Source of the DNA: Candidatus Cloacimonadota bacterium
GTDB taxonomy: Bacteria > Cloacimonadota > Cloacimonadia > Cloacimonadales > Cloacimonadaceae
Length of the DNA: 64,000 nucleotides
Direction: 5' to 3'
NCBI GenBank assembly: GCA_023228125.1
Contig: JALOBT010000006.1
Location: 7,005 to 71,004 of the forward strand
Shown here in pieces: positions 1 through 64,000 of this stretch. The position numbers were made by a program, and so were the translations under genes. Below the pieces are notes generated by a model, which was not told the origin of the DNA, searched no databases, and saw nothing but the letters and a program-made list of their open reading frames with translations. Every line of letters begins with the position of its first letter. Position 1 is the first letter of the stretch.

Positions 1-698
1 CGTAATTTGGCCAGACCTTCTACGGTCACACCGGCGCGGGGCATTTCGTCTGTATCGATTATCACCGGATCGCCTTTGCGTTGAGGGATGGCTATAGGCA
101 CGATCTCGTCTTTAAAACGGCCACTTTTTTGAGCGGCTTCAGTTTTATTTTGAGACTTCGCGGAAAACTCATCCTGCTGCTGCCTGGTCAAATGATACTT
201 TTCAGCCAGGTTCTCGGCCGTCATGCCCATGTGATAGTCGTTGAAGATGTCGGACAAACCGTCGCGGATCATCAAGTCCACCATGGTTTTATCTCCCATG
301 CGGGCGCCCCAGCGAGCGTCTTTGAGAATGTAGGGGATCTGGCTCATGTTCTCAGTGCCACCAGCGACCACGATTTCTGCCTCTTCACAAGCGATCATCA
401 TGGCAGCCAAAGCAATAGCCTTCATGCCGCTGCCGCAAACTTTGTTCACGGTATAAGCTGGCACATAATCCGGGATTCCGGCATGGATGCTGATCTGACG
501 GGCTACATTTTGCCCAAGGCCAGCTCCACAGACATTGCCGACGATCACTTCGTCGATGGTTTCCGGTTTGACGCCGGTTTCAGCAAAGATTGCTTGCAAG
601 GTATGCACCCCAAGCTGGATTGCGGATACGTCTTTAAAGACTCCGCCAAAATTTCCGATAGGGCTGCGTTTTGCGCATACTACTACTGGTTGTTTCAT
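1..698 (-). CDS. acetyl-CoA C-acetyltransferase (thiolase II), N-terminal ~232 codons; the remainder lies beyond the left edge of the window
   Basis: Reverse-strand translation from the ATG at 698-696 reads MKQPVVVCAKRSPIGNFGGVFKDVSAIQLGVH. It contains the thiolase active-site Cys motif YTVNKVCGSGMKAIA (about 400-445). A GGAGGA Shine-Dalgarno sequence lies immediately upstream (702-707). The gene is absent from the ORF track because no stop codon falls inside the window. The track ORF 81..809 (+) is its antisense shadow. Confidence 0.85.
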   Translation of the reverse strand, partial: MKQPVVVCAKRSPIGNFGGVFKDVSAIQLGVHTLQAIFAETGVKPETIDEVIVGNVCGAGLGQNVARQISIHAGIPDYVPAYTVNKVCGSGMKAIALAAMMIACEEAEIVVAGGTENMSQIPYILKDARWGARMGDKTMVDLMIRDGLSDIFNDYHMGMTAENLAEKYHLTRQQQDEFSAKSQNKTEAAQKSGRFKDEIVPIAIPQRKGDPVIIDTDEMPRAGVTVEGLAKL

Positions 699-797
699 CT
701 TTCCTCCAGATTTTCTATGTTTTTTTCTTTTGTATTCCATATAAACAAAGGGGGTATTTTAGTCAATGGCAAAGTTGGAGTTTGGGGTTTTAGCGTT

Positions 798-1961
798 TTA
801 TCGTTTTGAGGTTTTACCGTTTCCAGGCAAACCTGCCATCACTAACTCTGCTTCTCCACTCAAGGTGATATTCTGTTCTTCATGAGGGATGATAATGCTA
901 TCGGCTTTGTTTAGCATCAGGCTTTGCATTCCAGACTTGAGCTTTGCTCTTCCTTGCAGGCCGAGCAGGATTTTGGGGCCTGGTATGCAAGGAAGCTGCA
1001 TCTGCCCTTGAAGCTTAATCCGGTAAAGCGCAAAGTCTGGCACGGGGGTATGATATTCGGTAAGCTGGTTTATTATGAGCTGTGGGGCAATTATTTGCGG
1101 TAAATATGGCTCCATACTCATGACCTTCAGCAGTTCACGGGTATCGATATGTTTGGGAGTGAGTCCGGCGCGCAGCACATTGTCACTACAGGCCATGATT
1201 TCGATGCCGGCACCCCTTAGGTAGGCGTGCACTATTCCCGCCTGAAGGCTGATGGCTTGATAAGGTTTGAGCAGGATGAGATTCATCAAGAGGGGAGAGA
1301 TTACACTGTTGTCATTGGGATAGAGCTTGCTAAGCTCTTGCATCCAGATGATTTCCTGAGCCCATTTGCCTTCAGTGGGAAGCTGCAAAAGGATTGCATT
1401 CAGCTTGGTCAGAGGCGGACGGGTGATGATCTCTTTATACAATAAGGTAAAACTGGCGGAATTGAGTTCTTTAGCAAAGCGCGGAAAGCTCTGGAAAAGC
1501 CCAGAGATTCCACAGTCCTGAAAAGCTTCTATGATCTGGGCATAGCTCCGGAAGCCACAGAGGGCATGAAAATCCGTTAAAGCCATGATCAGCTCCGGTT
1601 TATGATTGTCATCCCGATAGTTGCGGATAGGATCGCTAAGCGGCAGTCCCTGCTCGTTTTCACGGGCAAAGCCTATTTCAGCCTGGCTCTTGGAAGGATG
1701 CACCTGGATGGATAGGGCCTGATCCGCAGCGAGAATCTTCATTAAGTATGGTAGCTCATGCTGCTGTGCGCCAAGCCAATATGCCGGTTCAGCACTGATG
1801 ATTTCATTTAGCCTGCGCCCCTCAATCAGAGAGGGAGCTTTGGGGTGGGCACCATACCAGGCCTCTGCCAGAGGTCCGGATTCAGCGAGATGTAAAAAGG
1901 ATTGGATAAAGCTGTGTGAGCCCCAGAGATAGGGCTGCAGGGCTGCTTTGAGGTATTTCAT
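798..1961 (-). CDS. manA: mannose-6-phosphate isomerase, class I
   Basis: 387 aa. Type I PMI motifs are present: LSIQVHPSK (zinc ligand region), YRDDNHKPE and HAYLRG. ATG start with an AAGGAG SD sequence. Confidence 0.85.
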   Translation of the reverse strand: MKYLKAALQPYLWGSHSFIQSFLHLAESGPLAEAWYGAHPKAPSLIEGRRLNEIISAEPAYWLGAQQHELPYLMKILAADQALSIQVHPSKSQAEIGFARENEQGLPLSDPIRNYRDDNHKPELIMALTDFHALCGFRSYAQIIEAFQDCGISGLFQSFPRFAKELNSASFTLLYKEIITRPPLTKLNAILLQLPTEGKWAQEIIWMQELSKLYPNDNSVISPLLMNLILLKPYQAISLQAGIVHAYLRGAGIEIMACSDNVLRAGLTPKHIDTRELLKVMSMEPYLPQIIAPQLIINQLTEYHTPVPDFALYRIKLQGQMQLPCIPGPKILLGLQGRAKLKSGMQSLMLNKADSIIIPHEEQNITLSGEAELVMAGLPGNGKTSKR

Positions 1962-1970
1962 CAGAACTCC

Positions 1971-3434
1971 TTAGAACTGGAAGTAGATAAAGGGTTGCAA
2001 GTCTGCACTTTTGGCTTGGTACAGGATCCAGATCACCAGAGCCAGAGCCAGGGATTTGATCGGCCAGGGCATTTTGCCCAAGAATCTCTCATAGGCCTGC
2101 TGCCAGGAATCAGGTTGCCAATGTGCCAGAAAACCGATGACAATAAGATACGCGATAATCTGGTATTCGTTGAACCAGTGTTTGAACAAAGCCGCATTAA
2201 AGGCTGTAAAGATGCGGTTTATCATCAGCCAGGCATCGGCAAAAGTGCGGCTACGGAAAAAGATCCAGGCAAAACAGACAAAATGGAAGGTGAGGATGAT
2301 CCCGATCACCTTCATTAGCTTGGTGTGGGCTATCTTCAGGCTCAGCCAGGCTTTGTCAAAGATCAAAGCCACTCCATGCAAGCCACCCCAAAAGACGAAA
2401 TTCCAGCTCGCACCATGCCAGAGTCCGCCCAGGAGCATAGTGATCCCCAGATTCAGATACTGCCGGCTCTTGCCTTTGCGATTTCCACCCAGAGGGATGT
2501 AAATATAGTCCCTCAGCCAGGTGGAAAGCGAGATATGCCAGCGGCGCCAGAAATCCGTAACGCTATAGGCCCGATAAGGGCTGAGGAAGTTGATGGGCAG
2601 GGTAAAGCCCATTAAGGCAGCCAGACCTATGGCGATATCGGAGTAGCCGCTGAAATCACAGTAAATCTGCAAAGCGTAGGCATAGACTCCGAGCAAATTT
2701 TCCATCCCGGAAAACAGGGCTGGATTCTCAAAGATGCGATCCACGAAATTGACTGACAGGTAATCTGCAATCACCCCTTTCTTGAGTAAACCGGCAAAGA
2801 TCAAGACCAGGGCCCGGGCGATGGTATCTTCATCCAAATCAAGCTTCTTGTGGATCTGCGGGATGAAGTAAGAGGCTCTTACGATGGGGCCTGCCACCAA
2901 TTGCGGGAAGAAGGAGACGAAGAAGGCAAAATCCTTGAAACTGTGGATGGGCTCCAGCTTTTTATAGTAAATATCCAGAGTGTAGCTCCAGGTCTGGAAG
3001 GTGAAAAAGCTGATGCCAACCGGTAAAAAGATGTCCATCATGGGGATGGTGCCACCGAAGAGCTGATTGATGGTGCCGAGGATGAAATTAGTGTACTTGA
3101 AATAGCCCAGAGTGCCCAGATTCCAGAGCAGGCTAAGGCCCAGCCAGGCGCGCCGGCCCTTCATGCCTTCCGTGCGATGGATAGCCGCTCCCAGAGCAAA
3201 ATTGACCAAAGCTGTGATCAATAAGAGTAGAACGAAGCTGCCGCTGGTTTTGAAATAAAAGTAAAGCGAGACGGCCAGTAGATACCAGACCCTAATGCGG
3301 GTGTGATTGACCACCAGCGGGTAGATCAAGAGCACCAGGATAAAGAAAAAGAGGAAGAAAGTGCTATTGAACAGCAGAGGATTCATCTGATCGTAATTTA
3401 GCGACTCAAGAATGCTCTGCCAGAGATAGTTCAT
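1971..3434 (-). CDS. MBOAT-family membrane O-acyltransferase (AlgI/DltB/PatA-like)
   Basis: 487 aa, polytopic and hydrophobic. Carries the conserved MBOAT block FWRRWHISLSTWLRDYIYIPLGGNR and WHGASW. The start overlaps the stop of the upstream gene (ATGA at 3431-3434). Confidence 0.85.
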   Translation of the reverse strand: MNYLWQSILESLNYDQMNPLLFNSTFFLFFFILVLLIYPLVVNHTRIRVWYLLAVSLYFYFKTSGSFVLLLLITALVNFALGAAIHRTEGMKGRRAWLGLSLLWNLGTLGYFKYTNFILGTINQLFGGTIPMMDIFLPVGISFFTFQTWSYTLDIYYKKLEPIHSFKDFAFFVSFFPQLVAGPIVRASYFIPQIHKKLDLDEDTIARALVLIFAGLLKKGVIADYLSVNFVDRIFENPALFSGMENLLGVYAYALQIYCDFSGYSDIAIGLAALMGFTLPINFLSPYRAYSVTDFWRRWHISLSTWLRDYIYIPLGGNRKGKSRQYLNLGITMLLGGLWHGASWNFVFWGGLHGVALIFDKAWLSLKIAHTKLMKVIGIILTFHFVCFAWIFFRSRTFADAWLMINRIFTAFNAALFKHWFNEYQIIAYLIVIGFLAHWQPDSWQQAYERFLGKMPWPIKSLALALVIWILYQAKSADLQPFIYFQF

Positions 3435-4711
3435 CTGGTATCCCCGCTTTCGCTATAAACTTTGTAACCCTTGATCAGGCTTTGATAAAAGAGATGTCCC
3501 TGCAACATGTATCCCTTTGGAGTGTAGTGCAGAAGGTCACGCGCTGCCATCTTGTACTGACGCCAGGAATTAATGCTGCCAGAGCCGCCCATCACAGCTC
3601 TGAGCTCCCACCAGGCCAGATCGTGCTCAGTAGCATACTCGCGGATATTGGCTTCGATGCTGCTGATAGCGGGGTTTGACTTGCCATTCTTATACGAATC
3701 AGGCGGCAGGGTAAAGAGCAGGGCCGCTTCAGAATTGGCGTTTATCAGATTCTGCATAAAGAGCCTTAGATTAGCTTTCATTACCTCATCACGGTAGCGT
3801 CCCTGAGCGTCGTTTGTGCCCAGGGAAATTATGATCAGATCCGGCTTCAGGATACCGATCTGCTGGAAAAACTGCTCTTCTTTTGCCAAAGTGTAAAAGC
3901 CGGCCCCGTTTATACCCATACTGTGGTATAGCAGGCCATTTTCCTCCCGCTCCAGACTAAAGCCGTAGAGCTGCTTCATGCTGCCGGGGAGCTTTACTTC
4001 CGCTTCAGCTCCGCGCTGGGCAAGCTTGAGCAGGTGGCTGCTGCCAGCAGGATCGTTATTATGGGAAATCATCTGCAAGCCGGAATCATCGCTGAATCTC
4101 GCCTCGCTATCGGCAAAGACCCTGATTTTATCGAATTTACTATCAATTTGGAAGAAGGAATTTGTCTTGATCCTCAGTGTGGCTGGCCTGGCGATTTCCA
4201 GAGTGTATCCGCTGAGGCTGGGTGGTTTGGATATTCTACTAAAGCGGCTGTTAGAAGAAATCTGATAATCATCCGGCTGGTTCGTTTTTGCCAGCTTATG
4301 CGGGAAGATCAGTCCCCGGCCGGCATTGCCAAAATACTTTTGCAGTGCGCTACGGGCAGTTCCGCTAAAGAACCCGCTCTGGATATGCGAATCTCCGATC
4401 TGGTATATTACCACTTGCTTACGCTTTCCAGCCCTCAGTTCCAGGAGTTTGCGGTAAAAATCCGTGAGGGCAGGACTTTCGTTAGAAAGGTGATTGTGCT
4501 CAGGATGGATAAAGCTATATTCTTTGATATAGCTATCGCTATCCAGCAGGAGGTAGTAGCTTTGAATGAATTCCTCCAGGGTGTCCAGGTCTTCGGGATA
4601 TTCGTCTTCGGTAAAAAGCAGGGCTTGCTGCCGCTCAGATTTGCTAAGAGCCAAAAGCAAAACCAGACTGACCAGCAGCAGCAGGATCATAAGAAACCGG
4701 TGGCGGCTCAC
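3431..4711 (-). CDS. membrane-anchored SGNH/GDSL-family protein (probable polysaccharide O-acetyltransferase/esterase partner of the MBOAT)
   Basis: 426 aa with an N-terminal signal anchor (MSRHRFLMILLLLVSLVLLLAL). SGNH block I is IGDSHIQ and block III-like is SLGTNDA. GTG start overlaps the upstream stop (GTGA at 4708-4711). Confidence 0.7.
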   Translation of the reverse strand: MSRHRFLMILLLLVSLVLLLALSKSERQQALLFTEDEYPEDLDTLEEFIQSYYLLLDSDSYIKEYSFIHPEHNHLSNESPALTDFYRKLLELRAGKRKQVVIYQIGDSHIQSGFFSGTARSALQKYFGNAGRGLIFPHKLAKTNQPDDYQISSNSRFSRISKPPSLSGYTLEIARPATLRIKTNSFFQIDSKFDKIRVFADSEARFSDDSGLQMISHNNDPAGSSHLLKLAQRGAEAEVKLPGSMKQLYGFSLEREENGLLYHSMGINGAGFYTLAKEEQFFQQIGILKPDLIIISLGTNDAQGRYRDEVMKANLRLFMQNLINANSEAALLFTLPPDSYKNGKSNPAISSIEANIREYATEHDLAWWELRAVMGGSGSINSWRQYKMAARDLLHYTPKGYMLQGHLFYQSLIKGYKVYSESGDTR

Positions 4712-6165
4712 GACTCTCCTTTGAAGAATTTGAGCAGCAATTCAGCCACATAATCCGCTCCCCGCCTGGTGAAGTGCGTATAATCTTTTCCGGCCAGGGG
4801 AGGATTTTGGTTCACCAGCCCCAGCATGGAATTGTAGCCTCCCATCGCTTCATAGAGGTTCCAAAAGGCGCAGCCGGTCTCCTGGGCAAATTCGCTTTGG
4901 GTCTTAACCAGGATGGGGATATCCGGTGAGGTTTTGTATATGGTGCCGTCTTTGATGCTGTGATCATGGGCACTGATGATCAAAATCGGCACCTTGGGCA
5001 GGGCAGCCTGGATATGCTCTATGGTGCGGATCATGGCACGTTTATAGTTCTGATAATTGGTATTCTTGGGGCTGGAGACGTTTTCCCCATATTGCAAGAT
5101 TACCAGATCGTAGCCCAAGCTCTGGTGAAAATCCCGCAAAACATCAGCATGGATGCGCTGAAAATACATGCCGGAATAGCCGCGGATGGGGAAATTGTCC
5201 ACATAAAGGCCGCGATCTTCATCAAAGGACAGACCATACAGATGCAGAGGATCATTTTTGGAAAAGGTCAGACGGATGCGCTTGACCTGCTGATTAAGAC
5301 TCAAATCCAATACTTGCAGGGAGTTTCCAGCTCTGAGCTGTCTGCTGATAACCGGCGCAGAATCGTAGGATACACGCACAAAAGAGCTGTCTGAAGCGTG
5401 GCTGTAATATAGTTTGATGCCATCAAAATACGCAGCTCCACCAGCGATGTCCACAGCCCGGTATTCCACCCAGGGGTCTTCATCCACATAGAATCTGGTA
5501 AGCTTGCTCACTTTCAATGTATCTGGAGCACTGGCCAAACTATCGGCCGCAAACAGGCTATCCGGGCTCTCAATATTATCCGAGCTATCTGTCTCGATCT
5601 TTCTCTGCTCCAGATAGTAGGGCCGGGGGATGAAGGTATAGCCTGTGATGCCCAGGGAAATGTCGTTTTTGCTGCGGGTCATAAAGGAGACGGTTTCCCA
5701 ATTGCGGGAGAACTCGTGACGGATGGTCTGCCGAAAACCGGAAACGATGGAGGTAATGGGCATCATGCCTACTCCCAGACCTCCGTAAATATCCTGCAAG
5801 GTAGATCTTAGCGGCCCGGTGATGAGGTCTCCCTCAATGATGGAATCCCCGAAATAAGCGATCCTCAGTTTCCTGATGGAATAGCCTGAAGTCCCTTCGA
5901 TAAAGGCTGTTTTCCCTTCCCGGGCTTTCATCGCACCCAATTTGTCCAAAAAAGGACGCAGAGGGCTGGGAGTATTGATGATCTTCTTTTGTACTACTGC
6001 AATAGTATCCGGCTCTTCAACCGAAGGCCTTAGTGCGGAAAACCAGGGCATTTTGCGAATGGTGAAGACATCGTTGTTCCAAATTGGCAAAACCCAGGCC
6101 ACCAGGCCGGTGAGTATTGCCGCCAAAGCGATGATCAATAAAGGCTTTAAAAAGTCTTTGTTCAT
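4708..6165 (-). CDS. membrane-anchored SGNH/GDSL-family protein, second paralogous partner
   Basis: 485 aa with an N-terminal TM segment (LLIIALAAILTGLVAWVL). SGNH block I is YFGDSIIEGD; later blocks are QYGENVS and DYTHFTRRGA. Confidence 0.7.
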   Translation of the reverse strand: MNKDFLKPLLIIALAAILTGLVAWVLPIWNNDVFTIRKMPWFSALRPSVEEPDTIAVVQKKIINTPSPLRPFLDKLGAMKAREGKTAFIEGTSGYSIRKLRIAYFGDSIIEGDLITGPLRSTLQDIYGGLGVGMMPITSIVSGFRQTIRHEFSRNWETVSFMTRSKNDISLGITGYTFIPRPYYLEQRKIETDSSDNIESPDSLFAADSLASAPDTLKVSKLTRFYVDEDPWVEYRAVDIAGGAAYFDGIKLYYSHASDSSFVRVSYDSAPVISRQLRAGNSLQVLDLSLNQQVKRIRLTFSKNDPLHLYGLSFDEDRGLYVDNFPIRGYSGMYFQRIHADVLRDFHQSLGYDLVILQYGENVSSPKNTNYQNYKRAMIRTIEHIQAALPKVPILIISAHDHSIKDGTIYKTSPDIPILVKTQSEFAQETGCAFWNLYEAMGGYNSMLGLVNQNPPLAGKDYTHFTRRGADYVAELLLKFFKGES

Positions 6166-6206
6166 GGTGCCTAAGGCTTTATCTCACATTCTTTCGGTCT
6201 AAAAGC

Positions 6207-8114
6207 CTACAAAGCTGCTTTGATGCGCTTGATCAGAGAAGCTGCATCCATCTGATAGGCTTCGTATAGTTCCTCGGAAGTTCCGGATACAGGATAAGCT
6301 TCGACCCCGATGCGGGTGAGCCTGCTCCGATGCTTCACATCCAGGAGAGCCTCTGCAAGGCTTGATCCGAGCCCGCCATGGATGCTGTGATCTTCTATGC
6401 TGATGATAGGCCCGCGCTTGGCTGCCTCTGCGATCATTTTGCTCTCAAGGGCAAGAGGGCAAGAGACATAGACCAGCTCAAGGGAAGTGCCTTCTGTACG
6501 CAGAGCATCGACAGCCTCTACAGCTCTGCCTGCGGGGGTTCCACACACGAACACAGTTGCTTTTTTCCCGGTGCGCAGCACATCCGCCTTGCCATATTCA
6601 AAGCGATAATCCAGACCATAGAAAAGCTCATTTTCAGAGTCTTTGATGATCGGGAGTTTGGAGCGTCCCATAGCGACAAAATAGTTACCGGGTTTATCAA
6701 TCAACCAGCGTATGATACGATCAGTCTGATTCGCATCTGCCGGACAGATGATCCTGGTATCAAAGAGATTACGCACCAGAGAAATATAGTCTATACATTG
6801 GTGAGTCTTGCCATCTTCGCCTACATCTATGCCCACGTGGGTAAGCACGGTCTTGAGATTGGCGCGATTGATATCGTTCAGCCTTTGCATATTATAGGTT
6901 TCATCTATGCCAAAGACCCCGAATTCTGCCCAAAAGCACTGAATCCCTGTGGTAGATATGGCTCCACTCATCACTGCGGCATGGTGTTCCATGATTCCGC
7001 TCTGTAAAAACCGCTCTGGGAATTCATCCCGGAAAGCGGTGGTTTTCACGCTGCTGGCCAGATCGCAATCCACCACCACAATGGGGACGCTGCTCTCGCG
7101 ATTGATCTTGGCCAGATCCACAATAGCGTTTCCCCAGGCACTGCGACAATCACTTTCAGAGCTATATAATATAGGTTTTCCCTGTTTCAGATCGAAGTTA
7201 GGCTGATTTTCTTTAGGATGCTGATCCTTATTGGCTTTAAAAGCTGCCCGCATTTTCTGATACTTAGGCAGTTCGGAAGGCATGTCCAGCTCTTTCAAAG
7301 CTTCTTCACATTGCTCGATTGATAGGGTGGAACCGTGGTATTTGGCTTTATCTTCCATGAAACTCACCCCTTTGCCCATAGTGGTGTGAGCCAGGATCAT
7401 TACAGGTTTCTCTGCGGATTGTACTTCCTGTAGAGTATCCAGAATCTGAGGGATATCATGACCACTTACTTCCATTACCTGCCAGCCGTCTGATTCCCAA
7501 TTCTGACGGATGCTTTGGGGCATTACATCGTGAATGGAGCCGGAGATCTGCAATTGGTTATAATCAATAATTGCTGTGAGATTAGTCAGCTTAAATTTGC
7601 TGGCAAAGCGGCGGGCTTCGGAAATCTGTCCTTTTTGCTGTTCGCCATCGCCCATAATCACATAACTTTGGTAGTCCAGGCCTCTGATTTTGGCTGAAAT
7701 GGCAAAGCCTGTGGCCGCAGAGAGCCCCTGCCCCAGATTTCCACTGCTCCACTCTACCCCCGGCACTTCCCGATCCACATGGCCATCAAAGATACTGCCA
7801 TATTTGCGGAATAGCGCAATAGCCTCATCCAAAGGGAAATAGCCCATGATCCCCAAACTGCTGTAAGCTGCAGGGGAAATATGACCGATGGAATACACCA
7901 TACGGTCTCGCTCTGCCCACTGGGGATTCTTGGGATCATGGCGCATGGTATTGTATATGGATAAGATCATGTCTATGCTGGACATAGATCCACCCGGGTG
8001 GCCGCTGCCAGATAGGGTGGTCATCTGCAAAATCGCCTGTCTGGCGGTCTTTGCCTGCTGAGTGATTAGGGGAATTAGCTCTGTTTTTGTCACTTTATTT
8101 ACCTCAAGTATCAT
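6207..8114 (-). CDS. tkt: transketolase (fused N- and C-terminal sections)
   Basis: Carries the TPP-binding motif SGSGHPGGSMSS, the GDGEQQKG block, and C-terminal pyrimidine-binding and transketolase-C regions. The track ORF starts at a TTG (8123). The first ATG is at 8114. A GTG at 8093 preceded by GAGGT gives the typical distance to the GHPGG motif and may be the true start. Confidence 0.85.
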   Translation of the reverse strand: MILEVNKVTKTELIPLITQQAKTARQAILQMTTLSGSGHPGGSMSSIDMILSIYNTMRHDPKNPQWAERDRMVYSIGHISPAAYSSLGIMGYFPLDEAIALFRKYGSIFDGHVDREVPGVEWSSGNLGQGLSAATGFAISAKIRGLDYQSYVIMGDGEQQKGQISEARRFASKFKLTNLTAIIDYNQLQISGSIHDVMPQSIRQNWESDGWQVMEVSGHDIPQILDTLQEVQSAEKPVMILAHTTMGKGVSFMEDKAKYHGSTLSIEQCEEALKELDMPSELPKYQKMRAAFKANKDQHPKENQPNFDLKQGKPILYSSESDCRSAWGNAIVDLAKINRESSVPIVVVDCDLASSVKTTAFRDEFPERFLQSGIMEHHAAVMSGAISTTGIQCFWAEFGVFGIDETYNMQRLNDINRANLKTVLTHVGIDVGEDGKTHQCIDYISLVRNLFDTRIICPADANQTDRIIRWLIDKPGNYFVAMGRSKLPIIKDSENELFYGLDYRFEYGKADVLRTGKKATVFVCGTPAGRAVEAVDALRTEGTSLELVYVSCPLALESKMIAEAAKRGPIISIEDHSIHGGLGSSLAEALLDVKHRSRLTRIGVEAYPVSGTSEELYEAYQMDAASLIKRIKAAL

Positions 8115-8316
8115 AATTATCAATCTCGTGCCGCTTTATCTTTAAGCAAGACAATCAGCACATAAAGTCAGCCTAAAAATATGCCATATAGGTCAAGGGA
8201 AAAATGTTGGAGACTGTTTTTCAAGTTGCCAAAACCTGGCTTTGACTAGGCTTGTGAATTTGTTCTTGAATTAGCTGGATGCCTATATCTTTACCTTGGG
8301 GGATCAGCCATTAGCG

Positions 8317-8787
8317 TTACAGTTTTTTGATGCCCAGGTTCAGAAAGCCCGGTATTAGTCCCAAGATATGCACTTTTGCATCGTCCAGGATACCGGAGGC
8401 TTCGCTGGGAATTTGCTTTAGCAAGATCTCCGTGATGTCTATGTCCAGGATATTGCCATTCAGGCTAATTTGCGGGATTTTGCCCTTCAGCAGGCCCAGC
8501 AGCTTTTGGATGATAGCGCCTGCCGTACCCAAGAGTTCGCAGTGCAGGGTAGATTTCTTCTGGCTGAGATCGATTCCGAGGATTCGGGCCTCCACACTGA
8601 GGTTTTTCATCAGAAAGATACTGGTCTGAAGGTGTATCCTGATCATGTCATCCAGGATTTCCACGGCAACTTTCTGGATCGGTGCTGGTAGTTCCTTCAG
8701 TGCCAGGGCTTCGTTGATCAGGCCTTGCGAAATCTTTGTTTTCAGCTCCAGTTCAAAGGGATGTGCAAGCAAAGTCGCTATATCCAT
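8317..8787 (-). CDS. hypothetical protein (156 aa, no recognised motif)
   Basis: Intact ORF with an ATG start and an AAGGA SD-like sequence. Its composition is similar to neighbouring genes. Confidence 0.55.
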   Translation of the reverse strand: MDIATLLAHPFELELKTKISQGLINEALALKELPAPIQKVAVEILDDMIRIHLQTSIFLMKNLSVEARILGIDLSQKKSTLHCELLGTAGAIIQKLLGLLKGKIPQISLNGNILDIDITEILLKQIPSEASGILDDAKVHILGLIPGFLNLGIKKL

Positions 8788-8914
8788 AGTTTATCCTTCT
8801 TTGTTATAGACTTGTGCCGTTTCCGGTTGCGCGCCGATACTGCCAAGCATCAGCCAGCCCAAGACACAAGTCTATGTAAAATCAACAATCTTCGATCCCA
8901 AAGATTGCCAGCAT

Positions 8915-9304
8915 TTATGAAGTCAGTTCTTTTTCGACTTCATCCCCTTCGTCATCATCATCTTCTTCTTCATCAACGGATTCTTCGTCTTCATCACCGT
9001 CATAGTACATTGCTTCAAGTTTTGCCCTGAACAAGTCTGTGATCAGTTCATATTCATCGTCGTCTTCGATAATGCTGAGTTCCATGACTTCATCCATTTC
9101 CACAAAACGCAGGACATCATAGTCCATGGAATTTACTTCGGAAAGAGCAATGTAATTTACTCCTTCATGCTGCAAAGTCTCAAGTGCGACAAAGTCTTTC
9201 TCGCTACCATCTTCCATCTCAAGAGTGATGACGCTACTTAGTTCATCGTCCATGTCTTCATCGGCTTCGTTTTTCAGGTTTGGGTCAATATGTTTTTCAG
9301 TCAT
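8915..9304 (-). CDS. DUF1292-family small acidic protein
   Basis: Taken from the internal ATG at 9304 (MTEKHIDPNL...), not the 189-aa track ORF. Shows the typical DUF1292 pattern (DEDGSEKDF..LE....G..Y..L) and a poly-acidic C-terminal tail. Confidence 0.7.
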   Translation of the reverse strand: MTEKHIDPNLKNEADEDMDDELSSVITLEMEDGSEKDFVALETLQHEGVNYIALSEVNSMDYDVLRFVEMDEVMELSIIEDDDEYELITDLFRAKLEAMYYDGDEDEESVDEEEDDDDEGDEVEKELTS

Positions 9305-9501
9305 GATAATCTCCCTTAGTTTTTTGCCATTATTTAAAATGCTCAGAATCTGGCAAGCTAAAAATGAGGGGGAGGTCTGGAGTGCGGGAGTTCTGAGCTT
9401 CGGGGGTGCGGGAGAGGTAGAGAAAAAGTTGTTGACAAACAAATGGCCTGAAGGATAGCTGGATACACTGTAAATATATATCAAGCTAAAGAGGATAAAA
9501 A

Positions 9502-9897
9502 ATGAGTAATGTTTCGTTTAATTTTACTGGAGCTGCCATTGGGATTGGCATTTGGTGCGCGTTCTGGCTGATCTGGTACATGATATATAAGCTGCGCAAG
9601 CTTCATCTGTATCAAGGCTTTTACCCACACAAACTCATATCGGGCAGTGAACTTCTTTCAGGAGCTGAGCTGCTTCATGAGATAAAACAGCTATATTTAC
9701 AGGGGATCATCCAAAACCTTTATCTGGGGGAAGACTACATTAGCTTCGAAGACAAAGGCTGCTTCTGGCCCTGGAATATCTATTACATCAAATTCTCAAA
9801 GCTGGATGAACTGCATTATAGAGGGGCATTCAGGATTTACCAATACAACAGAAGAAACCTTGAGGCGATCAGAGCTTTTCTGAGTAAGGTAGGATAA
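9502..9897 (+). CDS. hypothetical single-pass membrane protein
   Basis: 131 aa with one N-terminal TM segment (AAIGIGIWCAFWLIWYMIY). ATG start preceded by an AGAGGA SD sequence. Confidence 0.55.
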   Translation: MSNVSFNFTGAAIGIGIWCAFWLIWYMIYKLRKLHLYQGFYPHKLISGSELLSGAELLHEIKQLYLQGIIQNLYLGEDYISFEDKGCFWPWNIYYIKFSKLDELHYRGAFRIYQYNRRNLEAIRAFLSKVG

Positions 9898-9955
9898 CTA
9901 ATCGACCTGGCTCTCCAGATCACTCGCTGCAGCCTCGCTTGAGCCTTTAACATGT

Positions 9956-10023
9956 TTCTAACAGGCTTTGGACTCGAGATGACTCGGGATTTCGGGTGAA
10001 CTCGAATCGAAGACGCGTTAAAA
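9956..10023 (+). repeat. 68-nt intergenic repeat, copy A (imperfect hairpin)
   Basis: Aligns without gaps to 32854..32921 at 52/68 identity by hand alignment. The two copies share TTCTAAC, TCGAGATGACTCGG and GTTAAAA. Confidence 0.65.
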
Positions 10024-10191
10024 GCAAGTCCATCGCTAGAGGGAGAGATGCGCTGTAAACCTGTGTAAAACAGTCTTATCGGTGAGGCTATCAGTGCATT
10101 TATCTTTGTCTGACTTACTAAAAGTGATTGACAGGATAGCAGCGTATTTGAAGTTTGAAAACATAAAAATAAAAAACAACCTGGAGGTAAT

Positions 10192-11271
10192 ATGAGCTAC
10201 CGCGTCCTTGCGATCAATCCTGGCTCCACATCAACCAAAATAGCTGTGCATGAAGGGCATAGCCCGCTTTTTGAAAAGACACTGCGTCACGATCCGGCAG
10301 AGCTGGAACCTTTTGCCGGCATCATCGAACAATATGATTTCCGTAAAGCTCTGGTAATGGAAGCCATGCGTGAACATGACGTTGACCCCAAAAGCCTGCA
10401 TGCAGTGGTAGGCAGAGGCGGACTTGTGCGTTCGGTAAAAGGAGGCACGATGAAGATTAGTGCTTCTTTGATGCGCGATCTGCAAGATACCGCTTTGTGG
10501 GGGAGGATTCATGCCTCGAATCTGGGAGCCTTTATCGCCAATGCGATCTCAGAAGAGTTGCAAATCCCAGGATTTATAGTAGATCCTGTGGTGGTGGATG
10601 AATTTGATGATATCGCCAGAATCTCCGGTATTCCAGAGATCGAGCGCAAAAGCCTATTCCACGCTTTGAACATCCGCTATATTGCCAGATTGATGGCCAA
10701 AGAACTTTGCAAAGACATCTCCCAGGTGAATCTTGTGGGAGTGCACATGGGTGGCGGCATCTCTGTGGCCGCGATCAAGGGCGGAAAAGTGGTGGATGTG
10801 AACAATGCCCTTTTGGGGATGGGACCCTTCTCTCCGCAAAGAGCCGGAGCCTTGCCCATCGGAGACTTGATCGATATGGCTTACAGCGGAGAATACACGA
10901 AGAAAGAGCTGAATACATATCTCACTAAAACTGCAGGACTGATGGCATATCTGGGCACGGATAGCGGAATCGAGGTAGATGAACGCATCCAGAAAGGCGA
11001 TAAAAAGGCCAAATTGATTTTGGAAGCCATGTGCTATCAGGTGTCCAAGGAAATTGGCGCATCAGCGGCAGCACTCAGCGGGAAAGTAGATGGTATCTTC
11101 CTTTCTGGCGGCTTGGTTTACAATAGTTTCATCGTGGATCAGATCACTCAGCGTTGTTCCTTCATCGCCAAAGTTCATCTGTATCCGGGCGAGAAAGAGA
11201 TGGAAGCTTTGTGTCAGGGTGGCATCCGGGTTCTGACCGGCCTTGAAGAAGCCATGGATTATCCTTATTAA
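10192..11271 (+). CDS. buk: butyrate kinase
   Basis: 359 aa. N-terminus is MSYRVLAINPGSTSTKIAV, with ASKHA-fold motifs throughout. Strong GGAGGT SD sequence. Confidence 0.9.
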   Translation: MSYRVLAINPGSTSTKIAVHEGHSPLFEKTLRHDPAELEPFAGIIEQYDFRKALVMEAMREHDVDPKSLHAVVGRGGLVRSVKGGTMKISASLMRDLQDTALWGRIHASNLGAFIANAISEELQIPGFIVDPVVVDEFDDIARISGIPEIERKSLFHALNIRYIARLMAKELCKDISQVNLVGVHMGGGISVAAIKGGKVVDVNNALLGMGPFSPQRAGALPIGDLIDMAYSGEYTKKELNTYLTKTAGLMAYLGTDSGIEVDERIQKGDKKAKLILEAMCYQVSKEIGASAAALSGKVDGIFLSGGLVYNSFIVDQITQRCSFIAKVHLYPGEKEMEALCQGGIRVLTGLEEAMDYPY

Positions 11272-11365
11272 GACGCGAACACATCTGATATAGATGCAGA
11301 AAAGCATAAGATCCAGGGGGGAGCGAGGTGAGAATACTAAGCTCCCCTATCTGCAAAGAGGCCGG

Positions 11366-13042
11366 ATGTGTAAAGCTCTGCTGTTTTTGGCTTTTCTGCT
11401 CTGCTGCGGCACTACTGCTCTTTTTGCCACGGATTGGACTGTATTAGTCTATATGGCCGCGGATAACGATCTTTCCTCTTTTGCTGTAGAGAACATTATA
11501 CAAATGGAGAGCGCAGTTCAAGCTGAGAATCTCAAGCTCGTGGTGCAGGTGGATTTGCCAGAACTGGGTGCAAAGCGGTACTTGATTCAAGAAAATCAAT
11601 CCCCTGGGATCGGATCGAGCGTCCTGCAAAATCTCGGAACGATAGACAGCGGTGATCCCATGCAGCTCCAAGACTTTATCCGCTGGGGCTTCGGCCGTTA
11701 TCCTTCACAACACAAAATGCTGATAATCTGGTCTCATGCGGATAGTTGGTACAAAAGTCCCAAGTACATAGCACCGGATCAGGACAGTGGTAATGTGATC
11801 GGGGTGGCCAATGGAGAGTTAGCCTCTGCACTGAGTGCTGGCCCCAAACTGGATATACTGCTCTTTGATGCCTGTAGCATGCAGAGCATAGAGATCGTGC
11901 ACACTTTGAGGCATTATGCCGATATCATCGTTGGCTCTGCAGATCAGGTTCCCGTGCAAGGTTTTCCCTATTCTGAGATCGTGCCTGTATTGGCGGGAAA
12001 TCCAGAACTCTTGGCTGCAAAATTGCCCAAGCTATATACGGATTCATATTTGCCCGGAAGCGCGAACAACCCTTCCAATTACTATTACACCACAACCTGC
12101 TCGGCAGTCAAGACGGATAAGGCCGATGACTTTTATCAAGCCTTCAAAGACTTTTCCAGAGCTCTGAGGCCGGTGGCCGGGGACTTGGCCGCCATCCGTG
12201 AAGAGCTCTTTGAGATGAATTCCGGGTATGCTGATGTGGACCTGACCCAGTTTTTGACCAGGATTCATGAGGCAGGGCTGACCGATAGTGTTCCCCTATT
12301 GGCCATGCTCGAAGAGATGATTTTGGCTTCTTCCTACACTATGCCTTGGCCGGAGACAGACCTTTCCAGTCTCGCGCTCTGGTACCCGGATATTCGCTAC
12401 AATCTGAATGCGGCCTGGAAAACCTATATGAAGATGGAATTTGGCAAAACGGGCTGGTTAAGCTTGGTCAATCTTGCTTTGGGAAAGGACATCATCCCAC
12501 CAGAAAGCCCTGTGTTGAGCAGGCAATATTCTCACTTTGGCAAGCTCTTTCTTCAGCTCAAAGCACCTGTGGACGTGGATTCTTTGTATTACCGCCTGGA
12601 GAGTGAAGCCTTAAGCTTTGATATCTTTCCTAAGGCCTATGCTGAGGACTTTGAACTTTCCTTTGATATTGCGGCAAATGGTAGCTACACAATATACGCG
12701 ATAGATCGAGCACAAAATATCTCACAAGCCTTAACCGGAGATTATAGCCATGATCCACTTAAGTACTCCCTGTTGATTTATCCCAATCCCATATCCGATC
12801 TAAGATTGGCCTTTCTGAAGTGGTATGGCGAAGAGAGTAAAGACGAATCAGTGAGCCTGAAGCTATACAATATCAAGGGGCAAAAGCTGATCCATTACCA
12901 CTTTGAGGTGCCCAGCCAAAATCCTGGAATGCTCAAGCTGGATCAGGTGCCAGGATTATCCGAACTTGCGCAGGGAATCTACCTGCTGGAGCTGAATAGT
13001 GGCGGTAAGAAAATGCACAAAAAGCTTACTATCTTATACTAA
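11366..13042 (+). CDS. clostripain-like cysteine peptidase (family C11) with a T9SS-type C-terminal sorting domain
   Basis: Signal peptide from the ATG at 11366 (MCKALLFLAFLLCCGTTALFA). C11 hallmarks are WTVLVYMAADNDL, the catalytic His region IIWSHADSW and the Cys region LLFDACSMQS. The C-terminal ~90 aa (LIYPNPISD..LKLYNIKGQ..GIYLLEL..KLTILY) match the T9SS type A pattern. The track ORF begins upstream at 11294. Confidence 0.75.
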   Translation: MCKALLFLAFLLCCGTTALFATDWTVLVYMAADNDLSSFAVENIIQMESAVQAENLKLVVQVDLPELGAKRYLIQENQSPGIGSSVLQNLGTIDSGDPMQLQDFIRWGFGRYPSQHKMLIIWSHADSWYKSPKYIAPDQDSGNVIGVANGELASALSAGPKLDILLFDACSMQSIEIVHTLRHYADIIVGSADQVPVQGFPYSEIVPVLAGNPELLAAKLPKLYTDSYLPGSANNPSNYYYTTTCSAVKTDKADDFYQAFKDFSRALRPVAGDLAAIREELFEMNSGYADVDLTQFLTRIHEAGLTDSVPLLAMLEEMILASSYTMPWPETDLSSLALWYPDIRYNLNAAWKTYMKMEFGKTGWLSLVNLALGKDIIPPESPVLSRQYSHFGKLFLQLKAPVDVDSLYYRLESEALSFDIFPKAYAEDFELSFDIAANGSYTIYAIDRAQNISQALTGDYSHDPLKYSLLIYPNPISDLRLAFLKWYGEESKDESVSLKLYNIKGQKLIHYHFEVPSQNPGMLKLDQVPGLSELAQGIYLLELNSGGKKMHKKLTILY

Positions 13043-13061
13043 ATCAGGGACTTGGCAGGCC

Positions 13062-13169
13062 TGTGGATAAGCTGTGGATAAGTTTTGTGAAAGAAAGGAA
13101 ACAGTAAGCTATGATATTGAAAAACAGAGAGATAGCTATAATGGCTTATCCACAAGAGCACGTGGATAA
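13062..13169. promoter_or_regulatory. cluster of four DnaA boxes
   Basis: TGTGGATAA occurs at 13062-13070 and 13073-13081 (a tandem CTGTGGATAAG 11-mer). TTATCCACA occurs at 13146-13154, and CGTGGATAA (8/9 match) at 13161-13169. The last two boxes form an inverted pair. An AT-rich 64-bp spacer separates the two pairs. Confidence 0.6.
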
Positions 13170-13203
13170 GTATGTAGTTAGCTGAAAATTAAGGAGCTAT
13201 AGG

Positions 13204-13935
13204 ATGTATCCAGAAACACAGATATCAAAACAGAAAATCACCGATCTGGCCAAGCTAAAACAAAAGAAATACCGGCAAGAGTTTAGGCTGGTGGTGGTGG
13301 AAGGCCAGCGGCTGATCCAGCAACTGCTTACCTACGATATAAAGCCTGCAGAGCTGTATTTTGTGGAGCGTCCGCTGATAGAAGTGGCCGGACTTGCCAG
13401 CTATGAATTAAGCCCATATCAGATGCAGCGAATCTGTGAGAGCGAACATCCCGCGGATCTGGCTGGACTTTTCCGCTTGCCCCAGGAGCGCAGGCAAGAA
13501 TACAAGAGAGCTCTGTATCTGGATAGGATCTCGGATCCGGGAAATCTGGGAACCATCTTCCGCACCGCTGCCGCTTTTGGGATAGATGGCATTCTGCTTT
13601 CCGAAGACTGCTGCGAAATCGCAAGTCCCAAGGTGATCCGCGCTTCTCTGGGGGCAGTATATAAGGTGCCTTTCCGCTATGTGAACCTTGAGGATTTGAG
13701 TGCTGAAAAAGCCAGACTAATAGCTTTTGATATGAGCGGAGCGATCAGCCTTGCTATGCACAAGCCTTCTCAGGAGGCAGAAATCTATATCCTGGGTAGC
13801 GAGGCGCATGGCATCGATCCAGTGCTGCTCAAAAAAGCTGATATTAGCTTGAGGATAGACATGAAAGAGGGGATGGAATCGCTCAATGTAGCGATTAGTG
13901 CGGCGATACTCTGCTATCAGTTAAGCTTGGGCTGA
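13204..13935 (+). CDS. TrmH/SpoU-family RNA 2'-O-methyltransferase
   Basis: 243 aa. SPOUT motifs are present: DPGNLGTIFRTAAAFG, ILGSEAHG and LNVAISAAILCY. Confidence 0.8.
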   Translation: MYPETQISKQKITDLAKLKQKKYRQEFRLVVVEGQRLIQQLLTYDIKPAELYFVERPLIEVAGLASYELSPYQMQRICESEHPADLAGLFRLPQERRQEYKRALYLDRISDPGNLGTIFRTAAAFGIDGILLSEDCCEIASPKVIRASLGAVYKVPFRYVNLEDLSAEKARLIAFDMSGAISLAMHKPSQEAEIYILGSEAHGIDPVLLKKADISLRIDMKEGMESLNVAISAAILCYQLSLG

Positions 13936-13963
13936 GTCTGGGATAAAAGAAACTGTGCATAGC

Positions 13964-15553
13964 TCAGGATGCAAATATCTTACTTTTCATGTAAGCCATA
14001 ATCTGCTGTTTCTCCCAGCTTTTTAGTCCCAGGAAATAGCTGAGTATGGCGTAAAACAAGACAATGATAAGGCAGTGTATAAATACCATGATGAGGCTGG
14101 TGGGTAAAAAGACCTGGTACATGCAGATGGCCAGAGCAAGGGTGATGGCACTGATGAGCATGGTCTTGGAAATCACGGTAAAGAAAAACTCCTTACCACT
14201 GATGCCGGCAAAGCGGCAGGCCTTGGGCACATTGAAACTAAAGGCCAGAATCACATTGGGGATCATGGTGCCCAAAGCAACTCCGATGATGGCGGAATCC
14301 TGCAGCACGATGCCTCGGCTTTGTAAAAATACAGGTAAGTAGCGCATCAGAAATATACTCAAGGCAAGATTGAGGATGGCTTCGATGCCGGCGATAAGTG
14401 CCAGAATCTTGTGTTCATTTGCCATCAGCATCACATATACGGACGTTGAGCGGAAAAAAAGCAAAACATACATGGAGAAGAGCAGGATAATGGCGCAGAT
14501 GATTCCCGCGGGATGATCCAGATCCAGCCAGGCCCTGATCAGAGGTTTGGCATATACGATGAGCGGAATCACCAGCATGGAAGAGATGATGCCCATCAGG
14601 CGATTGCTTTGCAACATCAGCTCGGTCATCTTGGGTTTGTTGCCCGCAGCAAAAAGCGTGGCGGAGATAGGCCCGAGATTGTCCAAAAATTGGGAGGCGA
14701 AGCGCTGAAAGACCTCTGCCAGCCGGATGGAGATCTGATATATCGCCACCAGTGCCAGGGAACCGAAGATGGATATCACCAATTGGTCTGTCTTCATAAT
14801 GATGAGATTGGTAAAGGTGATGAGGTAGGCAAAAAGTGAAAAACTCATCACCGACTTCAGCAAAGAGCGATCATAAAGGCGGATACTGAGTCTGAACTTT
14901 GGAATGAGACGATGCGCCACATACATCATGGTGAGGCTGGAAAGCAGATTGGTGCCCAGGGCGATAAAGACCATACCGGTGAGATTGAGCTTCAGATATA
15001 TCATCAGTGCCATTCCGCCAAAATTCAGCAGCAAGAAGGAGGTTTGGATGACGTTGCGGATGTGCATTCTTTGTAATCCCCGCAGGATTTCGGTAAAAAA
15101 TCCAAAGGGGAAACAGATGGCAGAGCCGATTCCGAAGAGAATCATCACCTTTTGGAAATAGGCAGTATTGGCCGCATCAAAGCCAAAGATCTGCTTTAGA
15201 TTGAAGCTTAAAATCACCGCAAAAGCAGCGATCAAAACGGCAAAGCTGGCATAGGTAAAGAAGATCGTGCTTACAACGCGGTTGTACCTCTGCCAATCCT
15301 GGCTCACACTGCATTCGCTGGTATGCTTTTGCACGGCGGTGCCAAAGCCAAAATCCAAAAGCAGAGAATAGCCAAAGATGGACCAGAGCAGAGCCCAGAA
15401 GCCATATTCTTCCCGTGAAAGCCCCAAAAACAGAATCCTGGTAAGGAATATGGTGACAAAGATGCTGATAAACATCTTGCCGTAATTTGACAAAGTGTTT
15501 ACCAGGATCCGCTTGCGCAGGCCTGTTTGTGGTGACTTTACATTTTCCAGCAC
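13964..15553 (-). CDS. polysaccharide flippase (Wzx/MOP superfamily)
   Basis: 529 aa with about 12-14 TM segments. N-terminus is typical of polysaccharide biosynthesis proteins (LVNTLSNYGKMFISIFV..LTRIL). GTG start. Confidence 0.8.
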   Translation of the reverse strand: MLENVKSPQTGLRKRILVNTLSNYGKMFISIFVTIFLTRILFLGLSREEYGFWALLWSIFGYSLLLDFGFGTAVQKHTSECSVSQDWQRYNRVVSTIFFTYASFAVLIAAFAVILSFNLKQIFGFDAANTAYFQKVMILFGIGSAICFPFGFFTEILRGLQRMHIRNVIQTSFLLLNFGGMALMIYLKLNLTGMVFIALGTNLLSSLTMMYVAHRLIPKFRLSIRLYDRSLLKSVMSFSLFAYLITFTNLIIMKTDQLVISIFGSLALVAIYQISIRLAEVFQRFASQFLDNLGPISATLFAAGNKPKMTELMLQSNRLMGIISSMLVIPLIVYAKPLIRAWLDLDHPAGIICAIILLFSMYVLLFFRSTSVYVMLMANEHKILALIAGIEAILNLALSIFLMRYLPVFLQSRGIVLQDSAIIGVALGTMIPNVILAFSFNVPKACRFAGISGKEFFFTVISKTMLISAITLALAICMYQVFLPTSLIMVFIHCLIIVLFYAILSYFLGLKSWEKQQIMAYMKSKIFAS

Positions 15554-15569
15554 TGGTTTTACTGTAAAA

Positions 15570-16367
15570 TCAGGGAATATGCTTGATCAGGAAAAGCACC
15601 TTGCGGCTTTCAGATAATTCCATTTGCAAGCCATCGCTGCTGACTTGGGATACTTTACCGTGTCCATAGGCGGTGAGACGCTTTTCATTTACCCCAAGCT
15701 CGATCAAATAGTTTTTTACGGCGGTTGCGCGGTTCAAGGTTAGTTTTATATTGTGACTTTCAGAGGCGCGCTCATCGGCAAAACCATAGATATCCAGATA
15801 GAAGCTATCGTTTTCCTTCAAGGTCTCGGCCAGGGCTTGCAGCTTGGGAATCTCGCTGGACTTGAGATCAGATTGATCGGTATCAAAGTAGATGGCGGGG
15901 AGATTCAAAAGCCGGGTCTGGGTAATCTGTTTTTCTATGTAAACGGTATCGATCTCAGTCTGGACGATCACTTGCGGGTCAGGCTTTTTGGGGGGACTGA
16001 ATTCGGCGGCTTTGTTGCGCTCATAATCCGGCGGGAAGTGATTCATATAAATAGTCATGGTCTTGGGAATGGGGGGCACCATGACGAAGATGTTTTGAGT
16101 ATATTGATTTGGGTACAGCGGAACAGCCTTGATATTGATCAAGCGGGCGTCTTCGTGGCGAACCTTGTATTTCAGAGGGGTGGTGCCGATCTTGACATCG
16201 TTGATATATATATCAGCTTTGGTGGGCAGAGAGCGGATTTTGATGTGCTGGGAAAACATCCCGCTTTCTTCGCGGATGATTTTCTGCTTATTTTTGGCAC
16301 AGCCAAAGCTTCCCAGGGCTATTAAAGCGACAATCATGAAAGAAAAGTATAGTCTTATGTGTTGCAT
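15570..16367 (-). CDS. OmpA-family lipoprotein with an N-terminal PEGA-like domain
   Basis: Lipobox ALGSFGC. PEGA-like segment ADIYINDVKIGTTPL. C-terminal OmpA-like domain YFDTDQSDL...IYGFADERASESHNIKLTLNRATAVKNYL. Confidence 0.75.
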   Translation of the reverse strand: MQHIRLYFSFMIVALIALGSFGCAKNKQKIIREESGMFSQHIKIRSLPTKADIYINDVKIGTTPLKYKVRHEDARLINIKAVPLYPNQYTQNIFVMVPPIPKTMTIYMNHFPPDYERNKAAEFSPPKKPDPQVIVQTEIDTVYIEKQITQTRLLNLPAIYFDTDQSDLKSSEIPKLQALAETLKENDSFYLDIYGFADERASESHNIKLTLNRATAVKNYLIELGVNEKRLTAYGHGKVSQVSSDGLQMELSESRKVLFLIKHIP

Positions 16368-16388
16368 GATATCCTCACTATCAGTTCA

Positions 16389-17555
16389 TTAGGTTTCATT
16401 TACAATATTCTCCAAGATATTTTGGATTTGTTTTTTGACAAGGTTTATCTCATATTTTTGCTCTACTTCAGCTCTGGCAGCCTGGCGGACTTTCTCTAAA
16501 GCTGAAATATCGAGGCGGTAAATCTGCAAAATGGAGGCTGCCAAATCTGCGCTGGAGCCTCTTTTGAAAAGAAAGCCATTCTGAGCGTGAGTAATGATCT
16601 CTTTGGGGCCATACGCATCGGTGGCAATCACGATCAGGGAACAGGCCATGGCTTCGATGATCACCCGGCCCAAGGCTTCCTGGGCCATAGTGGGCATCAG
16701 CAATACATCATAGCGGGGCAGGATATTCATCAGGTCTGTGCTTTTGCCTTTGAAACAGAAGTGATTTTCCAGATGCAGCTTTTGGATCTGCAGGTGGCAT
16801 CTGGACAGGTAATCTGGATCTGCCTCACCGTATATATCCACCTTGAAATCCTGATGCTCTGCCACCACACGGCCAGCGGCTTGGATCACCAGGTCCAGCC
16901 CCTTGAGAGGCTCGATCCTGCCTGCAAAGACAAAAGTAAGGGGTTCCGATATAGCTCTGACATTCTCTGGCGGCAGGGCTATCCCACGAGGCACCAGATG
17001 AATCTGTTTGCTATGATAGCGCATAGCTACTTCTTTGCTCAGCCAATCTGAGATCACGATTACCGGATCAAGATGGATCTTTCCTGAAATAGTAAAAGGT
17101 AGTAGCCCCTTCACAAAGCGGTAGAATCTGCTTCTGAGGTCTTTGGCACTATAGTTCTTTAGCCAGATATCGCCAATGTCGAAGATCCTTTTGTGTCCGG
17201 ATTTTTGCACTGCGATAATAGGGGCGATGGAGATGGCTTTCATATTGCCAAAGTACACGATCTCGGGTTTTACCAGATCCAGCACCTGGCAAGTAATAAG
17301 GTAATTGAACTTTTCCACTTCATGCTTGTTTCGGATCGAAGCCTCGTGATAATTAATATAGCGCAGGATTCTCAGTGGGGCATCTCGCTCTATGGCAAGG
17401 TTTGGGATAGTGGAGGTTTCGACCCCTTTGTAGCCGCAAAGGACATACACCTCATGCCCTTGTTCAGAAAGGAAATCCATGGTTTCCTTTACCGAGATTT
17501 CGTATCCGCCTTCGAAATAGGGGGGGTATAGATTTGAGATACAGAGTATCTTCAT
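16389..17555 (-). CDS. glycosyltransferase family 4
   Basis: 388 aa. N-terminus MKILCISNLYPPYFEGGYE. C-terminal GT1/GT4 E-x7-E region (EALGRVIIEAMACSLIVIATD). Confidence 0.85.
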   Translation of the reverse strand: MKILCISNLYPPYFEGGYEISVKETMDFLSEQGHEVYVLCGYKGVETSTIPNLAIERDAPLRILRYINYHEASIRNKHEVEKFNYLITCQVLDLVKPEIVYFGNMKAISIAPIIAVQKSGHKRIFDIGDIWLKNYSAKDLRSRFYRFVKGLLPFTISGKIHLDPVIVISDWLSKEVAMRYHSKQIHLVPRGIALPPENVRAISEPLTFVFAGRIEPLKGLDLVIQAAGRVVAEHQDFKVDIYGEADPDYLSRCHLQIQKLHLENHFCFKGKSTDLMNILPRYDVLLMPTMAQEALGRVIIEAMACSLIVIATDAYGPKEIITHAQNGFLFKRGSSADLAASILQIYRLDISALEKVRQAARAEVEQKYEINLVKKQIQNILENIVNET

Positions 17556-17983
17556 GGCTTCTTCATACGGATAAAATCGATTAGATGCGCGTTTGGAAAT
17601 ATATTTATACCGATGTAGGATTTTAGCAAATACAAGAGGAACAAGAAAAGGATCAGGAGCACCAAAGCCATGATAATGTAGGTGAATACCTTGGCTACCG
17701 TGGCAAGTCCGGCATCCATATCTCCTTTGTCCAGAGATCTGAACTGATTTCTATTGTCTTTGCCGAAGATAAAAATTATGTACCAGCGGCGGAAAAACCA
17801 AAAAGAAAAGCGTATATCAATGATGCCCAGGGAAGGAACCGGGGGCAGCATCCGCTTCATCAGGCCAATGAGTTCTTTACGTTGTGCATGAGACAGGGTT
17901 TGCTTGATGCCTTCCCCACCTATGGTCTTTTTATTCTTTTTATCTAACATAATTAGCTCGCTCTCTGGCATATCTTTGGGCAC
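17552..17983 (-). CDS. hypothetical small membrane protein
   Basis: 143-aa ORF with two hydrophobic segments. It overlaps the upstream gene. The start is uncertain: candidate ATGs at 17971 and 17950, while the track start is a GTG. Confidence 0.45.
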   Translation of the reverse strand: MPKDMPESELIMLDKKNKKTIGGEGIKQTLSHAQRKELIGLMKRMLPPVPSLGIIDIRFSFWFFRRWYIIFIFGKDNRNQFRSLDKGDMDAGLATVAKVFTYIIMALVLLILFLFLLYLLKSYIGINIFPNAHLIDFIRMKKP

Positions 17984-19343
17984 TGCTAAGATTTCTGGGT
18001 AATTTTACAAAGTGCTTGCGGTATCTCTTTTCCAGTTTACTCATTACGCCGATCATGGCGAAAACCAACATCAATTGATAGAAGTTATTTGTCTGTTTGA
18101 GAACCCATTCCAGAGTGGATTCCAGATATATTGCCAAGAGCCCGCCTATCAATCCAATGGCAAAATACTGATATGCCGTATTGCGATAGCGGAAATAGTT
18201 CTGGATATTCAAGAAGAAGAAATAGAAGATAAAGGCTACAAAGATGACCAGGGTGTGCCAGCCACTTTCTGCGGCGATCATCAGGTAAATGGTCTCCACC
18301 AAGCCGTTTTGCTCCGTTTCATCATCTGGATCGTGCATGGGAATGTGGCTGCCGTAGGTGTAGGGTGGATTGATCTTGACCCCAAAATTGTTTAGCCCCA
18401 CTCCCAAAACCTTTTTATTGGCCATCAATACTGCTGCTTTAGCAAGGTCCTTACGGACATTGGCGGATTCGATAGAAGCGGTCTCAAATCTCTCTGTGAT
18501 GGAATTCCAGGCTTTGGTAATGATGGCTATGGATAGAAAGAATAGAAGCACCGTGATCACGATCTTTTTTTGACTGATTCCAGCTCCGAAAGAAAAGGCC
18601 AAAACAGTCAAAACCGCCAGGGCAAACAGCACCAGTCCAGCCCTGGACAAGGTGGAAATCACCGAGATAGTGCTCATCGCAAAAAGCAGCAGCCAAAAGG
18701 AAAACTTGAAGAATTTGATGTCTTTTTTGTGCAGCAAGAAAGCGAAGATCAGGCTACCAAAGATGATGCTGTACATTACCAAAGAATTCTGGTGGGGAAA
18801 GGGGCCTGTGGTTTGAAACATGCCCAAAAAGTACTTTTGCCAAAGGACATCTAAAAAGATATAGATGGTTACGGCGGCTACACCATAAAGGAAGTCATTG
18901 AATTGCTCAAAGCTATTCACGTAATTATACACTACATAGAAGAAGATATACATCCTCGTCATCTTCCAGAGCTCAAAAAACGAAAAGAGAGGCACTGCAG
19001 AATTAACTATGGATAAGGCACTAAAACCGAAATAGGCGAAGTATAGCCAGGAACCGGGAGGTTTGTGGATATGATAATCTTCTTTGCGCTTGATGATAAA
19101 TAGCAGAAGAATCAGAGTGCAGATATCCACCAGGCCGATCTCAAAACCGCGGGAGCTGAGCCGTAGGGCCTCACGGGAGACGAAATTGATATCTTCCATG
19201 CGCACGGTGAAAAACATCAGCAAAAAGAAGATAAGGCGCTCGACTATGGGGAATCTTAGCGACAGAAAATAAGCTACTGGCACCCCGATAAACAGGGTGA
19301 TAAAGAAAATGATGTATTTTAGATGAGGTATAGCCTCAGTCAT
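17940..19343 (-). CDS. O-antigen ligase/polymerase-like (Wzy-type) membrane protein
   Basis: 467 aa with about 10-12 TM segments and a central periplasmic loop. The region around SRAGLVLFALAVL is typical of the O-antigen ligase family. Confidence 0.7.
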   Translation of the reverse strand: MTEAIPHLKYIIFFITLFIGVPVAYFLSLRFPIVERLIFFLLMFFTVRMEDINFVSREALRLSSRGFEIGLVDICTLILLLFIIKRKEDYHIHKPPGSWLYFAYFGFSALSIVNSAVPLFSFFELWKMTRMYIFFYVVYNYVNSFEQFNDFLYGVAAVTIYIFLDVLWQKYFLGMFQTTGPFPHQNSLVMYSIIFGSLIFAFLLHKKDIKFFKFSFWLLLFAMSTISVISTLSRAGLVLFALAVLTVLAFSFGAGISQKKIVITVLLFFLSIAIITKAWNSITERFETASIESANVRKDLAKAAVLMANKKVLGVGLNNFGVKINPPYTYGSHIPMHDPDDETEQNGLVETIYLMIAAESGWHTLVIFVAFIFYFFFLNIQNYFRYRNTAYQYFAIGLIGGLLAIYLESTLEWVLKQTNNFYQLMLVFAMIGVMSKLEKRYRKHFVKLPRNLSSAQRYARERANYVR

Positions 19344-19392
19344 TGAAAGAGATTAAGCTCTCAGGCTGATCTTGTGCAGGCAGGATACATCA

Positions 19393-20484
19393 TTAATCCT
19401 TTCCGCGGATGTCTTTGTACATTTCTCTGAGCAGATAACCGCCCTGGATGGCTTGCAAGCTGGGCAGGGCATAATTTACTACCTGATTCCATTTGGCTAT
19501 GGGGTGTTTGGGTACAAAAACGATGTCATTGGGCTTGAGGCGGAAATCTCGCACTTGGGCCTTTAAGATGTCTTTGGTATCGATCTTGAAGATGCGCGGA
19601 TGAGAGAGGTTCCCGCGAATCACGTATATAGTATATTGAGCGGTGTCCTTGAAGCCTTGAGCAAAGGAGATGCTTTGCAACAGAGTCATATTTTCCTGGA
19701 AGAAGTAGTGGCCTTCCTGATTTACTTCGCCGAGGACGTAAACCTCACGATTGATGGCGGAAGGGATGTAGATATAGTCTCTATCCAAAAGCGGAATATT
19801 GTACAGCATATTGCCATTTTGGATCAGCTCTACGAAGTCTATGGGTAAGATACGCCCGTCTCGGATGATGAAAGTGCGTTCCAGATCAGCGAGTTCCACA
19901 GAGTTGTTTTGAAAATACCCCAAAGCCAGTCCACCAGCATCTGCCAGAGCGTCCAGAATCCTCATTCTGCCTTGGATTTCTATAATCCCGGGGTATGTCA
20001 CCTTGCCCAAGATGGTGATGGTGGCACTACGTGCTTCAAAGGGCAGGATAGATACCTGGGGATAGTTCAGATATCCTTTCAGCTTATCCTCTATCAGTGC
20101 TGTGGCTTCAGGTATGGTGAGCCCACCCACTTGCACTTCGCCGACTATGCGGTAAGATAAAGTCCCATCTTGTTTCACGATGATCGCGTCAGAATCCAAT
20201 TCCGGTTCATCATAAACATAGATCTTCATCTTATCACCAGGTCCCAAGCGATAGGTGGGAAGTGCTATATCGTTCAGACGAACCAGCTCTTCGATGGTTT
20301 CCTGGGTGGTTTGAGTGGCCAGATGGGTCTCTTCAAGGTATTCGGGCATGGCCTGCAGATTCTCTTCAATGTAATTGCTGTTTGTAGAACAAGCAGCAAG
20401 CATTATTCCCAAGGCGAGTACTGTGAGAAACCTGAGCTTGCCGAGAATCTTAATAGTATTCACGGAAGAAGTCCTTGTGTACAT
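19393..20484 (-). CDS. polysaccharide export outer-membrane lipoprotein (Wza-like; Poly_export + SLBB)
   Basis: Lipobox MLAACS. Poly_export motif YRLGPGDKMKIYVYDEPEL. SLBB-like segments follow. Confidence 0.8.
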   Translation of the reverse strand: MYTRTSSVNTIKILGKLRFLTVLALGIMLAACSTNSNYIEENLQAMPEYLEETHLATQTTQETIEELVRLNDIALPTYRLGPGDKMKIYVYDEPELDSDAIIVKQDGTLSYRIVGEVQVGGLTIPEATALIEDKLKGYLNYPQVSILPFEARSATITILGKVTYPGIIEIQGRMRILDALADAGGLALGYFQNNSVELADLERTFIIRDGRILPIDFVELIQNGNMLYNIPLLDRDYIYIPSAINREVYVLGEVNQEGHYFFQENMTLLQSISFAQGFKDTAQYTIYVIRGNLSHPRIFKIDTKDILKAQVRDFRLKPNDIVFVPKHPIAKWNQVVNYALPSLQAIQGGYLLREMYKDIRGKD

Positions 20485-22450
20485 AGTTTAAAACTCCATG
20501 GATTTTTGTGAAATCACGTTGTTTGAGATAGTCTGTCAAACGCTTGAGGCTGCTTCTGCTGCTGCTTTTGAATCTGGCGACCAGGATCAAAAGGTCTGAG
20601 CTTGCTGCGATAGAAGAAAATACAGATACATTGTATTCATGCTCCAAAAGCTCCCAAAAGATATAGTCATATTCCGGCAGCCGGTCTAATAGCTTCCTGA
20701 TATGGGATTCACTGAGCACTTTGCTAAAGATGCTGTCATCAGCCAGAAAATAGGCATTGTGAAGCAAGGCATTACTGGTGTCTATGGCATTACTTTGGTC
20801 TCCGTCATCTTGCCAGGGGTCCAGGATATAGTCCTCGGTCTCAGATCTGGTTTCCTTGATGGTTTCTATGTAAAGCACCTTTTTGTTCTGTTGATTAAAC
20901 ATAGCTATACAGTCCTTCATCAGAAAGGACTTCCCTGTCTCAGGGATGTCGCTGCCTACGCAGATCACCGGATGCGAGCTTTGGTCTGTCAAGCGCACTA
21001 TCTTATCTACCAGGACCTGTAGATTGCGGGAAAACACATTCTCTTCCACCTGAGTTTCATCGGGCAGAATCCCCAGCAGCGGGATGCGGATAAATTCAGC
21101 GAAATCTTTGGGTGACTTGGTATGGGTATCCAGCAATTCCTTTGCCAGCACAAAGATGCTACCAGCGGAAAAGATTATCAAGCCTATGGCAAATAAGATC
21201 AGCTTTCTACGGGCTCCTTCAGGATGCTCGGGCACTTTGGCCTCTTCCAAAATCTCATAATCACTGATGTTTGATTGCATCGCCATCTTGGATTCGGCCA
21301 GCCGGCTTTCCACCAAGCGCAAAATGTCCTGATTCAAGCTCAATTGTCGTTCTATCTCAAAGAAATCACGCTGGACCAGGATGAGGCTTTCCAAGGCTGC
21401 TCGAAGCTTTTGGACTTCCAATTGAAATTCGATATCTTTTTGTAGTGCGCCTTTGCGCTCTGCTTCAAATCTGGATTTATCTACATTGTAATATTGGGTC
21501 AAGTCACTTGGGCCCCAAGTTGTGGCTTCGGGAAGGTCTCTATCTGTTTCGACCATGATCGTTTTCAGCTCTTCAATCTCAGAAAGTACCTTTCTTACTT
21601 TGGGGTTTGCATCTGTGTAACGGGAGCGCAGCAATTCCAATTCGTTTTCCAATTGCAGCATCTTTTTAGCATCAGTCTGGGTAAAGGTTCGGGTACGCAC
21701 CACCTCATCAGGCAGTTCATCGATTTTCACCTGCATCTCAGCTATCTTACTGTCCAAATCCTTGACATTAAGGGCGTTTTCGATCATCTTCAATTCCACT
21801 TCTTTGAGCTGATCAAATTTGGACTGAGTTTCCTGAGGGATAGAGATTACGCCATATTGGGCACGATGTTGCTCATACTGCTGTTCAAGGGCTTCTATAT
21901 TCCTGAGCCGTAAGGCCTGTTGCTCCAGATAATAGTTATAGAGCTTGAGGGTGGCCGAATTCAGTAGCTTAACATTATGAAGAATAAAGGACTCCGCCGC
22001 AGCATTGGCAATATCCGCAGCCAGTTCTGGATTCTTCCAGCTCACCGAAAAGCGCAAGACATTGGAGCGATTCCCCCTTTGTACATCGATTTTGCGGTAG
22101 AGCTCATCTGGTTTGATCTTTAAATCCAGTTTGCTGATCACCTGGGAAAGTACATCCCGGGTGCGCACGGTCTCCAAAATGGTATTGATATCAAAGGTCT
22201 GATACAAATAGGGCATATCCGCCGGAGTGGACATATTCTTGGGTGCCCGGATCACATAGCAATTCGCTTTCCAACTGGGGCGCAATCTAATCTGAACCAG
22301 GATTCCTGCGATGACCACCGCGATAAAGGTAACGATTAAAAGTCGCTTAAGTTTGCTGAGGTAAACCTTTGCCAACATTCCCCGGTCAAAGACAAAAGCT
22401 GGGAATTCTGCAGCGGGATGTTCATCCGAATGTAGATTATCACTTAACAA
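20450..22450 (-). CDS. GumC/Wzc-like chain-length determinant fused to a degenerate BY-kinase-like domain
   Basis: 666 aa. Has a Wzz-type N-terminal TM segment, a long coiled-coil periplasmic region and a second TM segment. The C-terminal domain has a P-loop-like GSDIPETGKS and ends with the Tyr-containing tail DFFREYY. The track start is a TTG at 22450; the first ATG is at 22378. Confidence 0.7.
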   Translation of the reverse strand: MLSDNLHSDEHPAAEFPAFVFDRGMLAKVYLSKLKRLLIVTFIAVVIAGILVQIRLRPSWKANCYVIRAPKNMSTPADMPYLYQTFDINTILETVRTRDVLSQVISKLDLKIKPDELYRKIDVQRGNRSNVLRFSVSWKNPELAADIANAAAESFILHNVKLLNSATLKLYNYYLEQQALRLRNIEALEQQYEQHRAQYGVISIPQETQSKFDQLKEVELKMIENALNVKDLDSKIAEMQVKIDELPDEVVRTRTFTQTDAKKMLQLENELELLRSRYTDANPKVRKVLSEIEELKTIMVETDRDLPEATTWGPSDLTQYYNVDKSRFEAERKGALQKDIEFQLEVQKLRAALESLILVQRDFFEIERQLSLNQDILRLVESRLAESKMAMQSNISDYEILEEAKVPEHPEGARRKLILFAIGLIIFSAGSIFVLAKELLDTHTKSPKDFAEFIRIPLLGILPDETQVEENVFSRNLQVLVDKIVRLTDQSSHPVICVGSDIPETGKSFLMKDCIAMFNQQNKKVLYIETIKETRSETEDYILDPWQDDGDQSNAIDTSNALLHNAYFLADDSIFSKVLSESHIRKLLDRLPEYDYIFWELLEHEYNVSVFSSIAASSDLLILVARFKSSSRSSLKRLTDYLKQRDFTKIHGVLNYVHKDFFREYY

Positions 22451-23579
22451 GTTCTTTCTCCATTGTTTTCCTGATATCTGTGATGGACTGGATCTCTTGA
22501 GGGATCTCTTTGTTTGAAAGCATTATCGAATATGAATGGGGAGCATCAGGTTCGTAACCGTGCATCCCGGGAATCATCTTCAAGCCCATAAAACTGGGAC
22601 ACAGCAAAATGCCTTCATTTAAAAGAAAATAGGTTTCGCCAAAGCGGCCATGCTCAAAATAGACCTGCATAGCTTTGAGCTCATCATCAGAGATGATCTT
22701 TCCACAGCTCAAGCCGGCAAGTAAGGCCATGATATCACGCTTTGCAGAGTCGTTTTTCCACCAGAACCTGGCCATGGTGGAATCGTAAAACGCTATATAG
22801 TCTTGGCCATATTGGTAGCCCAGAGCCTCGATATCTTTCTTCAAATCATAGCTTCCTTGCACAGGTGCCATGCCGTGATCTGAGATGATATACAAGCTTA
22901 CTTCATCGTACACTTTAGTGGCAAATTGATAGAGCTGTGTGATCTGAAGCTCCAGGGAGTTCAATTTGTCTTGAGTAGCCTGGGAGAAGGGGCCGTGTTC
23001 ATGCATTACAGCATCCAGATGCGGCAGATAGACATAGGTAAGCTCTACCTTAGCCTCGCTGATTACTTTCTTGTTCTCCAGCAGAATTTGCTCTTCGCTG
23101 TGGCGCCAGTTTGAGCAGTAATAGGGAATATCATGCTGCACGCACCAATCGAAAATGGTGTCTGTAGCCAGGATGCCACCCGGCACAAAATAGTCTTTCT
23201 TCTCCAGATAGTCAAAGTAAGGCAGGTATTTGAAAGGAACGTTATAGAGCTGGAAATAGCCGGTATAGGAATGCATGGCCTTGATTACTTTGCTTAAGGC
23301 ATGCCTTACACGCCAACGGTCAAAGATCTGAGGAGGGAGCAAGGCAAAACTTTTTAGCCATTTAAAGGGTGAATGTTCAGGATCATAGATGAAGCTGGAC
23401 CAATGCAAGTGCTCATCAGGATATCTTCCTGTAAGGATAGAGGGGTCGGCTGCGGACGAAAATCCGAAGGTGGTCTTAAGTTTGCGTTGGTTCGGTGCCA
23501 AGGCAGACATAAAACCATATTTCTGATAAACCTCCCAGCCCAGAGCGTCTATGAACACATACATGGCCAATTTCTTCAT
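22440..23579 (-). CDS. alkaline-phosphatase-superfamily protein (type I phosphodiesterase/nucleotide pyrophosphatase-like)
   Basis: Taken from the ATG at 23579 (MKKLAMYVFIDALGW), which has an AGGGGA SD sequence. Metal-ligand motifs are FIDALG, LDAVMHEHG and ISDHGM. No TM segment. Confidence 0.7.
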   Translation of the reverse strand: MKKLAMYVFIDALGWEVYQKYGFMSALAPNQRKLKTTFGFSSAADPSILTGRYPDEHLHWSSFIYDPEHSPFKWLKSFALLPPQIFDRWRVRHALSKVIKAMHSYTGYFQLYNVPFKYLPYFDYLEKKDYFVPGGILATDTIFDWCVQHDIPYYCSNWRHSEEQILLENKKVISEAKVELTYVYLPHLDAVMHEHGPFSQATQDKLNSLELQITQLYQFATKVYDEVSLYIISDHGMAPVQGSYDLKKDIEALGYQYGQDYIAFYDSTMARFWWKNDSAKRDIMALLAGLSCGKIISDDELKAMQVYFEHGRFGETYFLLNEGILLCPSFMGLKMIPGMHGYEPDAPHSYSIMLSNKEIPQEIQSITDIRKTMEKELVK

Positions 23580-23593
23580 CTTAATATTCCCCT

Positions 23594-24733
23594 TTAATTG
23601 TAAGCTTGCCACAGCTTTACAAAACTATACCTTAACATTTCAAGATCATAATGCTCAGGTAGTGACAATATAGTTTGCAGCCGGATATTGTCAATCTTAT
23701 CTTCAAAAAGCAGGTGGGGGAGAGCCATATACAAACGCAATCTGGGATGGCTAAATGCCGCTTTACTTAATATAGCTTGTGGAGGCAGATCGCGCAGGGT
23801 GTAGCCCAGATTCTTTATTCTCATAGCTTTCCGGGAAGTGGATACCTGAGTAAGCCGCTGAAGATATTGGCTGTAGGATAGGCTCTTTTCGCCAAAGTAG
23901 CGTGCCCAAAGAGCATAGTAAATATCACGATAAATCTGTATAGCCTGGGCAAATTCCGCTTGCAAAGCTTCCCAGCCGGGATCGTGCAGCTCTGGCTTTA
24001 GCTTGAAGGCCATAGCCGAGCTGATCAGCTCTTTTAGACTGGGTTGATCTGTGTACTGCGAAAGATCGAGATCTGCCAGATCTTTCAGACGCTGCAGGTT
24101 TGAGTGATGATACTTGCGCTCAAAGATCAGGATTGCATCCAAAATCCCCTGATAGGCTTTGTGGATATTGCGCAAGATAAAATCCAGATTCCGGTGATAA
24201 TCCTCCTGGCTCAGATATTCCCGGGCAAAAAAGAGTCCCATGCCGCGGTTCATCAGCATCCTGAGTGCCTCATCCTGAGGAAGATCTTCAGGCTTCCAAG
24301 CGGGTAGGTAGCTCAGGATGTGGGCATTGCCATAGATTACTTTATGAGCGCAGCTCAGGTCATAGTACATCAGGCTAATATCTTCATGTGTCAGGCTGCT
24401 CGCGTTTTTGGCCTTGGCAAAATCAATATCTATGCCATAGTGTTCGCTCAGCTCTTGATGCAGAGTGCTCAGTTTTTGGTTTACAGAGCGTTTTTGCCAG
24501 AATGGCAGAGCATTTGTAAATACGAAGAAATCCAGATCGTTATAGAGCTTTTCCTGGCCATCCTGGAGCAGAACTCCACCTTCAGAGCGGCCATAACCTC
24601 CGCCCAAAACCAAAGCTTTGACCTTGTGTGATGGAATCACTTCCAAAAACCGCTCACAGATTTCCCACAACACTTTCTGGATGTAGTTATGAAAGCTGTC
24701 ACTACCGTAAACGCTATACTTTGGCACCTGCAT
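23594..24733 (-). CDS. Pol-beta-fold nucleotidyltransferase-domain protein, function unknown
   Basis: 379 aa. Minimal NTase signature LGGGYGRSEGG-x15-NDLDFFVF, with a downstream acidic IDIDF. The C-terminal part is predicted helical. Confidence 0.55.
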   Translation of the reverse strand: MQVPKYSVYGSDSFHNYIQKVLWEICERFLEVIPSHKVKALVLGGGYGRSEGGVLLQDGQEKLYNDLDFFVFTNALPFWQKRSVNQKLSTLHQELSEHYGIDIDFAKAKNASSLTHEDISLMYYDLSCAHKVIYGNAHILSYLPAWKPEDLPQDEALRMLMNRGMGLFFAREYLSQEDYHRNLDFILRNIHKAYQGILDAILIFERKYHHSNLQRLKDLADLDLSQYTDQPSLKELISSAMAFKLKPELHDPGWEALQAEFAQAIQIYRDIYYALWARYFGEKSLSYSQYLQRLTQVSTSRKAMRIKNLGYTLRDLPPQAILSKAAFSHPRLRLYMALPHLLFEDKIDNIRLQTILSLPEHYDLEMLRYSFVKLWQAYN

Positions 24734-26135
24734 CCTTCTTTTGAGGCTTCGATTTCAAGCCATGAAAAGGTCTTCTGAACAAGGCTCTAAACAAAATCTG
24801 GAGGTTTAGAAGGGTGGATATCTTATCAATATACTCCAGCTCATAAAAAATCTCAGCTTCCAGATTACCGTCTTTTTGGCTTTCTGCCAAGGAAAATACA
24901 CCCGGATTATATACCGGTAATTCCATAATCATCTCACGGTGTTTGACCGTATTGGTCAGCAGTCTATTGCCCACCAAATATAGCTTTCCAGAAAAGGCGG
25001 CACTGTAAAGCTGATCAAATTTATCCAGAGACATATTCAGTAGCATTCGCCCCCACCAACTTTTTGTCAAGACCTCGGAATCGGTATAGGAATCTACACT
25101 CAGGTTATGATCCATCAAGTACTCAGCTTTCTTTTTGCCTGCAATGAGGCGGTAGGGCAGAAAGAGCAGCAGCCAGGGCAGGGCTTGCAACAGAAAGAGT
25201 AGCAGTGCCAAAGCTCTCTGAACCATGCGGTTAAAGAAAGAAGTAACGATACCCAATTCTACTTGAGACAAGAGCACCCGATCCGCAAAATGGATATGTT
25301 CACTGGATTCAGCACTGATGAGATGTCCCTTATACACTATTTTGTGATCAATATCCAGATCTTTGCCCACATAGGTATTATCATATACAATGCTATGAGT
25401 TACACTACTGCCATCATCGATGATTACGTTATTGCCGATGATGCTATTGGGCCCCACCAGGGTATCTTTTTGAAAGCGGCAGTTATTCCCGATCATAATG
25501 GGCGCATGTAATTCAGAGCTGCGTGGATAGACCAGATTCAGGCCCAGGAAAGTTTCTTTGTCGTTGGAGTAGCCCGGCAAGACATAGTCCTTACTATATT
25601 TGTTCAGGATTGCCATGCTGATATTGTAGTAGGTGATGGCATCTGGTATTTCCAGAACCTTGCAAGCATCGGATAGCTTAACGTCTTCATGGCAGAGCTC
25701 GCTGATTTTATCACCTTGGGGCAGATAAAGTATGCGCCGTTTCTCACAGCAGAATCTTGAAGAAAAGTCGATAGCTTTTTGGATCTGATTGCGATCGTAT
25801 TGCAGAAAGAAGAATCCATTCCAAATCAGAAGATCATCATTCTTAGCAAAGGAGTAGTTCTTCAGGTAAACGTTTTGTATGCTATCGCCAGAGCGTGCGA
25901 AGGCATAAGAGATCTCGATTCCCCATTTTGTGCCAAAGCCCAGATGATGCTGGAGCTCTTTGATGGAATCATCGGATACTATTCTCAGTTCTTTGATATT
26001 CATCAGCACAGCAAAATCCAAAGAGTATTCTACAAGGGGTTTGTTGGCTATTTTTAGCAGATAGGGGTTTACCCCTGGTAAATACTCAGTCAGCCAAGAG
26101 CTTTCTTCACTTTTTGCATATATCAAACAACGCAC
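24714..26135 (-). CDS. multidomain protein: degenerate NTP-transferase-like domain, hexapeptide (LbH) repeats, TM segment, and degenerate bacterial sugar-transferase-like domain
   Basis: 473 aa, GTG start preceded by a GTGAGG SD sequence. The N-terminus ...KIANKPLVEYSLDF resembles a sugar-nucleotidyltransferase but lacks the G-x-G-T-R loop. LbH repeats: IGNNCRF..VGPNSIIGNNVIIDDGSSV. The C-terminus is collinear with the PGT domain, but DELPQL is replaced by DKFDQL and VGPRP by VGNRL. Confidence 0.65.
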   Translation of the reverse strand: MRCLIYAKSEESSWLTEYLPGVNPYLLKIANKPLVEYSLDFAVLMNIKELRIVSDDSIKELQHHLGFGTKWGIEISYAFARSGDSIQNVYLKNYSFAKNDDLLIWNGFFFLQYDRNQIQKAIDFSSRFCCEKRRILYLPQGDKISELCHEDVKLSDACKVLEIPDAITYYNISMAILNKYSKDYVLPGYSNDKETFLGLNLVYPRSSELHAPIMIGNNCRFQKDTLVGPNSIIGNNVIIDDGSSVTHSIVYDNTYVGKDLDIDHKIVYKGHLISAESSEHIHFADRVLLSQVELGIVTSFFNRMVQRALALLLFLLQALPWLLLFLPYRLIAGKKKAEYLMDHNLSVDSYTDSEVLTKSWWGRMLLNMSLDKFDQLYSAAFSGKLYLVGNRLLTNTVKHREMIMELPVYNPGVFSLAESQKDGNLEAEIFYELEYIDKISTLLNLQILFRALFRRPFHGLKSKPQKKDAGAKV

Positions 26136-26158
26136 ATAGCCTCACTTTCTTAAGAAGT

Positions 26159-26506
26159 TCATTCACCCAAGTCCTGATCAAAACCGAGTAGTGCAGTTTC
26201 CAGGTCGTCAAAAATGTGAAATATCCGGTGCGCTCTGGTAATATCAAATACCATGCGCGGCTTTTCCTGCAAGTTTGCGATATAGATGTCGCCTCCACCC
26301 TGAGAGGCGGATTTGAGGCAGGCTACGATGGTGCCCAGCCCTGTGCTATCTATGAAGTCACATTCCTTTAAATCAAACACAAAATTCACGGCTTTATCTG
26401 CCACTTCCGAAAACAGGCCTCTAAGCTGCGGAGCGCTGTAAGCATCCAGGCGTCCTTTGAGCTCAATAATGCCGATCCGGTTTTCTTGTCTATAGTTAAT
26501 ATTCAT
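26159..26506 (-). CDS. STAS-domain anti-sigma-factor antagonist (SpoIIAA/RsbV-like)
   Basis: 115 aa. Contains GIIELKGRLDAYSAPQLR..., the DSTGLG phosphorylation-site motif, and LETAL near the C-terminus. GAGGAG SD sequence. Confidence 0.85.
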   Translation of the reverse strand: MNINYRQENRIGIIELKGRLDAYSAPQLRGLFSEVADKAVNFVFDLKECDFIDSTGLGTIVACLKSASQGGGDIYIANLQEKPRMVFDITRAHRIFHIFDDLETALLGFDQDLGE

Positions 26507-26557
26507 CTTGTCTCCTCATAGATATTATTTCTGGTGCCCAAAGCCAAGCCAGTCTCA

Positions 26558-27289
26558 TCAATAAGCTCCTTTGCCACTGATGACGGCCGGGATGGTCTTT
26601 AGCAAGATAATCAGGTCATTCTTTATGCCTTGGCTGCGGATGTATTGCATGTCAAGCTGCACCTGTTGCTGAAAAGGAATCTCGCTGCGCCCTTTGATTT
26701 GCCAGAGGCAGGTGATGCCAGGCTTCACATGCAGTCTTTTTCTGTCTTCCAGTGAATATTGCAGCACCTCCAGGGGAAGTGGCGGTCTGGGACCCACCAG
26801 GCTCATGTCTCCTTTTAGCACATTGAACAATTGCGGTAGTTCGTCTATAGAGAAACGCCGGATGAACTTGCCCACCCTGGTTATCCGCGGGTCGTTTTTC
26901 ATCTTGAAGATAACCCCATCTTTGGATTCATTCTGCTTTAGAAGTTGATCTTTGTGCTTATCCGCATCTTTATACATAGAGCGGAATTTGATAAAGCCGA
27001 AGTAAGCGCCATTCAGCCCCACTCTATTTGCTACGTAAAATATGGGGCCAGGATCTGTGATGTAGATGAGTATAGCAGTTACCAAAAAGAGCGGTGAAAG
27101 CAAGATAAGTAAGATCAGCGAACCTGAAAAGTCCATGGCAGCCTTGATGGATTTGGCAAAACTCACGGTCCATTCCCAGATTGAAATCTTGAGCTGCATC
27201 CGCAGGGGGCTTCTTTTTTTACCCATCTGGATCAGCCGTTCGATCTCTTTTATCCGCTGACTATTTATGTTTCCTTTCAAAGCTGCCAT
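26558..27289 (-). CDS. small monotopic phosphoglycosyl transferase (bacterial sugar transferase family; priming enzyme)
   Basis: 243 aa with one hydrophobic segment. Motifs: PGPIFYVANRVGLNGAYFGFIKFRSM, DELPQLFNVLKGDMSLVGPRPP and KPGITCLWQI. Confidence 0.85.
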   Translation of the reverse strand: MAALKGNINSQRIKEIERLIQMGKKRSPLRMQLKISIWEWTVSFAKSIKAAMDFSGSLILLILLSPLFLVTAILIYITDPGPIFYVANRVGLNGAYFGFIKFRSMYKDADKHKDQLLKQNESKDGVIFKMKNDPRITRVGKFIRRFSIDELPQLFNVLKGDMSLVGPRPPLPLEVLQYSLEDRKRLHVKPGITCLWQIKGRSEIPFQQQVQLDMQYIRSQGIKNDLIILLKTIPAVISGKGAY

Positions 27290-27307
27290 TTCTTTTCATT
27301 CTCCAAA

Positions 27308-29293
27308 TCAAGGCTTTATTGCGCCAGATCCATAGCGACATACTCTATATAAGAATAGTGGATTGCCCAGGATATAGCGCTTCCACATGCGTTTGGGCTC
27401 TTGAATCAGGCGAAATATCCATTCCGCACCGATCTTGCGCATCCATAGGGGTGCTCGGGGAATTCTTCCCGAATAAAAATCAAAGAGTCCACCTACTCCT
27501 ATCTGAAGTGGAGCCTTGATTTCCGCTGAGTAACGGCTAATAAATTTCTCCTGTCTGGGGGCACCAAAAGCCACCAGCAGTATGTCTGTCTTGGAATCAT
27601 TTATAGTTTCTATCACTTCATTGGCCTCGTTCTCCCAGTCAAAAAAACCGTTCTGGGTTCCACAAATACAGATATCTGGATATCGTAAAACCAGCTCATC
27701 TTTCATCTTTGCAGCCACACCAGGTGCTGCTCCCAAAAGGAAAATCCGGTAGCTCCCTGTTTGGGCCAATTCACATAAGTGCGGCAAGATATCAGTCCCG
27801 TTAATGTTTTCCAAAACGGGGGTTTTCAAGAGCCTCCCTGCGAGATTGATCCCAATCCCATCAGGGAAAAGCACTTTACTTTCCTTTAATATGGAATAGT
27901 ACTCTCTGTCAATGAAAATTTTATTGAGGCAATCTGCGTTGACGAAAAACAGCGGACTTTTTAGATTTGCCTTCAGTGCATCTTCCATCAGGATAAGAGC
28001 ATGGGCCATGCTGATACTCATTATTTTGATGCCAAAAATCTTGATGTAGTCGCTTTGAGTCTTTAGGTTTGAGCTGCCTTTTTGCAGAAGGGAAGACTGT
28101 GTTTTCATTTCTTGATCTTCCCTCAATTCTTCCAAGGGTCGCACCAAAGATTGCAGATATTGCTCATAGCTGTGCTGATTTTCCAAATACTGCCTTCCGG
28201 CCTGCCCCAGTTTGGCAGTCAGCTCTGGTTTATCGATCAGGTTTTGCAAGGCCTCAGCCAGCTTTTCAATGCTGCCGGCTCTTACCAAAAGCCCATTGAC
28301 GGTGTGTTTTAGCCACTGCGAGATGCCACCAACCTCAAAAGCGACTACTGCCTTGCCATGCGCGAATGCTTCCAAGCCCACCAGTCCGTAGGGCTCCTGC
28401 CAGCGCGAGGGCACCACCACGATGCTGGCCTGTCTGTATTCTACTGATGTATCGGCAGCCCAACCGGCAAATTCCACTTTCTGCGTGAGCTGCAATTCTT
28501 TGCTCAGGCTTTTCAGATAGTCCTCATCGTTTCCTCTACCCACAATCCGGCAGAGAAAGTCTGCTTTGAGCAGGCTCAAAGCGCTCAGGAGCAAGTCCAC
28601 CCCTTTTCCCCGGATCAATTGTCCCACATACAGAAGCACAGGCTTGCCGGTGTTTATGCTAATCTCATGCTCTGCCACTTCCTGATAGGGGACTAAGAGC
28701 CTGATGCTATCCTTCTGCCAGCCATTTTGGATCAGGTTTTGTCTCATATATTCAGACAAGACAAAGCTGATATCGCATTTCCTGGCCAAGTGTAGCAGAT
28801 GCCATCTACTGGCCAGGTTTATCGCTTTGATCTTGCCTGCTTGCTTTTGCATCAGGCCACTGCAGATAGAACAATATACAGGGTTGAAGGGGAGCTGGCA
28901 GTTTTTTCTCTTATAAGGGAAATACTTATGACTCCTGAGGCAGTAATAATCGTGATCATGCACCAGCAGGGCTGTTTTGAACGCAGCCTGAAAGTGTTTC
29001 AGCCAGCTTGGCTGCGTGCATTTGTGGATGAATACTATCGAGACGCCAAGCTGCTGGTAATAGTCTATTAGTGCTTCGATCTCAGAGACATCCGCCACCC
29101 GGATATCCGTAAAAGCCGAGTCAAAAGCTGGGTCTGCATAAAGAGTTTTTTCAAATAGGCCATAGACCTGCCAGCCCTGATGGCTCAGGTCTTGAGCCAG
29201 GCGCACCATCAATCTTTCCACTCCGCCCACAAAGCCCCTTACCTGATTCAGCATCAGGATTTTGGGATTGTCGGGAAATTGGGAACTATTCAT
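27308..29293 (-). CDS. bifunctional glycosyltransferase: N-terminal GT4 fused to C-terminal WecG/TagA/CpsF (GT26) domain
   Basis: 661 aa. GT4 region: EPYGLVGLEAFAHGKAVVAFEVGG. GT26 region: ILLVAFGAPRQEKFI and GVGGLFDFYSG. Confidence 0.8.
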   Translation of the reverse strand: MNSSQFPDNPKILMLNQVRGFVGGVERLMVRLAQDLSHQGWQVYGLFEKTLYADPAFDSAFTDIRVADVSEIEALIDYYQQLGVSIVFIHKCTQPSWLKHFQAAFKTALLVHDHDYYCLRSHKYFPYKRKNCQLPFNPVYCSICSGLMQKQAGKIKAINLASRWHLLHLARKCDISFVLSEYMRQNLIQNGWQKDSIRLLVPYQEVAEHEISINTGKPVLLYVGQLIRGKGVDLLLSALSLLKADFLCRIVGRGNDEDYLKSLSKELQLTQKVEFAGWAADTSVEYRQASIVVVPSRWQEPYGLVGLEAFAHGKAVVAFEVGGISQWLKHTVNGLLVRAGSIEKLAEALQNLIDKPELTAKLGQAGRQYLENQHSYEQYLQSLVRPLEELREDQEMKTQSSLLQKGSSNLKTQSDYIKIFGIKIMSISMAHALILMEDALKANLKSPLFFVNADCLNKIFIDREYYSILKESKVLFPDGIGINLAGRLLKTPVLENINGTDILPHLCELAQTGSYRIFLLGAAPGVAAKMKDELVLRYPDICICGTQNGFFDWENEANEVIETINDSKTDILLVAFGAPRQEKFISRYSAEIKAPLQIGVGGLFDFYSGRIPRAPLWMRKIGAEWIFRLIQEPKRMWKRYILGNPLFLYRVCRYGSGAIKP

Positions 29294-29295
29294 GC

Positions 29296-31641
29296 TCAGA
29301 TGCCCAGTAGTTTTTGATAGGTTTCTTGATAGAGATTGATCAGGTAATCGTAGGTATATTTGCGTTTTACCAATTCTTTGCCTTTGGCGGCCAGGGCGGG
29401 GAGATTCTCTCGATTCTTGTAGGCCAAAAGCATCTTATCGGCGCAGGATTGGAGGTCTTCGGAAACAAAGTTATATCCGTTTTCTGCTTCTATCACCAGA
29501 TTGGGGTCTACCACATCGCTTTGAAGCACAGGGGTATCGCTGATCCAGCTTTCTATCACCACTGCTCCGGAATTCATAAAGCGCACCGGAATGAGATGGA
29601 TATCTGCGTGCTTTAGCCAGGCTATTACTTCCTTGCGTTCCACTTGATCGGTAAAATGCACCCGCTCAGACACTCCGGCGGTGTTCATGATCTCTTTCAT
29701 CTTTTCCAAAAAGTCTGGTTCATAATCTGATCTACCCACGAAGACCAATTGGGCACCCTGCATCTGAGACGCTACCTTGGCGAAGGCCCCCAGGGCTATA
29801 TCCTGTCCTTTGATGTAGGACACTCTTCCCAAGCACAGGAAGACAAAAGGATTATGGTTCCAGGTGCGCATCAGAGGCGGTTTTCCCACTTCTATCTCAA
29901 ATTCAGAGCTCAAGACCGGAACTGGAGAGTATTCCACATTAAGGTTATATTTTTTCAGGAATTCAATTTCTTTGTTAGCAATGGCAAAGGCATAATCCAT
30001 CCTGGCCAGAATTATCTTTTGATACCATTTCAGAGGGGTCTTTTCCAGCAGATCAGGGTCTATCTTGCCCTGCTTTTGCAGATAAGCTGCATAATCAACG
30101 AAATCAAAGAAACACACTATATAAGGGATATTCATAATTTGGCTGGCCACAAAGGCGATAATGTTGTTGTAGTTAATGGCCGGAAAACACTGAATCACAT
30201 CATATTTGCCTATCAACAGATACCAGAGCAGAGTGGGGCAGAGGGTCTTGGTCTTCAGATTTGGGTATTCACCCTTGCGGTTGTAAAGATCATACAGTCT
30301 CCTTAGGCGAAATCCCGCTACCCGCTCCAAAGCAGGCATTTGTATGCGTTTCGGGCAAAACACGGTAACCTCATTTGCTTCCGCCAGTTTTCTGGCTTGA
30401 TAATAAATATTGGTTTCGGCTCCGCCTACTTCTGGATAGAATCTATTGCTTACTATGGCAAGCTTGAGTTTTTTGGGTTTTACTCCCTCGGCAGGCTCTT
30501 TCAGACTTTTGATAAAATGTCCTGAGAGGGTTTTGGCCGAGTATCCCGTCCGCGCTGCCTCATATAGATTTTCGCCCAAAGTAGTGCGTAGCTCTTTATC
30601 TTCCAGCAATTCCAAGATGGCGGCACCCAAGTCCTCAGCATTTTCCCGGATCATAATTTCTGTGGAACCAAAGGGAAATCCCTCCATGCCTACGCTGGTG
30701 GTGAGAACTGCCTTTTTCATCTGAGCCGCTTCCAGTATTCTGGTTCTGGTGCCGGAGGCTATTCTGATGGGCAGTACTACAAACTCCGCCCCAGCAATGA
30801 TTTCCTGCATATCATCCACCCGGCCGATTATCTTGAAACAGTCATCCTGATATCGATGAAGGTAATCCGAGGCATTTGCTCCCACAATGTGCATCTGCAC
30901 TCCCGCTTTGCGCAGCTCTGCAGAGATCTGAGGATAGATCTCGTCTGCCAGGAAGCACACGGCATCCTGATTGGCCATTGAATTCAGGGTGCCAAAAAAC
31001 AACACATAGGGCTGTTTGGGCTTGGGATAGCTTTTGGGCTCTTCCATGGGCATGAGGTTAGGATAGATTCTGGCATTTTCTATATCCAGATCATATTCTG
31101 CCACTGCCAGATCACGCTCAATCGGATTCGTAAAATAAAACCCAAAATCATGGCTGAAAGCCCTTTTCTCAAATCTCTTTAGCTTGAGCATTTCGATCAG
31201 GCTATAACGGTTTCTAAGATCATGATTTTGCTGCCAGCTTAGCTCTGCTATGCGAGAGAACAGCATATCCACATCTATTACCACTTTACACAGCGGCAGG
31301 GTCTCTACCAGCTCCTGGGCCAGGCGATAGGGGCTCAAAAACCTGAATACTACAATATCATATTGCTCTTGGGTGAGGATGGCTCTGAATTTTTCCAATT
31401 GACGAGGATGAAAGCGGTATATGGATGCGGATTCATGAGGCAGAGGCTTGATGCAGCCCAAAGTGTGTAGCTTGTTATAGGAATGGTGCTCTTCCACTTT
31501 TTGTGTACGATATTGGGGGCCTTTGATCAAAAGCAGATCTGCTACAAATTCTTCAGATAAGGATTTCCAAATTGCTTTGCTGCGGTTTTTGTCTCCACCT
31601 TGTAAACCCTCAAAGGGTACATCAATATATAGCAGTTTCAT
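29296..31641 (-). CDS. tandem double glycosyltransferase (two GT4/GT1-type modules)
   Basis: Taken from the ATG at 31641 (MKLLYIDVPFEG), which has a GAGG sequence upstream. The track ORF extends to 31716. Module 1 ends with ...GTRTRILEAAQMKKAVLTT. Module 2 begins KLAIVSNRFYPEVGGAETN. Confidence 0.75.
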   Translation of the reverse strand: MKLLYIDVPFEGLQGGDKNRSKAIWKSLSEEFVADLLLIKGPQYRTQKVEEHHSYNKLHTLGCIKPLPHESASIYRFHPRQLEKFRAILTQEQYDIVVFRFLSPYRLAQELVETLPLCKVVIDVDMLFSRIAELSWQQNHDLRNRYSLIEMLKLKRFEKRAFSHDFGFYFTNPIERDLAVAEYDLDIENARIYPNLMPMEEPKSYPKPKQPYVLFFGTLNSMANQDAVCFLADEIYPQISAELRKAGVQMHIVGANASDYLHRYQDDCFKIIGRVDDMQEIIAGAEFVVLPIRIASGTRTRILEAAQMKKAVLTTSVGMEGFPFGSTEIMIRENAEDLGAAILELLEDKELRTTLGENLYEAARTGYSAKTLSGHFIKSLKEPAEGVKPKKLKLAIVSNRFYPEVGGAETNIYYQARKLAEANEVTVFCPKRIQMPALERVAGFRLRRLYDLYNRKGEYPNLKTKTLCPTLLWYLLIGKYDVIQCFPAINYNNIIAFVASQIMNIPYIVCFFDFVDYAAYLQKQGKIDPDLLEKTPLKWYQKIILARMDYAFAIANKEIEFLKKYNLNVEYSPVPVLSSEFEIEVGKPPLMRTWNHNPFVFLCLGRVSYIKGQDIALGAFAKVASQMQGAQLVFVGRSDYEPDFLEKMKEIMNTAGVSERVHFTDQVERKEVIAWLKHADIHLIPVRFMNSGAVVIESWISDTPVLQSDVVDPNLVIEAENGYNFVSEDLQSCADKMLLAYKNRENLPALAAKGKELVKRKYTYDYLINLYQETYQKLLGI

Positions 31642-31880
31642 CTTATCAACCTCATGGCATTTCTCTTTTAATGTAAGAAAAATCCGCTTTGCAATTACTG
31701 TCAAGCTCAATTTCACTTTTTGTAGATAATCAAAGTGCTTGACTTTTTATTCTGAGCCCATTTGTTTGACACAAGATCAAAATATACGATATACAAGGCG
31801 TATAAAAACCTCAGCTTTTTACTTGAAGTATTGCTTGGTTTTTTTCTTGCGCCCATCCTTAAAAAACAGGAGAATGATAT

Positions 31881-32702
31881 ATGAAACAGCAGCTACTGCT
31901 AATAGTGCTCTGCCTTTGTGCCTTGGGCTCCCTCTGGGCTCAAACCGGTGAAGCTTACATCGGAACCAGGAAGGTTCAGGAAAAGGATTACTCTATCAAA
32001 CAACTGCATGGGCAAAATGTTCTTACCTTGGAGACTGTGACAACAGGCTTTTACGATAATAAGGGAAATATAGTGGAAGAGATCATCATGCAAGGCAATA
32101 TGACCTACAAAGGTAAGACTTTCATCAAAATCGATCAGGATCCCTGGTATAAAGAGACCTTGAATTACAATCATATGAACCTGCTCTCCTTGAGAAAGGT
32201 GGAGCTTGTGACCTCCGAAGATAAAGAAAAGATATATCTCGAATATGACAACAAGGGTAAACTGCTAAAGAAGATAGAGACCAAAATATTTACCCAGACT
32301 GGTGATGGCTGGGAATTTGTCTATAATCAAGTGGGCTATGTGCCCCAATATAGCCAGATTATCAAGGATTCCACGCATAAAATCATGGAGAATCGAGTCT
32401 TTAATTATTCTGATGATCACATCAAAAGTTATTACTATGCTTACAATAAAGATAGCCTATTGGAGAAAATGGTTGAGATATCAGCCACAGATACCTTGCT
32501 ATCCAAGAGCATATACGAATATGATGAAGCTGGCAACCTGCTCAAAGAAAGCCTCTATGATCAGGACGAACAGCTTGTGGAATTTACCGCGTATGCCTAT
32601 GATGAAAAGAATCGCCTTTTGCAAAGCTCATACACGGAGTATAGCCCCCGGTTTGGACGGACTCCCAATCTCAGACGGCAAAAAGACTATATTTACGACT
32701 AA
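31881..32702 (+). CDS. secreted protein with about five YD/RHS-like short repeats
   Basis: Signal peptide MKQQLLLIVLCLCALGSLWA. Recurrent x-Y-D-x-x-G-x-L-L units: FYDNKGNIV, EYDNKGKLL, AYNKDSLLE, EYDEAGNLL and AYDEKNRLL. Confidence 0.6.
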   Translation: MKQQLLLIVLCLCALGSLWAQTGEAYIGTRKVQEKDYSIKQLHGQNVLTLETVTTGFYDNKGNIVEEIIMQGNMTYKGKTFIKIDQDPWYKETLNYNHMNLLSLRKVELVTSEDKEKIYLEYDNKGKLLKKIETKIFTQTGDGWEFVYNQVGYVPQYSQIIKDSTHKIMENRVFNYSDDHIKSYYYAYNKDSLLEKMVEISATDTLLSKSIYEYDEAGNLLKESLYDQDEQLVEFTAYAYDEKNRLLQSSYTEYSPRFGRTPNLRRQKDYIYD

Positions 32703-32853
32703 TAGTAGAACTATTGGGTATATGTTTGCAGATAATTAACATCATAAAGCAGAAAGGCAAGCTGTGTAGCCAGAGAGCTTTATTGGTGCCTGCCGATAAA
32801 CAAAGAATACAAACAGGCAAACTGCCCAGTCTGCCCCTGAGCATCCGGCTTGA

Positions 32854-32921
32854 TTCTAACGAACTTTCGAGTCGAGATGACTCGGATATTCGAGTCATCT
32901 CGAGTTGAAGCTGTGTTAAAA
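32854..32921 (+). repeat. 68-nt intergenic repeat, copy B (contains a perfect 13-bp hairpin)
   Basis: TCGAGATGACTCG (32872-32884) and CGAGTCATCTCGA (32891-32903) are exact reverse complements separated by a 6-nt loop. Homologous to 9956..10023. Confidence 0.65.
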
Positions 32922-32961
32922 CCGAAATAGGTGGAAGAGCAGGATTCGGGATTAGAGATTA

Positions 32962-32989
32962 AAAGAGGTCTTCAGCTGAAGACCTCTTT
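32962..32989. terminator. bidirectional hairpin between convergent genes
   Basis: AAAGAGGTCTTCAG / CTGAAGACCTCTTT is a perfect 28-nt palindrome flanked by A and T runs. It lies between the ends of 31881..32702 (+) and 33013..33942 (-). Confidence 0.7.
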
Positions 32990-33012
32990 CGTATGATTCT
33001 ATTTGGCTTAGA

Positions 33013-33942
33013 CTATTGCTTTGGTAAGAATACCTCTGCCATCATACATCTGGCACTTCCACCGCCTAAGACTTCAATAGTATTGAGGTCGCTGCTGAGA
33101 ATATTGGAATGCTTCTCTATGGTTTTCACTTGGGCTGGGGTCAAGCTATCTCTGGCAGCTTTACTCATCACCAGGAAGGTTTTATTGTCTTTGCCCACTA
33201 CCTGCAACATATTGCCGGCAAACTGATGCATCTGCGCTTCGCTAATCTCAATGATCTCTTTTTTGTCTTCTTCTAAGTGACGGATGACATTCTTTCTCTC
33301 ACTTGTGTCATCGATGGTATCCAGGCAGATTACGCAAAAGGTATCTCCTAAGGCCATCATTACATTGGTGTGATAAATTACTGCCCGTTTGTCATTTACG
33401 CTTTGAAATGAGTTAAAGATCACGGGGGTATATTTGAAATCTTCGCAGAATTTGATTAAGAGCTTTTCGTCGGCTCTCACAGATAGTGAACAATAGGCTT
33501 TTCTGTGAACCCGATCCAGGATCAGACTGCCTGTTCCTTCCAGGAAAACATTATTGTTCTCTTCTTTGGTATAATCCACCCTATTCTTGATCTTAAAGCC
33601 TGATGATTCCACCAATTGCAAGACTTCTTCGTTGCGTTCTCTGCGTCTGTTTTCGGCAAACATAGGATACAAGGCGATGCTACCGCTTTGATGGAAACTC
33701 ACCCAGTTATTAGGAAAAATAGAATCTGGGGTATCGTGTTCCTTTTTATCCTGATACACCATTACCTCTACTCCGGCATCGCGCAGAACCCCAACAAAGG
33801 TATCAAATTCGGCTTGCGCCTTTTTATCTATTTGGGCTTGTTCAAGATCCAATTCTTTTTGGAATAGGTTATTGACTGAAGTTTGTTCGTTCATTCGAAA
33901 TGCAGCTGGACGTACCATTAAAATTGCATTAGTGATTTGCAT
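33013..33942 (-). CDS. amidinotransferase-superfamily hydrolase (arginine-deiminase-related, CtlX-like)
   Basis: Taken from the ATG at 33942 (MQITNAILMVRPAAFRMNEQT), which has an AGGAGC SD sequence. The C-terminal catalytic Cys motif is GGGSARCMMAEVF. Confidence 0.75.
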   Translation of the reverse strand: MQITNAILMVRPAAFRMNEQTSVNNLFQKELDLEQAQIDKKAQAEFDTFVGVLRDAGVEVMVYQDKKEHDTPDSIFPNNWVSFHQSGSIALYPMFAENRRRERNEEVLQLVESSGFKIKNRVDYTKEENNNVFLEGTGSLILDRVHRKAYCSLSVRADEKLLIKFCEDFKYTPVIFNSFQSVNDKRAVIYHTNVMMALGDTFCVICLDTIDDTSERKNVIRHLEEDKKEIIEISEAQMHQFAGNMLQVVGKDNKTFLVMSKAARDSLTPAQVKTIEKHSNILSSDLNTIEVLGGGSARCMMAEVFLPKQ

Positions 33943-34148
33943 GTTTAGCTCCTTTTTAGCTTTAGTATTATCTCTTGGAGCCATTATTTATATATTCAGA
34001 AATCCGGCAAGGATTTTCCTTGCCGGATTTACCAGCTTCGCTTTTCTTGCACTTGAAGAGTGAAAATCCTAAGGAATACAATAATATTGCAGGAAAATCG
34101 CTCTTGTAATGTATAATAAGAAAAGAAAATAACTTGAATAGAGGGAAT

Positions 34149-35393
34149 ATGAAACACTATCTGATACTCCTTATGCTGCTGCCGATAATGCTGGCAGCGC
34201 AGGTGTACACTCTTGACCAATTGATTGAACATGGTCTTGAGCATAGCTACCAGATTCAAAAAGAAGAGCTTAACAACGATTCTGGGCACAGTGCTTACCG
34301 CAGTGCGAAATGGAATCTGATGCCAGAAGCGAATCTTAACGCTGGCATTGCTCAGGATCTGGATCCTATTTCACCCCAAAGTGGGCTTACCAGCTCTGCC
34401 GGCTTTGAGCTTAGGAAAACAATCAGCCTGAACGATCCGGCTTACTTTAATTACCGCAGCTCCAAGCTGGATACAAAAAGCGCGGATTTGAAGCTACAGA
34501 TGGGCTATAGCAGCTATGCCTACAATGTTTTTCAGGCCTATATCAAAATACTTTCCGCCGCCACAAAAAAGAGCTCACTTGAAGAAAACCTGGCCATCCA
34601 AACCAGAGTCTGGGAACAAAGCCAGGTGATGCTGCGTTTGGGAAAGACCGTTCCTTTTGAGGTAAAGCAAAACGAGATTGCGGTGATGAATTCCCAGATT
34701 CTTCTGATCCAATTGGAGAACACCATCGAGAATGCCCGCATGCAGCTATTTGCCCTGGTACAGATGCAGGATGCTGGCTATCCTCTGGCCGAGCTGGAAG
34801 TGGATAGCGAAAAGGAGGTCCCCGCTTATAGCACTCAGAAGATGCAGGAACTCAAGATCTTGGAGAAAGAACTGGAGCGCAATGAGATCTTCATGACCCA
34901 AAACTTTTTGGAGAAATTCCCCAGAATCTCCCTCGGCTATGGCTTTTCACGCCGGGTAAGCGGAGCGGATTTTGATTTTGATACTTACAATACCGTGCAT
35001 AACCTGAGCCTGAATCTCTCCTATTCGCTGTGGAATGTCTTTACAAATGGTGAATCTGGCCTGCGCTATAAGATAAACAAACAAATGGCTCAGCTCAATT
35101 TTGACGACAAATCTGAACAAAGCAAGCGTGAGTATGACAGCATCATCAAAGAGCTGCAGTACCTGCTGCGTCTGGATGAGCTCTATACAGAACGGCTGCA
35201 ACAAGTTACAGAGCAAATCCGCATTGCTGAAGAACGCTATCGGCTGGGGATGATCCAGCTTTTGGAATTGGACAAAACCCGCACAAACTACATCGACGCC
35301 GATATCGAATACAATGCTAACCGCTATGAAATAATCACGAAACAGGAAGCTCTGAATTTCCTGCTCTCAGAACAAATATTAGGAAAATGGTAA
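34149..35393 (+). CDS. TolC-family outer-membrane efflux protein
   Basis: Signal peptide MKHYLILLMLLPIMLAAQ, followed by the TolC-type opening YTLDQLIEHGLEHSYQIQ and two repeated coiled halves. Confidence 0.8.
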   Translation: MKHYLILLMLLPIMLAAQVYTLDQLIEHGLEHSYQIQKEELNNDSGHSAYRSAKWNLMPEANLNAGIAQDLDPISPQSGLTSSAGFELRKTISLNDPAYFNYRSSKLDTKSADLKLQMGYSSYAYNVFQAYIKILSAATKKSSLEENLAIQTRVWEQSQVMLRLGKTVPFEVKQNEIAVMNSQILLIQLENTIENARMQLFALVQMQDAGYPLAELEVDSEKEVPAYSTQKMQELKILEKELERNEIFMTQNFLEKFPRISLGYGFSRRVSGADFDFDTYNTVHNLSLNLSYSLWNVFTNGESGLRYKINKQMAQLNFDDKSEQSKREYDSIIKELQYLLRLDELYTERLQQVTEQIRIAEERYRLGMIQLLELDKTRTNYIDADIEYNANRYEIITKQEALNFLLSEQILGKW

Positions 35394-35396
35394 ACC

Positions 35397-36689
35397 ATGA
35401 AAAGATACATCAAATACATCATTATAGTGGCTGTGCTTGTTATCGCAGTTATCGCGTTCAATAAATATAGAAAAGCCAAATCTGCCCCTGAATGGCGCGT
35501 GGACAGTCCCTCCAGCGGCTCGGTGCGCGAAGTAGTAACCGCTACAGGTTCCCTCAATCCTTATGTATTGGTAAATGTGGGCACCGAGGTAAGTGGAAAA
35601 ATCGAACGCCTTTACAAAGATTTCAACGACACGGTGAAAAAAGGCGAACTGCTGGCCAAGCTTGATACCGAAATTTTGATGACTTCTCTGGAGGCATCCC
35701 GCGGAGATCTGGCCAAAACAGTAACCTCCATGCAGGAAGCCAAGCTGGATTATGACCTGCTGAGTGAGCTCAATGAACAAGATATGAGCCCTGAATATGA
35801 GGTCACCAAAGCCAGATTCAAGTATCAAACTGCACAGCAAAACGTGGCCAATGCTCAGCTCAGCTTGCAACGCGCGGAAAAGAATCTTGCCAATGCCCAT
35901 ATCACCAGCCCCATCGATGGAGTAATAGTCTCCCGGGATGTGGATGAAGGGCAGACCGTGGCGGCCAGCCTGAATTCTCCCACGCTTTTTATTATTGCGA
36001 ACAACCTTGAAAGCATGCAGATTACTGCGAAAGTAGATGAGGCTGATATCGGCAAGATCAAGCTCGGTTTACCTGTGGAATTCAACGTGGATGCTTACCC
36101 CCGCGAAAGCTTCTCGGGCAAGGTGCAACAAATCAGGCTGAATCCCACCACCGAATCCAATGTGGTGACCTACAGCGTGATTATCGATGCTGCCAATCCC
36201 GAACGAAAACTTCTGCCAGGTATGACTACCAATGTGACCTTTATCATCAGAGCGAAACAGGATGTGCTCCGTTTGCCGGAAACTGCCACCAGATTCAGAC
36301 CCAGTAAGGAAACCTGGGAGCTTTTTGGCTTGAAATGGGATGATGAACTACTGAATGCCGGACGTACTGCCATGCAAGAGCTGATGGCAAAGCCTCCTGC
36401 GGCAAGCGATAAGCCTGCAACACAAGTGGGTGGCAAGCCCGGAATGGGCGGCCAAAGACCCCAAGGAGGACGCGGGATGGATGGTAATCCTGGCCTGCGC
36501 ATTGCAGTGGTATGGGTTTTAAAGGATAATGTTCCCAGCCCTGTGGCCGTGAGAACTGGCGTGTCTGACGGTGCCTTTGTGGAGCTCATAGACGGTATCC
36601 CCGAAGATGCGGTTTTGGTAACTGGTGTGATCTACAATGATCCCAAACAAGCTGCCACAAATTCCGGCATGCCCATGAGACGATTCTGA
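35397..36689 (+). CDS. macA: efflux periplasmic adaptor (HlyD/MacA-type membrane fusion protein)
   Basis: 430 aa with an N-terminal anchor, a lipoyl/barrel motif (VNVGTEVSGKIERLYKDFNDTVKKGELLAKLD), a coiled hairpin and ITSPIDGVIVSRDVDEGQTV. Confidence 0.8.
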   Translation: MKRYIKYIIIVAVLVIAVIAFNKYRKAKSAPEWRVDSPSSGSVREVVTATGSLNPYVLVNVGTEVSGKIERLYKDFNDTVKKGELLAKLDTEILMTSLEASRGDLAKTVTSMQEAKLDYDLLSELNEQDMSPEYEVTKARFKYQTAQQNVANAQLSLQRAEKNLANAHITSPIDGVIVSRDVDEGQTVAASLNSPTLFIIANNLESMQITAKVDEADIGKIKLGLPVEFNVDAYPRESFSGKVQQIRLNPTTESNVVTYSVIIDAANPERKLLPGMTTNVTFIIRAKQDVLRLPETATRFRPSKETWELFGLKWDDELLNAGRTAMQELMAKPPAASDKPATQVGGKPGMGGQRPQGGRGMDGNPGLRIAVVWVLKDNVPSPVAVRTGVSDGAFVELIDGIPEDAVLVTGVIYNDPKQAATNSGMPMRRF

Positions 36690-37444
36690 TGACCGATTAT
36701 CTGCTCGAAACCCAAGGTCTTACCAAAACCTACGTGATGGGGGATATTCAGGTGCATGCGCTGAGGCACGTGGATCTGAAGATAAAGCGTGGAAACTTCA
36801 TCGCCATCATGGGAGCCAGTGGCAGCGGAAAGACTACCTTCATGAATCTACTGGGCTGTCTGGACAAGCCTTCTGCCGGCAGCTATGTGTTGGATGGCGT
36901 CCCCGTGCACGAGATGAACGACGCCCAGCTTACTGCCATCCGCAATCAAAAGATAGGTTATGTCTTTCAAAACTTCTATCTTTTGTCTCGGACTACCGCT
37001 TTGGAGAATGCAGAATTGCCGCTTTTGTATTCCCGCAATTGCAATCTGCACCAGCGCCGCGAAAAAGCTATAAAGGCTCTGGAAACAGTAGGCATTGCGG
37101 ATAGGGCAAAACACTTTCCCAATCAGCTTTCGGGAGGGCAGCAACAGCGGGTGGCTATTGCCCGGGCCATCGTCAATGATCCCTCCTTCATCCTGGCCGA
37201 TGAACCTACCGGCAATCTCGATACCCGCACCAGCATAGAAGTGATGGCTGTGTTCCAGGAGCTTCATGCCCAGGGTAAGACCGTGGTTTTGGTGACTCAT
37301 GAGCATGATATTGCTCAATATGCTCACCGGCATATCACCTTCCGCGATGGCAGGATTATCTCAGACAAAGAAAATCCCAATCCCAAGATAGCCAAAAATG
37401 ATCTGCTTACTTTGCCCCGTTTGGACCATGAAGAGGAGGAATAA
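36689..37444 (+). CDS. macB: ABC transporter ATP-binding protein (MacB/LolD family)
   Basis: Walker [10 protein letters not shown], signature [14 protein letters not shown], Walker [12 protein letters not shown]. The start overlaps the upstream stop (TGATG). Confidence 0.9.
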
Positions 37445-38655
37445 TGTCTGTACTGGGAATTCTTAGAATCGCTCTAAAATCGCTTACCAAAAACAAAACC
37501 AGAACCTTCCTCACCATGCTCGGGATCATCATTGGCGTTGCTGCTGTGATCACTATGCTCGCCATCGGCCAGGGTGCCAAGACGATCGTGGAAGAGCAGG
37601 TAAATTCCATGGGCACAAACGTGATCATGGTGAATTCGAATTTCAGCCGCTCCAGTGTGCGTCAGGCTGCAGGCGGGGGAAATCTTCTCAATATGGAGGA
37701 CGTAAACGCTATCCGAGACCAGGTGCAAGATGTGCTTTATGTCTCACCGATTTACAATAGCTGGGGTCAGCTGAAATATGAAGGGAACAATTGGCGAGGT
37801 AGTGTGATGGGGGTAAATGCAGATTTCTTCTTTATTCGGGATATGAATACCTCTGCGGGTGAGCTCTTTTTTGATTCTGATGTGGAAAACGGCACCAAGG
37901 TCTGCGTAATCGGCAAGACCGTGGTGGATAACCTCTTTCAAGATGTGGATCCCATTGGCAAAATCATCCGCATCCGCAACATACCTTTCACTGTGCAAGG
38001 AGTGCTCACTGCCAAAGGCCAAAGTGTGATGGGTAACGATCAGGATGATATCGTAATCGCACCCTATACCACTGTTTATCAAAGGCTTTTGGGGCGAAAC
38101 TGGCGGGTGATGAGCATTCTGGTCTCAGCTACCAGCCGAGACGCTATTCACATCGTGCAACAAAACATCATGGACCTTCTGCAGGCCAGACACAGAGGCA
38201 CCACCAGCGAAGAATTCATCGTGAGTTCGCAGACCGACCTGGCGGAAACCGCAAGCAGCGTGTCCGATACCATGACCATCCTCTTGGCCTCGATCGCCGG
38301 CATCTCACTATTGGTGGGAGGCATCGGGATTATGAACATCATGCTGGTATCCGTCACAGAGCGCATCAAAGAGATCGGCATCCGCATGGCTGTGGGTGCG
38401 GGAAAACGTGATGTGCTGCTGCAATTCATCATCGAAGCGGTGGCCATCAGCTTTATAGGAGGACTGCTGGGCATCTTGCTCGGGCTGGTTGCGGCAAAAG
38501 TCCTGGGCGATACCATGGAATGGAATATCGTAGTCACAATGTGGTCAGTACTCCTTTCTGCGGGTTTCTCCATGGCTATCGGAATCTTCTTTGGTTGGTA
38601 TCCGGCCAAGAAGGCGGCCAATCTGAACCTTATTGATGCCCTAAGATATGAGTAA
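37444..38655 (+). CDS. ABC transporter permease (MacB_PCD + FtsX domain)
   Basis: 403 aa. Has an N-terminal TM segment, a periplasmic domain and the C-terminal FtsX block ERIKEIGIRMAVGAGKRDVLLQF. Confidence 0.9.
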   Translation: MSVLGILRIALKSLTKNKTRTFLTMLGIIIGVAAVITMLAIGQGAKTIVEEQVNSMGTNVIMVNSNFSRSSVRQAAGGGNLLNMEDVNAIRDQVQDVLYVSPIYNSWGQLKYEGNNWRGSVMGVNADFFFIRDMNTSAGELFFDSDVENGTKVCVIGKTVVDNLFQDVDPIGKIIRIRNIPFTVQGVLTAKGQSVMGNDQDDIVIAPYTTVYQRLLGRNWRVMSILVSATSRDAIHIVQQNIMDLLQARHRGTTSEEFIVSSQTDLAETASSVSDTMTILLASIAGISLLVGGIGIMNIMLVSVTERIKEIGIRMAVGAGKRDVLLQFIIEAVAISFIGGLLGILLGLVAAKVLGDTMEWNIVVTMWSVLLSAGFSMAIGIFFGWYPAKKAANLNLIDALRYE

Positions 38656-38792
38656 TGTCGAAACATTTTGGTCAAAAGCCTGAAATCAGATGATGAGAAT
38701 ATGCATAAAAAGTTAATAGCGCAAGATTTGCTTGACATAAACTTGGGCTATATAAAGCTGGCAAAAACAAAATAAACAATGGAGGAACCCAA

Positions 38793-40130
38793 ATGACCTT
38801 TAAAGAATTCATGGACAAAGTCACAGCTAAGAATCCGAACGAACCGGAATTTCTTCAGGCAGTAAAAGAAGTAATCGAAACTGTCTGGGACGCTTATGAG
38901 AGCAACCCCCGCTTCGTAAAAAACAACATCCTCGAGCGTATCGTTGAGCCCGAACGCACAATCATTTTCCGCGTACCTTGGATGGATGACAAAGGTGAAG
39001 TTCATGTAAACCGCGGCTATCGCGTCCAGTTCAATAGCGCGATCGGCCCCTACAAAGGCGGAATCCGTTTTCACCCCAGCGTGAATCTCTCAATCCTGAA
39101 GTTTTTGGGATTTGAACAAACTTTTAAAAATAGCCTTACTACCTTGCCGATGGGCGGGGGAAAAGGTGGCAGCGATTTTGACGCTCGCGGCCGTTCCGAC
39201 GCTGAAATCATGCGTTTTTGCCAATCCTTTATGGCTGAACTCTATCGCTATATTGGTGCTAATCTTGACGTTCCCGCCGGTGATATCGGAGTGGGCGCAC
39301 GCGAGATAGGATACTTCTTCGGTATGTACAAGAAGTTGGCCAACGAATTTACCGGCGTGATGACTGGTAAAGGCAGAACCTGGGGTGGCAGCCTGATTCG
39401 TCCGGAAGCTACCGGTTTTGGCGTAATCTACTTCGTTCAGGAAATGCTGAAGACCAAAGGCCAGACCCTTAAAGATAAGAGAGTGGCTCTTTCCGGCTTC
39501 GGTAACGTGGCCTGGGGCGCTGCCCAAAAAGTTACTGAGCTTGGTGGAAAGATTGTCACTATTTCTGGCCCAGACGGTTACATCTACGATGCAGCCGGTT
39601 TTGATGCCGAGAAGATCGAATACATGAGAGAGCTCCGCGCTTCCAATAACGATCGTGTGAAAGATTTCGCCGACAAATTCCCTGGTGCTGTCTTCCATGC
39701 TGGCAAACGTCCTTGGGGAGAGAAAGTGGATGTAGCCATCCCTGCCGCTACCCAAAACGAGCTTGATGTGAACGATGCCAAGGCTTTGATGGCGAATGGC
39801 GTACCTTGTGTATGCGAAGCTGCCAATATGCCTTGCACACCTGAAGCTATGGAAGTCTTTATGAAAGCCAGGATTCTCTTTGCTCCTGGTAAAGCTGCAA
39901 ATGCTGGTGGCGTGGCAACTTCTGGTCTGGAAATGACTCAGAACTCCATGCGCCTGAGCTGGAGCAGCGAAGAAGTGGATGAGAAGCTTCACGGCATTAT
40001 GCGCAATATTCACGAAGCTTGCGTAGCCAGTGGAACCGAAAAAGATGGCTATGTGAACTATGTGAAAGGCGCCAACATCGCCGGATTTCTCAAAGTTGCA
40101 GAAGCCATGTGCGATCAAGGTATCGTATAA
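38793..40130 (+). CDS. gdhA: NADP-specific glutamate dehydrogenase
   Basis: 445 aa. Contains GPYKGGIRFHPSVNLSILKFLGFEQTFKNSLTTLPMGGGKGGSDFD and the nucleotide-binding GFGNVAWGAA. GGAGGA SD sequence. Confidence 0.95.
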   Translation: MTFKEFMDKVTAKNPNEPEFLQAVKEVIETVWDAYESNPRFVKNNILERIVEPERTIIFRVPWMDDKGEVHVNRGYRVQFNSAIGPYKGGIRFHPSVNLSILKFLGFEQTFKNSLTTLPMGGGKGGSDFDARGRSDAEIMRFCQSFMAELYRYIGANLDVPAGDIGVGAREIGYFFGMYKKLANEFTGVMTGKGRTWGGSLIRPEATGFGVIYFVQEMLKTKGQTLKDKRVALSGFGNVAWGAAQKVTELGGKIVTISGPDGYIYDAAGFDAEKIEYMRELRASNNDRVKDFADKFPGAVFHAGKRPWGEKVDVAIPAATQNELDVNDAKALMANGVPCVCEAANMPCTPEAMEVFMKARILFAPGKAANAGGVATSGLEMTQNSMRLSWSSEEVDEKLHGIMRNIHEACVASGTEKDGYVNYVKGANIAGFLKVAEAMCDQGIV

Positions 40131-40156
40131 TTAACTGACTATATATCATAAGATAA

Positions 40157-40180
40157 GGCGGGAGCAATCCCGCCTTTTTT
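40157..40180 (+). terminator. rho-independent terminator after gdhA
   Basis: Stem GGCGGGA, loop GCAA, stem TCCCGCC, followed by TTTTTT. Confidence 0.85.
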
Positions 40181-40264
40181 ATGTTTTGCATAATTTAGCT
40201 TGACGGATTTTATGCTGTGGAAAACAATCAACACATGACCTATATTCTGACTTTAGGGGGTTAA

Positions 40265-42301
40265 ATGAATAACTACTTCATGGAGACCCATCACCATGAA
40301 TGGATTTTGACTAATAAGCTGGGAGCTTATGCACTGGGAACAGGAAACCTGATAAACCAGCGTAAGTACCACGGACTCTTGATCGCGAGCGACAAGAGCT
40401 TCAACCGCAATCATCTGGTTGCGGGGATTGAAGAAACAGTAGAATGGCGCGGAGAGACCATCCATCTGGATAGCAATAACTATAGTAATTGCATATTTCC
40501 AGAAGGTTTTCTGCATCTTGTAAAACCCTGGCTGCGTCCATATCCGGCTTTTTTGTATTCCGCGCTTCCGCATCAGGATGAGATCCTCATCCTCAAGGAG
40601 CTGATGATGGATTTGGACAGCAATTCCACAATGGTCAAATACACCAATCTGGGCCAACACAAATTGCACTTTGTGTTTAACCCGAAATACACCCTCTGTC
40701 CGCATCATGATATCAATAGCCATGGTAGCTTGGATTACGCCGAATTTGAGACAGGAATCCAGCAGGAAACGGATTATTCTGCCTTTTCTGCCCTGCGTCA
40801 GGACAATCAAATCGCAGTGTATGGAGCTGCGCTTCGAGGGGAAGTAATTGCTAACAAGTACGTTTATTACAATGTCTATTATCCCTGGGAAGTAATGAGC
40901 GGATACGCCGGAATCGGTGATCAGATTAGCTTTTTCCAGATAGCCTTTGATTTGGCTCCTGGTGAATCCAATGCCATAGTGTTTTCTGATGCCCCTATCG
41001 TAAATCCTTTGAAATTGATAGCCAATATCGAGGCCCGCTATGCAAAGCTGCCCAAGGCCATGGACTATCCCAAAGGCATGGATACCGATGGCACCTTGCT
41101 TTCAAGATTGGATTACAATGACAATCTCCTGTTTAACAGAAAGCAGTATCTCGAAATCCTGGAATTTGCCCTGATGGACTTTGTAACCAATGATGATATC
41201 GTGGCCGGATACCCCTTTTACGGAGCCTGGGGCCGAGATACCATGGTGGTGCTAAATGCCCTGTTACATGGGGGCAAATATCTGGATCTCGTCCAAAAGA
41301 TTCTCAAGAATTACAGTCGGCACATTGTGGGTGGTTTGATCCCCAATGTGTTTGCAGAAACAGGTCGCAAAGCGAATTACGATAGCATAGACGCCACGCT
41401 GTGGTACATCATCCTGCTCTGGAAACTGGGCAAAAAGAAGAATAGTAAAACCTATTGGAAAGAAGTGATCCACCTCACTGAGGATATCCTAAAATCCATT
41501 ATGAACCAGAATGAACACCTTTTTGAGCTTCGTGAAGATGGCTTGATCGAGCTCAGACCTGCCTTTGCACATGGAACCTGGATGGATGTGCGTATCGATG
41601 GCAAAGCTGTTACTCCCAGATGGGGCGCACCAGTGGAAATCAATGCCCTCTGGTACAACGCCCTGGCCAGCTACGAAGCTATGTGTGAAGCCTATAGCAC
41701 TCTATCTGCTACAAAGTTCAGGGCTAAAAAAGAATATCTCAGCACTAAGGCCAAAGTAAAAGCATCCTTTGGCAAATTTTGGAACGGAGACTACCTGGCA
41801 GACCGCCTGGAAGGCGACAAACAAATAGTCGAGATCAGACCCAATGCCTTGATCGCCTTATCGCTACCCTGGCCGGTGGTGGATGAAGACATCATGAAAA
41901 AAATCTGGGAGCGCTCCTTTGCCGAGCTTTATACTTATTATGGATTGCGGACGCTGAGCCCCAAAGACTCCAAGTTTCGCAAAAAGTATTATGGAACCCA
42001 AAGAGACCGAGATCTGGGCTATCACAATGGCAGTGTCTGGGCCTGGCTAATGGGGCCTTTCTGTGGCCTGTATGTGAAAGCCTATCGCAAGCAAAAGACG
42101 GATCAGGAATTGGCCGAAGACTTAAGCCATTTTATCGGTGTCTTAAGAAACAGCTTCATGCGGGGACACATTGCCTCTGTGGCAGAAGTATGGGATGGCG
42201 AAAATCCCCATTTCCCCAAAGGCGCACCGGCTCAAGCCTGGAGCGTGGCTGCATTATACAATATAGAAACCTTTATTGAATCTTTGGGGGTGAAATCATG
42301 A
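40265..42301 (+). CDS. amylo-alpha-1,6-glucosidase / glycogen debranching enzyme (GDE_C, GH133-type)
   Basis: 678 aa. Contains AGYPFYGAWGRDTMV and the C-terminal (alpha/alpha)6 motifs NGSVWAWLMGPF and AQAWSVA. Confidence 0.8.
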   Translation: MNNYFMETHHHEWILTNKLGAYALGTGNLINQRKYHGLLIASDKSFNRNHLVAGIEETVEWRGETIHLDSNNYSNCIFPEGFLHLVKPWLRPYPAFLYSALPHQDEILILKELMMDLDSNSTMVKYTNLGQHKLHFVFNPKYTLCPHHDINSHGSLDYAEFETGIQQETDYSAFSALRQDNQIAVYGAALRGEVIANKYVYYNVYYPWEVMSGYAGIGDQISFFQIAFDLAPGESNAIVFSDAPIVNPLKLIANIEARYAKLPKAMDYPKGMDTDGTLLSRLDYNDNLLFNRKQYLEILEFALMDFVTNDDIVAGYPFYGAWGRDTMVVLNALLHGGKYLDLVQKILKNYSRHIVGGLIPNVFAETGRKANYDSIDATLWYIILLWKLGKKKNSKTYWKEVIHLTEDILKSIMNQNEHLFELREDGLIELRPAFAHGTWMDVRIDGKAVTPRWGAPVEINALWYNALASYEAMCEAYSTLSATKFRAKKEYLSTKAKVKASFGKFWNGDYLADRLEGDKQIVEIRPNALIALSLPWPVVDEDIMKKIWERSFAELYTYYGLRTLSPKDSKFRKKYYGTQRDRDLGYHNGSVWAWLMGPFCGLYVKAYRKQKTDQELAEDLSHFIGVLRNSFMRGHIASVAEVWDGENPHFPKGAPAQAWSVAALYNIETFIESLGVKS

Positions 42302-43638
42302 AGATTCTGATGTTTACTTGGGAATTTCCCCCTCTCATTTCCGGCGGTCTGGGCATGGCCTGCTATGGGATGGTAAAAGCCCTCTTGAACTTGGGAATAA
42401 AGATTGATCTGGTCTTGCCCACCCGTGAAATGGTATATTTCCCCCTGCGCCTGGAAAGCGATGTAGATACCCTGCCAGTGGTTTTCTTTGATAAGGCTAA
42501 ACAAAGCAAGTTTGAAAAACTCAGCTTTAGCAATGAAAGCGAGCGTCTGGAGTATATCGGCATTTCTGACAGCCCGGAATCCTATTTCCAATTAGCTTCG
42601 ATCAAGCGTTATTCCATTTCTTTGAAAAAAGAATATTGGCTTTCGGAGAGAATGAGCAGCGAAGAACGTGATGTCTGGCGTGAAATGACTAACCACCTGA
42701 TCGGCGATGAAGACCTCATTCACAAGGTGCAGGAATTCACCCTGCGAGCAGAAAGAATAGCCAAACTCTTGGAATATGACCTGATCCACGCGCATGATTG
42801 GCTTACCTATCCTGCGGGAATGCTGGCCCGGAAGATCAGCACAAAGCCGCTGGTGGTGCATATCCATGCCACCGAATTTGACCGTGCCGGAGGCCCAGGA
42901 GATGAGCGAGTGCACAAGATCGAGCATGCCGGAATGACCTACGCAGACAAGGTGATAGCTGTATCAAAATACACGGCCCAGATGATTATGAGCCGCTACC
43001 GCATCGATACAGCCAAGATCCGCATCGTGCACAATGCCTTTACTGTTCCAGAAGACGCAATCTTCAGCAAAGACAGGATTTTCAAAGGACCTGTGATTCT
43101 CTTTTTGGGACGCATCACTCTTCAAAAAGGTCCGGATTACTTTCTTGAGATGGCGCAAAAGGTGCTGGAATCACATCCTGACGCCAGGTTTATCATGGCG
43201 GGAACAGGTGATATGAGCAGAAAGCTTTTGCGCAGCTCTGCTTCGCTCAAGCTAAAAAACCGTTTTCTCTTCACTGGATTCCTGAACCGTAAACAGGTGG
43301 AAAGAATCCTTAGGGCTTCTGATATCTATGTCTTGCCCTCCGTCTCAGAGCCTTTTGGCATCAGCCCCCTGGAAGCCATGGCCTACGGTATTACCTCCGT
43401 AATATCCAAGCAGTCCGGAGTGTCCGAAGTAGTGAATCATGCCTTCAAAATCGATTTCTGGGAAGTTGATCTCTGGGTGGATACCATCAATCATCTCATC
43501 GAAAACCCTGAAAAGAACAAAAAGATGGGCATTGATGGCATGCATGAGGTAAACAAAATCCAGTGGGATGAAGCTGCAGTGAAAATCCGCCAAATCTATT
43601 CTGCCACTTTGGCCGAATACATCCGCCATCAAAAATAA
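42298..43638 (+). CDS. glycogen-synthase-like glycosyltransferase (GT4/GT5)
   Basis: 446 aa. N-terminus MKILMFTWEFPPLISGGLGMACYG. C-terminal region SVSEPFGISPLEAMAYG. The start overlaps the upstream stop. Confidence 0.75.
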   Translation: MKILMFTWEFPPLISGGLGMACYGMVKALLNLGIKIDLVLPTREMVYFPLRLESDVDTLPVVFFDKAKQSKFEKLSFSNESERLEYIGISDSPESYFQLASIKRYSISLKKEYWLSERMSSEERDVWREMTNHLIGDEDLIHKVQEFTLRAERIAKLLEYDLIHAHDWLTYPAGMLARKISTKPLVVHIHATEFDRAGGPGDERVHKIEHAGMTYADKVIAVSKYTAQMIMSRYRIDTAKIRIVHNAFTVPEDAIFSKDRIFKGPVILFLGRITLQKGPDYFLEMAQKVLESHPDARFIMAGTGDMSRKLLRSSASLKLKNRFLFTGFLNRKQVERILRASDIYVLPSVSEPFGISPLEAMAYGITSVISKQSGVSEVVNHAFKIDFWEVDLWVDTINHLIENPEKNKKMGIDGMHEVNKIQWDEAAVKIRQIYSATLAEYIRHQK

Positions 43639-43651
43639 AGAGGAGATACTA

Positions 43652-44851
43652 ATGCTGAATATCATCTTTTACTTTCAGGTGCACCAACCCTATCGTCTCA
43701 GACACTACAACGTATTGGATATCGGTCAGGGAACTCCTATGTTTGATGACAAGCTGAATGGCGAGGTAATGAAAAAGGTCGCCCAAAAATGCTATTTGCC
43801 CACGAATGCCTTACTCTTGAAGCTTATCAAAGAGCATGAAGGCAGATTCAAGGTGGCGTTTTCCATCACCGGCACCGCTATCGAGCAATTCAAGCTCTAC
43901 AGTCCCGAGACCTTAGATTCATTCAAAGCCCTGGTAGATACAGGTTGTGTGGAGATTTTGGGGGAGACCTATTACCACTCTTTGAGCTTTTTATATGACT
44001 CCAATGAGTTTTTGGATCAGGTTCATATGCATCGGGATTTGATGATGCAGGAATTCTCTTATCACACAGAAACCTTTCGTAATACAGAGCTGATCTATCA
44101 GGATCGTCTCTCCGATCTTGTCTTTGAGATAGAAGGCTTTAAGACCATCCTTACCGAAGGTGTAGACCGCATTTTGCAATGGCGCTCTCCGCTGTATTCC
44201 TACAAGAACTATTCCAAACGGATCAATCTCTTGTTCAAATACTATCAATTGGCCGATGACATTGCGTTCCGTTTTTCCAATAGGGAATGGCCAGAGTATC
44301 CTTTGACGGTGGATAAATTCGTAAGATGGATAGACAAGCTGACCCTGAATGAAAGCAAAGGCCGCAATCAATTCCTCAATCTCTTCATGGATTATGAGAC
44401 CTTTGGGGAGCACCAATGGGCCGAGAGCGGTATCTTTGAATTTATGCGGCATTTCCCGGCGGAAGCACTGAAACATGAGCACCTGGGCTTTGCGCTTCCC
44501 AAAGATGCCACGAGCCTTTCAAATTACCAGCAGGAGTCCATTTCCTTTCCCGAAGCGGTTTCCTGGGCAGATGAAGAGCGTGACCTTTCGGCCTGGTTGG
44601 AAAACGACATGCAACACAATGCGATTGAGACCCTGTATGAACTCATTGATAAGATCAAGTCCAAGGGAGATGAAAAGCTCTTGACTCTTGCCCGCATGCT
44701 CAGCACATCAGATCATTTCTATTATATGTGTGCAAAGTACTTCCAGGATGGAGACGTGCACAAATATTTCTCGCCTTATGATTCTCCGGATCAGGCTTAC
44801 ATTTATTATATAAACGCTCTGGCAGAGCTGGAAGAAAAACTCCTGAGGTAA
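43652..44851 (+). CDS. glycoside hydrolase family 57 protein (alpha-amylase/branching-type)
   Basis: 399 aa. N-terminus FYFQVHQPYRL, then GCVEILGETYYHS and DYETFGEH. Confidence 0.8.
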   Translation: MLNIIFYFQVHQPYRLRHYNVLDIGQGTPMFDDKLNGEVMKKVAQKCYLPTNALLLKLIKEHEGRFKVAFSITGTAIEQFKLYSPETLDSFKALVDTGCVEILGETYYHSLSFLYDSNEFLDQVHMHRDLMMQEFSYHTETFRNTELIYQDRLSDLVFEIEGFKTILTEGVDRILQWRSPLYSYKNYSKRINLLFKYYQLADDIAFRFSNREWPEYPLTVDKFVRWIDKLTLNESKGRNQFLNLFMDYETFGEHQWAESGIFEFMRHFPAEALKHEHLGFALPKDATSLSNYQQESISFPEAVSWADEERDLSAWLENDMQHNAIETLYELIDKIKSKGDEKLLTLARMLSTSDHFYYMCAKYFQDGDVHKYFSPYDSPDQAYIYYINALAELEEKLLR

Positions 44852-44855
44852 AATT

Positions 44856-46277
44856 ATGACCAAAGGCAAAGTGCTAATCCTTGAAGACGATATCGTCCTG
44901 GCGGATCAGATCGCCTTGGTGCTGAAACGTTATTTCTATGAAGTCCTGATCACAGCAAATTCTGATCTGTTTTTTGAAGAACTCCGGGTCTTCAATCCCG
45001 ATGTTATCCTTTTGGATGTGTATCTGGTGGGCAGCAAGCTCAACGGCATCCAAGTGCTCAAACAGCTCAAAGAAAAGATGGATTTGAACTATAAAGTCAT
45101 CGTCATCTCTGGCGAAGTAACTTCTGCCCAGGCAAAAGAGATACGCACTCTGGGAGCCTATCACTTTATCGAAAAAGGCAGTAATTTTAGCATCAATCAA
45201 CTGCTTTTACATATAGACAATGCCATCACCCTGAAGCATCAGGAAGAAGAGCATATCGGCCTGCAGATCGAATACATCAATCTCAAAAAACAATTTACCC
45301 GCTCCTTCCCCTTCATCGGAGAAAGTCCGGCGATCAAAAAAGTGCGTGAGCAAATCCACAAATTGGCGGAAGTGAATGAAGACCTTTTCCTGATCGGAGA
45401 AACCGGTACAGGTAAGGAGGTGGCGGCAAATTATTATTACATCAGCTCCAGCCGTTTTGGCAAAGTCTTCCACACCTTGAATTGCTCCGCCCTCACCGAG
45501 ACTTTGATCGAAAGTGAGCTGTTTGGCCATGTCAAAGGTAGCTTTGGAAATTCTGATCGCAATAAAACTGGATTCTTTGAAGAATGCAGTGATGGCCTGC
45601 TCTTTTTGGACGAGGTCACCAATCTCTCCCTGGTTTCCCAATCCAAGATTCTGCGCGCTATTGAAAACAAAGAGATTCAAGTGGTGGGCGGCTCGATGAA
45701 GAAAGTAAATACCCGCCTTATCTTTGCTTCAAATGCGAAAATGAGCGTGCTGGCGAATCCTGATAAGTTCAGACGCGATCTCTTTTTCAGGATCGAAGGC
45801 AACATAGTGGAGCTGCCTCCCCTGCGGGAACGTGAAGAAGACATCTTGCTCTTGATGAGCTTTTTCCTTACCAATTTTTCCCACAAATACAATATCAATG
45901 ATCAGCTTGATCTTACCACCCTCAAGGATGATCTGCTCAGCTACGCCTGGCCCGGTAATATCCGCGAGCTTAGAAACTTCTGTAAGTTCATTATGATAAA
46001 TGAAAAGAGCATTACCAATGCCACCATTTTGAAGCACCTCAAACAGCGCATGAACGAAGACCATAACCCTCAGGAAGTGGATAATTCCAAATACATGCAA
46101 ATCCATAACCTCAAAGACAGCATGGTAGAATACGAAAGAGACTATCTGATTCACCAGCTCGAACGCAATAAATGGCATGTAACCAATACGGCAAGAAACA
46201 TCGGCATCGAACGCACCACTTTGTATAAAAAGATCAAGCAATTTGGCATCCATGCCCCTGCAGAAGCAAAGGACTAA
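44856..46277 (+). CDS. NtrC-family response regulator (REC + AAA+ sigma-54-interaction-type domain + Fis HTH)
   Basis: REC acidic pocket LILEDD / ILLDVY. Walker A GETGTGKE, Walker B LFLDEV, then ESELFGHVKGSFGNS and the C-terminal HTH NTARNIGIERTTLYKKIKQFGI. Confidence 0.85.
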   Translation: MTKGKVLILEDDIVLADQIALVLKRYFYEVLITANSDLFFEELRVFNPDVILLDVYLVGSKLNGIQVLKQLKEKMDLNYKVIVISGEVTSAQAKEIRTLGAYHFIEKGSNFSINQLLLHIDNAITLKHQEEEHIGLQIEYINLKKQFTRSFPFIGESPAIKKVREQIHKLAEVNEDLFLIGETGTGKEVAANYYYISSSRFGKVFHTLNCSALTETLIESELFGHVKGSFGNSDRNKTGFFEECSDGLLFLDEVTNLSLVSQSKILRAIENKEIQVVGGSMKKVNTRLIFASNAKMSVLANPDKFRRDLFFRIEGNIVELPPLREREEDILLLMSFFLTNFSHKYNINDQLDLTTLKDDLLSYAWPGNIRELRNFCKFIMINEKSITNATILKHLKQRMNEDHNPQEVDNSKYMQIHNLKDSMVEYERDYLIHQLERNKWHVTNTARNIGIERTTLYKKIKQFGIHAPAEAKD

Positions 46278-46279
46278 AT

Positions 46280-47143
46280 ATGCTGAAGGATAATCTCGGT
46301 CTGCGCCTCTTCGCCTTGTTATTGGCTATATTCTTATGGCTGCAATCCGCCTTGATCTCAGAGCAGCGCAGTGTGGTATCTCTACCTATCAATTTGCTTT
46401 CCGTGCCGCAAAACATCACCCTGGAGAATTTCCCCAGCTCGATCCCTTTTGCTGTGCGCGGCAAAGGCCTGGATATTATCCGTTTGATGATGGCCAAGCC
46501 CAGAGTGAATATAGATGCCAGTAAGATCACTCCGAATACAGACGTAATATCCTTGCAGGACTATTCCATAGACTTGCCTGATAATATCAATGTGAGCCTG
46601 CTGGGCCCTGCTGAATCCGACCAATTGACCATTCAGGCCGATATCTTTCATCAAAAGGTAGTTCCAGTCCAGCTTGACTTTGAAAACGCCTATACTGAGA
46701 ACCGCTTCAAAGAATTACGCTATAATATCGATCCAGATCGCGTGACCATCTTTGGCCAAAAAAAGAGAATTAGGAACGTGAATGCCATCCTTACCAAGAA
46801 GGTGGATCAAGAGACTTTGACAAATGACAGCGCCGAACTGAAGCTCAATATCCCTGCGGATATCACAAGCTCTGAAACTAAGGTTTTACTCACCATTTCC
46901 GGCGCAGATCAGGCCACCCGTGTCTTTCCCAATATAGCTTTACCAGCAGGCTATCTACCTGCCCGGGTGGCAGTAAGATTGCAAGCACCGGCCGCTGCGT
47001 TGGATGCTGTAAAGCCGAATCAAATCACAGCCCGGGTGAGTGATAAGGCGGATGAAAATGGACTTTATACGGTGGAGCTTACTCTGCCCGAAGGCACCCA
47101 GGCCATTGCTATCACCCCCAGTAAGGTGCGAGCTCGTAAATGA
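46280..47143 (+). CDS. YbbR-like domain protein
   Basis: 287 aa. N-terminal anchor LGLRLFALLLAIFLWL followed by repeated beta-rich YbbR-like segments. Confidence 0.65.
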   Translation: MLKDNLGLRLFALLLAIFLWLQSALISEQRSVVSLPINLLSVPQNITLENFPSSIPFAVRGKGLDIIRLMMAKPRVNIDASKITPNTDVISLQDYSIDLPDNINVSLLGPAESDQLTIQADIFHQKVVPVQLDFENAYTENRFKELRYNIDPDRVTIFGQKKRIRNVNAILTKKVDQETLTNDSAELKLNIPADITSSETKVLLTISGADQATRVFPNIALPAGYLPARVAVRLQAPAAALDAVKPNQITARVSDKADENGLYTVELTLPEGTQAIAITPSKVRARK

Positions 47144-48150
47144 GCCTGATCTTATCCTTTGAATCATCATGTGATGACACCTCCGTGGCAATCCTCAATA
47201 CCGATTATGAAGTTTTGGTAAATCTGATTTCCAGCCAACCGGAGCATCTGGATTTTGGCGGAGTACTACCCGAGCTGGCCTCCCGTCTGCACATGAAAAA
47301 CATCATGCACATGACCCAGATTGCCCTGCAGAAGGCGAACACCAGCCTGAGTGAGATAGATGCCATCGCAGTATCCATAAATCCAGGATTGATCGGCTCT
47401 CTGATCGTGGGTCTGGCCTTTGCCAAAGCTCTGGCCTGGAGCCTGCAAAGGCCGCTGATCACAGTGAACCATCTTCTCAGCCATATCTTTGCAAATTACA
47501 TTGATCATCCAGATCTGAAACCGCCCTTTTTGGCTCTGGTTGTTTCTGGCGGGCACACAGAACTTGTAGATTTCAAGAGTGCTACAGATTTTGAGATCGT
47601 AGGCAAGACCCTTGATGACGCGGCAGGGGAAACCTTTGACAAAGCAGCCAAGCTCCTGGGTCTGGGCTTTCCCGGAGGTCCGATTATCGATGAACTTGCG
47701 AGTGGGGGAGATGCTGGATTCGTCAAATTACCAAATCCTTTGCCTCAAAAGGATAACTATAATTTTAGTTATAGCGGCCTGAAAACTGCGATCAGGACTT
47801 ACATTATCAGCCAAAGCCCGGAATACCTGCAAGAACATGAATCTGATATTGCGGCCAGCATCCAGGCAGCCATCATCCGTCCCTTGATCTCAAAAACCAT
47901 CCGAAAGGCCAGAGAACTTCATCATCGCCAAATCCTCATCGCTGGAGGCGTGGCGGCAAATTCCGCCCTGCGTGTCGAGCTGCTACAGCAAGCTGCCAAA
48001 TACGATATCAAGGTCTTTTTCCCATCTCTCAAGCTCTGTATGGACAATGCCGCCATGGTCGCAGCGGCTGCTATACCAAAATTCAAAGCCGGCCTTTTTG
48101 CCGATCTTTCGGTAAATGCCAATTCCATCAAAGGCACGAAGCTGCTATAG
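47140..48150 (+). CDS. tsaD: tRNA N6-adenosine threonylcarbamoyltransferase
   Basis: 336 aa. Contains ILSFESSCDDTSVAIL, VNHLLSHI, VSGGHTEL and GGVAANSALR. Confidence 0.9.
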   Translation: MSLILSFESSCDDTSVAILNTDYEVLVNLISSQPEHLDFGGVLPELASRLHMKNIMHMTQIALQKANTSLSEIDAIAVSINPGLIGSLIVGLAFAKALAWSLQRPLITVNHLLSHIFANYIDHPDLKPPFLALVVSGGHTELVDFKSATDFEIVGKTLDDAAGETFDKAAKLLGLGFPGGPIIDELASGGDAGFVKLPNPLPQKDNYNFSYSGLKTAIRTYIISQSPEYLQEHESDIAASIQAAIIRPLISKTIRKARELHHRQILIAGGVAANSALRVELLQQAAKYDIKVFFPSLKLCMDNAAMVAAAAIPKFKAGLFADLSVNANSIKGTKLL

Positions 48151-48186
48151 CTCTTCCTGGATTATCAAAGCTAAACGGGTTTTAGA

Positions 48187-49059
48187 ATGGATTCACCACA
48201 AAGTTCAAATCATAAGTATCCAGGTTTTTTAACCATAGACGTTGAGGATTATTATCATATCCTCGGGGTAAGCGGTACGCCTCCGGTTCAGCACTGGGAC
48301 AAGCTAAACTCCCGCGTAGAGCTTGGAATGCAGAAGTATTTTGAGCTTTTGGAGCAGAAAAACATCAAGGCTACGCTGTTCTTTTTGGGCTATATTGCCT
48401 CAAAGCATCCGCAATTGGTTCGCAAAGCAGTGGAGCTTGGACACGAGATCGCCTCTCATGGCATGTATCATCAACAGATAGGCATACTTGGTCAAAAGGC
48501 GTTTTATCGTGATGCTCTGGATTCCCGCAAACTCCTGGAAGACATCTCAGGAAAGCAGCTCAGAGGCTGGCGAAGCCCCGGATTCTCCATCGGAAAAGAC
48601 ACTCCCTGGTTTTTTGACACGCTCAGCGAGGCGGGCTATTCCTACGATTCCTCCATCACGCCATACAACAAGTCGCACAGAATGCTCTGTGGAGGTTCCC
48701 TAAGGCCAGAGTTTATCTCTACCCAGTCCGGCAAGATCCTGGAATTTCCCATCACAGTAATAAAGATAGGCCAGCTCAGGCTTAGTATGTTTGGGGGTGG
48801 TTATCTGCGTTTCTTCCCCTACTGGCTGATTTCCCTGATGAAAGAACGCGTCCTTAGCACTTATCCACTCACCATATACATCCATCCCCGTGAGCTGGAT
48901 CCTCATCACCCGCAGCTTGAGATGAACCTCAAACGCAGATTCATGAGCTATGTGAATATGGACTCAGTTCCCGCAAAGCTTGAAATGCTTTTGGATGCCA
49001 CGAATTATCTGACTTTGGGAGATTATTATGATTTGCTCACAACCGAAAAGCAGCAATAA
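48187..49059 (+). CDS. polysaccharide deacetylase (NodB fold with a DUF3473-type C-terminal region)
   Basis: 290 aa. Contains LTIDVEDYYH, HEIASHGMYH and WRSPGFS. The C-terminal region resembles the deacetylases found in PEP-CTERM/exosortase loci. Confidence 0.75.
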   Translation: MDSPQSSNHKYPGFLTIDVEDYYHILGVSGTPPVQHWDKLNSRVELGMQKYFELLEQKNIKATLFFLGYIASKHPQLVRKAVELGHEIASHGMYHQQIGILGQKAFYRDALDSRKLLEDISGKQLRGWRSPGFSIGKDTPWFFDTLSEAGYSYDSSITPYNKSHRMLCGGSLRPEFISTQSGKILEFPITVIKIGQLRLSMFGGGYLRFFPYWLISLMKERVLSTYPLTIYIHPRELDPHHPQLEMNLKRRFMSYVNMDSVPAKLEMLLDATNYLTLGDYYDLLTTEKQQ

Positions 49060-49693
49060 AATTACCTCAAAATTCTTTGATGGCTATGCCCAGGATTTTG
49101 ATTCCATTTACGGAAGCGGGAAAAGTAGGTTCTCACGTTTTGTGAACCGGTATCTTCGCCAAAGCATTGTTAGGCGTTTTGAACTAACTCTGATGGCCTG
49201 CCAGGATTTAGAGGACAAAAGTATCCTCGATGTGGGATGCGGCCCAGGGCACTACTGCTTAGCGCTTGCCAGGAAAGGTGCAAAGAGGGTGTATGGGATC
49301 GATTTCGCGCCCCAGATGATAGCTCTGGCCTCACAAAAAGCCCTTGAGAATAAGGTGCAGGATGTCTGCCACTTTGAAGTCAGGGATTTCTTCAGCATTT
49401 CTGAGGAGCAGTACCATTACCTGATTATGATGGGGTTCATGGACTACATCGAAGACGCCCGGGCCTGTGTGGAAAAAGCTATGGCACTGTGCCTGGAAAA
49501 GGCATTCTTCAGTTTTCCCGTTTCTGGTGGTTTGCTGGCCTGGCAGAGAAAGCTGCGCTACAGATCGAAGTGTCCGCTCTATATGTATTCATACCAGGAT
49601 ATTCAAAGCCTTTTCCGCTCCATTCCAGGCCTGCGGTTCAAGATCCGCAAGATCGACCGCGACTTTTGGGTGGAAGCCTGGAAGCAGAGCTGA
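49028..49693 (+). CDS. class I SAM-dependent methyltransferase
   Basis: 221 aa. Motif I is ILDVGCGPGHY, post-I is YGIDFAPQM. Overlaps the upstream gene by 32 nt. Confidence 0.75.
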   Translation: MICSQPKSSNKITSKFFDGYAQDFDSIYGSGKSRFSRFVNRYLRQSIVRRFELTLMACQDLEDKSILDVGCGPGHYCLALARKGAKRVYGIDFAPQMIALASQKALENKVQDVCHFEVRDFFSISEEQYHYLIMMGFMDYIEDARACVEKAMALCLEKAFFSFPVSGGLLAWQRKLRYRSKCPLYMYSYQDIQSLFRSIPGLRFKIRKIDRDFWVEAWKQS

Positions 49694-49731
49694 AGAGTCC
49701 AGATTCGATTTTCACAGAAAGAGGCATTATC

Positions 49732-51195
49732 TCACTTGCAATATACTATCTTGTTGCGGTATTTGCTTCCCTTGATATCTTCGCTGTGCACATAGTAAAT
49801 GCCGCTGCTACCCAGGCTTTTTGCAGAAGGTAAATATGCTTCATCATAAAGCAATTGTCCGCGCAGATTGTAGATGCGCACCCGCTTTAGCTGGGCGCAG
49901 GAGCTATCCTTCAATACGGCATCTTGAGTAAGGGGATTGGGGTACAAGGCCAATTCTGGAGTTTGAATATGGGTATCATCCAGATTGTGGGTGGGCTGGG
50001 TAAAGAGCTCATCAAGCGCAAAATATTGCGGCTCTTGAGTATAAGCAGCATAGTAGGGAGTAGCATTTGCCCAAAGCAAGGCATTCTGAGAGGGGATGTA
50101 TTGGATCATCATCAAATTGCTGCTAACTCCCCCAGCCCCTTTCATGATCTGCCACTGCCGTGGCATATCCACTTTGTCACTTACGGCCAGCGAATCAGCA
50201 ATCCTGGCATATCTCCCACAATATGCAGCATCGGTTAGCAGCCTGAAATGATTGGTCGCAGCCAGATTATCTCCGGCAATGCCACTGTTTTCTGCCTGCC
50301 CTCTGCGCACTGTACCAGTATTGTTGGTTTCCACGATGTAGGCGCGGGAGGAATCTGGCCATTCTTGAACATTATGGATGATGCTGCCGGAGAGATGATT
50401 CCCAGTGAAAAGCGCCGAAAAGACATCCTCCGTGCTGTACAGGCCATCACCATTAAAATCCCGGCGTTCGATGCCACTGCGCAGGTCCAGTAATACTGTG
50501 CTGAGCTCATCGTCATCAACGTTTGGATGTGCATTTCCCACATTCAGAAATACTGCTGCCTGCGCTTCGTTGATCGCAGAAAGAGCTCCTATCAATCCCG
50601 GATATCCAAAACTTAGCCAGGGCATCTCATCCACTTCGCTGGGATGATGCACAGTAAGCACCGAATTGTTGATCAGCGTTTGCGATCGTGTCCAATCCAA
50701 AAGGCGGGTAATCTGCAGTTTTCCCTGCAAATCAGGATCACTGAGCGTAGCATTTCCCCAGCTTGACAGGGATGAGCAGGCTATTTGCCCTGTAGCCAGA
50801 TCCACCACGGCATTTACAAAGAGCAAATCACTTACATTCAGATCGCGGCCCAAACCCTGATGATACATGTCCGTTCCAGACTCCTGCATTCCGGTAATAA
50901 TCCCTTGAACCTCTTGCAGATAGCGGGCATCCACTACAAAGTGATTCTGGTAATATTGCAGATAGCTGTTGTAGATGGCGGGGCTGTTGCTCATCGCGCT
51001 CGCAAAGAAATATTCCCGGAACACAGCCATGATCTGCTCACCCATCAGATATCCCATCGCCTGACCGCGCTCGTAATGCGTCCCCCACACGTGTAAGAGA
51101 TAGCGATCTCCCAGATCATCGATTCTGCCATTCACCGCCAGCAAAGCGTTTCCGCTCAGCCATATAATCAAAGCAATAATTAGTATTTTTTTCAT
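49732..51195 (-). CDS. secreted C45-like (Ntn-hydrolase/acyltransferase family) protein with a T9SS-type C-terminal sorting domain
   Basis: Taken from the ATG at 51195 (MKKILIIALIIWLSGNALLA), which has a GAGGTG SD sequence. N-terminal region HVWGTHYERGQAMGYLMGEQI, with candidate nucleophile CSSLSSWG. The C-terminus (LYPNPLTQDAVL..IYNLRGQLL..GIYYV) fits the T9SS type A pattern. Confidence 0.55.
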   Translation of the reverse strand: MKKILIIALIIWLSGNALLAVNGRIDDLGDRYLLHVWGTHYERGQAMGYLMGEQIMAVFREYFFASAMSNSPAIYNSYLQYYQNHFVVDARYLQEVQGIITGMQESGTDMYHQGLGRDLNVSDLLFVNAVVDLATGQIACSSLSSWGNATLSDPDLQGKLQITRLLDWTRSQTLINNSVLTVHHPSEVDEMPWLSFGYPGLIGALSAINEAQAAVFLNVGNAHPNVDDDELSTVLLDLRSGIERRDFNGDGLYSTEDVFSALFTGNHLSGSIIHNVQEWPDSSRAYIVETNNTGTVRRGQAENSGIAGDNLAATNHFRLLTDAAYCGRYARIADSLAVSDKVDMPRQWQIMKGAGGVSSNLMMIQYIPSQNALLWANATPYYAAYTQEPQYFALDELFTQPTHNLDDTHIQTPELALYPNPLTQDAVLKDSSCAQLKRVRIYNLRGQLLYDEAYLPSAKSLGSSGIYYVHSEDIKGSKYRNKIVYCK

Positions 51196-51376
51196 ATTCA
51201 CCTCTGTGGCGATTTCAAATCAGAGGCTCCACCTGTCAAGACAAAACTCGCACAAGAGCAATATAATCTTGCAAATCTATGTATATCTTTCCCAAGAGCT
51301 TTGCCTGCACTCAAGGATCCATAACTGTCTATGCTCTGGGGATGCAATGATTATGCCCTAAACCATGGTTAAAATA

Positions 51377-51452
51377 TGGAGCGGGCAACGGGACTCGAAC
51401 CCGCGACCCCCAGCTTGGGAAGCTAATGCTCTACCAACTGAGCTATGCCCGC
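51377..51452 (-). tRNA. tRNA-Gly (anticodon CCC), CCA encoded
   Basis: The reverse complement GCGGGCATAGCTCAGTTGGTAGAGCATTAGCTTCCCAAGCTGGGGGTCGCGGGTTCGAGTCCCGTTGCCCGCTCCA folds by hand into a cloverleaf. It has a 7-bp acceptor stem, a D arm GCTC/GAGC, an anticodon loop TTCCCAA and a T arm GCGGG/CCCGT with a TTCGAGT loop. Confidence 0.9.
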
Positions 51453-51824
51453 TCACTATGATCACACTCAAAATAACCTGCCTAAATGTCAAGAGTTTTT
51501 ACAAGCTCATTGAATATTTAAAAGTCAGACAGCATAGTGTCCACGCATAGAAAGCCCGGTCTTTGAAGTGATGTCTCAAAGGTTGGTGCAGATTCCAAGT
51601 TATAATTTTTAAGATTGTTTGAAAAAGTTTCTATCTTTTCGTTTGGTGTTATCTTACTGAGGCCAAATGCTTTCAGGCTTAGTTATATTTCTTCCAGGAC
51701 TGGTCTGCACCCCTTTGTTGTGGTAAAGATACCGTGGGGAAAAAGGGTTTGTCATTGCTTATGCTTACTATCGGTAAGAGCCCAACCCGATGTCCACGGT
51801 ACTCAGTAGCGCAGAATTGATAAC

Positions 51825-51854
51825 CAAAAAACCCGGAGCAATCCCCGGGTTTTA
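51825..51854 (-). terminator. rho-independent terminator after the solute-binding protein gene
   Basis: On the minus strand: AAAACCCGG, loop GGATTGCT, CCGGGTTTTTTGG. Stem ACCCGG/CCGGGT is followed by a T6 run. Confidence 0.8.
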
Positions 51855-51882
51855 TATATGCGATCTCTTTGTTTATGGGATA

Positions 51883-52623
51883 TTAATTCTCTTTCATCCA
51901 TTTACTCTTTAATTCAGCCAGTACTCCCGTCTCTTCCAAAACCTCAAAGGCTTTGCTCCAGGCTTTCACAATCTCTTTTTTGGTGGATAGCGAAAAGCCG
52001 ATGTAATACTGCGTGCTGGAGAATGTGAAGGCGCGAATCAGGCTATCGGGCTTCAGCCCTGCGTCCTTGATCAGGGATTTTGCCGTGATATCTGTGAGCA
52101 GCACGGCATTAGCCTTTCCGGAGGCCACCATTTGGATGCTCTCCTCATGGGAAGCGGTGGGGATCAGATTTTTAAAGCCCAGATCCAACAATTGTTGTTC
52201 GGCAAACCAATTGGATACGATGGCAATGGAGCCCAGCTTTTTGGCATCCTCAAGCTTGGTGATTTTGAGCTTGGACTCTGCTTTTACGTAGAAGCCGGCG
52301 CTATTCTCCCCCAAAGGACCCACCCACTGGAAGTTCTTCTCGCGGAGGGGGGTGCGTTCAATGGTGTAAATGACTGTGTTTTCTTCTTTCAATGCTCTTT
52401 GGTAAGCAGACTCCCAAGTGAGTAGTTTGATGGGATGCTTTGTCCCGAGTACTTTCATGAGTTCACGCACGATATCTGTGGCGTATCCGCTCACTTCTTC
52501 GCCCACGGCGAAGGTGAGAGGGGGATATTCTTCTGTGAAAATCTGCAGGTTTCCCTTGTAAGCCTCGGCAAACAGGAATAGACAGCAGCTTAGGGCAGCA
52601 ATAATCAGAAACATTCTTTGCAT
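51883..52623 (-). CDS. periplasmic solute-binding protein (ABC family 3 / PBPb-like); no cognate permease or ATPase adjacent
   Basis: 246 aa with a signal peptide (MQRMFLIIAALSCCLFLFA). Type II PBP pattern: EEYPPLTF.., WESAYQRALKEENTVIYTIERTPLREKNFQWVGPL. Confidence 0.65.
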   Translation of the reverse strand: MQRMFLIIAALSCCLFLFAEAYKGNLQIFTEEYPPLTFAVGEEVSGYATDIVRELMKVLGTKHPIKLLTWESAYQRALKEENTVIYTIERTPLREKNFQWVGPLGENSAGFYVKAESKLKITKLEDAKKLGSIAIVSNWFAEQQLLDLGFKNLIPTASHEESIQMVASGKANAVLLTDITAKSLIKDAGLKPDSLIRAFTFSSTQYYIGFSLSTKKEIVKAWSKAFEVLEETGVLAELKSKWMKEN

Positions 52624-52983
52624 GGTTTCTCCTTCTTTGGCACATTCATATTTGATGCTAAGCCATGAATCGCAGATCCTGGGGTGAAATCCACAAATCG
52701 CAGATCAGGCTTTTTTGAAGACCTGATTTCAGGGCTTCGCCTTATACAATACCTGGTAAGCAGGGGATAGGGCTCCCGCTTACCTCGCAATACACTTATT
52801 ATCTATTTAACAGATAGCTTGTTACGGCTCTCTGCGTTTACTCACGTATCTCTTTTGTATATGCATAAATGGAGCCACTATAGCTAATCTTTTATTAAGC
52901 TATCCAAAGCATTGAATGAAAACGCTATACGGTTTTATTGGGGTGCCAATATTTGCCGGAAAACAAAAGAAAGCCTGAGTGCA

Positions 52984-53027
52984 TTGCGATATCGCAAAGA
53001 GTAAGCGCAAGACGATGCGATATCGCA
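52984..53027. promoter_or_regulatory. two copies of a palindromic operator-like site, TGCGATATCGCA
   Basis: TTGCGATATCGCAA at 52984-52997 is a perfect 14-bp palindrome. TGCGATATCGCA at 53016-53027 is a perfect 12-bp palindrome. Their centres are 31 bp apart. The second ends 10 nt before the ATG at 53038. Confidence 0.45.
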
Positions 53028-53037
53028 AGAGGTAAAT

Positions 53038-53436
53038 ATGGATGCTTTGAAAAACTTGGAAAAGAAACTCACCGTAACGAGCAAATTCGATAGACTGGCT
53101 GTTTTTTGCGGGATTCTACAGCTTAAATGCAAACAGCAGCTTGCGATATTGGTTAAAACTTACCTTCAAGCCAGATCGGCATATCAAGATTATATGGAAT
53201 TTGATCCTCAAGCCCCTCTTTCAATGCGAAATTATATGACGGAGGTATTCTTCCAGACCTACCCAGCTATCCGGCCTTACCTACGCGGGAAAGATTTCGG
53301 AAAGATTTTGCCAGGGTCATACAGATGCAATACTGAAGCCATCTCGCACAACTGCATAGATTACATGGTCTTTGAAGCTTTTACTGCAGCTAACTACTTT
53401 CTTTACATTACCTTTCATTATTTCTCCTCACTTTAG
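53038..53436 (+). CDS. hypothetical protein (132 aa), coding status uncertain
   Basis: ATG preceded by AAGAGGT. No recognisable motif. A 33-codon antisense sORF with a stronger SD sequence overlaps its 3' end. Confidence 0.4.
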   Translation: MDALKNLEKKLTVTSKFDRLAVFCGILQLKCKQQLAILVKTYLQARSAYQDYMEFDPQAPLSMRNYMTEVFFQTYPAIRPYLRGKDFGKILPGSYRCNTEAISHNCIDYMVFEAFTAANYFLYITFHYFSSL

Positions 53437-53492
53437 TTGTCAACCAAAATCAGGAAACCCCAAGGAAATACCAATGTATTTGACCCTTTCTA

Positions 53493-53599
53493 CCTCCCTT
53501 CAGAGCCTCGATCATGTCTTCATCCACCCTTAATCAAGCGTTAACAATTAACGCTTGATTAAGGGTAGATGAAGAAGTACTTGACAGTCTGAAGGGAGG
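53493..53599. repeat. 107-nt composite palindrome (long two-tier hairpin)
   Basis: Outer arms CCTCCCTTCAGA (53493-53504) and TCTGAAGGGAGG (53588-53599) pair perfectly over 12 bp. Inner arms 53518-53544 and 53548-53574 pair at 26/27 around a CAA loop. A symmetric 13/13-nt internal loop separates the tiers. Confidence 0.7.
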
Positions 53600-53631
53600 G
53601 AAGAATATGGTACAAAAAACAGGAGGAAACC

Positions 53632-54075
53632 ATGAAAGCATATGTAAAAGCAGGAATTAAAGGCTTTTCCGGCAAGCTGGACGGAGCCATATACTACTAT
53701 CACCCCAAGTTAAAGCGGACCCTGATGCGCAGCGCCCCAAAGATGCCGATCCAGCCGCAAAATCATGCTTACCGGGATATCTCTCGCCAGATTAAGGCGA
53801 TAAACCCCAGTGAGGCCTATAGAAATGACTTTCGTATGTACCTCGGCTCTCTGATGGAAAGAGACGATAGCATACGCCTGCCGTCCTGGTATAGCCTGTA
53901 TATCAAGATGCTGTGGGCGATGCAGGCCAGGTATCCCCAGCAGGTGAATCTGAAAACCATCACCAGAGAGCAGATAATAGAGCAAAATCTGCCCTGCCGC
54001 TCTGTAAAGGCCGCGGTGGAGGATGGGCTCTTGCCGCAAATTCCGGGATCTCAGTATCTGGATAGAGAGATTTGA
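53632..54075 (+). CDS. hypothetical basic protein (147 aa)
   Basis: Strong AGGAGGA SD sequence 6 nt before the ATG. N-terminus is MKAYVKAGIKGFSGKLDGAIYYYHPKLKRTLMRSAP. No family assigned from memory. Confidence 0.6.
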   Translation: MKAYVKAGIKGFSGKLDGAIYYYHPKLKRTLMRSAPKMPIQPQNHAYRDISRQIKAINPSEAYRNDFRMYLGSLMERDDSIRLPSWYSLYIKMLWAMQARYPQQVNLKTITREQIIEQNLPCRSVKAAVEDGLLPQIPGSQYLDREI

Positions 54076-54116
54076 GCAGGATTGAGGCTTGCTCTCTCGC
54101 AGATGGCTATGCACTC

Positions 54117-54236
54117 GTAACGCTGTCTTCAGAAGGTGAGTGATTCGTAAGATCTGCTTTGGAAACATTGCTTGAGAAGGCTTGGACACGCACCGTCTAA
54201 AGACAGTGCTACGGCCGTCTAAAGACAGCGTTACCA
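54117..54236. repeat. TIR-like inverted repeat enclosing about 84 nt, with a 22-nt tandem duplication at its right end
   Basis: GTAACGCTGTCTTCAGA (54117-54133) pairs with TCTAAAGACAGCGTTAC (54218-54234) at 16/17. The 22-mers CCGTCTAAAGACAG+8 at 54193-54214 and 54215-54236 match at 18/22. Confidence 0.5.
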
Positions 54237-54653
54237 TGCTCTTGTGCGCCAAGAAGAAGATTTATGTTTAATTTATTGGTAGTCCGTTTTGACAGCAGTG
54301 CTGGCTTTTTGGAGTTTACATGAAAAACCAGCCGGGGATTTGACGTACTGTCCCTATCAGGCGAATTTGCCTTGAAAGACTCCAGGTGGCGGTTTTCAAC
54401 CGCCACGCCCAAAGTTGCCGTCCAAGACAAGACTTTTTCCTGGCCTTTGAAGGCCAGGCACCCGCAGCTATATGAACCAATATCCCCTCAGGCTATATAA
54501 TGGGCGGATTTTCTATATAAAGTCCTTGTTTTAACTCTAAAGCGACCCCAGTAGATTTAGAAAAGCCTGGCAGATAGCAGATATAGTGTGCGCAAAGCTA
54601 ATAAGGCCAAAGCAGGAAGAATCGCTTTAGAGTCAAAACAAAAGGCAGGATGC

Positions 54654-54716
54654 CTCAACCCCCTAAACTCTCTAAACCCTCTAAACCCTCTCAACCTTCT
54701 AAACCTTCTCAACCCC
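54654..54716. repeat. 9-bp tandem repeat, seven units (consensus CTMAACCYT)
   Basis: Units in order: CTCAACCCC, CTAAACTCT, CTAAACCCT, CTAAACCCT, CTCAACCTT, CTAAACCTT, CTCAACCCC. Confidence 0.85.
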
Positions 54717-54723
54717 AAAGCAT

Positions 54724-54747
54724 AAAGCGTGCCCCAAGACACGCTTT
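54724..54747 (-). terminator. probable terminator hairpin of the V-ATPase operon
   Basis: AAAGCGTG, 8-nt loop, CACGCTTT, lying 26 nt after the stop of the K subunit gene. The U tract is weak and interrupted (TTTATGCTTTGG on the minus strand). Confidence 0.55.
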
Positions 54748-54772
54748 ATATTCATAAGTGTTATCTTTGGAA

Positions 54773-55285
54773 TTATGCCAGGCCGGGGATCATGCCTCCG
54801 ATGAGGAAACAAGCCGCAAAGGCGACGATGGCATAGAGCTCTGGGAATACGCCCAGGATCAGGGTGTTTGCGAAGACGTCATTTCCGGCTCCGATGCTTT
54901 CGATACCATTGGCTACTACCCGGGATTGTTGGTATGCAGAAATGAGTCCCACTACTCCCATGATGAGGCCTGCGCCCAGAATGGCACATGCCTGCAGCAT
55001 ATTCATTCCAGGAACGATATGGGCTTTCAGGATAAAGAATGCTCCAAATCCATAAAGGCCTTGAGTGCCTGGTAATGCGGATAGGATCATACAATTCGGG
55101 AAAATATCATCCCGCTTTTTCATGGCTCCAACGCTGGCGCTGCCACCGATAACAGTTCCGATGGCACTGCCGGTTCCGGCCAGTGCGACCATCAAAAACA
55201 TTCCGATCCAGGCTAAGAAATATGCCAAATTTCCGCCCGCCATGACAGTGCTTGTTGCTACTTGATTTAAGGTGTTCGGGTCCAT
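54773..55285 (-). CDS. atpK: V-type ATP synthase subunit K (16-kDa-type proteolipid, 4 TM segments)
   Basis: 170 aa. Contains LPGTQGLYGF, SAYQQSRVVANGI and the essential carboxylate in FPELYAIVAF. AGGAGG SD sequence. Confidence 0.9.
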   Translation of the reverse strand: MDPNTLNQVATSTVMAGGNLAYFLAWIGMFLMVALAGTGSAIGTVIGGSASVGAMKKRDDIFPNCMILSALPGTQGLYGFGAFFILKAHIVPGMNMLQACAILGAGLIMGVVGLISAYQQSRVVANGIESIGAGNDVFANTLILGVFPELYAIVAFAACFLIGGMIPGLA

Positions 55286-55300
55286 TAAACCTCCTGTATT

Positions 55301-57088
55301 TTATCTTGTAGATTTTGAAAAGGGTTTATACTCTATGCCGGGTCCTTCGAACGCGGCGTTTTTGAAAAATTCAACAAAGGTTAGACGTAAGGGATGCACA
55401 AAGCCGGAAAGCGCACCCAGAGCCAGATTGAGTCCGTGACCAAAGAGCATAAAGACAAAGAAGATCACGGGACCTACCCAAGGGATGGAGGACATTTGGG
55501 CCCCGATGCTATTGACTACAAAGCCTAAGATCGCACTGGATACACCCAAGGCGAAAAGGCGGATGTAGCTCAGGATATCGCCAAAGAATCCTGTAACGAT
55601 ATTGTATAAGAGCCAGAGGCCTCCTGCGATATTGATCAGGGGGTTTTTCCCCGGTTGGTTGAAGAGCAGGATCAATCCCAAGCCTCCCCACAGAGGGTAT
55701 TTCAGATAAGGCTGCACCGCAGATATATCCGTACCCAATTGCGAGGCCCCAAGGACCGAGAGAGTTGCGATGAAAAGGAAGGTGCCAAATTCGCTGAGAC
55801 CGTGCATAAAGCCGGATTGATGGATCTTTTTGACAATGGCAATAGAGATGCCAAAAAGAATCTGGATCACACCCAATAGCAGAGCGAAATTGAAGATTTG
55901 GTCATTGTTTCTGATGAGGATCTTTTCACCCACCACAGGTAGTTCTTTGAGGTCATAGCCCAGGAGTGAGCCGACCACAAAACCCATAATGATGCTGGAT
56001 ACTCCAAAGAGGATGACCAGGTTCATAAAGCCTTTCATAGTATCATTTTTGGCTTTCCATTTGAGGAATACAGCGAGTGCTATCAGGACGATGCCATAAG
56101 CCACATCCGCATTGCAGAAGCCAAAGAACAGCATGAAGAAAGGTGCTAAAAAGGGAGTGAGGTCAAATTCATTGTATTTTGGCAGCATATACATCTTGCT
56201 GATGGGCTCGAAGAGGCGGGCAAACCAGTTATTCTTCAGACTGATAGGCGGGTTTTCCTCTACTTTGGCAGCAGAGGAGAAGTGGATCAATTCTTCTTGT
56301 TTGATAAAGTCCAAGAGGCCAGGTTCTTTGCTGACGCTGATCCAGCCGCTGATGATCCTGAGATGATCTTCAGCTTCGCGTGTGGCTTGCAGGCTGGCAT
56401 CTTCAAAGTCATATTCTGTGGTGATTCGGGATAGTTCGGCAGTAAAGATCTGGGTGGCGGTAGCTGCAATGGAGCCAAAGTATTCATCTACAGCTTCGAT
56501 TCTCTTTTCGGTGTCAGTAGCAATTTGCTCCAGCTCTTGCAGGGTTTGCTGATGGAAGGAGAATTTATCCGCTTCCAGAGCCGGGCTTTCTCCCTGGCAC
56601 AAAACAATAAAATAAAGGATGCCACTACGCTCACCGATGGTTTTGATGGTATGTTCTTCTTCCCATTCAGGTTGATAGTGGTTTTTGAGGCAGTGATAAA
56701 ACTCTATGCCAACTCCGCTTTCACGCAGCTTTTTTACCAGCTTGTAATCAAAATTGCCCCAAGGCTCCAGATCGCGGATTTGCTTGCGCAAGACATCTTT
56801 CTTGCGCTCAAGATCATCCTTTTCCTGGCGGGCATTATTGATCTGGTTCAAGAGAGCTTTGGTGGGCAAATTGGTGCTGCTTTTGGTCTCAGATAGTTCT
56901 ACTTTGCTCAGGAATTTCAAGGCTTCGGCATACTCGCGCAGCAATTCCTGATTCCTTGCCAGGCTGTCGGTCTTCTCATCGGTAGAGCGGATGATGTGGA
57001 GCAGGCCCAGCTCTTGCAGTTTGGCCAGGAATTCTTCGTATTCTGCGTGATAGAGCACGAAGGTGTATTTCTTCATTTTCTCGATCAT
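55301..57088 (-). CDS. atpI: V-type ATP synthase subunit I (a-subunit)
   Basis: 595 aa. Has a soluble coiled N-terminal half and a C-terminal half with 7-8 TM segments, including LSYIRLFALGVSS (essential Arg). Confidence 0.9.
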   Translation of the reverse strand: MIEKMKKYTFVLYHAEYEEFLAKLQELGLLHIIRSTDEKTDSLARNQELLREYAEALKFLSKVELSETKSSTNLPTKALLNQINNARQEKDDLERKKDVLRKQIRDLEPWGNFDYKLVKKLRESGVGIEFYHCLKNHYQPEWEEEHTIKTIGERSGILYFIVLCQGESPALEADKFSFHQQTLQELEQIATDTEKRIEAVDEYFGSIAATATQIFTAELSRITTEYDFEDASLQATREAEDHLRIISGWISVSKEPGLLDFIKQEELIHFSSAAKVEENPPISLKNNWFARLFEPISKMYMLPKYNEFDLTPFLAPFFMLFFGFCNADVAYGIVLIALAVFLKWKAKNDTMKGFMNLVILFGVSSIIMGFVVGSLLGYDLKELPVVGEKILIRNNDQIFNFALLLGVIQILFGISIAIVKKIHQSGFMHGLSEFGTFLFIATLSVLGASQLGTDISAVQPYLKYPLWGGLGLILLFNQPGKNPLINIAGGLWLLYNIVTGFFGDILSYIRLFALGVSSAILGFVVNSIGAQMSSIPWVGPVIFFVFMLFGHGLNLALGALSGFVHPLRLTFVEFFKNAAFEGPGIEYKPFSKSTR

Positions 57089-57678
57089 TGCAGCTCCTTT
57101 GTGCGGTCTTTTAGTATCTTCTGAGCGGCCTTGCTGAGGTTTTCTTCATCTTCCAGATAGCGCTTGATCTTCATAATCGCCTCCTCAAAAGAAGGTATCT
57201 GAACCTTCTCGTAAAGATTAACTTTTTGGGTAGTTTTCTTGCGCACGTGCTCCAATATATGCATCTTGCGTAGAAAGAATTCACGTTCGATCTGGAGGCG
57301 AGACAGCTCTTTGAGCAAGACTATTCCATCCAAATACCAGCTTGGAGCAGTGAAGAGATTGAAGGGTGCGATCTCATAGCTGATGTCTTCCAGGAGTGGA
57401 GTCTTCACTCCGGCGATCTTTCTGGTCTTGATTAAGACTTCCTTAATCGAGATCAGATCCGGATCAAATTCACCCCAGAGCTTCATAAAGACTTCCAGCT
57501 CTTTGGTGCGCTCACTGATCTTTTGATCCAGCTCCGTGGCTATACCGCGGGCTTTTTTTACTTCCACCCTGAGAGCTGATTCCTTGTTCTTGAGCGTGGG
57601 CAGAGCCTTTTCACGCACCGCCAATTGCTTGATCAGTTGCAATTGCGAGATTTTGTTGTATTGAAATTTGAGACTCAT
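57085..57678 (-). CDS. atpD: V-type ATP synthase subunit D
   Basis: Taken from the ATG at 57678, which overlaps the B subunit stop (ATGA). Long coiled-coil protein with PTLKNKESALRVE..; the size is typical of subunit D. Confidence 0.85.
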   Translation of the reverse strand: MSLKFQYNKISQLQLIKQLAVREKALPTLKNKESALRVEVKKARGIATELDQKISERTKELEVFMKLWGEFDPDLISIKEVLIKTRKIAGVKTPLLEDISYEIAPFNLFTAPSWYLDGIVLLKELSRLQIEREFFLRKMHILEHVRKKTTQKVNLYEKVQIPSFEEAIMKIKRYLEDEENLSKAAQKILKDRTKELQ

Positions 57679-58997
57679 GCCTTCTTCCAATGGATTTTCA
57701 TGAATTCGTTTTTGATGCCGACTTCTTCCCGCTTAAAGTAGCGTTGGAAGAGCTCCCAAGCTATATCCAGCATGGTGTCTGTACCGATATTGACGTCGAT
57801 GGCCAGGATTTTATCAGAATACTCTTTGGCAAAATCAAGCACACGCTCATCGTAATCGGAGAGGTCAAAACCGTTTTCCATCTTGGTCTTGGCATTGGCA
57901 GCGTCCGCATACAGGCGGATGGCGGTATTCATTACTTGAGGATGATCTTCACGGGTCTTTTTACCGATTACCAATTGTTTCAAACGGGAGAGGGAGCGGA
58001 AGGGATCCACAATGGTCTTGGAAATATCAGTATCGCGCTTCAGGAAAAGCTGACCTTCCGTGATATAACCGGTGTTATCCGGGATGGCATGTGTGATGTC
58101 GCCCCCGGAAAGAGTGGTCACGGCGATGATGGTGATAGAGCCGCCATCTGGGAATTGCACAGCTTTCTCATAGATCTTGGCCAAATCCGAATACAAAGAG
58201 CCCGGCATGGAGTCTTTGGAAGGAATCTGATCCATACGGTTTGAGACGATACTAAGGGCATCGCAATACAGAGTCATATCCGTAAGCAGCACCAGCACTT
58301 TCTCATTGTGCTCTGAGGCAAAATACTCGGCAGCACTCAGTGCCATATTCGGCACCAGTAGCCGCTCCACGGTGGGGTCTTCGGTGGTATTTACAAAAGA
58401 AATGATGCGATCGATCACTCCGGCGTTTTCGAATGAATGCTTGTAAAAAAGGTAGTCATCATTCGATAGCCCCATGCCGCCCAGGATGATCTTATCACTC
58501 TCGGCACGCAGGGCCACCATGGCCATTACTTCATTGTAGGGCTGATCCGGATCGGCAAAGAAGGGGATCTTTTGGCCGGTAACCAGGGTGTTATTCAGAT
58601 CGATACCGGCAATACCGGTGGTGATCAATTCGGAGGGCTGTTTGCGGCGCACCGGGTTTACGGAAGGACCGCCGATTTCGACTTCAGTCCCTTCCACCTG
58701 GGGGCCGCCGTCTATGGGATCACCATAGGCGTTGAAAAAACGGCCAGCCAAAGCAGGGCCTACCTTGAGGGTGGGTGCTTTGCCAAAAAAGACGATCTCT
58801 GCGTCTGTACCGATACCTTCAGTACCGGCGAAGATCTGCAGAGTAACATTGTCTTCCATGATCTTCACCACTTGGGCCAGGCGTCCAGCCACGGTGGCGA
58901 GTTCTTCATTTCCCACGCCAGTGGCACGCACGGAGCAAGTAGCTTTGGTGATCTGATTGAGCTTGGTATATATCTTTTGAAATGCTTGCGTAGCCAT
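57675..58997 (-). CDS. atpB: V-type ATP synthase subunit B
   Basis: 440 aa. Non-catalytic B-type sequence: GQKIPFFADPDQPYNEV, SRMDQIPSKDSMPGSLYSDLAKIYE. Confidence 0.95.
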   Translation of the reverse strand: MATQAFQKIYTKLNQITKATCSVRATGVGNEELATVAGRLAQVVKIMEDNVTLQIFAGTEGIGTDAEIVFFGKAPTLKVGPALAGRFFNAYGDPIDGGPQVEGTEVEIGGPSVNPVRRKQPSELITTGIAGIDLNNTLVTGQKIPFFADPDQPYNEVMAMVALRAESDKIILGGMGLSNDDYLFYKHSFENAGVIDRIISFVNTTEDPTVERLLVPNMALSAAEYFASEHNEKVLVLLTDMTLYCDALSIVSNRMDQIPSKDSMPGSLYSDLAKIYEKAVQFPDGGSITIIAVTTLSGGDITHAIPDNTGYITEGQLFLKRDTDISKTIVDPFRSLSRLKQLVIGKKTREDHPQVMNTAIRLYADAANAKTKMENGFDLSDYDERVLDFAKEYSDKILAIDVNIGTDTMLDIAWELFQRYFKREEVGIKNEFMKIHWKKA

Positions 58998-60751
58998 TAT
59001 TTAGCACTCCTTTCTTCAACTAACTTGTGAAGGTCTTCTTCATATTGTTTAAACTGCGGTGTGTCAATCTCTACATAGTTCATCTGTTTGCAGATGTTTA
59101 CCAGCTTCACAAAGAAGGGCATCACTTCTTCAAAGCTTTCATGTACAAAGTCTTTGCCACAGATCTTCAGGATTAGCTCAAGCATGTATTCTTGTCTCTT
59201 CATGGGTGTGGATTGGTCCACTGGGTCAAAGCCATCTTGCTGCAGGATAACTCTATCTATCAGCTCGCTCTTCCAGTACCGGTCATGATATGAAAGCGGG
59301 ACGCCGTCATCTCCCAAAATGTTTATCTGATCCTGGGCTTCGCGGCCTCTGAGCAAGATATCTTTGGTATGAATAACGTCATCGACCCAATGGGAATTGA
59401 CGTTACTATTCAGATAATTAATCACTTCCGGGTATTCAAGATATTTGCTGTAAGAATCAATAGGGTCCACAGCGGGATAGCGTTTGCTGTCTGCTCTGGC
59501 TTGTGATAAGGCGTAGAAGCAGCGGGCAGCTTTCTTGGTGGATTCGGTAACGGGCTCTTTGAGGTTTCCTCCAGCGGGAGACACTGTGCCGATAAAGGTG
59601 ATGGATCCAGTTTCGCCATTGTTGAGATACACGAAACCGGCTCTGGCATAGAAGCTGGAAATGATGGCTGGCAGATCCATGGGGAAGGCATCGGGGCCGG
59701 GCAATTCTTCCATGCGGTTGCTCATTTCACGTAGCGCTTGCGCCCAACGGGAAGTGGAGTCTGCCAAAAGCAGGACTTTGAGGCCCATATTGCGGTAGTA
59801 TTCCCCGATGGTCATGGCTGTGTAAACCGAAGCTTCGCGCGCAGCCACAGGCATATTTGAGGTATTACAGATGATGATGGTTCTCTCCATCAGCTTGCGT
59901 CCGGTTCTGGGGTCATCCAGTTTGGGGAATTCCATAAACAGTTCCACCACCTCGTTTGCCCTTTCTCCGCAGGCAGCCATGATGATCATGTCTGCATCAG
60001 CGTTTTTGGAGAGGGAGTGTTGCAAGACGGTCTTGCCCGCGCCAAATGGCCCGGGGATAAAGCCGGTGCCGCCTTCCACCATGGGATTCAGAGTGTCGAT
60101 AGTGCGCACTCCGGTTTCCAAAAGGCGGAAAGGACGAGGCTTTTCGGTGTAGCATTTTATGGGGATCTTTACTGGCCAAAACTGGATCATATTGATTTCG
60201 ATATCTTTGCCTTCTTTGTCTGTGATCACGGCTATGGTATCTGTGATCTTATGGTTAGCCTTGGGGACTACACTCTTTACGGTGTATTCATCGGTAAGGC
60301 CAAAGGGAACCATGATTTTATGAGAAATCCAGCTTTCGGGCACACTGCCCAGCCAGTCTCCTGCAAAGACCTTGTCTCCAGCTTTGGCAAGGGGAGTGAA
60401 TTCCCAAATTCCTTCTTCATCCAGAGGGTCTGTATATTCACCACGGGTCAAAAAGATACCCTTCATTTTGTTAAGATCATTTTGCAGACCGTCATAATTC
60501 TTGGCAAGCATGCCTGGCCCAAGTTTTACTTCCAGCATCTTTTTGGTAAATTCTACTGTGTTGCCGGGTTTCAGGCCGCGGGTGCTCTCGAAAACCTGCG
60601 TATATGCGACACTGCCAAGCACCTTGATGACTTCTGCCATCAATTTTACTCCGCCCAGATCAATGTAGCAGATCTCGTTTTGGGATACAGGTCCCGAGAC
60701 CTCCACTTGAACCAGGTTTTCGATAATCGCTTTTACTATACCTTTGGTCAT
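58997..60751 (-). CDS. atpA: V-type ATP synthase catalytic subunit A
   Basis: 584 aa. Walker A GPFGAGKTV, followed by LLLADSTSRWAQALREMS and the non-homologous insert typical of A subunits. Confidence 0.95.
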   Translation of the reverse strand: MTKGIVKAIIENLVQVEVSGPVSQNEICYIDLGGVKLMAEVIKVLGSVAYTQVFESTRGLKPGNTVEFTKKMLEVKLGPGMLAKNYDGLQNDLNKMKGIFLTRGEYTDPLDEEGIWEFTPLAKAGDKVFAGDWLGSVPESWISHKIMVPFGLTDEYTVKSVVPKANHKITDTIAVITDKEGKDIEINMIQFWPVKIPIKCYTEKPRPFRLLETGVRTIDTLNPMVEGGTGFIPGPFGAGKTVLQHSLSKNADADMIIMAACGERANEVVELFMEFPKLDDPRTGRKLMERTIIICNTSNMPVAAREASVYTAMTIGEYYRNMGLKVLLLADSTSRWAQALREMSNRMEELPGPDAFPMDLPAIISSFYARAGFVYLNNGETGSITFIGTVSPAGGNLKEPVTESTKKAARCFYALSQARADSKRYPAVDPIDSYSKYLEYPEVINYLNSNVNSHWVDDVIHTKDILLRGREAQDQINILGDDGVPLSYHDRYWKSELIDRVILQQDGFDPVDQSTPMKRQEYMLELILKICGKDFVHESFEEVMPFFVKLVNICKQMNYVEIDTPQFKQYEEDLHKLVEERSAK

Positions 60752-60762
60752 AGTGTTACCTT

Positions 60763-61650
60763 CTATTTTTGCTTTATTCTTATATTAAAATCATCAGGAA
60801 ACTCAAAGCTGTTTTCCAGCTTATTCAGAGTATCATGAAATACTTCTTTACCCAGTTCTGCATCTGCTATCAGCCAGCGGTGAATGATGCGGAGCTTACT
60901 ATAATACCCCAGGATACGGTCGATATTAAAGTATTCAAAGAAATTCTGCTGATCTATCCATTTGTTGCGCAGCAAGTCATAGCCACGTTCCCGATAGAGG
61001 ATATTATTTTGCTCCCAGATCCGCATGATCTGATCAAAGAAGGGATGGTCTTTGCCCAGGCTAAAATCTGCTGCGTGGCTTTTCTTCAGGTTGGTCACAG
61101 TCTCATCTTCACCGATCAGATAAGGGGCAAAATCCAGCTCATGATGACGGCCATTGATGGCAGAGAGGATGTTTTTGATATTGCGCTGCAGCTCAAACCA
61201 CTGGACGATAAACTTATTGGGATGCGTGCAAACAAAATCAAAAAAGTGAGAAAGCAATTGGTGCTCTAAGGCGGATGAGGGCGGAAGCTCTTCTTCTGTG
61301 AAAGCAGCAAGGATGAGCTCGGCTATAAAGGTAGGCAGATAAGCATATTCCTGAGGGGTATCCAAGCTGTGATTATCCGCTTTATGCCGCAGAAAATCAA
61401 GATACTCTTCCCAATATTCAGGACTATTCAGGCCTTCCGGATTGGGCTGCTTATCGCTATTTTTGTATAGCCTCAAAAGCAGATTGGAAATCTCATCTGG
61501 CAGATGCAAGAGCTTTAAGAGCTTATAGTCTTCTTCGCTTAGCTGGCCCAAAGCATCTTGGCGAAAGGTTTCCGGCGTAATTGCCAGCTTGCTGTCGTCC
61601 ATCGAGATGGTGGGCAAGCCAGCGATAAAGTAATAATACTGCCTGGCCAT
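60763..61650 (-). CDS. DUF2764-family protein (V-ATPase operon-associated, probable C/d-subunit substitute)
   Basis: 295 aa. N-terminus MARQYYYFIAGLPTISMDD. It sits between the E and A genes, as in Bacteroidota-type V-ATPase operons. Confidence 0.75.
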   Translation of the reverse strand: MARQYYYFIAGLPTISMDDSKLAITPETFRQDALGQLSEEDYKLLKLLHLPDEISNLLLRLYKNSDKQPNPEGLNSPEYWEEYLDFLRHKADNHSLDTPQEYAYLPTFIAELILAAFTEEELPPSSALEHQLLSHFFDFVCTHPNKFIVQWFELQRNIKNILSAINGRHHELDFAPYLIGEDETVTNLKKSHAADFSLGKDHPFFDQIMRIWEQNNILYRERGYDLLRNKWIDQQNFFEYFNIDRILGYYSKLRIIHRWLIADAELGKEVFHDTLNKLENSFEFPDDFNIRIKQK

Positions 61651-61652
61651 GA

Positions 61653-62252
61653 TCAGCTATCAAATAAGATCTTGGCAGTACGGGGGCGCAGATAGTTTTT
61701 GAAAAGTGCGGCAAAATCCTCATCGGTAAAGCTGAGTTTGTAACTGCCGTCGATGGGGGAGATGGTGAATCCGGCTTTGATCTGTGGACTAAAATCGATC
61801 TTGAGCTTGCCATCAAAGCTGGATTTCAGAGAGCTGAGGAAGGCTTCGTCGAGTTTCTTTTGCATATTCTCTGTGATGATGATGCCAGCATCACCTTGTT
61901 TCCATCCGGTCAGAGTTTCTTTGATCAGGGTTTTGACAAAGTCTGCATCCTGAAAGCTCTCTTTGCTGGCCTGATCTACATTCACTTTAAGAATGAGGTC
62001 GGTGATTTTTTGTTTCAAAGCAGTAATGCTGTGGTTGCCCGCCATCTTGAGATCGCCTTCGGTGTTTTTCTGCAGTTCCTGGGCTTGTCTTTTTGCCTCT
62101 GAGATTGCTTGCTCAGCCTTGGCTTTGGCTTCTGCAATCATGGTTTCGGCGTCTGCTTTGGCTTTGTCCAAAATCTTTTCTGCTTCGGCATTGGCTTTAA
62201 CAACACCCTCTTCATACACTTTTGTCAAAAGTTCTTGCAGCTGGTCGCTCAT
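61653..62252 (-). CDS. atpE: V-type ATP synthase subunit E
   Basis: Taken from the ATG at 62252 (MSDQLQELLTKVYEEG), which has a GGAG SD sequence. The track start at 62264 is a TTG. N-terminal Ala/Lys/Glu-rich coiled coil with a globular C-terminus. Confidence 0.85.
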   Translation of the reverse strand: MSDQLQELLTKVYEEGVVKANAEAEKILDKAKADAETMIAEAKAKAEQAISEAKRQAQELQKNTEGDLKMAGNHSITALKQKITDLILKVNVDQASKESFQDADFVKTLIKETLTGWKQGDAGIIITENMQKKLDEAFLSSLKSSFDGKLKIDFSPQIKAGFTISPIDGSYKLSFTDEDFAALFKNYLRPRTAKILFDS

Positions 62253-62348
62253 ACTTATCTCCAATGTTTTCTACTTTGCGTCAAAATAAGCATCCCGCCC
62301 TTTTCTGTCAATGAGTTTATCTAAGTTTTATCGTTTATATTTAAAATC

Positions 62349-64000
62349 TTACTTTTTCAGGTGTTCATGCAGAAAGTCGTGATACTCTTTATTATTAAAA
62401 ACCAGCTCATCATGGCTTGCCTTATGCGCTCGGCCTGTGGCATCTATAAAGAGCACGGTATCCACATAACGCAAGGTGGAAAGCCGGTGTGAGATCACGA
62501 TGGCGGCGGTATGCGGATAATCACGGTTGATATCATGCCAGAGCTTTTCCTCGTTTTCGGCATCCAGGGAGGCTGTGATATCGTCCAAAATCAAGAGCTT
62601 CGGACGTTTGATCAAAGCACGGGCTATGGTGATGCGCTGCTTTTGTCCGCCGGATACTCCCAAACCCCTTTGGCCTACGGTAGTCTCATCCTTGAGGGGA
62701 AAAGCCGCAATCTCATCCTTCATCTGGGAAGCGGCAAGCGCGAGGCGGTATTCCTCTTCTGAGGCTTTGTCATTGGCCAGCATGATGTTTGATTTGATGC
62801 TGCCGCTAAACAGGGATGGCTCCTGTGGCACATAAGCCACCATCTGACGCAGGCTTTTGATATTGATATCTTCCAGGTCTTGAGAGCTGATGGTAATCTT
62901 GCCACTATCCGGCTTGATCAAGCCCAGGATCAGATTGGCAATGGTGGTCTTACCGCTGCCTGTGGCACCCAAAATCAGCATCTTTTCGGAGGATCCAAGC
63001 TGGAAGGTGACATTTTGAAGCACCTTGTGATCCTTTTCGGGATAGCTGCAATTCACCTGTTCAAAAGCAAGGCCGCTAAAGGCTGCTATATCTTTGCCGT
63101 GCTCATCTTCCTTATTAAAAGTAGGATGGTATTTCATCTCTTGCAGGCGGTCTATATTCACAAAGGCCTGTTTGCCGGAAACAAAGAGCTGGGGCAGATC
63201 CAAAAGCGGATAGATCATCATGGAAAGATAGGTGTAAAACAGGAAGAAGGTGCCCACTGTGATCTGCCCTTTCACCGCCATATAGCCGCCAAAGAGGATC
63301 ACTCCGATCTGGGCAAAATAGTCGATATACTGATAGATGAGGCTGAGGACAGCATTCAGCTTTACCACGCTCATCTCGGTCTTGAAGCGCTTGGCCAGGG
63401 CGATATCAAAGAAGCGGTTGTACTTCTCTTCACTCACGTAGGACTTCACGATCCTGATGCCGGAAAAGCTCATTTCAAGCTGGTTATTGATATTTGAGAT
63501 CGCCCTTTGATTGCGCGCAAAATTCGTATAGAGCTTCTCCGATGTAAAGTAAAAGACCACCATCATCAAAGGCAGCGGAGCTATGGAGAGCAGAGTGAGC
63601 CTTACATTAATGCTAAACATCACGAGCAGCGAAAACACAATCAGCGAGAATGAATTGAAGGCTCGGAAGATGCCGCTACCCATAAACCAGCTAATCTTGG
63701 GAAACTCCGAAATATCGTCTGTGAGGCGGGTTACCACATCACCCGTGCGGAATTTCTGGAAGAAGCGATAATCTTTCTTGGTGATATGTTTGAAATACTG
63801 CATCCTTATAGTATGCTCAAAGCGCAGATTTACCCAAGCCCGGAAACAGGGATAGAATCCGGTGAGAAACTGTGCTGCTCCGATCACCAAAAAGAGCATG
63901 ATGACCCGGTTTACTTCCACCATCGGAGTGGGGTAGAGCTCCGGCTTGGCGAGGATATCTGTGAGCAGATCGATCATGCGTTTGAAGGCGTAAGGATAAG
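62349..64000 (-). CDS. ABC exporter, fused permease/ATPase (MsbA/lipid-multidrug type); N-terminus beyond the right edge of the window
   Basis: Walker A GATGSGKTT, signature VSGGQKQRITIARAL, Walker B LILDDITASLD. The reading frame stays open upstream of the Met at 63977 to the window end (..YPYAFKRMIDLL). Confidence 0.85.
   Translation of the reverse strand, partial: YPYAFKRMIDLLTDILAKPELYPTPMVEVNRVIMLFLVIGAAQFLTGFYPCFRAWVNLRFEHTIRMQYFKHITKKDYRFFQKFRTGDVVTRLTDDISEFPKISWFMGSGIFRAFNSFSLIVFSLLVMFSINVRLTLLSIAPLPLMMVVFYFTSEKLYTNFARNQRAISNINNQLEMSFSGIRIVKSYVSEEKYNRFFDIALAKRFKTEMSVVKLNAVLSLIYQYIDYFAQIGVILFGGYMAVKGQITVGTFFLFYTYLSMMIYPLLDLPQLFVSGKQAFVNIDRLQEMKYHPTFNKEDEHGKDIAAFSGLAFEQVNCSYPEKDHKVLQNVTFQLGSSEKMLILGATGSGKTTIANLILGLIKPDSGKITISSQDLEDINIKSLRQMVAYVPQEPSLFSGSIKSNIMLANDKASEEEYRLALAASQMKDEIAAFPLKDETTVGQRGLGVSGGQKQRITIARALIKRPKLLILDDITASLDAENEEKLWHDINRDYPHTAAIVISHRLSTLRYVDTVLFIDATGRAHKASHDELVFNNKEYHDFLHEHLKK

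What the first reader, a model, noticed from the sequence alone, without database searches (positions are those of the whole stretch)
13062..13169. Three perfect DnaA boxes plus one near-perfect box within 108 bp, with no dnaA/dnaN nearby
TGTGGATAA occurs twice in tandem 11 bp apart (one helical turn) as a duplicated CTGTGGATAAG. After a 64-bp AT-rich spacer there is an inverted pair, TTATCCACA-N6-CGTGGATAA. A given 9-mer is expected about once per 130 kb per strand, so three exact copies in roughly 100 bp is not chance. The site lies between a protease gene and a TrmH-family methyltransferase gene whose start is 35 nt downstream of box 4. Flanking gene orientation does not diverge from this point as expected at an origin. 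A DnaA-titrating or reactivating locus (datA/DARS-like) or a DnaA-regulated promoter is therefore at least as likely as oriC.
Basis: partly seen in the sequence, partly recalled or inferred. Interest (0 to 1): 0.6.

Follow-up and report, generated by a model that had tools for sequence, protein, structure and literature searches.

The report
Non-origin DnaA-binding control site, DARS-like
This cluster of binding sites for the replication initiator DnaA is not the chromosome origin but a conserved second DnaA docking site in an uncultured Cloacimonadota family; its core matches the E. coli DARS sites that recharge DnaA, a kind of site described so far only in Proteobacteria.

Summary
In detail: three perfect DnaA boxes and one near-perfect box lie at 13062-13169, between a C11 protease gene and an RlmB/TrmH-like gene of a Cloacimonadota MAG.

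It is not oriC. The origin lies beside dnaA on another contig. That site has 10 boxes, an AT-rich block and the genome's only DnaA-trio array, all conserved in 14 family genomes. In a closed relative the GC-skew minimum lies 18 kb from dnaA, and this cluster is 447 kb away.

The cluster is functional DNA. It was found in all 10 genera sampled of the family's 11. Boxes 1, 2 and 4 are about 98% conserved, against about 55% for the spacer. Spacings are fixed in 40/40 sequences: 11 bp between boxes 1 and 2, and 86-89 bp between boxes 2 and 4.

Boxes 3-5 copy the E. coli DARS core (I-N5-II-N3-III), and a position-specific IHF-like motif lies in the spacer. The same convergent pair occurs once per genome in 104/203 genomes of the order. 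In other families it sits inside a lamin-tail-domain gene, where it is held at the codon level.

Best reading: a secondary DnaA-assembly and control locus. Whether it reactivates, inactivates or titrates DnaA is unresolved. This is a new variant of a known kind.

The parts
13062..13070 (-). DnaA box 1 (perfect; TGTGGATAA on the + strand)
   Evidence: Major-allele frequency is 0.98 in both the genus and the family alignments.
13073..13081 (-). DnaA box 2 (perfect), head-to-tail with box 1, 11 bp start to start
   Evidence: The 11-bp spacing holds in 40/40 sequences. Conservation is 0.97-0.99.
13086..13094 (-). Possible weak box 2b. It is TGTGAAAGA here (3 mismatches) and TGTGGAAnn in many relatives.
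   Evidence: Alignments A1 and A3. Only partly conserved; inference.
13082..13145 (.). Fixed-length 64-bp spacer, 67% AT, with free sequence apart from one motif
   Evidence: The box 2 to box 4 distance is 86-89 bp in 40/40 sequences, while the spacer major-allele frequency is 0.55-0.59. Composition.
13122..13134 (+). IHF-consensus-like motif. It is AAACAGAGAGATA here, matching 7 of 9 specified positions of WATCARNNNNTTR. The T at 13133 is invariant family-wide.
   Evidence: The CARNNNNTTR core is perfect in 17/39 sequences at this aligned position, and in at most 1/39 at any other offset. Invariant columns. An IHF-like HU-family gene is present in the genome.
13146..13154 (+). DnaA box 3 (perfect), opposed to box 4. 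It is the equivalent of DARS box I.
   Evidence: Conservation is 0.92 in the genus and 0.71 in the family. It is replaced by same-direction boxes in genera g17 and g21.
13161..13169 (-). DnaA box 4 (CGTGGATAA, 1 mismatch; TGTGGATAA in most relatives). It is the equivalent of DARS box II. The gap to box 3 is 6 bp here and 5 bp in most other genera.
   Evidence: Conservation is 0.97-0.99. E. coli DARS1 and DARS2 sequences for comparison.
13173..13181 (-). Degenerate box 5 (TGTAGTTAG, 3 mismatches; TGTAGATAA in relatives), 12 bp after box 4. It is the equivalent of DARS box III.
   Evidence: It has 2 or fewer mismatches in 12/21 genus sequences and 8/19 family sequences. The 12-bp step is the same as E. 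coli DARS II to III.
11294..13042 (+). Upstream flank: C11 (clostripain-family) protease gene with a T9SS sorting domain
   Evidence: Pfam PF03415 and PF18962. In a relative, RNA contigs run from this gene through the cluster.
13204..13935 (+). Downstream flank: SpoU/TrmH-family (RlmB-like) RNA 2'-O-methyltransferase gene, with RBS AAGGAG at 13191-13196
   Evidence: Pfam PF00588 and PF22435. The best NCBIfam hit is RlmB, below its cut-off. It lies next to the cluster in all 10 sampled genera.

Best explanation
The cluster is a secondary, non-origin DnaA-assembly site. It belongs to the class of chromosomal loci that act on the initiator itself: E. coli datA and DARS, and the DnaA-box clusters of B. 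subtilis and Streptomyces.

Proposed mechanism (inferred):
- DnaA binds cooperatively to four or five boxes. Two protomers sit head-to-tail on boxes 1-2. Two sit head-to-head on the convergent boxes 3/4. A further protomer sits on the weak box 5.
- An IHF-like protein bound at the conserved motif in the fixed-length spacer bends the DNA, so that the two DnaA groups touch.
- The resulting complex changes the pool of initiation-competent DnaA available to oriC, which lies about 20% of the chromosome away.

The direction of the effect is not resolved. It could be nucleotide release and reactivation as at DARS, or hydrolysis and titration as at datA and the DBCs. The fixed convergent geometry favours the DARS-type reading slightly.

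What is shown: the sites, their conservation, their spacing, and their position away from the origin.
What is inferred: DnaA and IHF-like binding, and any effect on initiation.
For: Not the origin:
- dnaA is on contig C20 with boxes on both sides.
- The dnaA-downstream region holds an AT-rich block, TAGTAATAGTAGTAG, and boxes. Of 1136 boxes in the genome, it has the only run of 5 trio triplets.
- That region is conserved in 14 family genomes.
- In the closed relative G043 (2,246,820 bp) the cumulative GC-skew minimum is at 2,228,310 and the maximum at 1.10-1.14 Mb. dnaA is at about position 1 and the cluster at 447,171-447,277.

Functional DNA:
- It is present upstream of the trmH orthologue in all 10 sampled genera of the family.
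- It is absent there in other families.
- Boxes 1, 2 and 4 are 0.97-0.99 conserved, against 0.55-0.59 for the spacer. Spacings are fixed in 40/40 sequences.
- It is the only dense cluster besides dnaA/oriC in G000 and in G043.

DARS-like core:
- E. coli DARS1 reads TTATCCACt-N5-TGTGGATAA-N3-TGTGtATtA, and DARS2 has the same layout.
- Here the layout is TTATCCACA-N6(N5 in most genera)-TGTGGATAA-N3-TGTAGATAA.
- In E. coli K-12 the pattern TTATCCAC-N7-GTGGATAA occurs once, at DARS1.

IHF-like motif: it is position-specific, and an IHF-like gene is present.

Promoter-independent function:
- The same convergent pair is single-copy in 104/203 genomes of the order.
- In other families it lies inside an LTD-protein coding region.
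- There the codons are fixed at the DNA level: TTA 63/73, TCC 68/73, GTG 71/73. The flanking Asn codon is free, 37/36.
- In this family the LTD orthologue has lost the pair.
Against: - There is no binding or functional data of any kind. The organism is uncultured.
- The genus has a 6-bp I/II gap rather than 5.
- Box 5 is poor in G000 and absent in about half of the relatives.
- Genera g17 and g21 keep the cluster but replace the opposed box with same-direction boxes. So the head-to-head pair is not indispensable.
- E. coli DnaA Gln208, which is needed for DARS action, is Asn here.
- No Hda homologue was found, so a RIDA-type ADP-DnaA cycle is not evident.
- The IHF-like motif is only 7/9 in G000, and the IHF-like protein scores below the curated cut-offs.
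- Adjacency to trmH is conserved, so a role in regulating trmH cannot be excluded.
Confidence: 0.7

Rival explanations
1. It is a DnaA-operated regulator of the trmH/rlmB-like gene only. DnaA bound at boxes 3-5 blocks, or boxes 1-2 activate, transcription into the methyltransferase gene. This would couple ribosome maturation to replication status, as B. subtilis DnaA represses yydA and ywlC.
For: - Adjacency to trmH is strictly conserved in 10 genera.
- Box 4 lies 35 nt from the start codon.
- There is a weak sigma-70-like match, GTGAAA-17-TATGAT, at 13087-13115.
- One RNA contig in a relative starts inside the spacer.
- There is precedent in B. subtilis, where DnaA-box clusters repress adjacent RNA-modification genes (PMC2533591).
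Against: - No promoter hexamers are conserved across the genus or family.
- In 7 of 8 metatranscriptomes, coverage is continuous from the protease gene through the cluster at similar depth.
- In G013 about 240 bp are inserted between the cluster and trmH without loss of the boxes.
- Sister families keep the same convergent pair inside a coding region, under DNA-level selection, where it cannot serve as a promoter.
- A simple operator does not need a fixed 86-89-bp architecture.
Confidence: 0.15
2. It is the chromosomal origin, or a second or backup origin.
For: It is a dense cluster of perfect DnaA boxes with a moderately AT-rich (67%) spacer. Origins are not always next to dnaA.
Against: - No DnaA-trio run: 0-1 triplets, against 5 at the dnaA site.
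- The spacer sequence is not conserved.
- The dnaA-linked site has every origin hallmark and is conserved family-wide.
- In a closed relative the GC-skew extremes lie at dnaA and opposite to it. The cluster is 447 kb from the minimum.
- In G110 the cluster lies 919 kb from dnaA.
- The flanking genes do not diverge.
- The element is confined to one family.
Confidence: 0.03
3. It is a pure titration sink or a nucleoid-structuring DnaA anchor with no specific architecture requirement. In this reading the DARS-like geometry is incidental.
For: - The boxes are perfect and high-affinity, whereas E. coli DARS boxes I and III are imperfect.
- Genus g21 has up to six perfect same-direction boxes and no opposed box.
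- Titrating clusters are the only kind shown outside Proteobacteria (PMC5742627).
Against: - Titration does not explain an opposed pair with a gap fixed to 5 (or 6) bp.
- It does not explain a box 2 to box 4 distance fixed to within 3 bp in 40/40 sequences.
- It does not explain the position-specific spacer motif.
- Four or five boxes out of 64 perfect and about 1100 near-perfect sites is a small sink.
Confidence: 0.12

Closest known systems
E. coli DARS1 / DARS2 (DnaA-reactivating sequences)
   Same: - The core layout matches. Box I is opposed to box II across a short gap, and box III follows box II in the same direction, 12 bp start to start (PMC6868365).
- Polarity is the same: TTATCCACA then TGTGGATAA.
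- It is a non-coding site far from oriC, at about 0.4 of a replichore in the closed relative.
- The search pattern that finds this element once per genome also finds only DARS1 in E. coli K-12.
   Different: - The I/II gap is 6 bp in this genus, and 5 bp in most other genera of the family.
- The boxes are consensus-perfect.
- There is an extra tandem pair at a fixed distance, and the IHF-like motif lies on the box-I side. In DARS2 the IHF and Fis sites lie on the box-III side.
- Box III is weak or absent in about half of the relatives.
- DnaA has Asn at the Gln208 position, and no Hda was found.
- The phylum is Cloacimonadota. DARS is described only for E. coli and nearby beta- and gammaproteobacteria (PMC5742627).
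- ADP release is untested.
E. coli datA (datA-dependent DnaA-ATP hydrolysis)
   Same: - It is a cluster of a few high-affinity boxes, split into two groups by an IHF site whose spacing matters.
- It contains a convergent pair: datA boxes 3/4 read TTATTCACA-N3-TGTGGATGA.
- It lies next to, and is read through by, a transcription unit (PMC10950094).
   Different: - datA spans about 1 kb, with about 160 bp between boxes 2 and 3.
- The box orientation order differs.
- Hydrolysis is untested.
- The IHF-like protein here scores below the curated IHF thresholds.
B. subtilis DnaA-box clusters (DBCs), especially yydA-yycS, and the Streptomyces D78 cluster
   Same: - They are conserved intergenic clusters of 4-8 boxes outside oriC in non-proteobacterial phyla.
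- They are often placed next to translation or RNA-modification genes, and they repress those genes as well as titrating DnaA (PMC2533591; PMC5742627).
- yydA encodes the SPOUT rRNA methyltransferase RlmH (my own knowledge). This parallels the SpoU-family gene here.
   Different: - DBCs are oriC-proximal and show no fixed DARS-type trio and no IHF-type site.
- This cluster lies 20% of the chromosome from oriC and has a rigid architecture.

Membership tests
Bacterial chromosomal origin (oriC with basal unwinding system) | Cluster of DnaA boxes | tested here: met
Bacterial chromosomal origin (oriC with basal unwinding system) | At least 3 DnaA-trios within 16 bp of a box, in the correct orientation (PMC8287927) | tested here: not met
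   The cluster's boxes have runs of 0-1 triplets. The only 5-triplet run in the genome is at C20:402/410, next to dnaA.
Bacterial chromosomal origin (oriC with basal unwinding system) | Conserved AT-rich unwinding element next to the trios | tested here: not met
   The spacer is 67% AT but its sequence is not conserved. The dnaA site has an invariant block of 75-83% AT.
Bacterial chromosomal origin (oriC with basal unwinding system) | Coincides with the cumulative GC-skew minimum | tested here: not met
   In the closed relative G043 the minimum is at 2,228,310 of 2,246,820 and the cluster is at 447 kb. Skew on the draft contigs of G000 is uninformative.
Bacterial chromosomal origin (oriC with basal unwinding system) | Supports autonomous, DnaA-dependent replication | not testable with these tools
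   Needs a bench experiment.
DARS (DnaA-reactivating sequence) | Boxes I and II oppositely oriented (convergent) with a 5-bp gap | tested here: met
   The pair is convergent in G000 with a 6-bp gap. The gap is 5 bp in genera g18, g20, g22, g23, g24 and g25 and in G013 of g1, and 3 bp in g2. The pair is absent in g17 and g21. E. coli reference.
DARS (DnaA-reactivating sequence) | Box III in the same direction as box II, about 3 bp after it | tested here: inconclusive
   G000 has TGTAGTTAG (3 mismatches). The box has 2 or fewer mismatches in 12/21 genus and 8/19 family sequences, always at +12. E. coli box III itself has 2 mismatches.
DARS (DnaA-reactivating sequence) | DnaA carries the head-to-head interface residue (E. 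coli Gln208) and Leu290 | tested here: inconclusive
   Gln208 is replaced by Asn. Leu290, Phe239 and Lys243 are conserved.
DARS (DnaA-reactivating sequence) | Promotes ADP release from ADP-DnaA and raises ATP-DnaA | not testable with these tools
   Biochemical assay required.
datA-type DnaA-inactivating locus | Two groups of DnaA boxes separated by an IHF site with constrained spacing | tested here: met
   The box 2 to box 4 distance is 86-89 bp in 40/40 sequences. The CARNNNNTTR motif is position-specific. This is met by sequence only.
datA-type DnaA-inactivating locus | The organism encodes IHF | tested here: inconclusive
   One HU-family protein has IHF beta/alpha as its best hits (91 and 83 bits), below the curated cut-offs (115 and 111 bits).
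datA-type DnaA-inactivating locus | Stimulates DnaA-ATP hydrolysis | not testable with these tools
   Biochemical assay required.
B. subtilis-type DnaA-box cluster (DBC) | High local density of 4 or more boxes (1 mismatch or fewer) in an intergenic region, conserved in relatives | tested here: met
B. subtilis-type DnaA-box cluster (DBC) | Stable DnaA occupancy in vivo, and titration or repression of the neighbouring gene | not testable with these tools
   ChIP and genetics are impossible for an uncultured organism. RNA contigs show only read-through.
DnaA-regulated promoter | An identifiable, conserved promoter overlapping or flanked by the boxes | tested here: not met
   Only a 9/12 match was found in G000, and it is not conserved. 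Seven of 8 metatranscriptomes show continuous coverage, with no reproducible start.

The most novel reading that the evidence does not exclude
DARS-type control of DnaA is not a proteobacterial speciality. In DARS, a head-to-head DnaA pair on convergent boxes 5 bp apart releases the bound nucleotide.

The order Cloacimonadales would carry one such module per genome. The module is mobile over evolutionary time. In most families it is written into the codons of an origin-proximal lamin-tail-domain protein gene. There it dictates the peptide N-L-S-T-x-x-V-D-N. In the family of this window it has been replaced by an intergenic version upstream of trmH, with an added tandem pair and an IHF-type bend site.
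Probability: 0.3. Interest if true: 0.75.

Novelty: new variant of a known kind. Interest (0 to 1): 0.55.

Why it matters
How bacteria other than E. coli and B. subtilis time replication initiation is largely unknown. DARS-type reactivation in particular has been shown only in E. coli.

This work gives a rigid, conserved, single-copy DnaA module with the DARS core geometry in a phylum with no cultured member. The module sits at two alternative loci, one of them inside a coding sequence under measurable DNA-level selection.

That gives a concrete fragment to test in vitro. The boxes are E. coli consensus, so even E. coli DnaA can be used.

It is also a clean example of a cis-regulatory constraint shaping a protein sequence. 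And it fixes the position of oriC for the Cloacimonadaceae.

Tried and rejected
- GC skew on the draft contigs of the window's own genome is too weak (|skew| 0.01-0.03) and follows local gene orientation, so it was uninformative. I replaced it with the full skew curve of a closed relative.
- RNA for the window's own sequence yielded one 177-nt contig inside trmH and no 5' end.
- The sigma-70 and terminator scan found one weak promoter-like match and no terminator. Neither is conserved.
- A possible transcription start in the spacer of G043 (run X27, contig start 14-17 nt before box 3) was not reproduced in 7 other runs.
- The first family-wide pattern search used the genus's 6-bp gap. It wrongly suggested a genus-specific element. 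Looking at the trmH loci of the other genera corrected this.
- Two other weak box groupings in the genome (C23:5000-5204, C8:740-935) lie inside long ORFs and are mostly 1-mismatch boxes, so I dismissed them as chance.
- The order-wide hits of the convergent pair first looked like more intergenic loci. They turned out to lie inside an LTD-protein gene. I considered a purely protein-level explanation and rejected it with the codon test.
- The LTD-protein ORFs show no BLASTP similarity (E below 1e-3) to the C11 protease upstream of the cluster. So the intergenic cluster is not an obvious remnant of that gene.
- The literature search found no report of DARS-like elements or DnaA-box clusters in Cloacimonadota.

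Full report
OBSERVATION

- CTGTGGATAAG occurs twice in tandem. This gives box 1 at 13062-13070 and box 2 at 13073-13081, 11 bp start to start.
- A 64-bp spacer follows (13082-13145). It is 67% AT, against a genome average of 52% AT.
- Then come TTATCCACA (box 3, 13146-13154), 6 bp, and CGTGGATAA (box 4, 13161-13169).
- These are the only perfect boxes in the 64-kb window.
- The whole genome is 2.60 Mb in 84 contigs, 48% GC. It has 64 perfect boxes. Three within 108 bp is expected about 2e-4 times per genome.

The flanks are a C11 protease gene with a T9SS sorting domain (11294-13042, +) and a SpoU/TrmH-family, RlmB-like methyltransferase gene (13204-13935, +). Close relatives are titled Candidatus Cloacimonadota MAGs.

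IT IS NOT THE ORIGIN

The genome has only two dense box clusters.

The other cluster flanks dnaA on contig C20 (dnaA at 685-2019, minus strand).
- Downstream of dnaA lie an AT-rich block, TAGTAATAGTAGTAG, the spacer GCTT, TGTGGATAT and TGTAGATAA, and several further boxes; 10 boxes with one mismatch or fewer lie on the first 2.2 kb of C20, on both sides of dnaA.
- This is the arrangement of a basal unwinding system: trios lying 5' of a TGTGGATAA-oriented box, within 16 bp (PMC8287927).
- I scanned all 1136 boxes with one mismatch or fewer in the genome. This site has the only run of five consecutive trio triplets. The boxes of the trmH cluster have runs of 0-1.
- The module is nearly invariant in 14 genomes of the family.
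- Boxes flank dnaA on both sides throughout the order.

GC skew on the draft contigs is too weak to use. I therefore fetched the whole closed genome of a family member (G043, 2,246,820 bp).
- The cumulative skew minimum is at 2,228,310, which is 18.5 kb from dnaA at position about 1.
- The maximum is at 1.10-1.14 Mb.
- The trmH cluster lies at 447,171-447,277. That is 20% of the circle, or about 0.4 of the right replichore.
- It is the only dense cluster apart from the two dnaA-flanking ones.

In G110, dnaA and the cluster are 919 kb apart on one contig.

IT IS CONSERVED, FUNCTIONAL DNA WITH A RIGID ARCHITECTURE

The cluster lies directly upstream of the trmH orthologue in 21 of the genomes examined in the window's genus. 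It is also there in all 18 sampled genomes of nine other genera of the family (98 genomes, 11 genera). The TrmH protein itself falls to 39-54% identity across these genomes. Other families of the order have no boxes there.

Major-allele frequencies:

| Feature | Value |
|---|---|
| Boxes 1, 2, 4 (genus and family) | 0.97-0.99 |
| Box 3 | 0.92 genus, 0.71 family |
| Box 5 | 0.72 genus, 0.60 family |
| Spacer | 0.55-0.59 |
| Gap between boxes 3 and 4 | 0.38-0.47 |

Spacing:
- Box 1 to box 2 is 11 bp in 40/40 sequences.
- Box 2 to box 4 is 86-89 bp in 40/40 sequences.
- Box 3 to box 4, start to start, is 15 bp in this genus, 14 bp in six other genera and in G013 of this genus, and 12 bp in g2.

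One spacer motif is position-specific. The core of the IHF consensus, CAR-N4-TTR, is perfect in 17/39 sequences at one aligned position. It is perfect in at most 1/39 at any other offset. The T at 13133 is invariant family-wide. The genome encodes one HU-family protein whose best matches are IHF beta and alpha, though below the curated cut-offs.

THE CORE MATCHES THE E. COLI DARS CORE

I read the E. coli K-12 loci directly.
- DARS1 is TTATCCACt-N5-TGTGGATAA-N3-TGTGtATtA.
- DARS2 is TTATtCACc-N5-TGTGGATAg-N3-TGTGaAgAA.
- Boxes I and II are opposed, and boxes II and III run in the same direction. This is the defining feature of DARS (PMC6868365).

Boxes 3-5 here read TTATCCACA-N6-(c/T)GTGGATAA-N3-TGTAG(t/A)TA(g/A). 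Polarity and the II-to-III step are the same. The I/II gap is 5 bp in most genera of the family.

As a control, I searched the E. coli K-12 chromosome for TTATCCAC-N7-GTGGATAA with up to one mismatch. It occurs exactly once, at DARS1.

Points against full DARS membership:
- Box 5 is weak in G000 and absent in about half of the relatives.
- Genera g17 and g21 replace box 3 with same-direction boxes.
- E. coli DnaA Gln208 is Asn here.
- No Hda homologue was found.

The tandem pair plus an IHF-type site between two box groups is closer to datA, whose boxes 3/4 are also convergent.

PROMOTER ALTERNATIVE

- No conserved sigma-70 hexamers or terminator were found.
- On the G043 version of the locus, RNA contigs from 7 of 8 metatranscriptomes run without a break from the protease gene through the cluster into trmH, at similar depth.
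- One run has a gap and a contig starting in the spacer. This was not reproduced in the others.
- In G013, about 240 bp separate the cluster from trmH.

So the cluster appears to lie inside a read-through transcript. E. coli datA offers a parallel: read-through transcription modulates IHF binding there (PMC10950094).

A role in throttling trmH cannot be excluded. It has a B. subtilis precedent, where DnaA represses yydA and ywlC next to DnaA-box clusters (PMC2533591).

AN UNEXPECTED EXTENSION

The convergent pair with the 5-bp gap occurs exactly once in 104 of 203 genomes of the order. The reversed-pattern control gives none.

In this family, it is the trmH cluster.

In families f4, f5, f6 (one genome), f9, f10, f11, f12 and f13 it lies inside the coding region of a lamin-tail-domain protein (PF00932). 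It is always in phase 0 and encodes N-L-S-T-x-x-V-D-N/K.

A codon-degenerate search shows DNA-level selection. Among 73 such sites:

| Codon position | Observed | Genome-wide usage |
|---|---|---|
| Flanking Asn (outside the box) | AAC 37 / AAT 36 | free |
| Leu | TTA 63/73 | 0.05-0.28 |
| Ser | TCC 68/73 | about 0.20 |
| Val | GTG 71/73 | 0.19-0.45 |
| Asp | GAT 72/73 | 0.72-0.80 |

Several of these loci add same-direction boxes 10-11 bp from one member of the pair. Most f11 loci add a tandem pair at +312/+323.

The LTD locus is origin-proximal. It lies 106 kb from dnaA in G034 and 61 kb in G039. The orthologue lies 88 kb from dnaA in G043.

In this family, the LTD orthologue has lost both the boxes and the peptide motif (NLSLY-KPM, NLSFL-VPI).

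Each genome thus has one such pair, at one of two loci. This argues for a promoter-independent function that is needed once per chromosome.

INTERPRETATION

Shown:
- The sites, their non-random conservation, and their fixed geometry.
- The location away from the origin.
- The match to the DARS core layout.
- DNA-level selection on the same pair inside a coding sequence in sister families.

Inferred:
- DnaA binds the boxes. The boxes are identical to those at the organism's own oriC.
- An IHF-like protein bends the spacer.
- The complex alters the pool of active DnaA.

I put 0.7 on the class-level reading, a secondary DnaA-control locus. Within that class, roughly 0.3 goes to DARS-type reactivation and the rest to datA/DBC-type inactivation or titration. 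A purely transcriptional operator gets 0.15. An origin gets 0.03.

NOVELTY

Non-origin DnaA-box clusters are known: datA, DARS, the B. subtilis DBCs and Streptomyces D78 (PMC5742627). DARS geometry is described only in E. coli and nearby beta- and gammaproteobacteria.

Earlier notes of this scan, which are unverified, report DARS-like trios repeatedly, but only in Proteobacteria. They also report one intragenic DnaA-box cluster. I found no literature on such elements in Cloacimonadota.

This is therefore a new variant of a known kind. It is of moderate interest and gives concrete in vitro tests.

Noticed in passing
L237-L250 (for example G137:C118:28409-28431); orthologue in the window's genome at G000 C50:64776-66300: In at least eight other families of the order, a single-copy convergent DnaA-box pair (5-bp gap) is embedded in phase 0 in a lamin-tail-domain protein gene. 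It encodes N-L-S-T-x-x-V-D-N/K. The in-box codons are nearly fixed, while the flanking Asn codon is free. In this family the orthologue has lost both the boxes and the peptide motif.
   Followed up: yes
G000 C20:340-610 (L001): This is the probable oriC of the organism, downstream of dnaA. It has an AT-rich block, five DnaA-trio triplets (TAGTAATAGTAGTAG) 4 bp from a box, and 6 boxes with one mismatch or fewer between 402 and 601. It is conserved in 14 family genomes. dnaN is not adjacent to dnaA (it is on contig C32).
   Followed up: yes
L101 (G066, genus g21) 2267-2394; also L109 and L112: A variant of the trmH cluster has up to six perfect boxes, all in the same direction, and no opposed box. 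So the head-to-head pair is dispensable in some lineages.
   Followed up: partly
L014 (G013) 1233-1495: About 240 bp of extra non-coding sequence lie between the cluster and the trmH start in one species of the genus. That species also has the 5-bp rather than the 6-bp gap.
   Followed up: no
L242, L243, L244, L247, L248 (family f11): In 5 of 6 f11 loci a second, tandem pair of DnaA boxes (11 bp apart) lies 312-323 bp downstream of the intragenic convergent pair, still inside the LTD gene.
   Followed up: partly
L246 (G129, family f2) 1466-1500: In this genome the single convergent N5 pair lies immediately upstream of the dnaA start codon, in a dnaA promoter/leader position. This is a third location for the same pair.
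   Followed up: no
L099 1918-1940 (inside trmH of G043): RNA contigs from five independent metatranscriptomes end within about 20 nt of each other in the middle of trmH. This may reflect strain heterogeneity in the samples.
   Followed up: no
G035 (same order), many sites: Seventeen identical weak Bac_DnaA-domain hits of about 247 aa suggest a highly amplified IS21-type (IstB-like) element in that genome.
   Followed up: no
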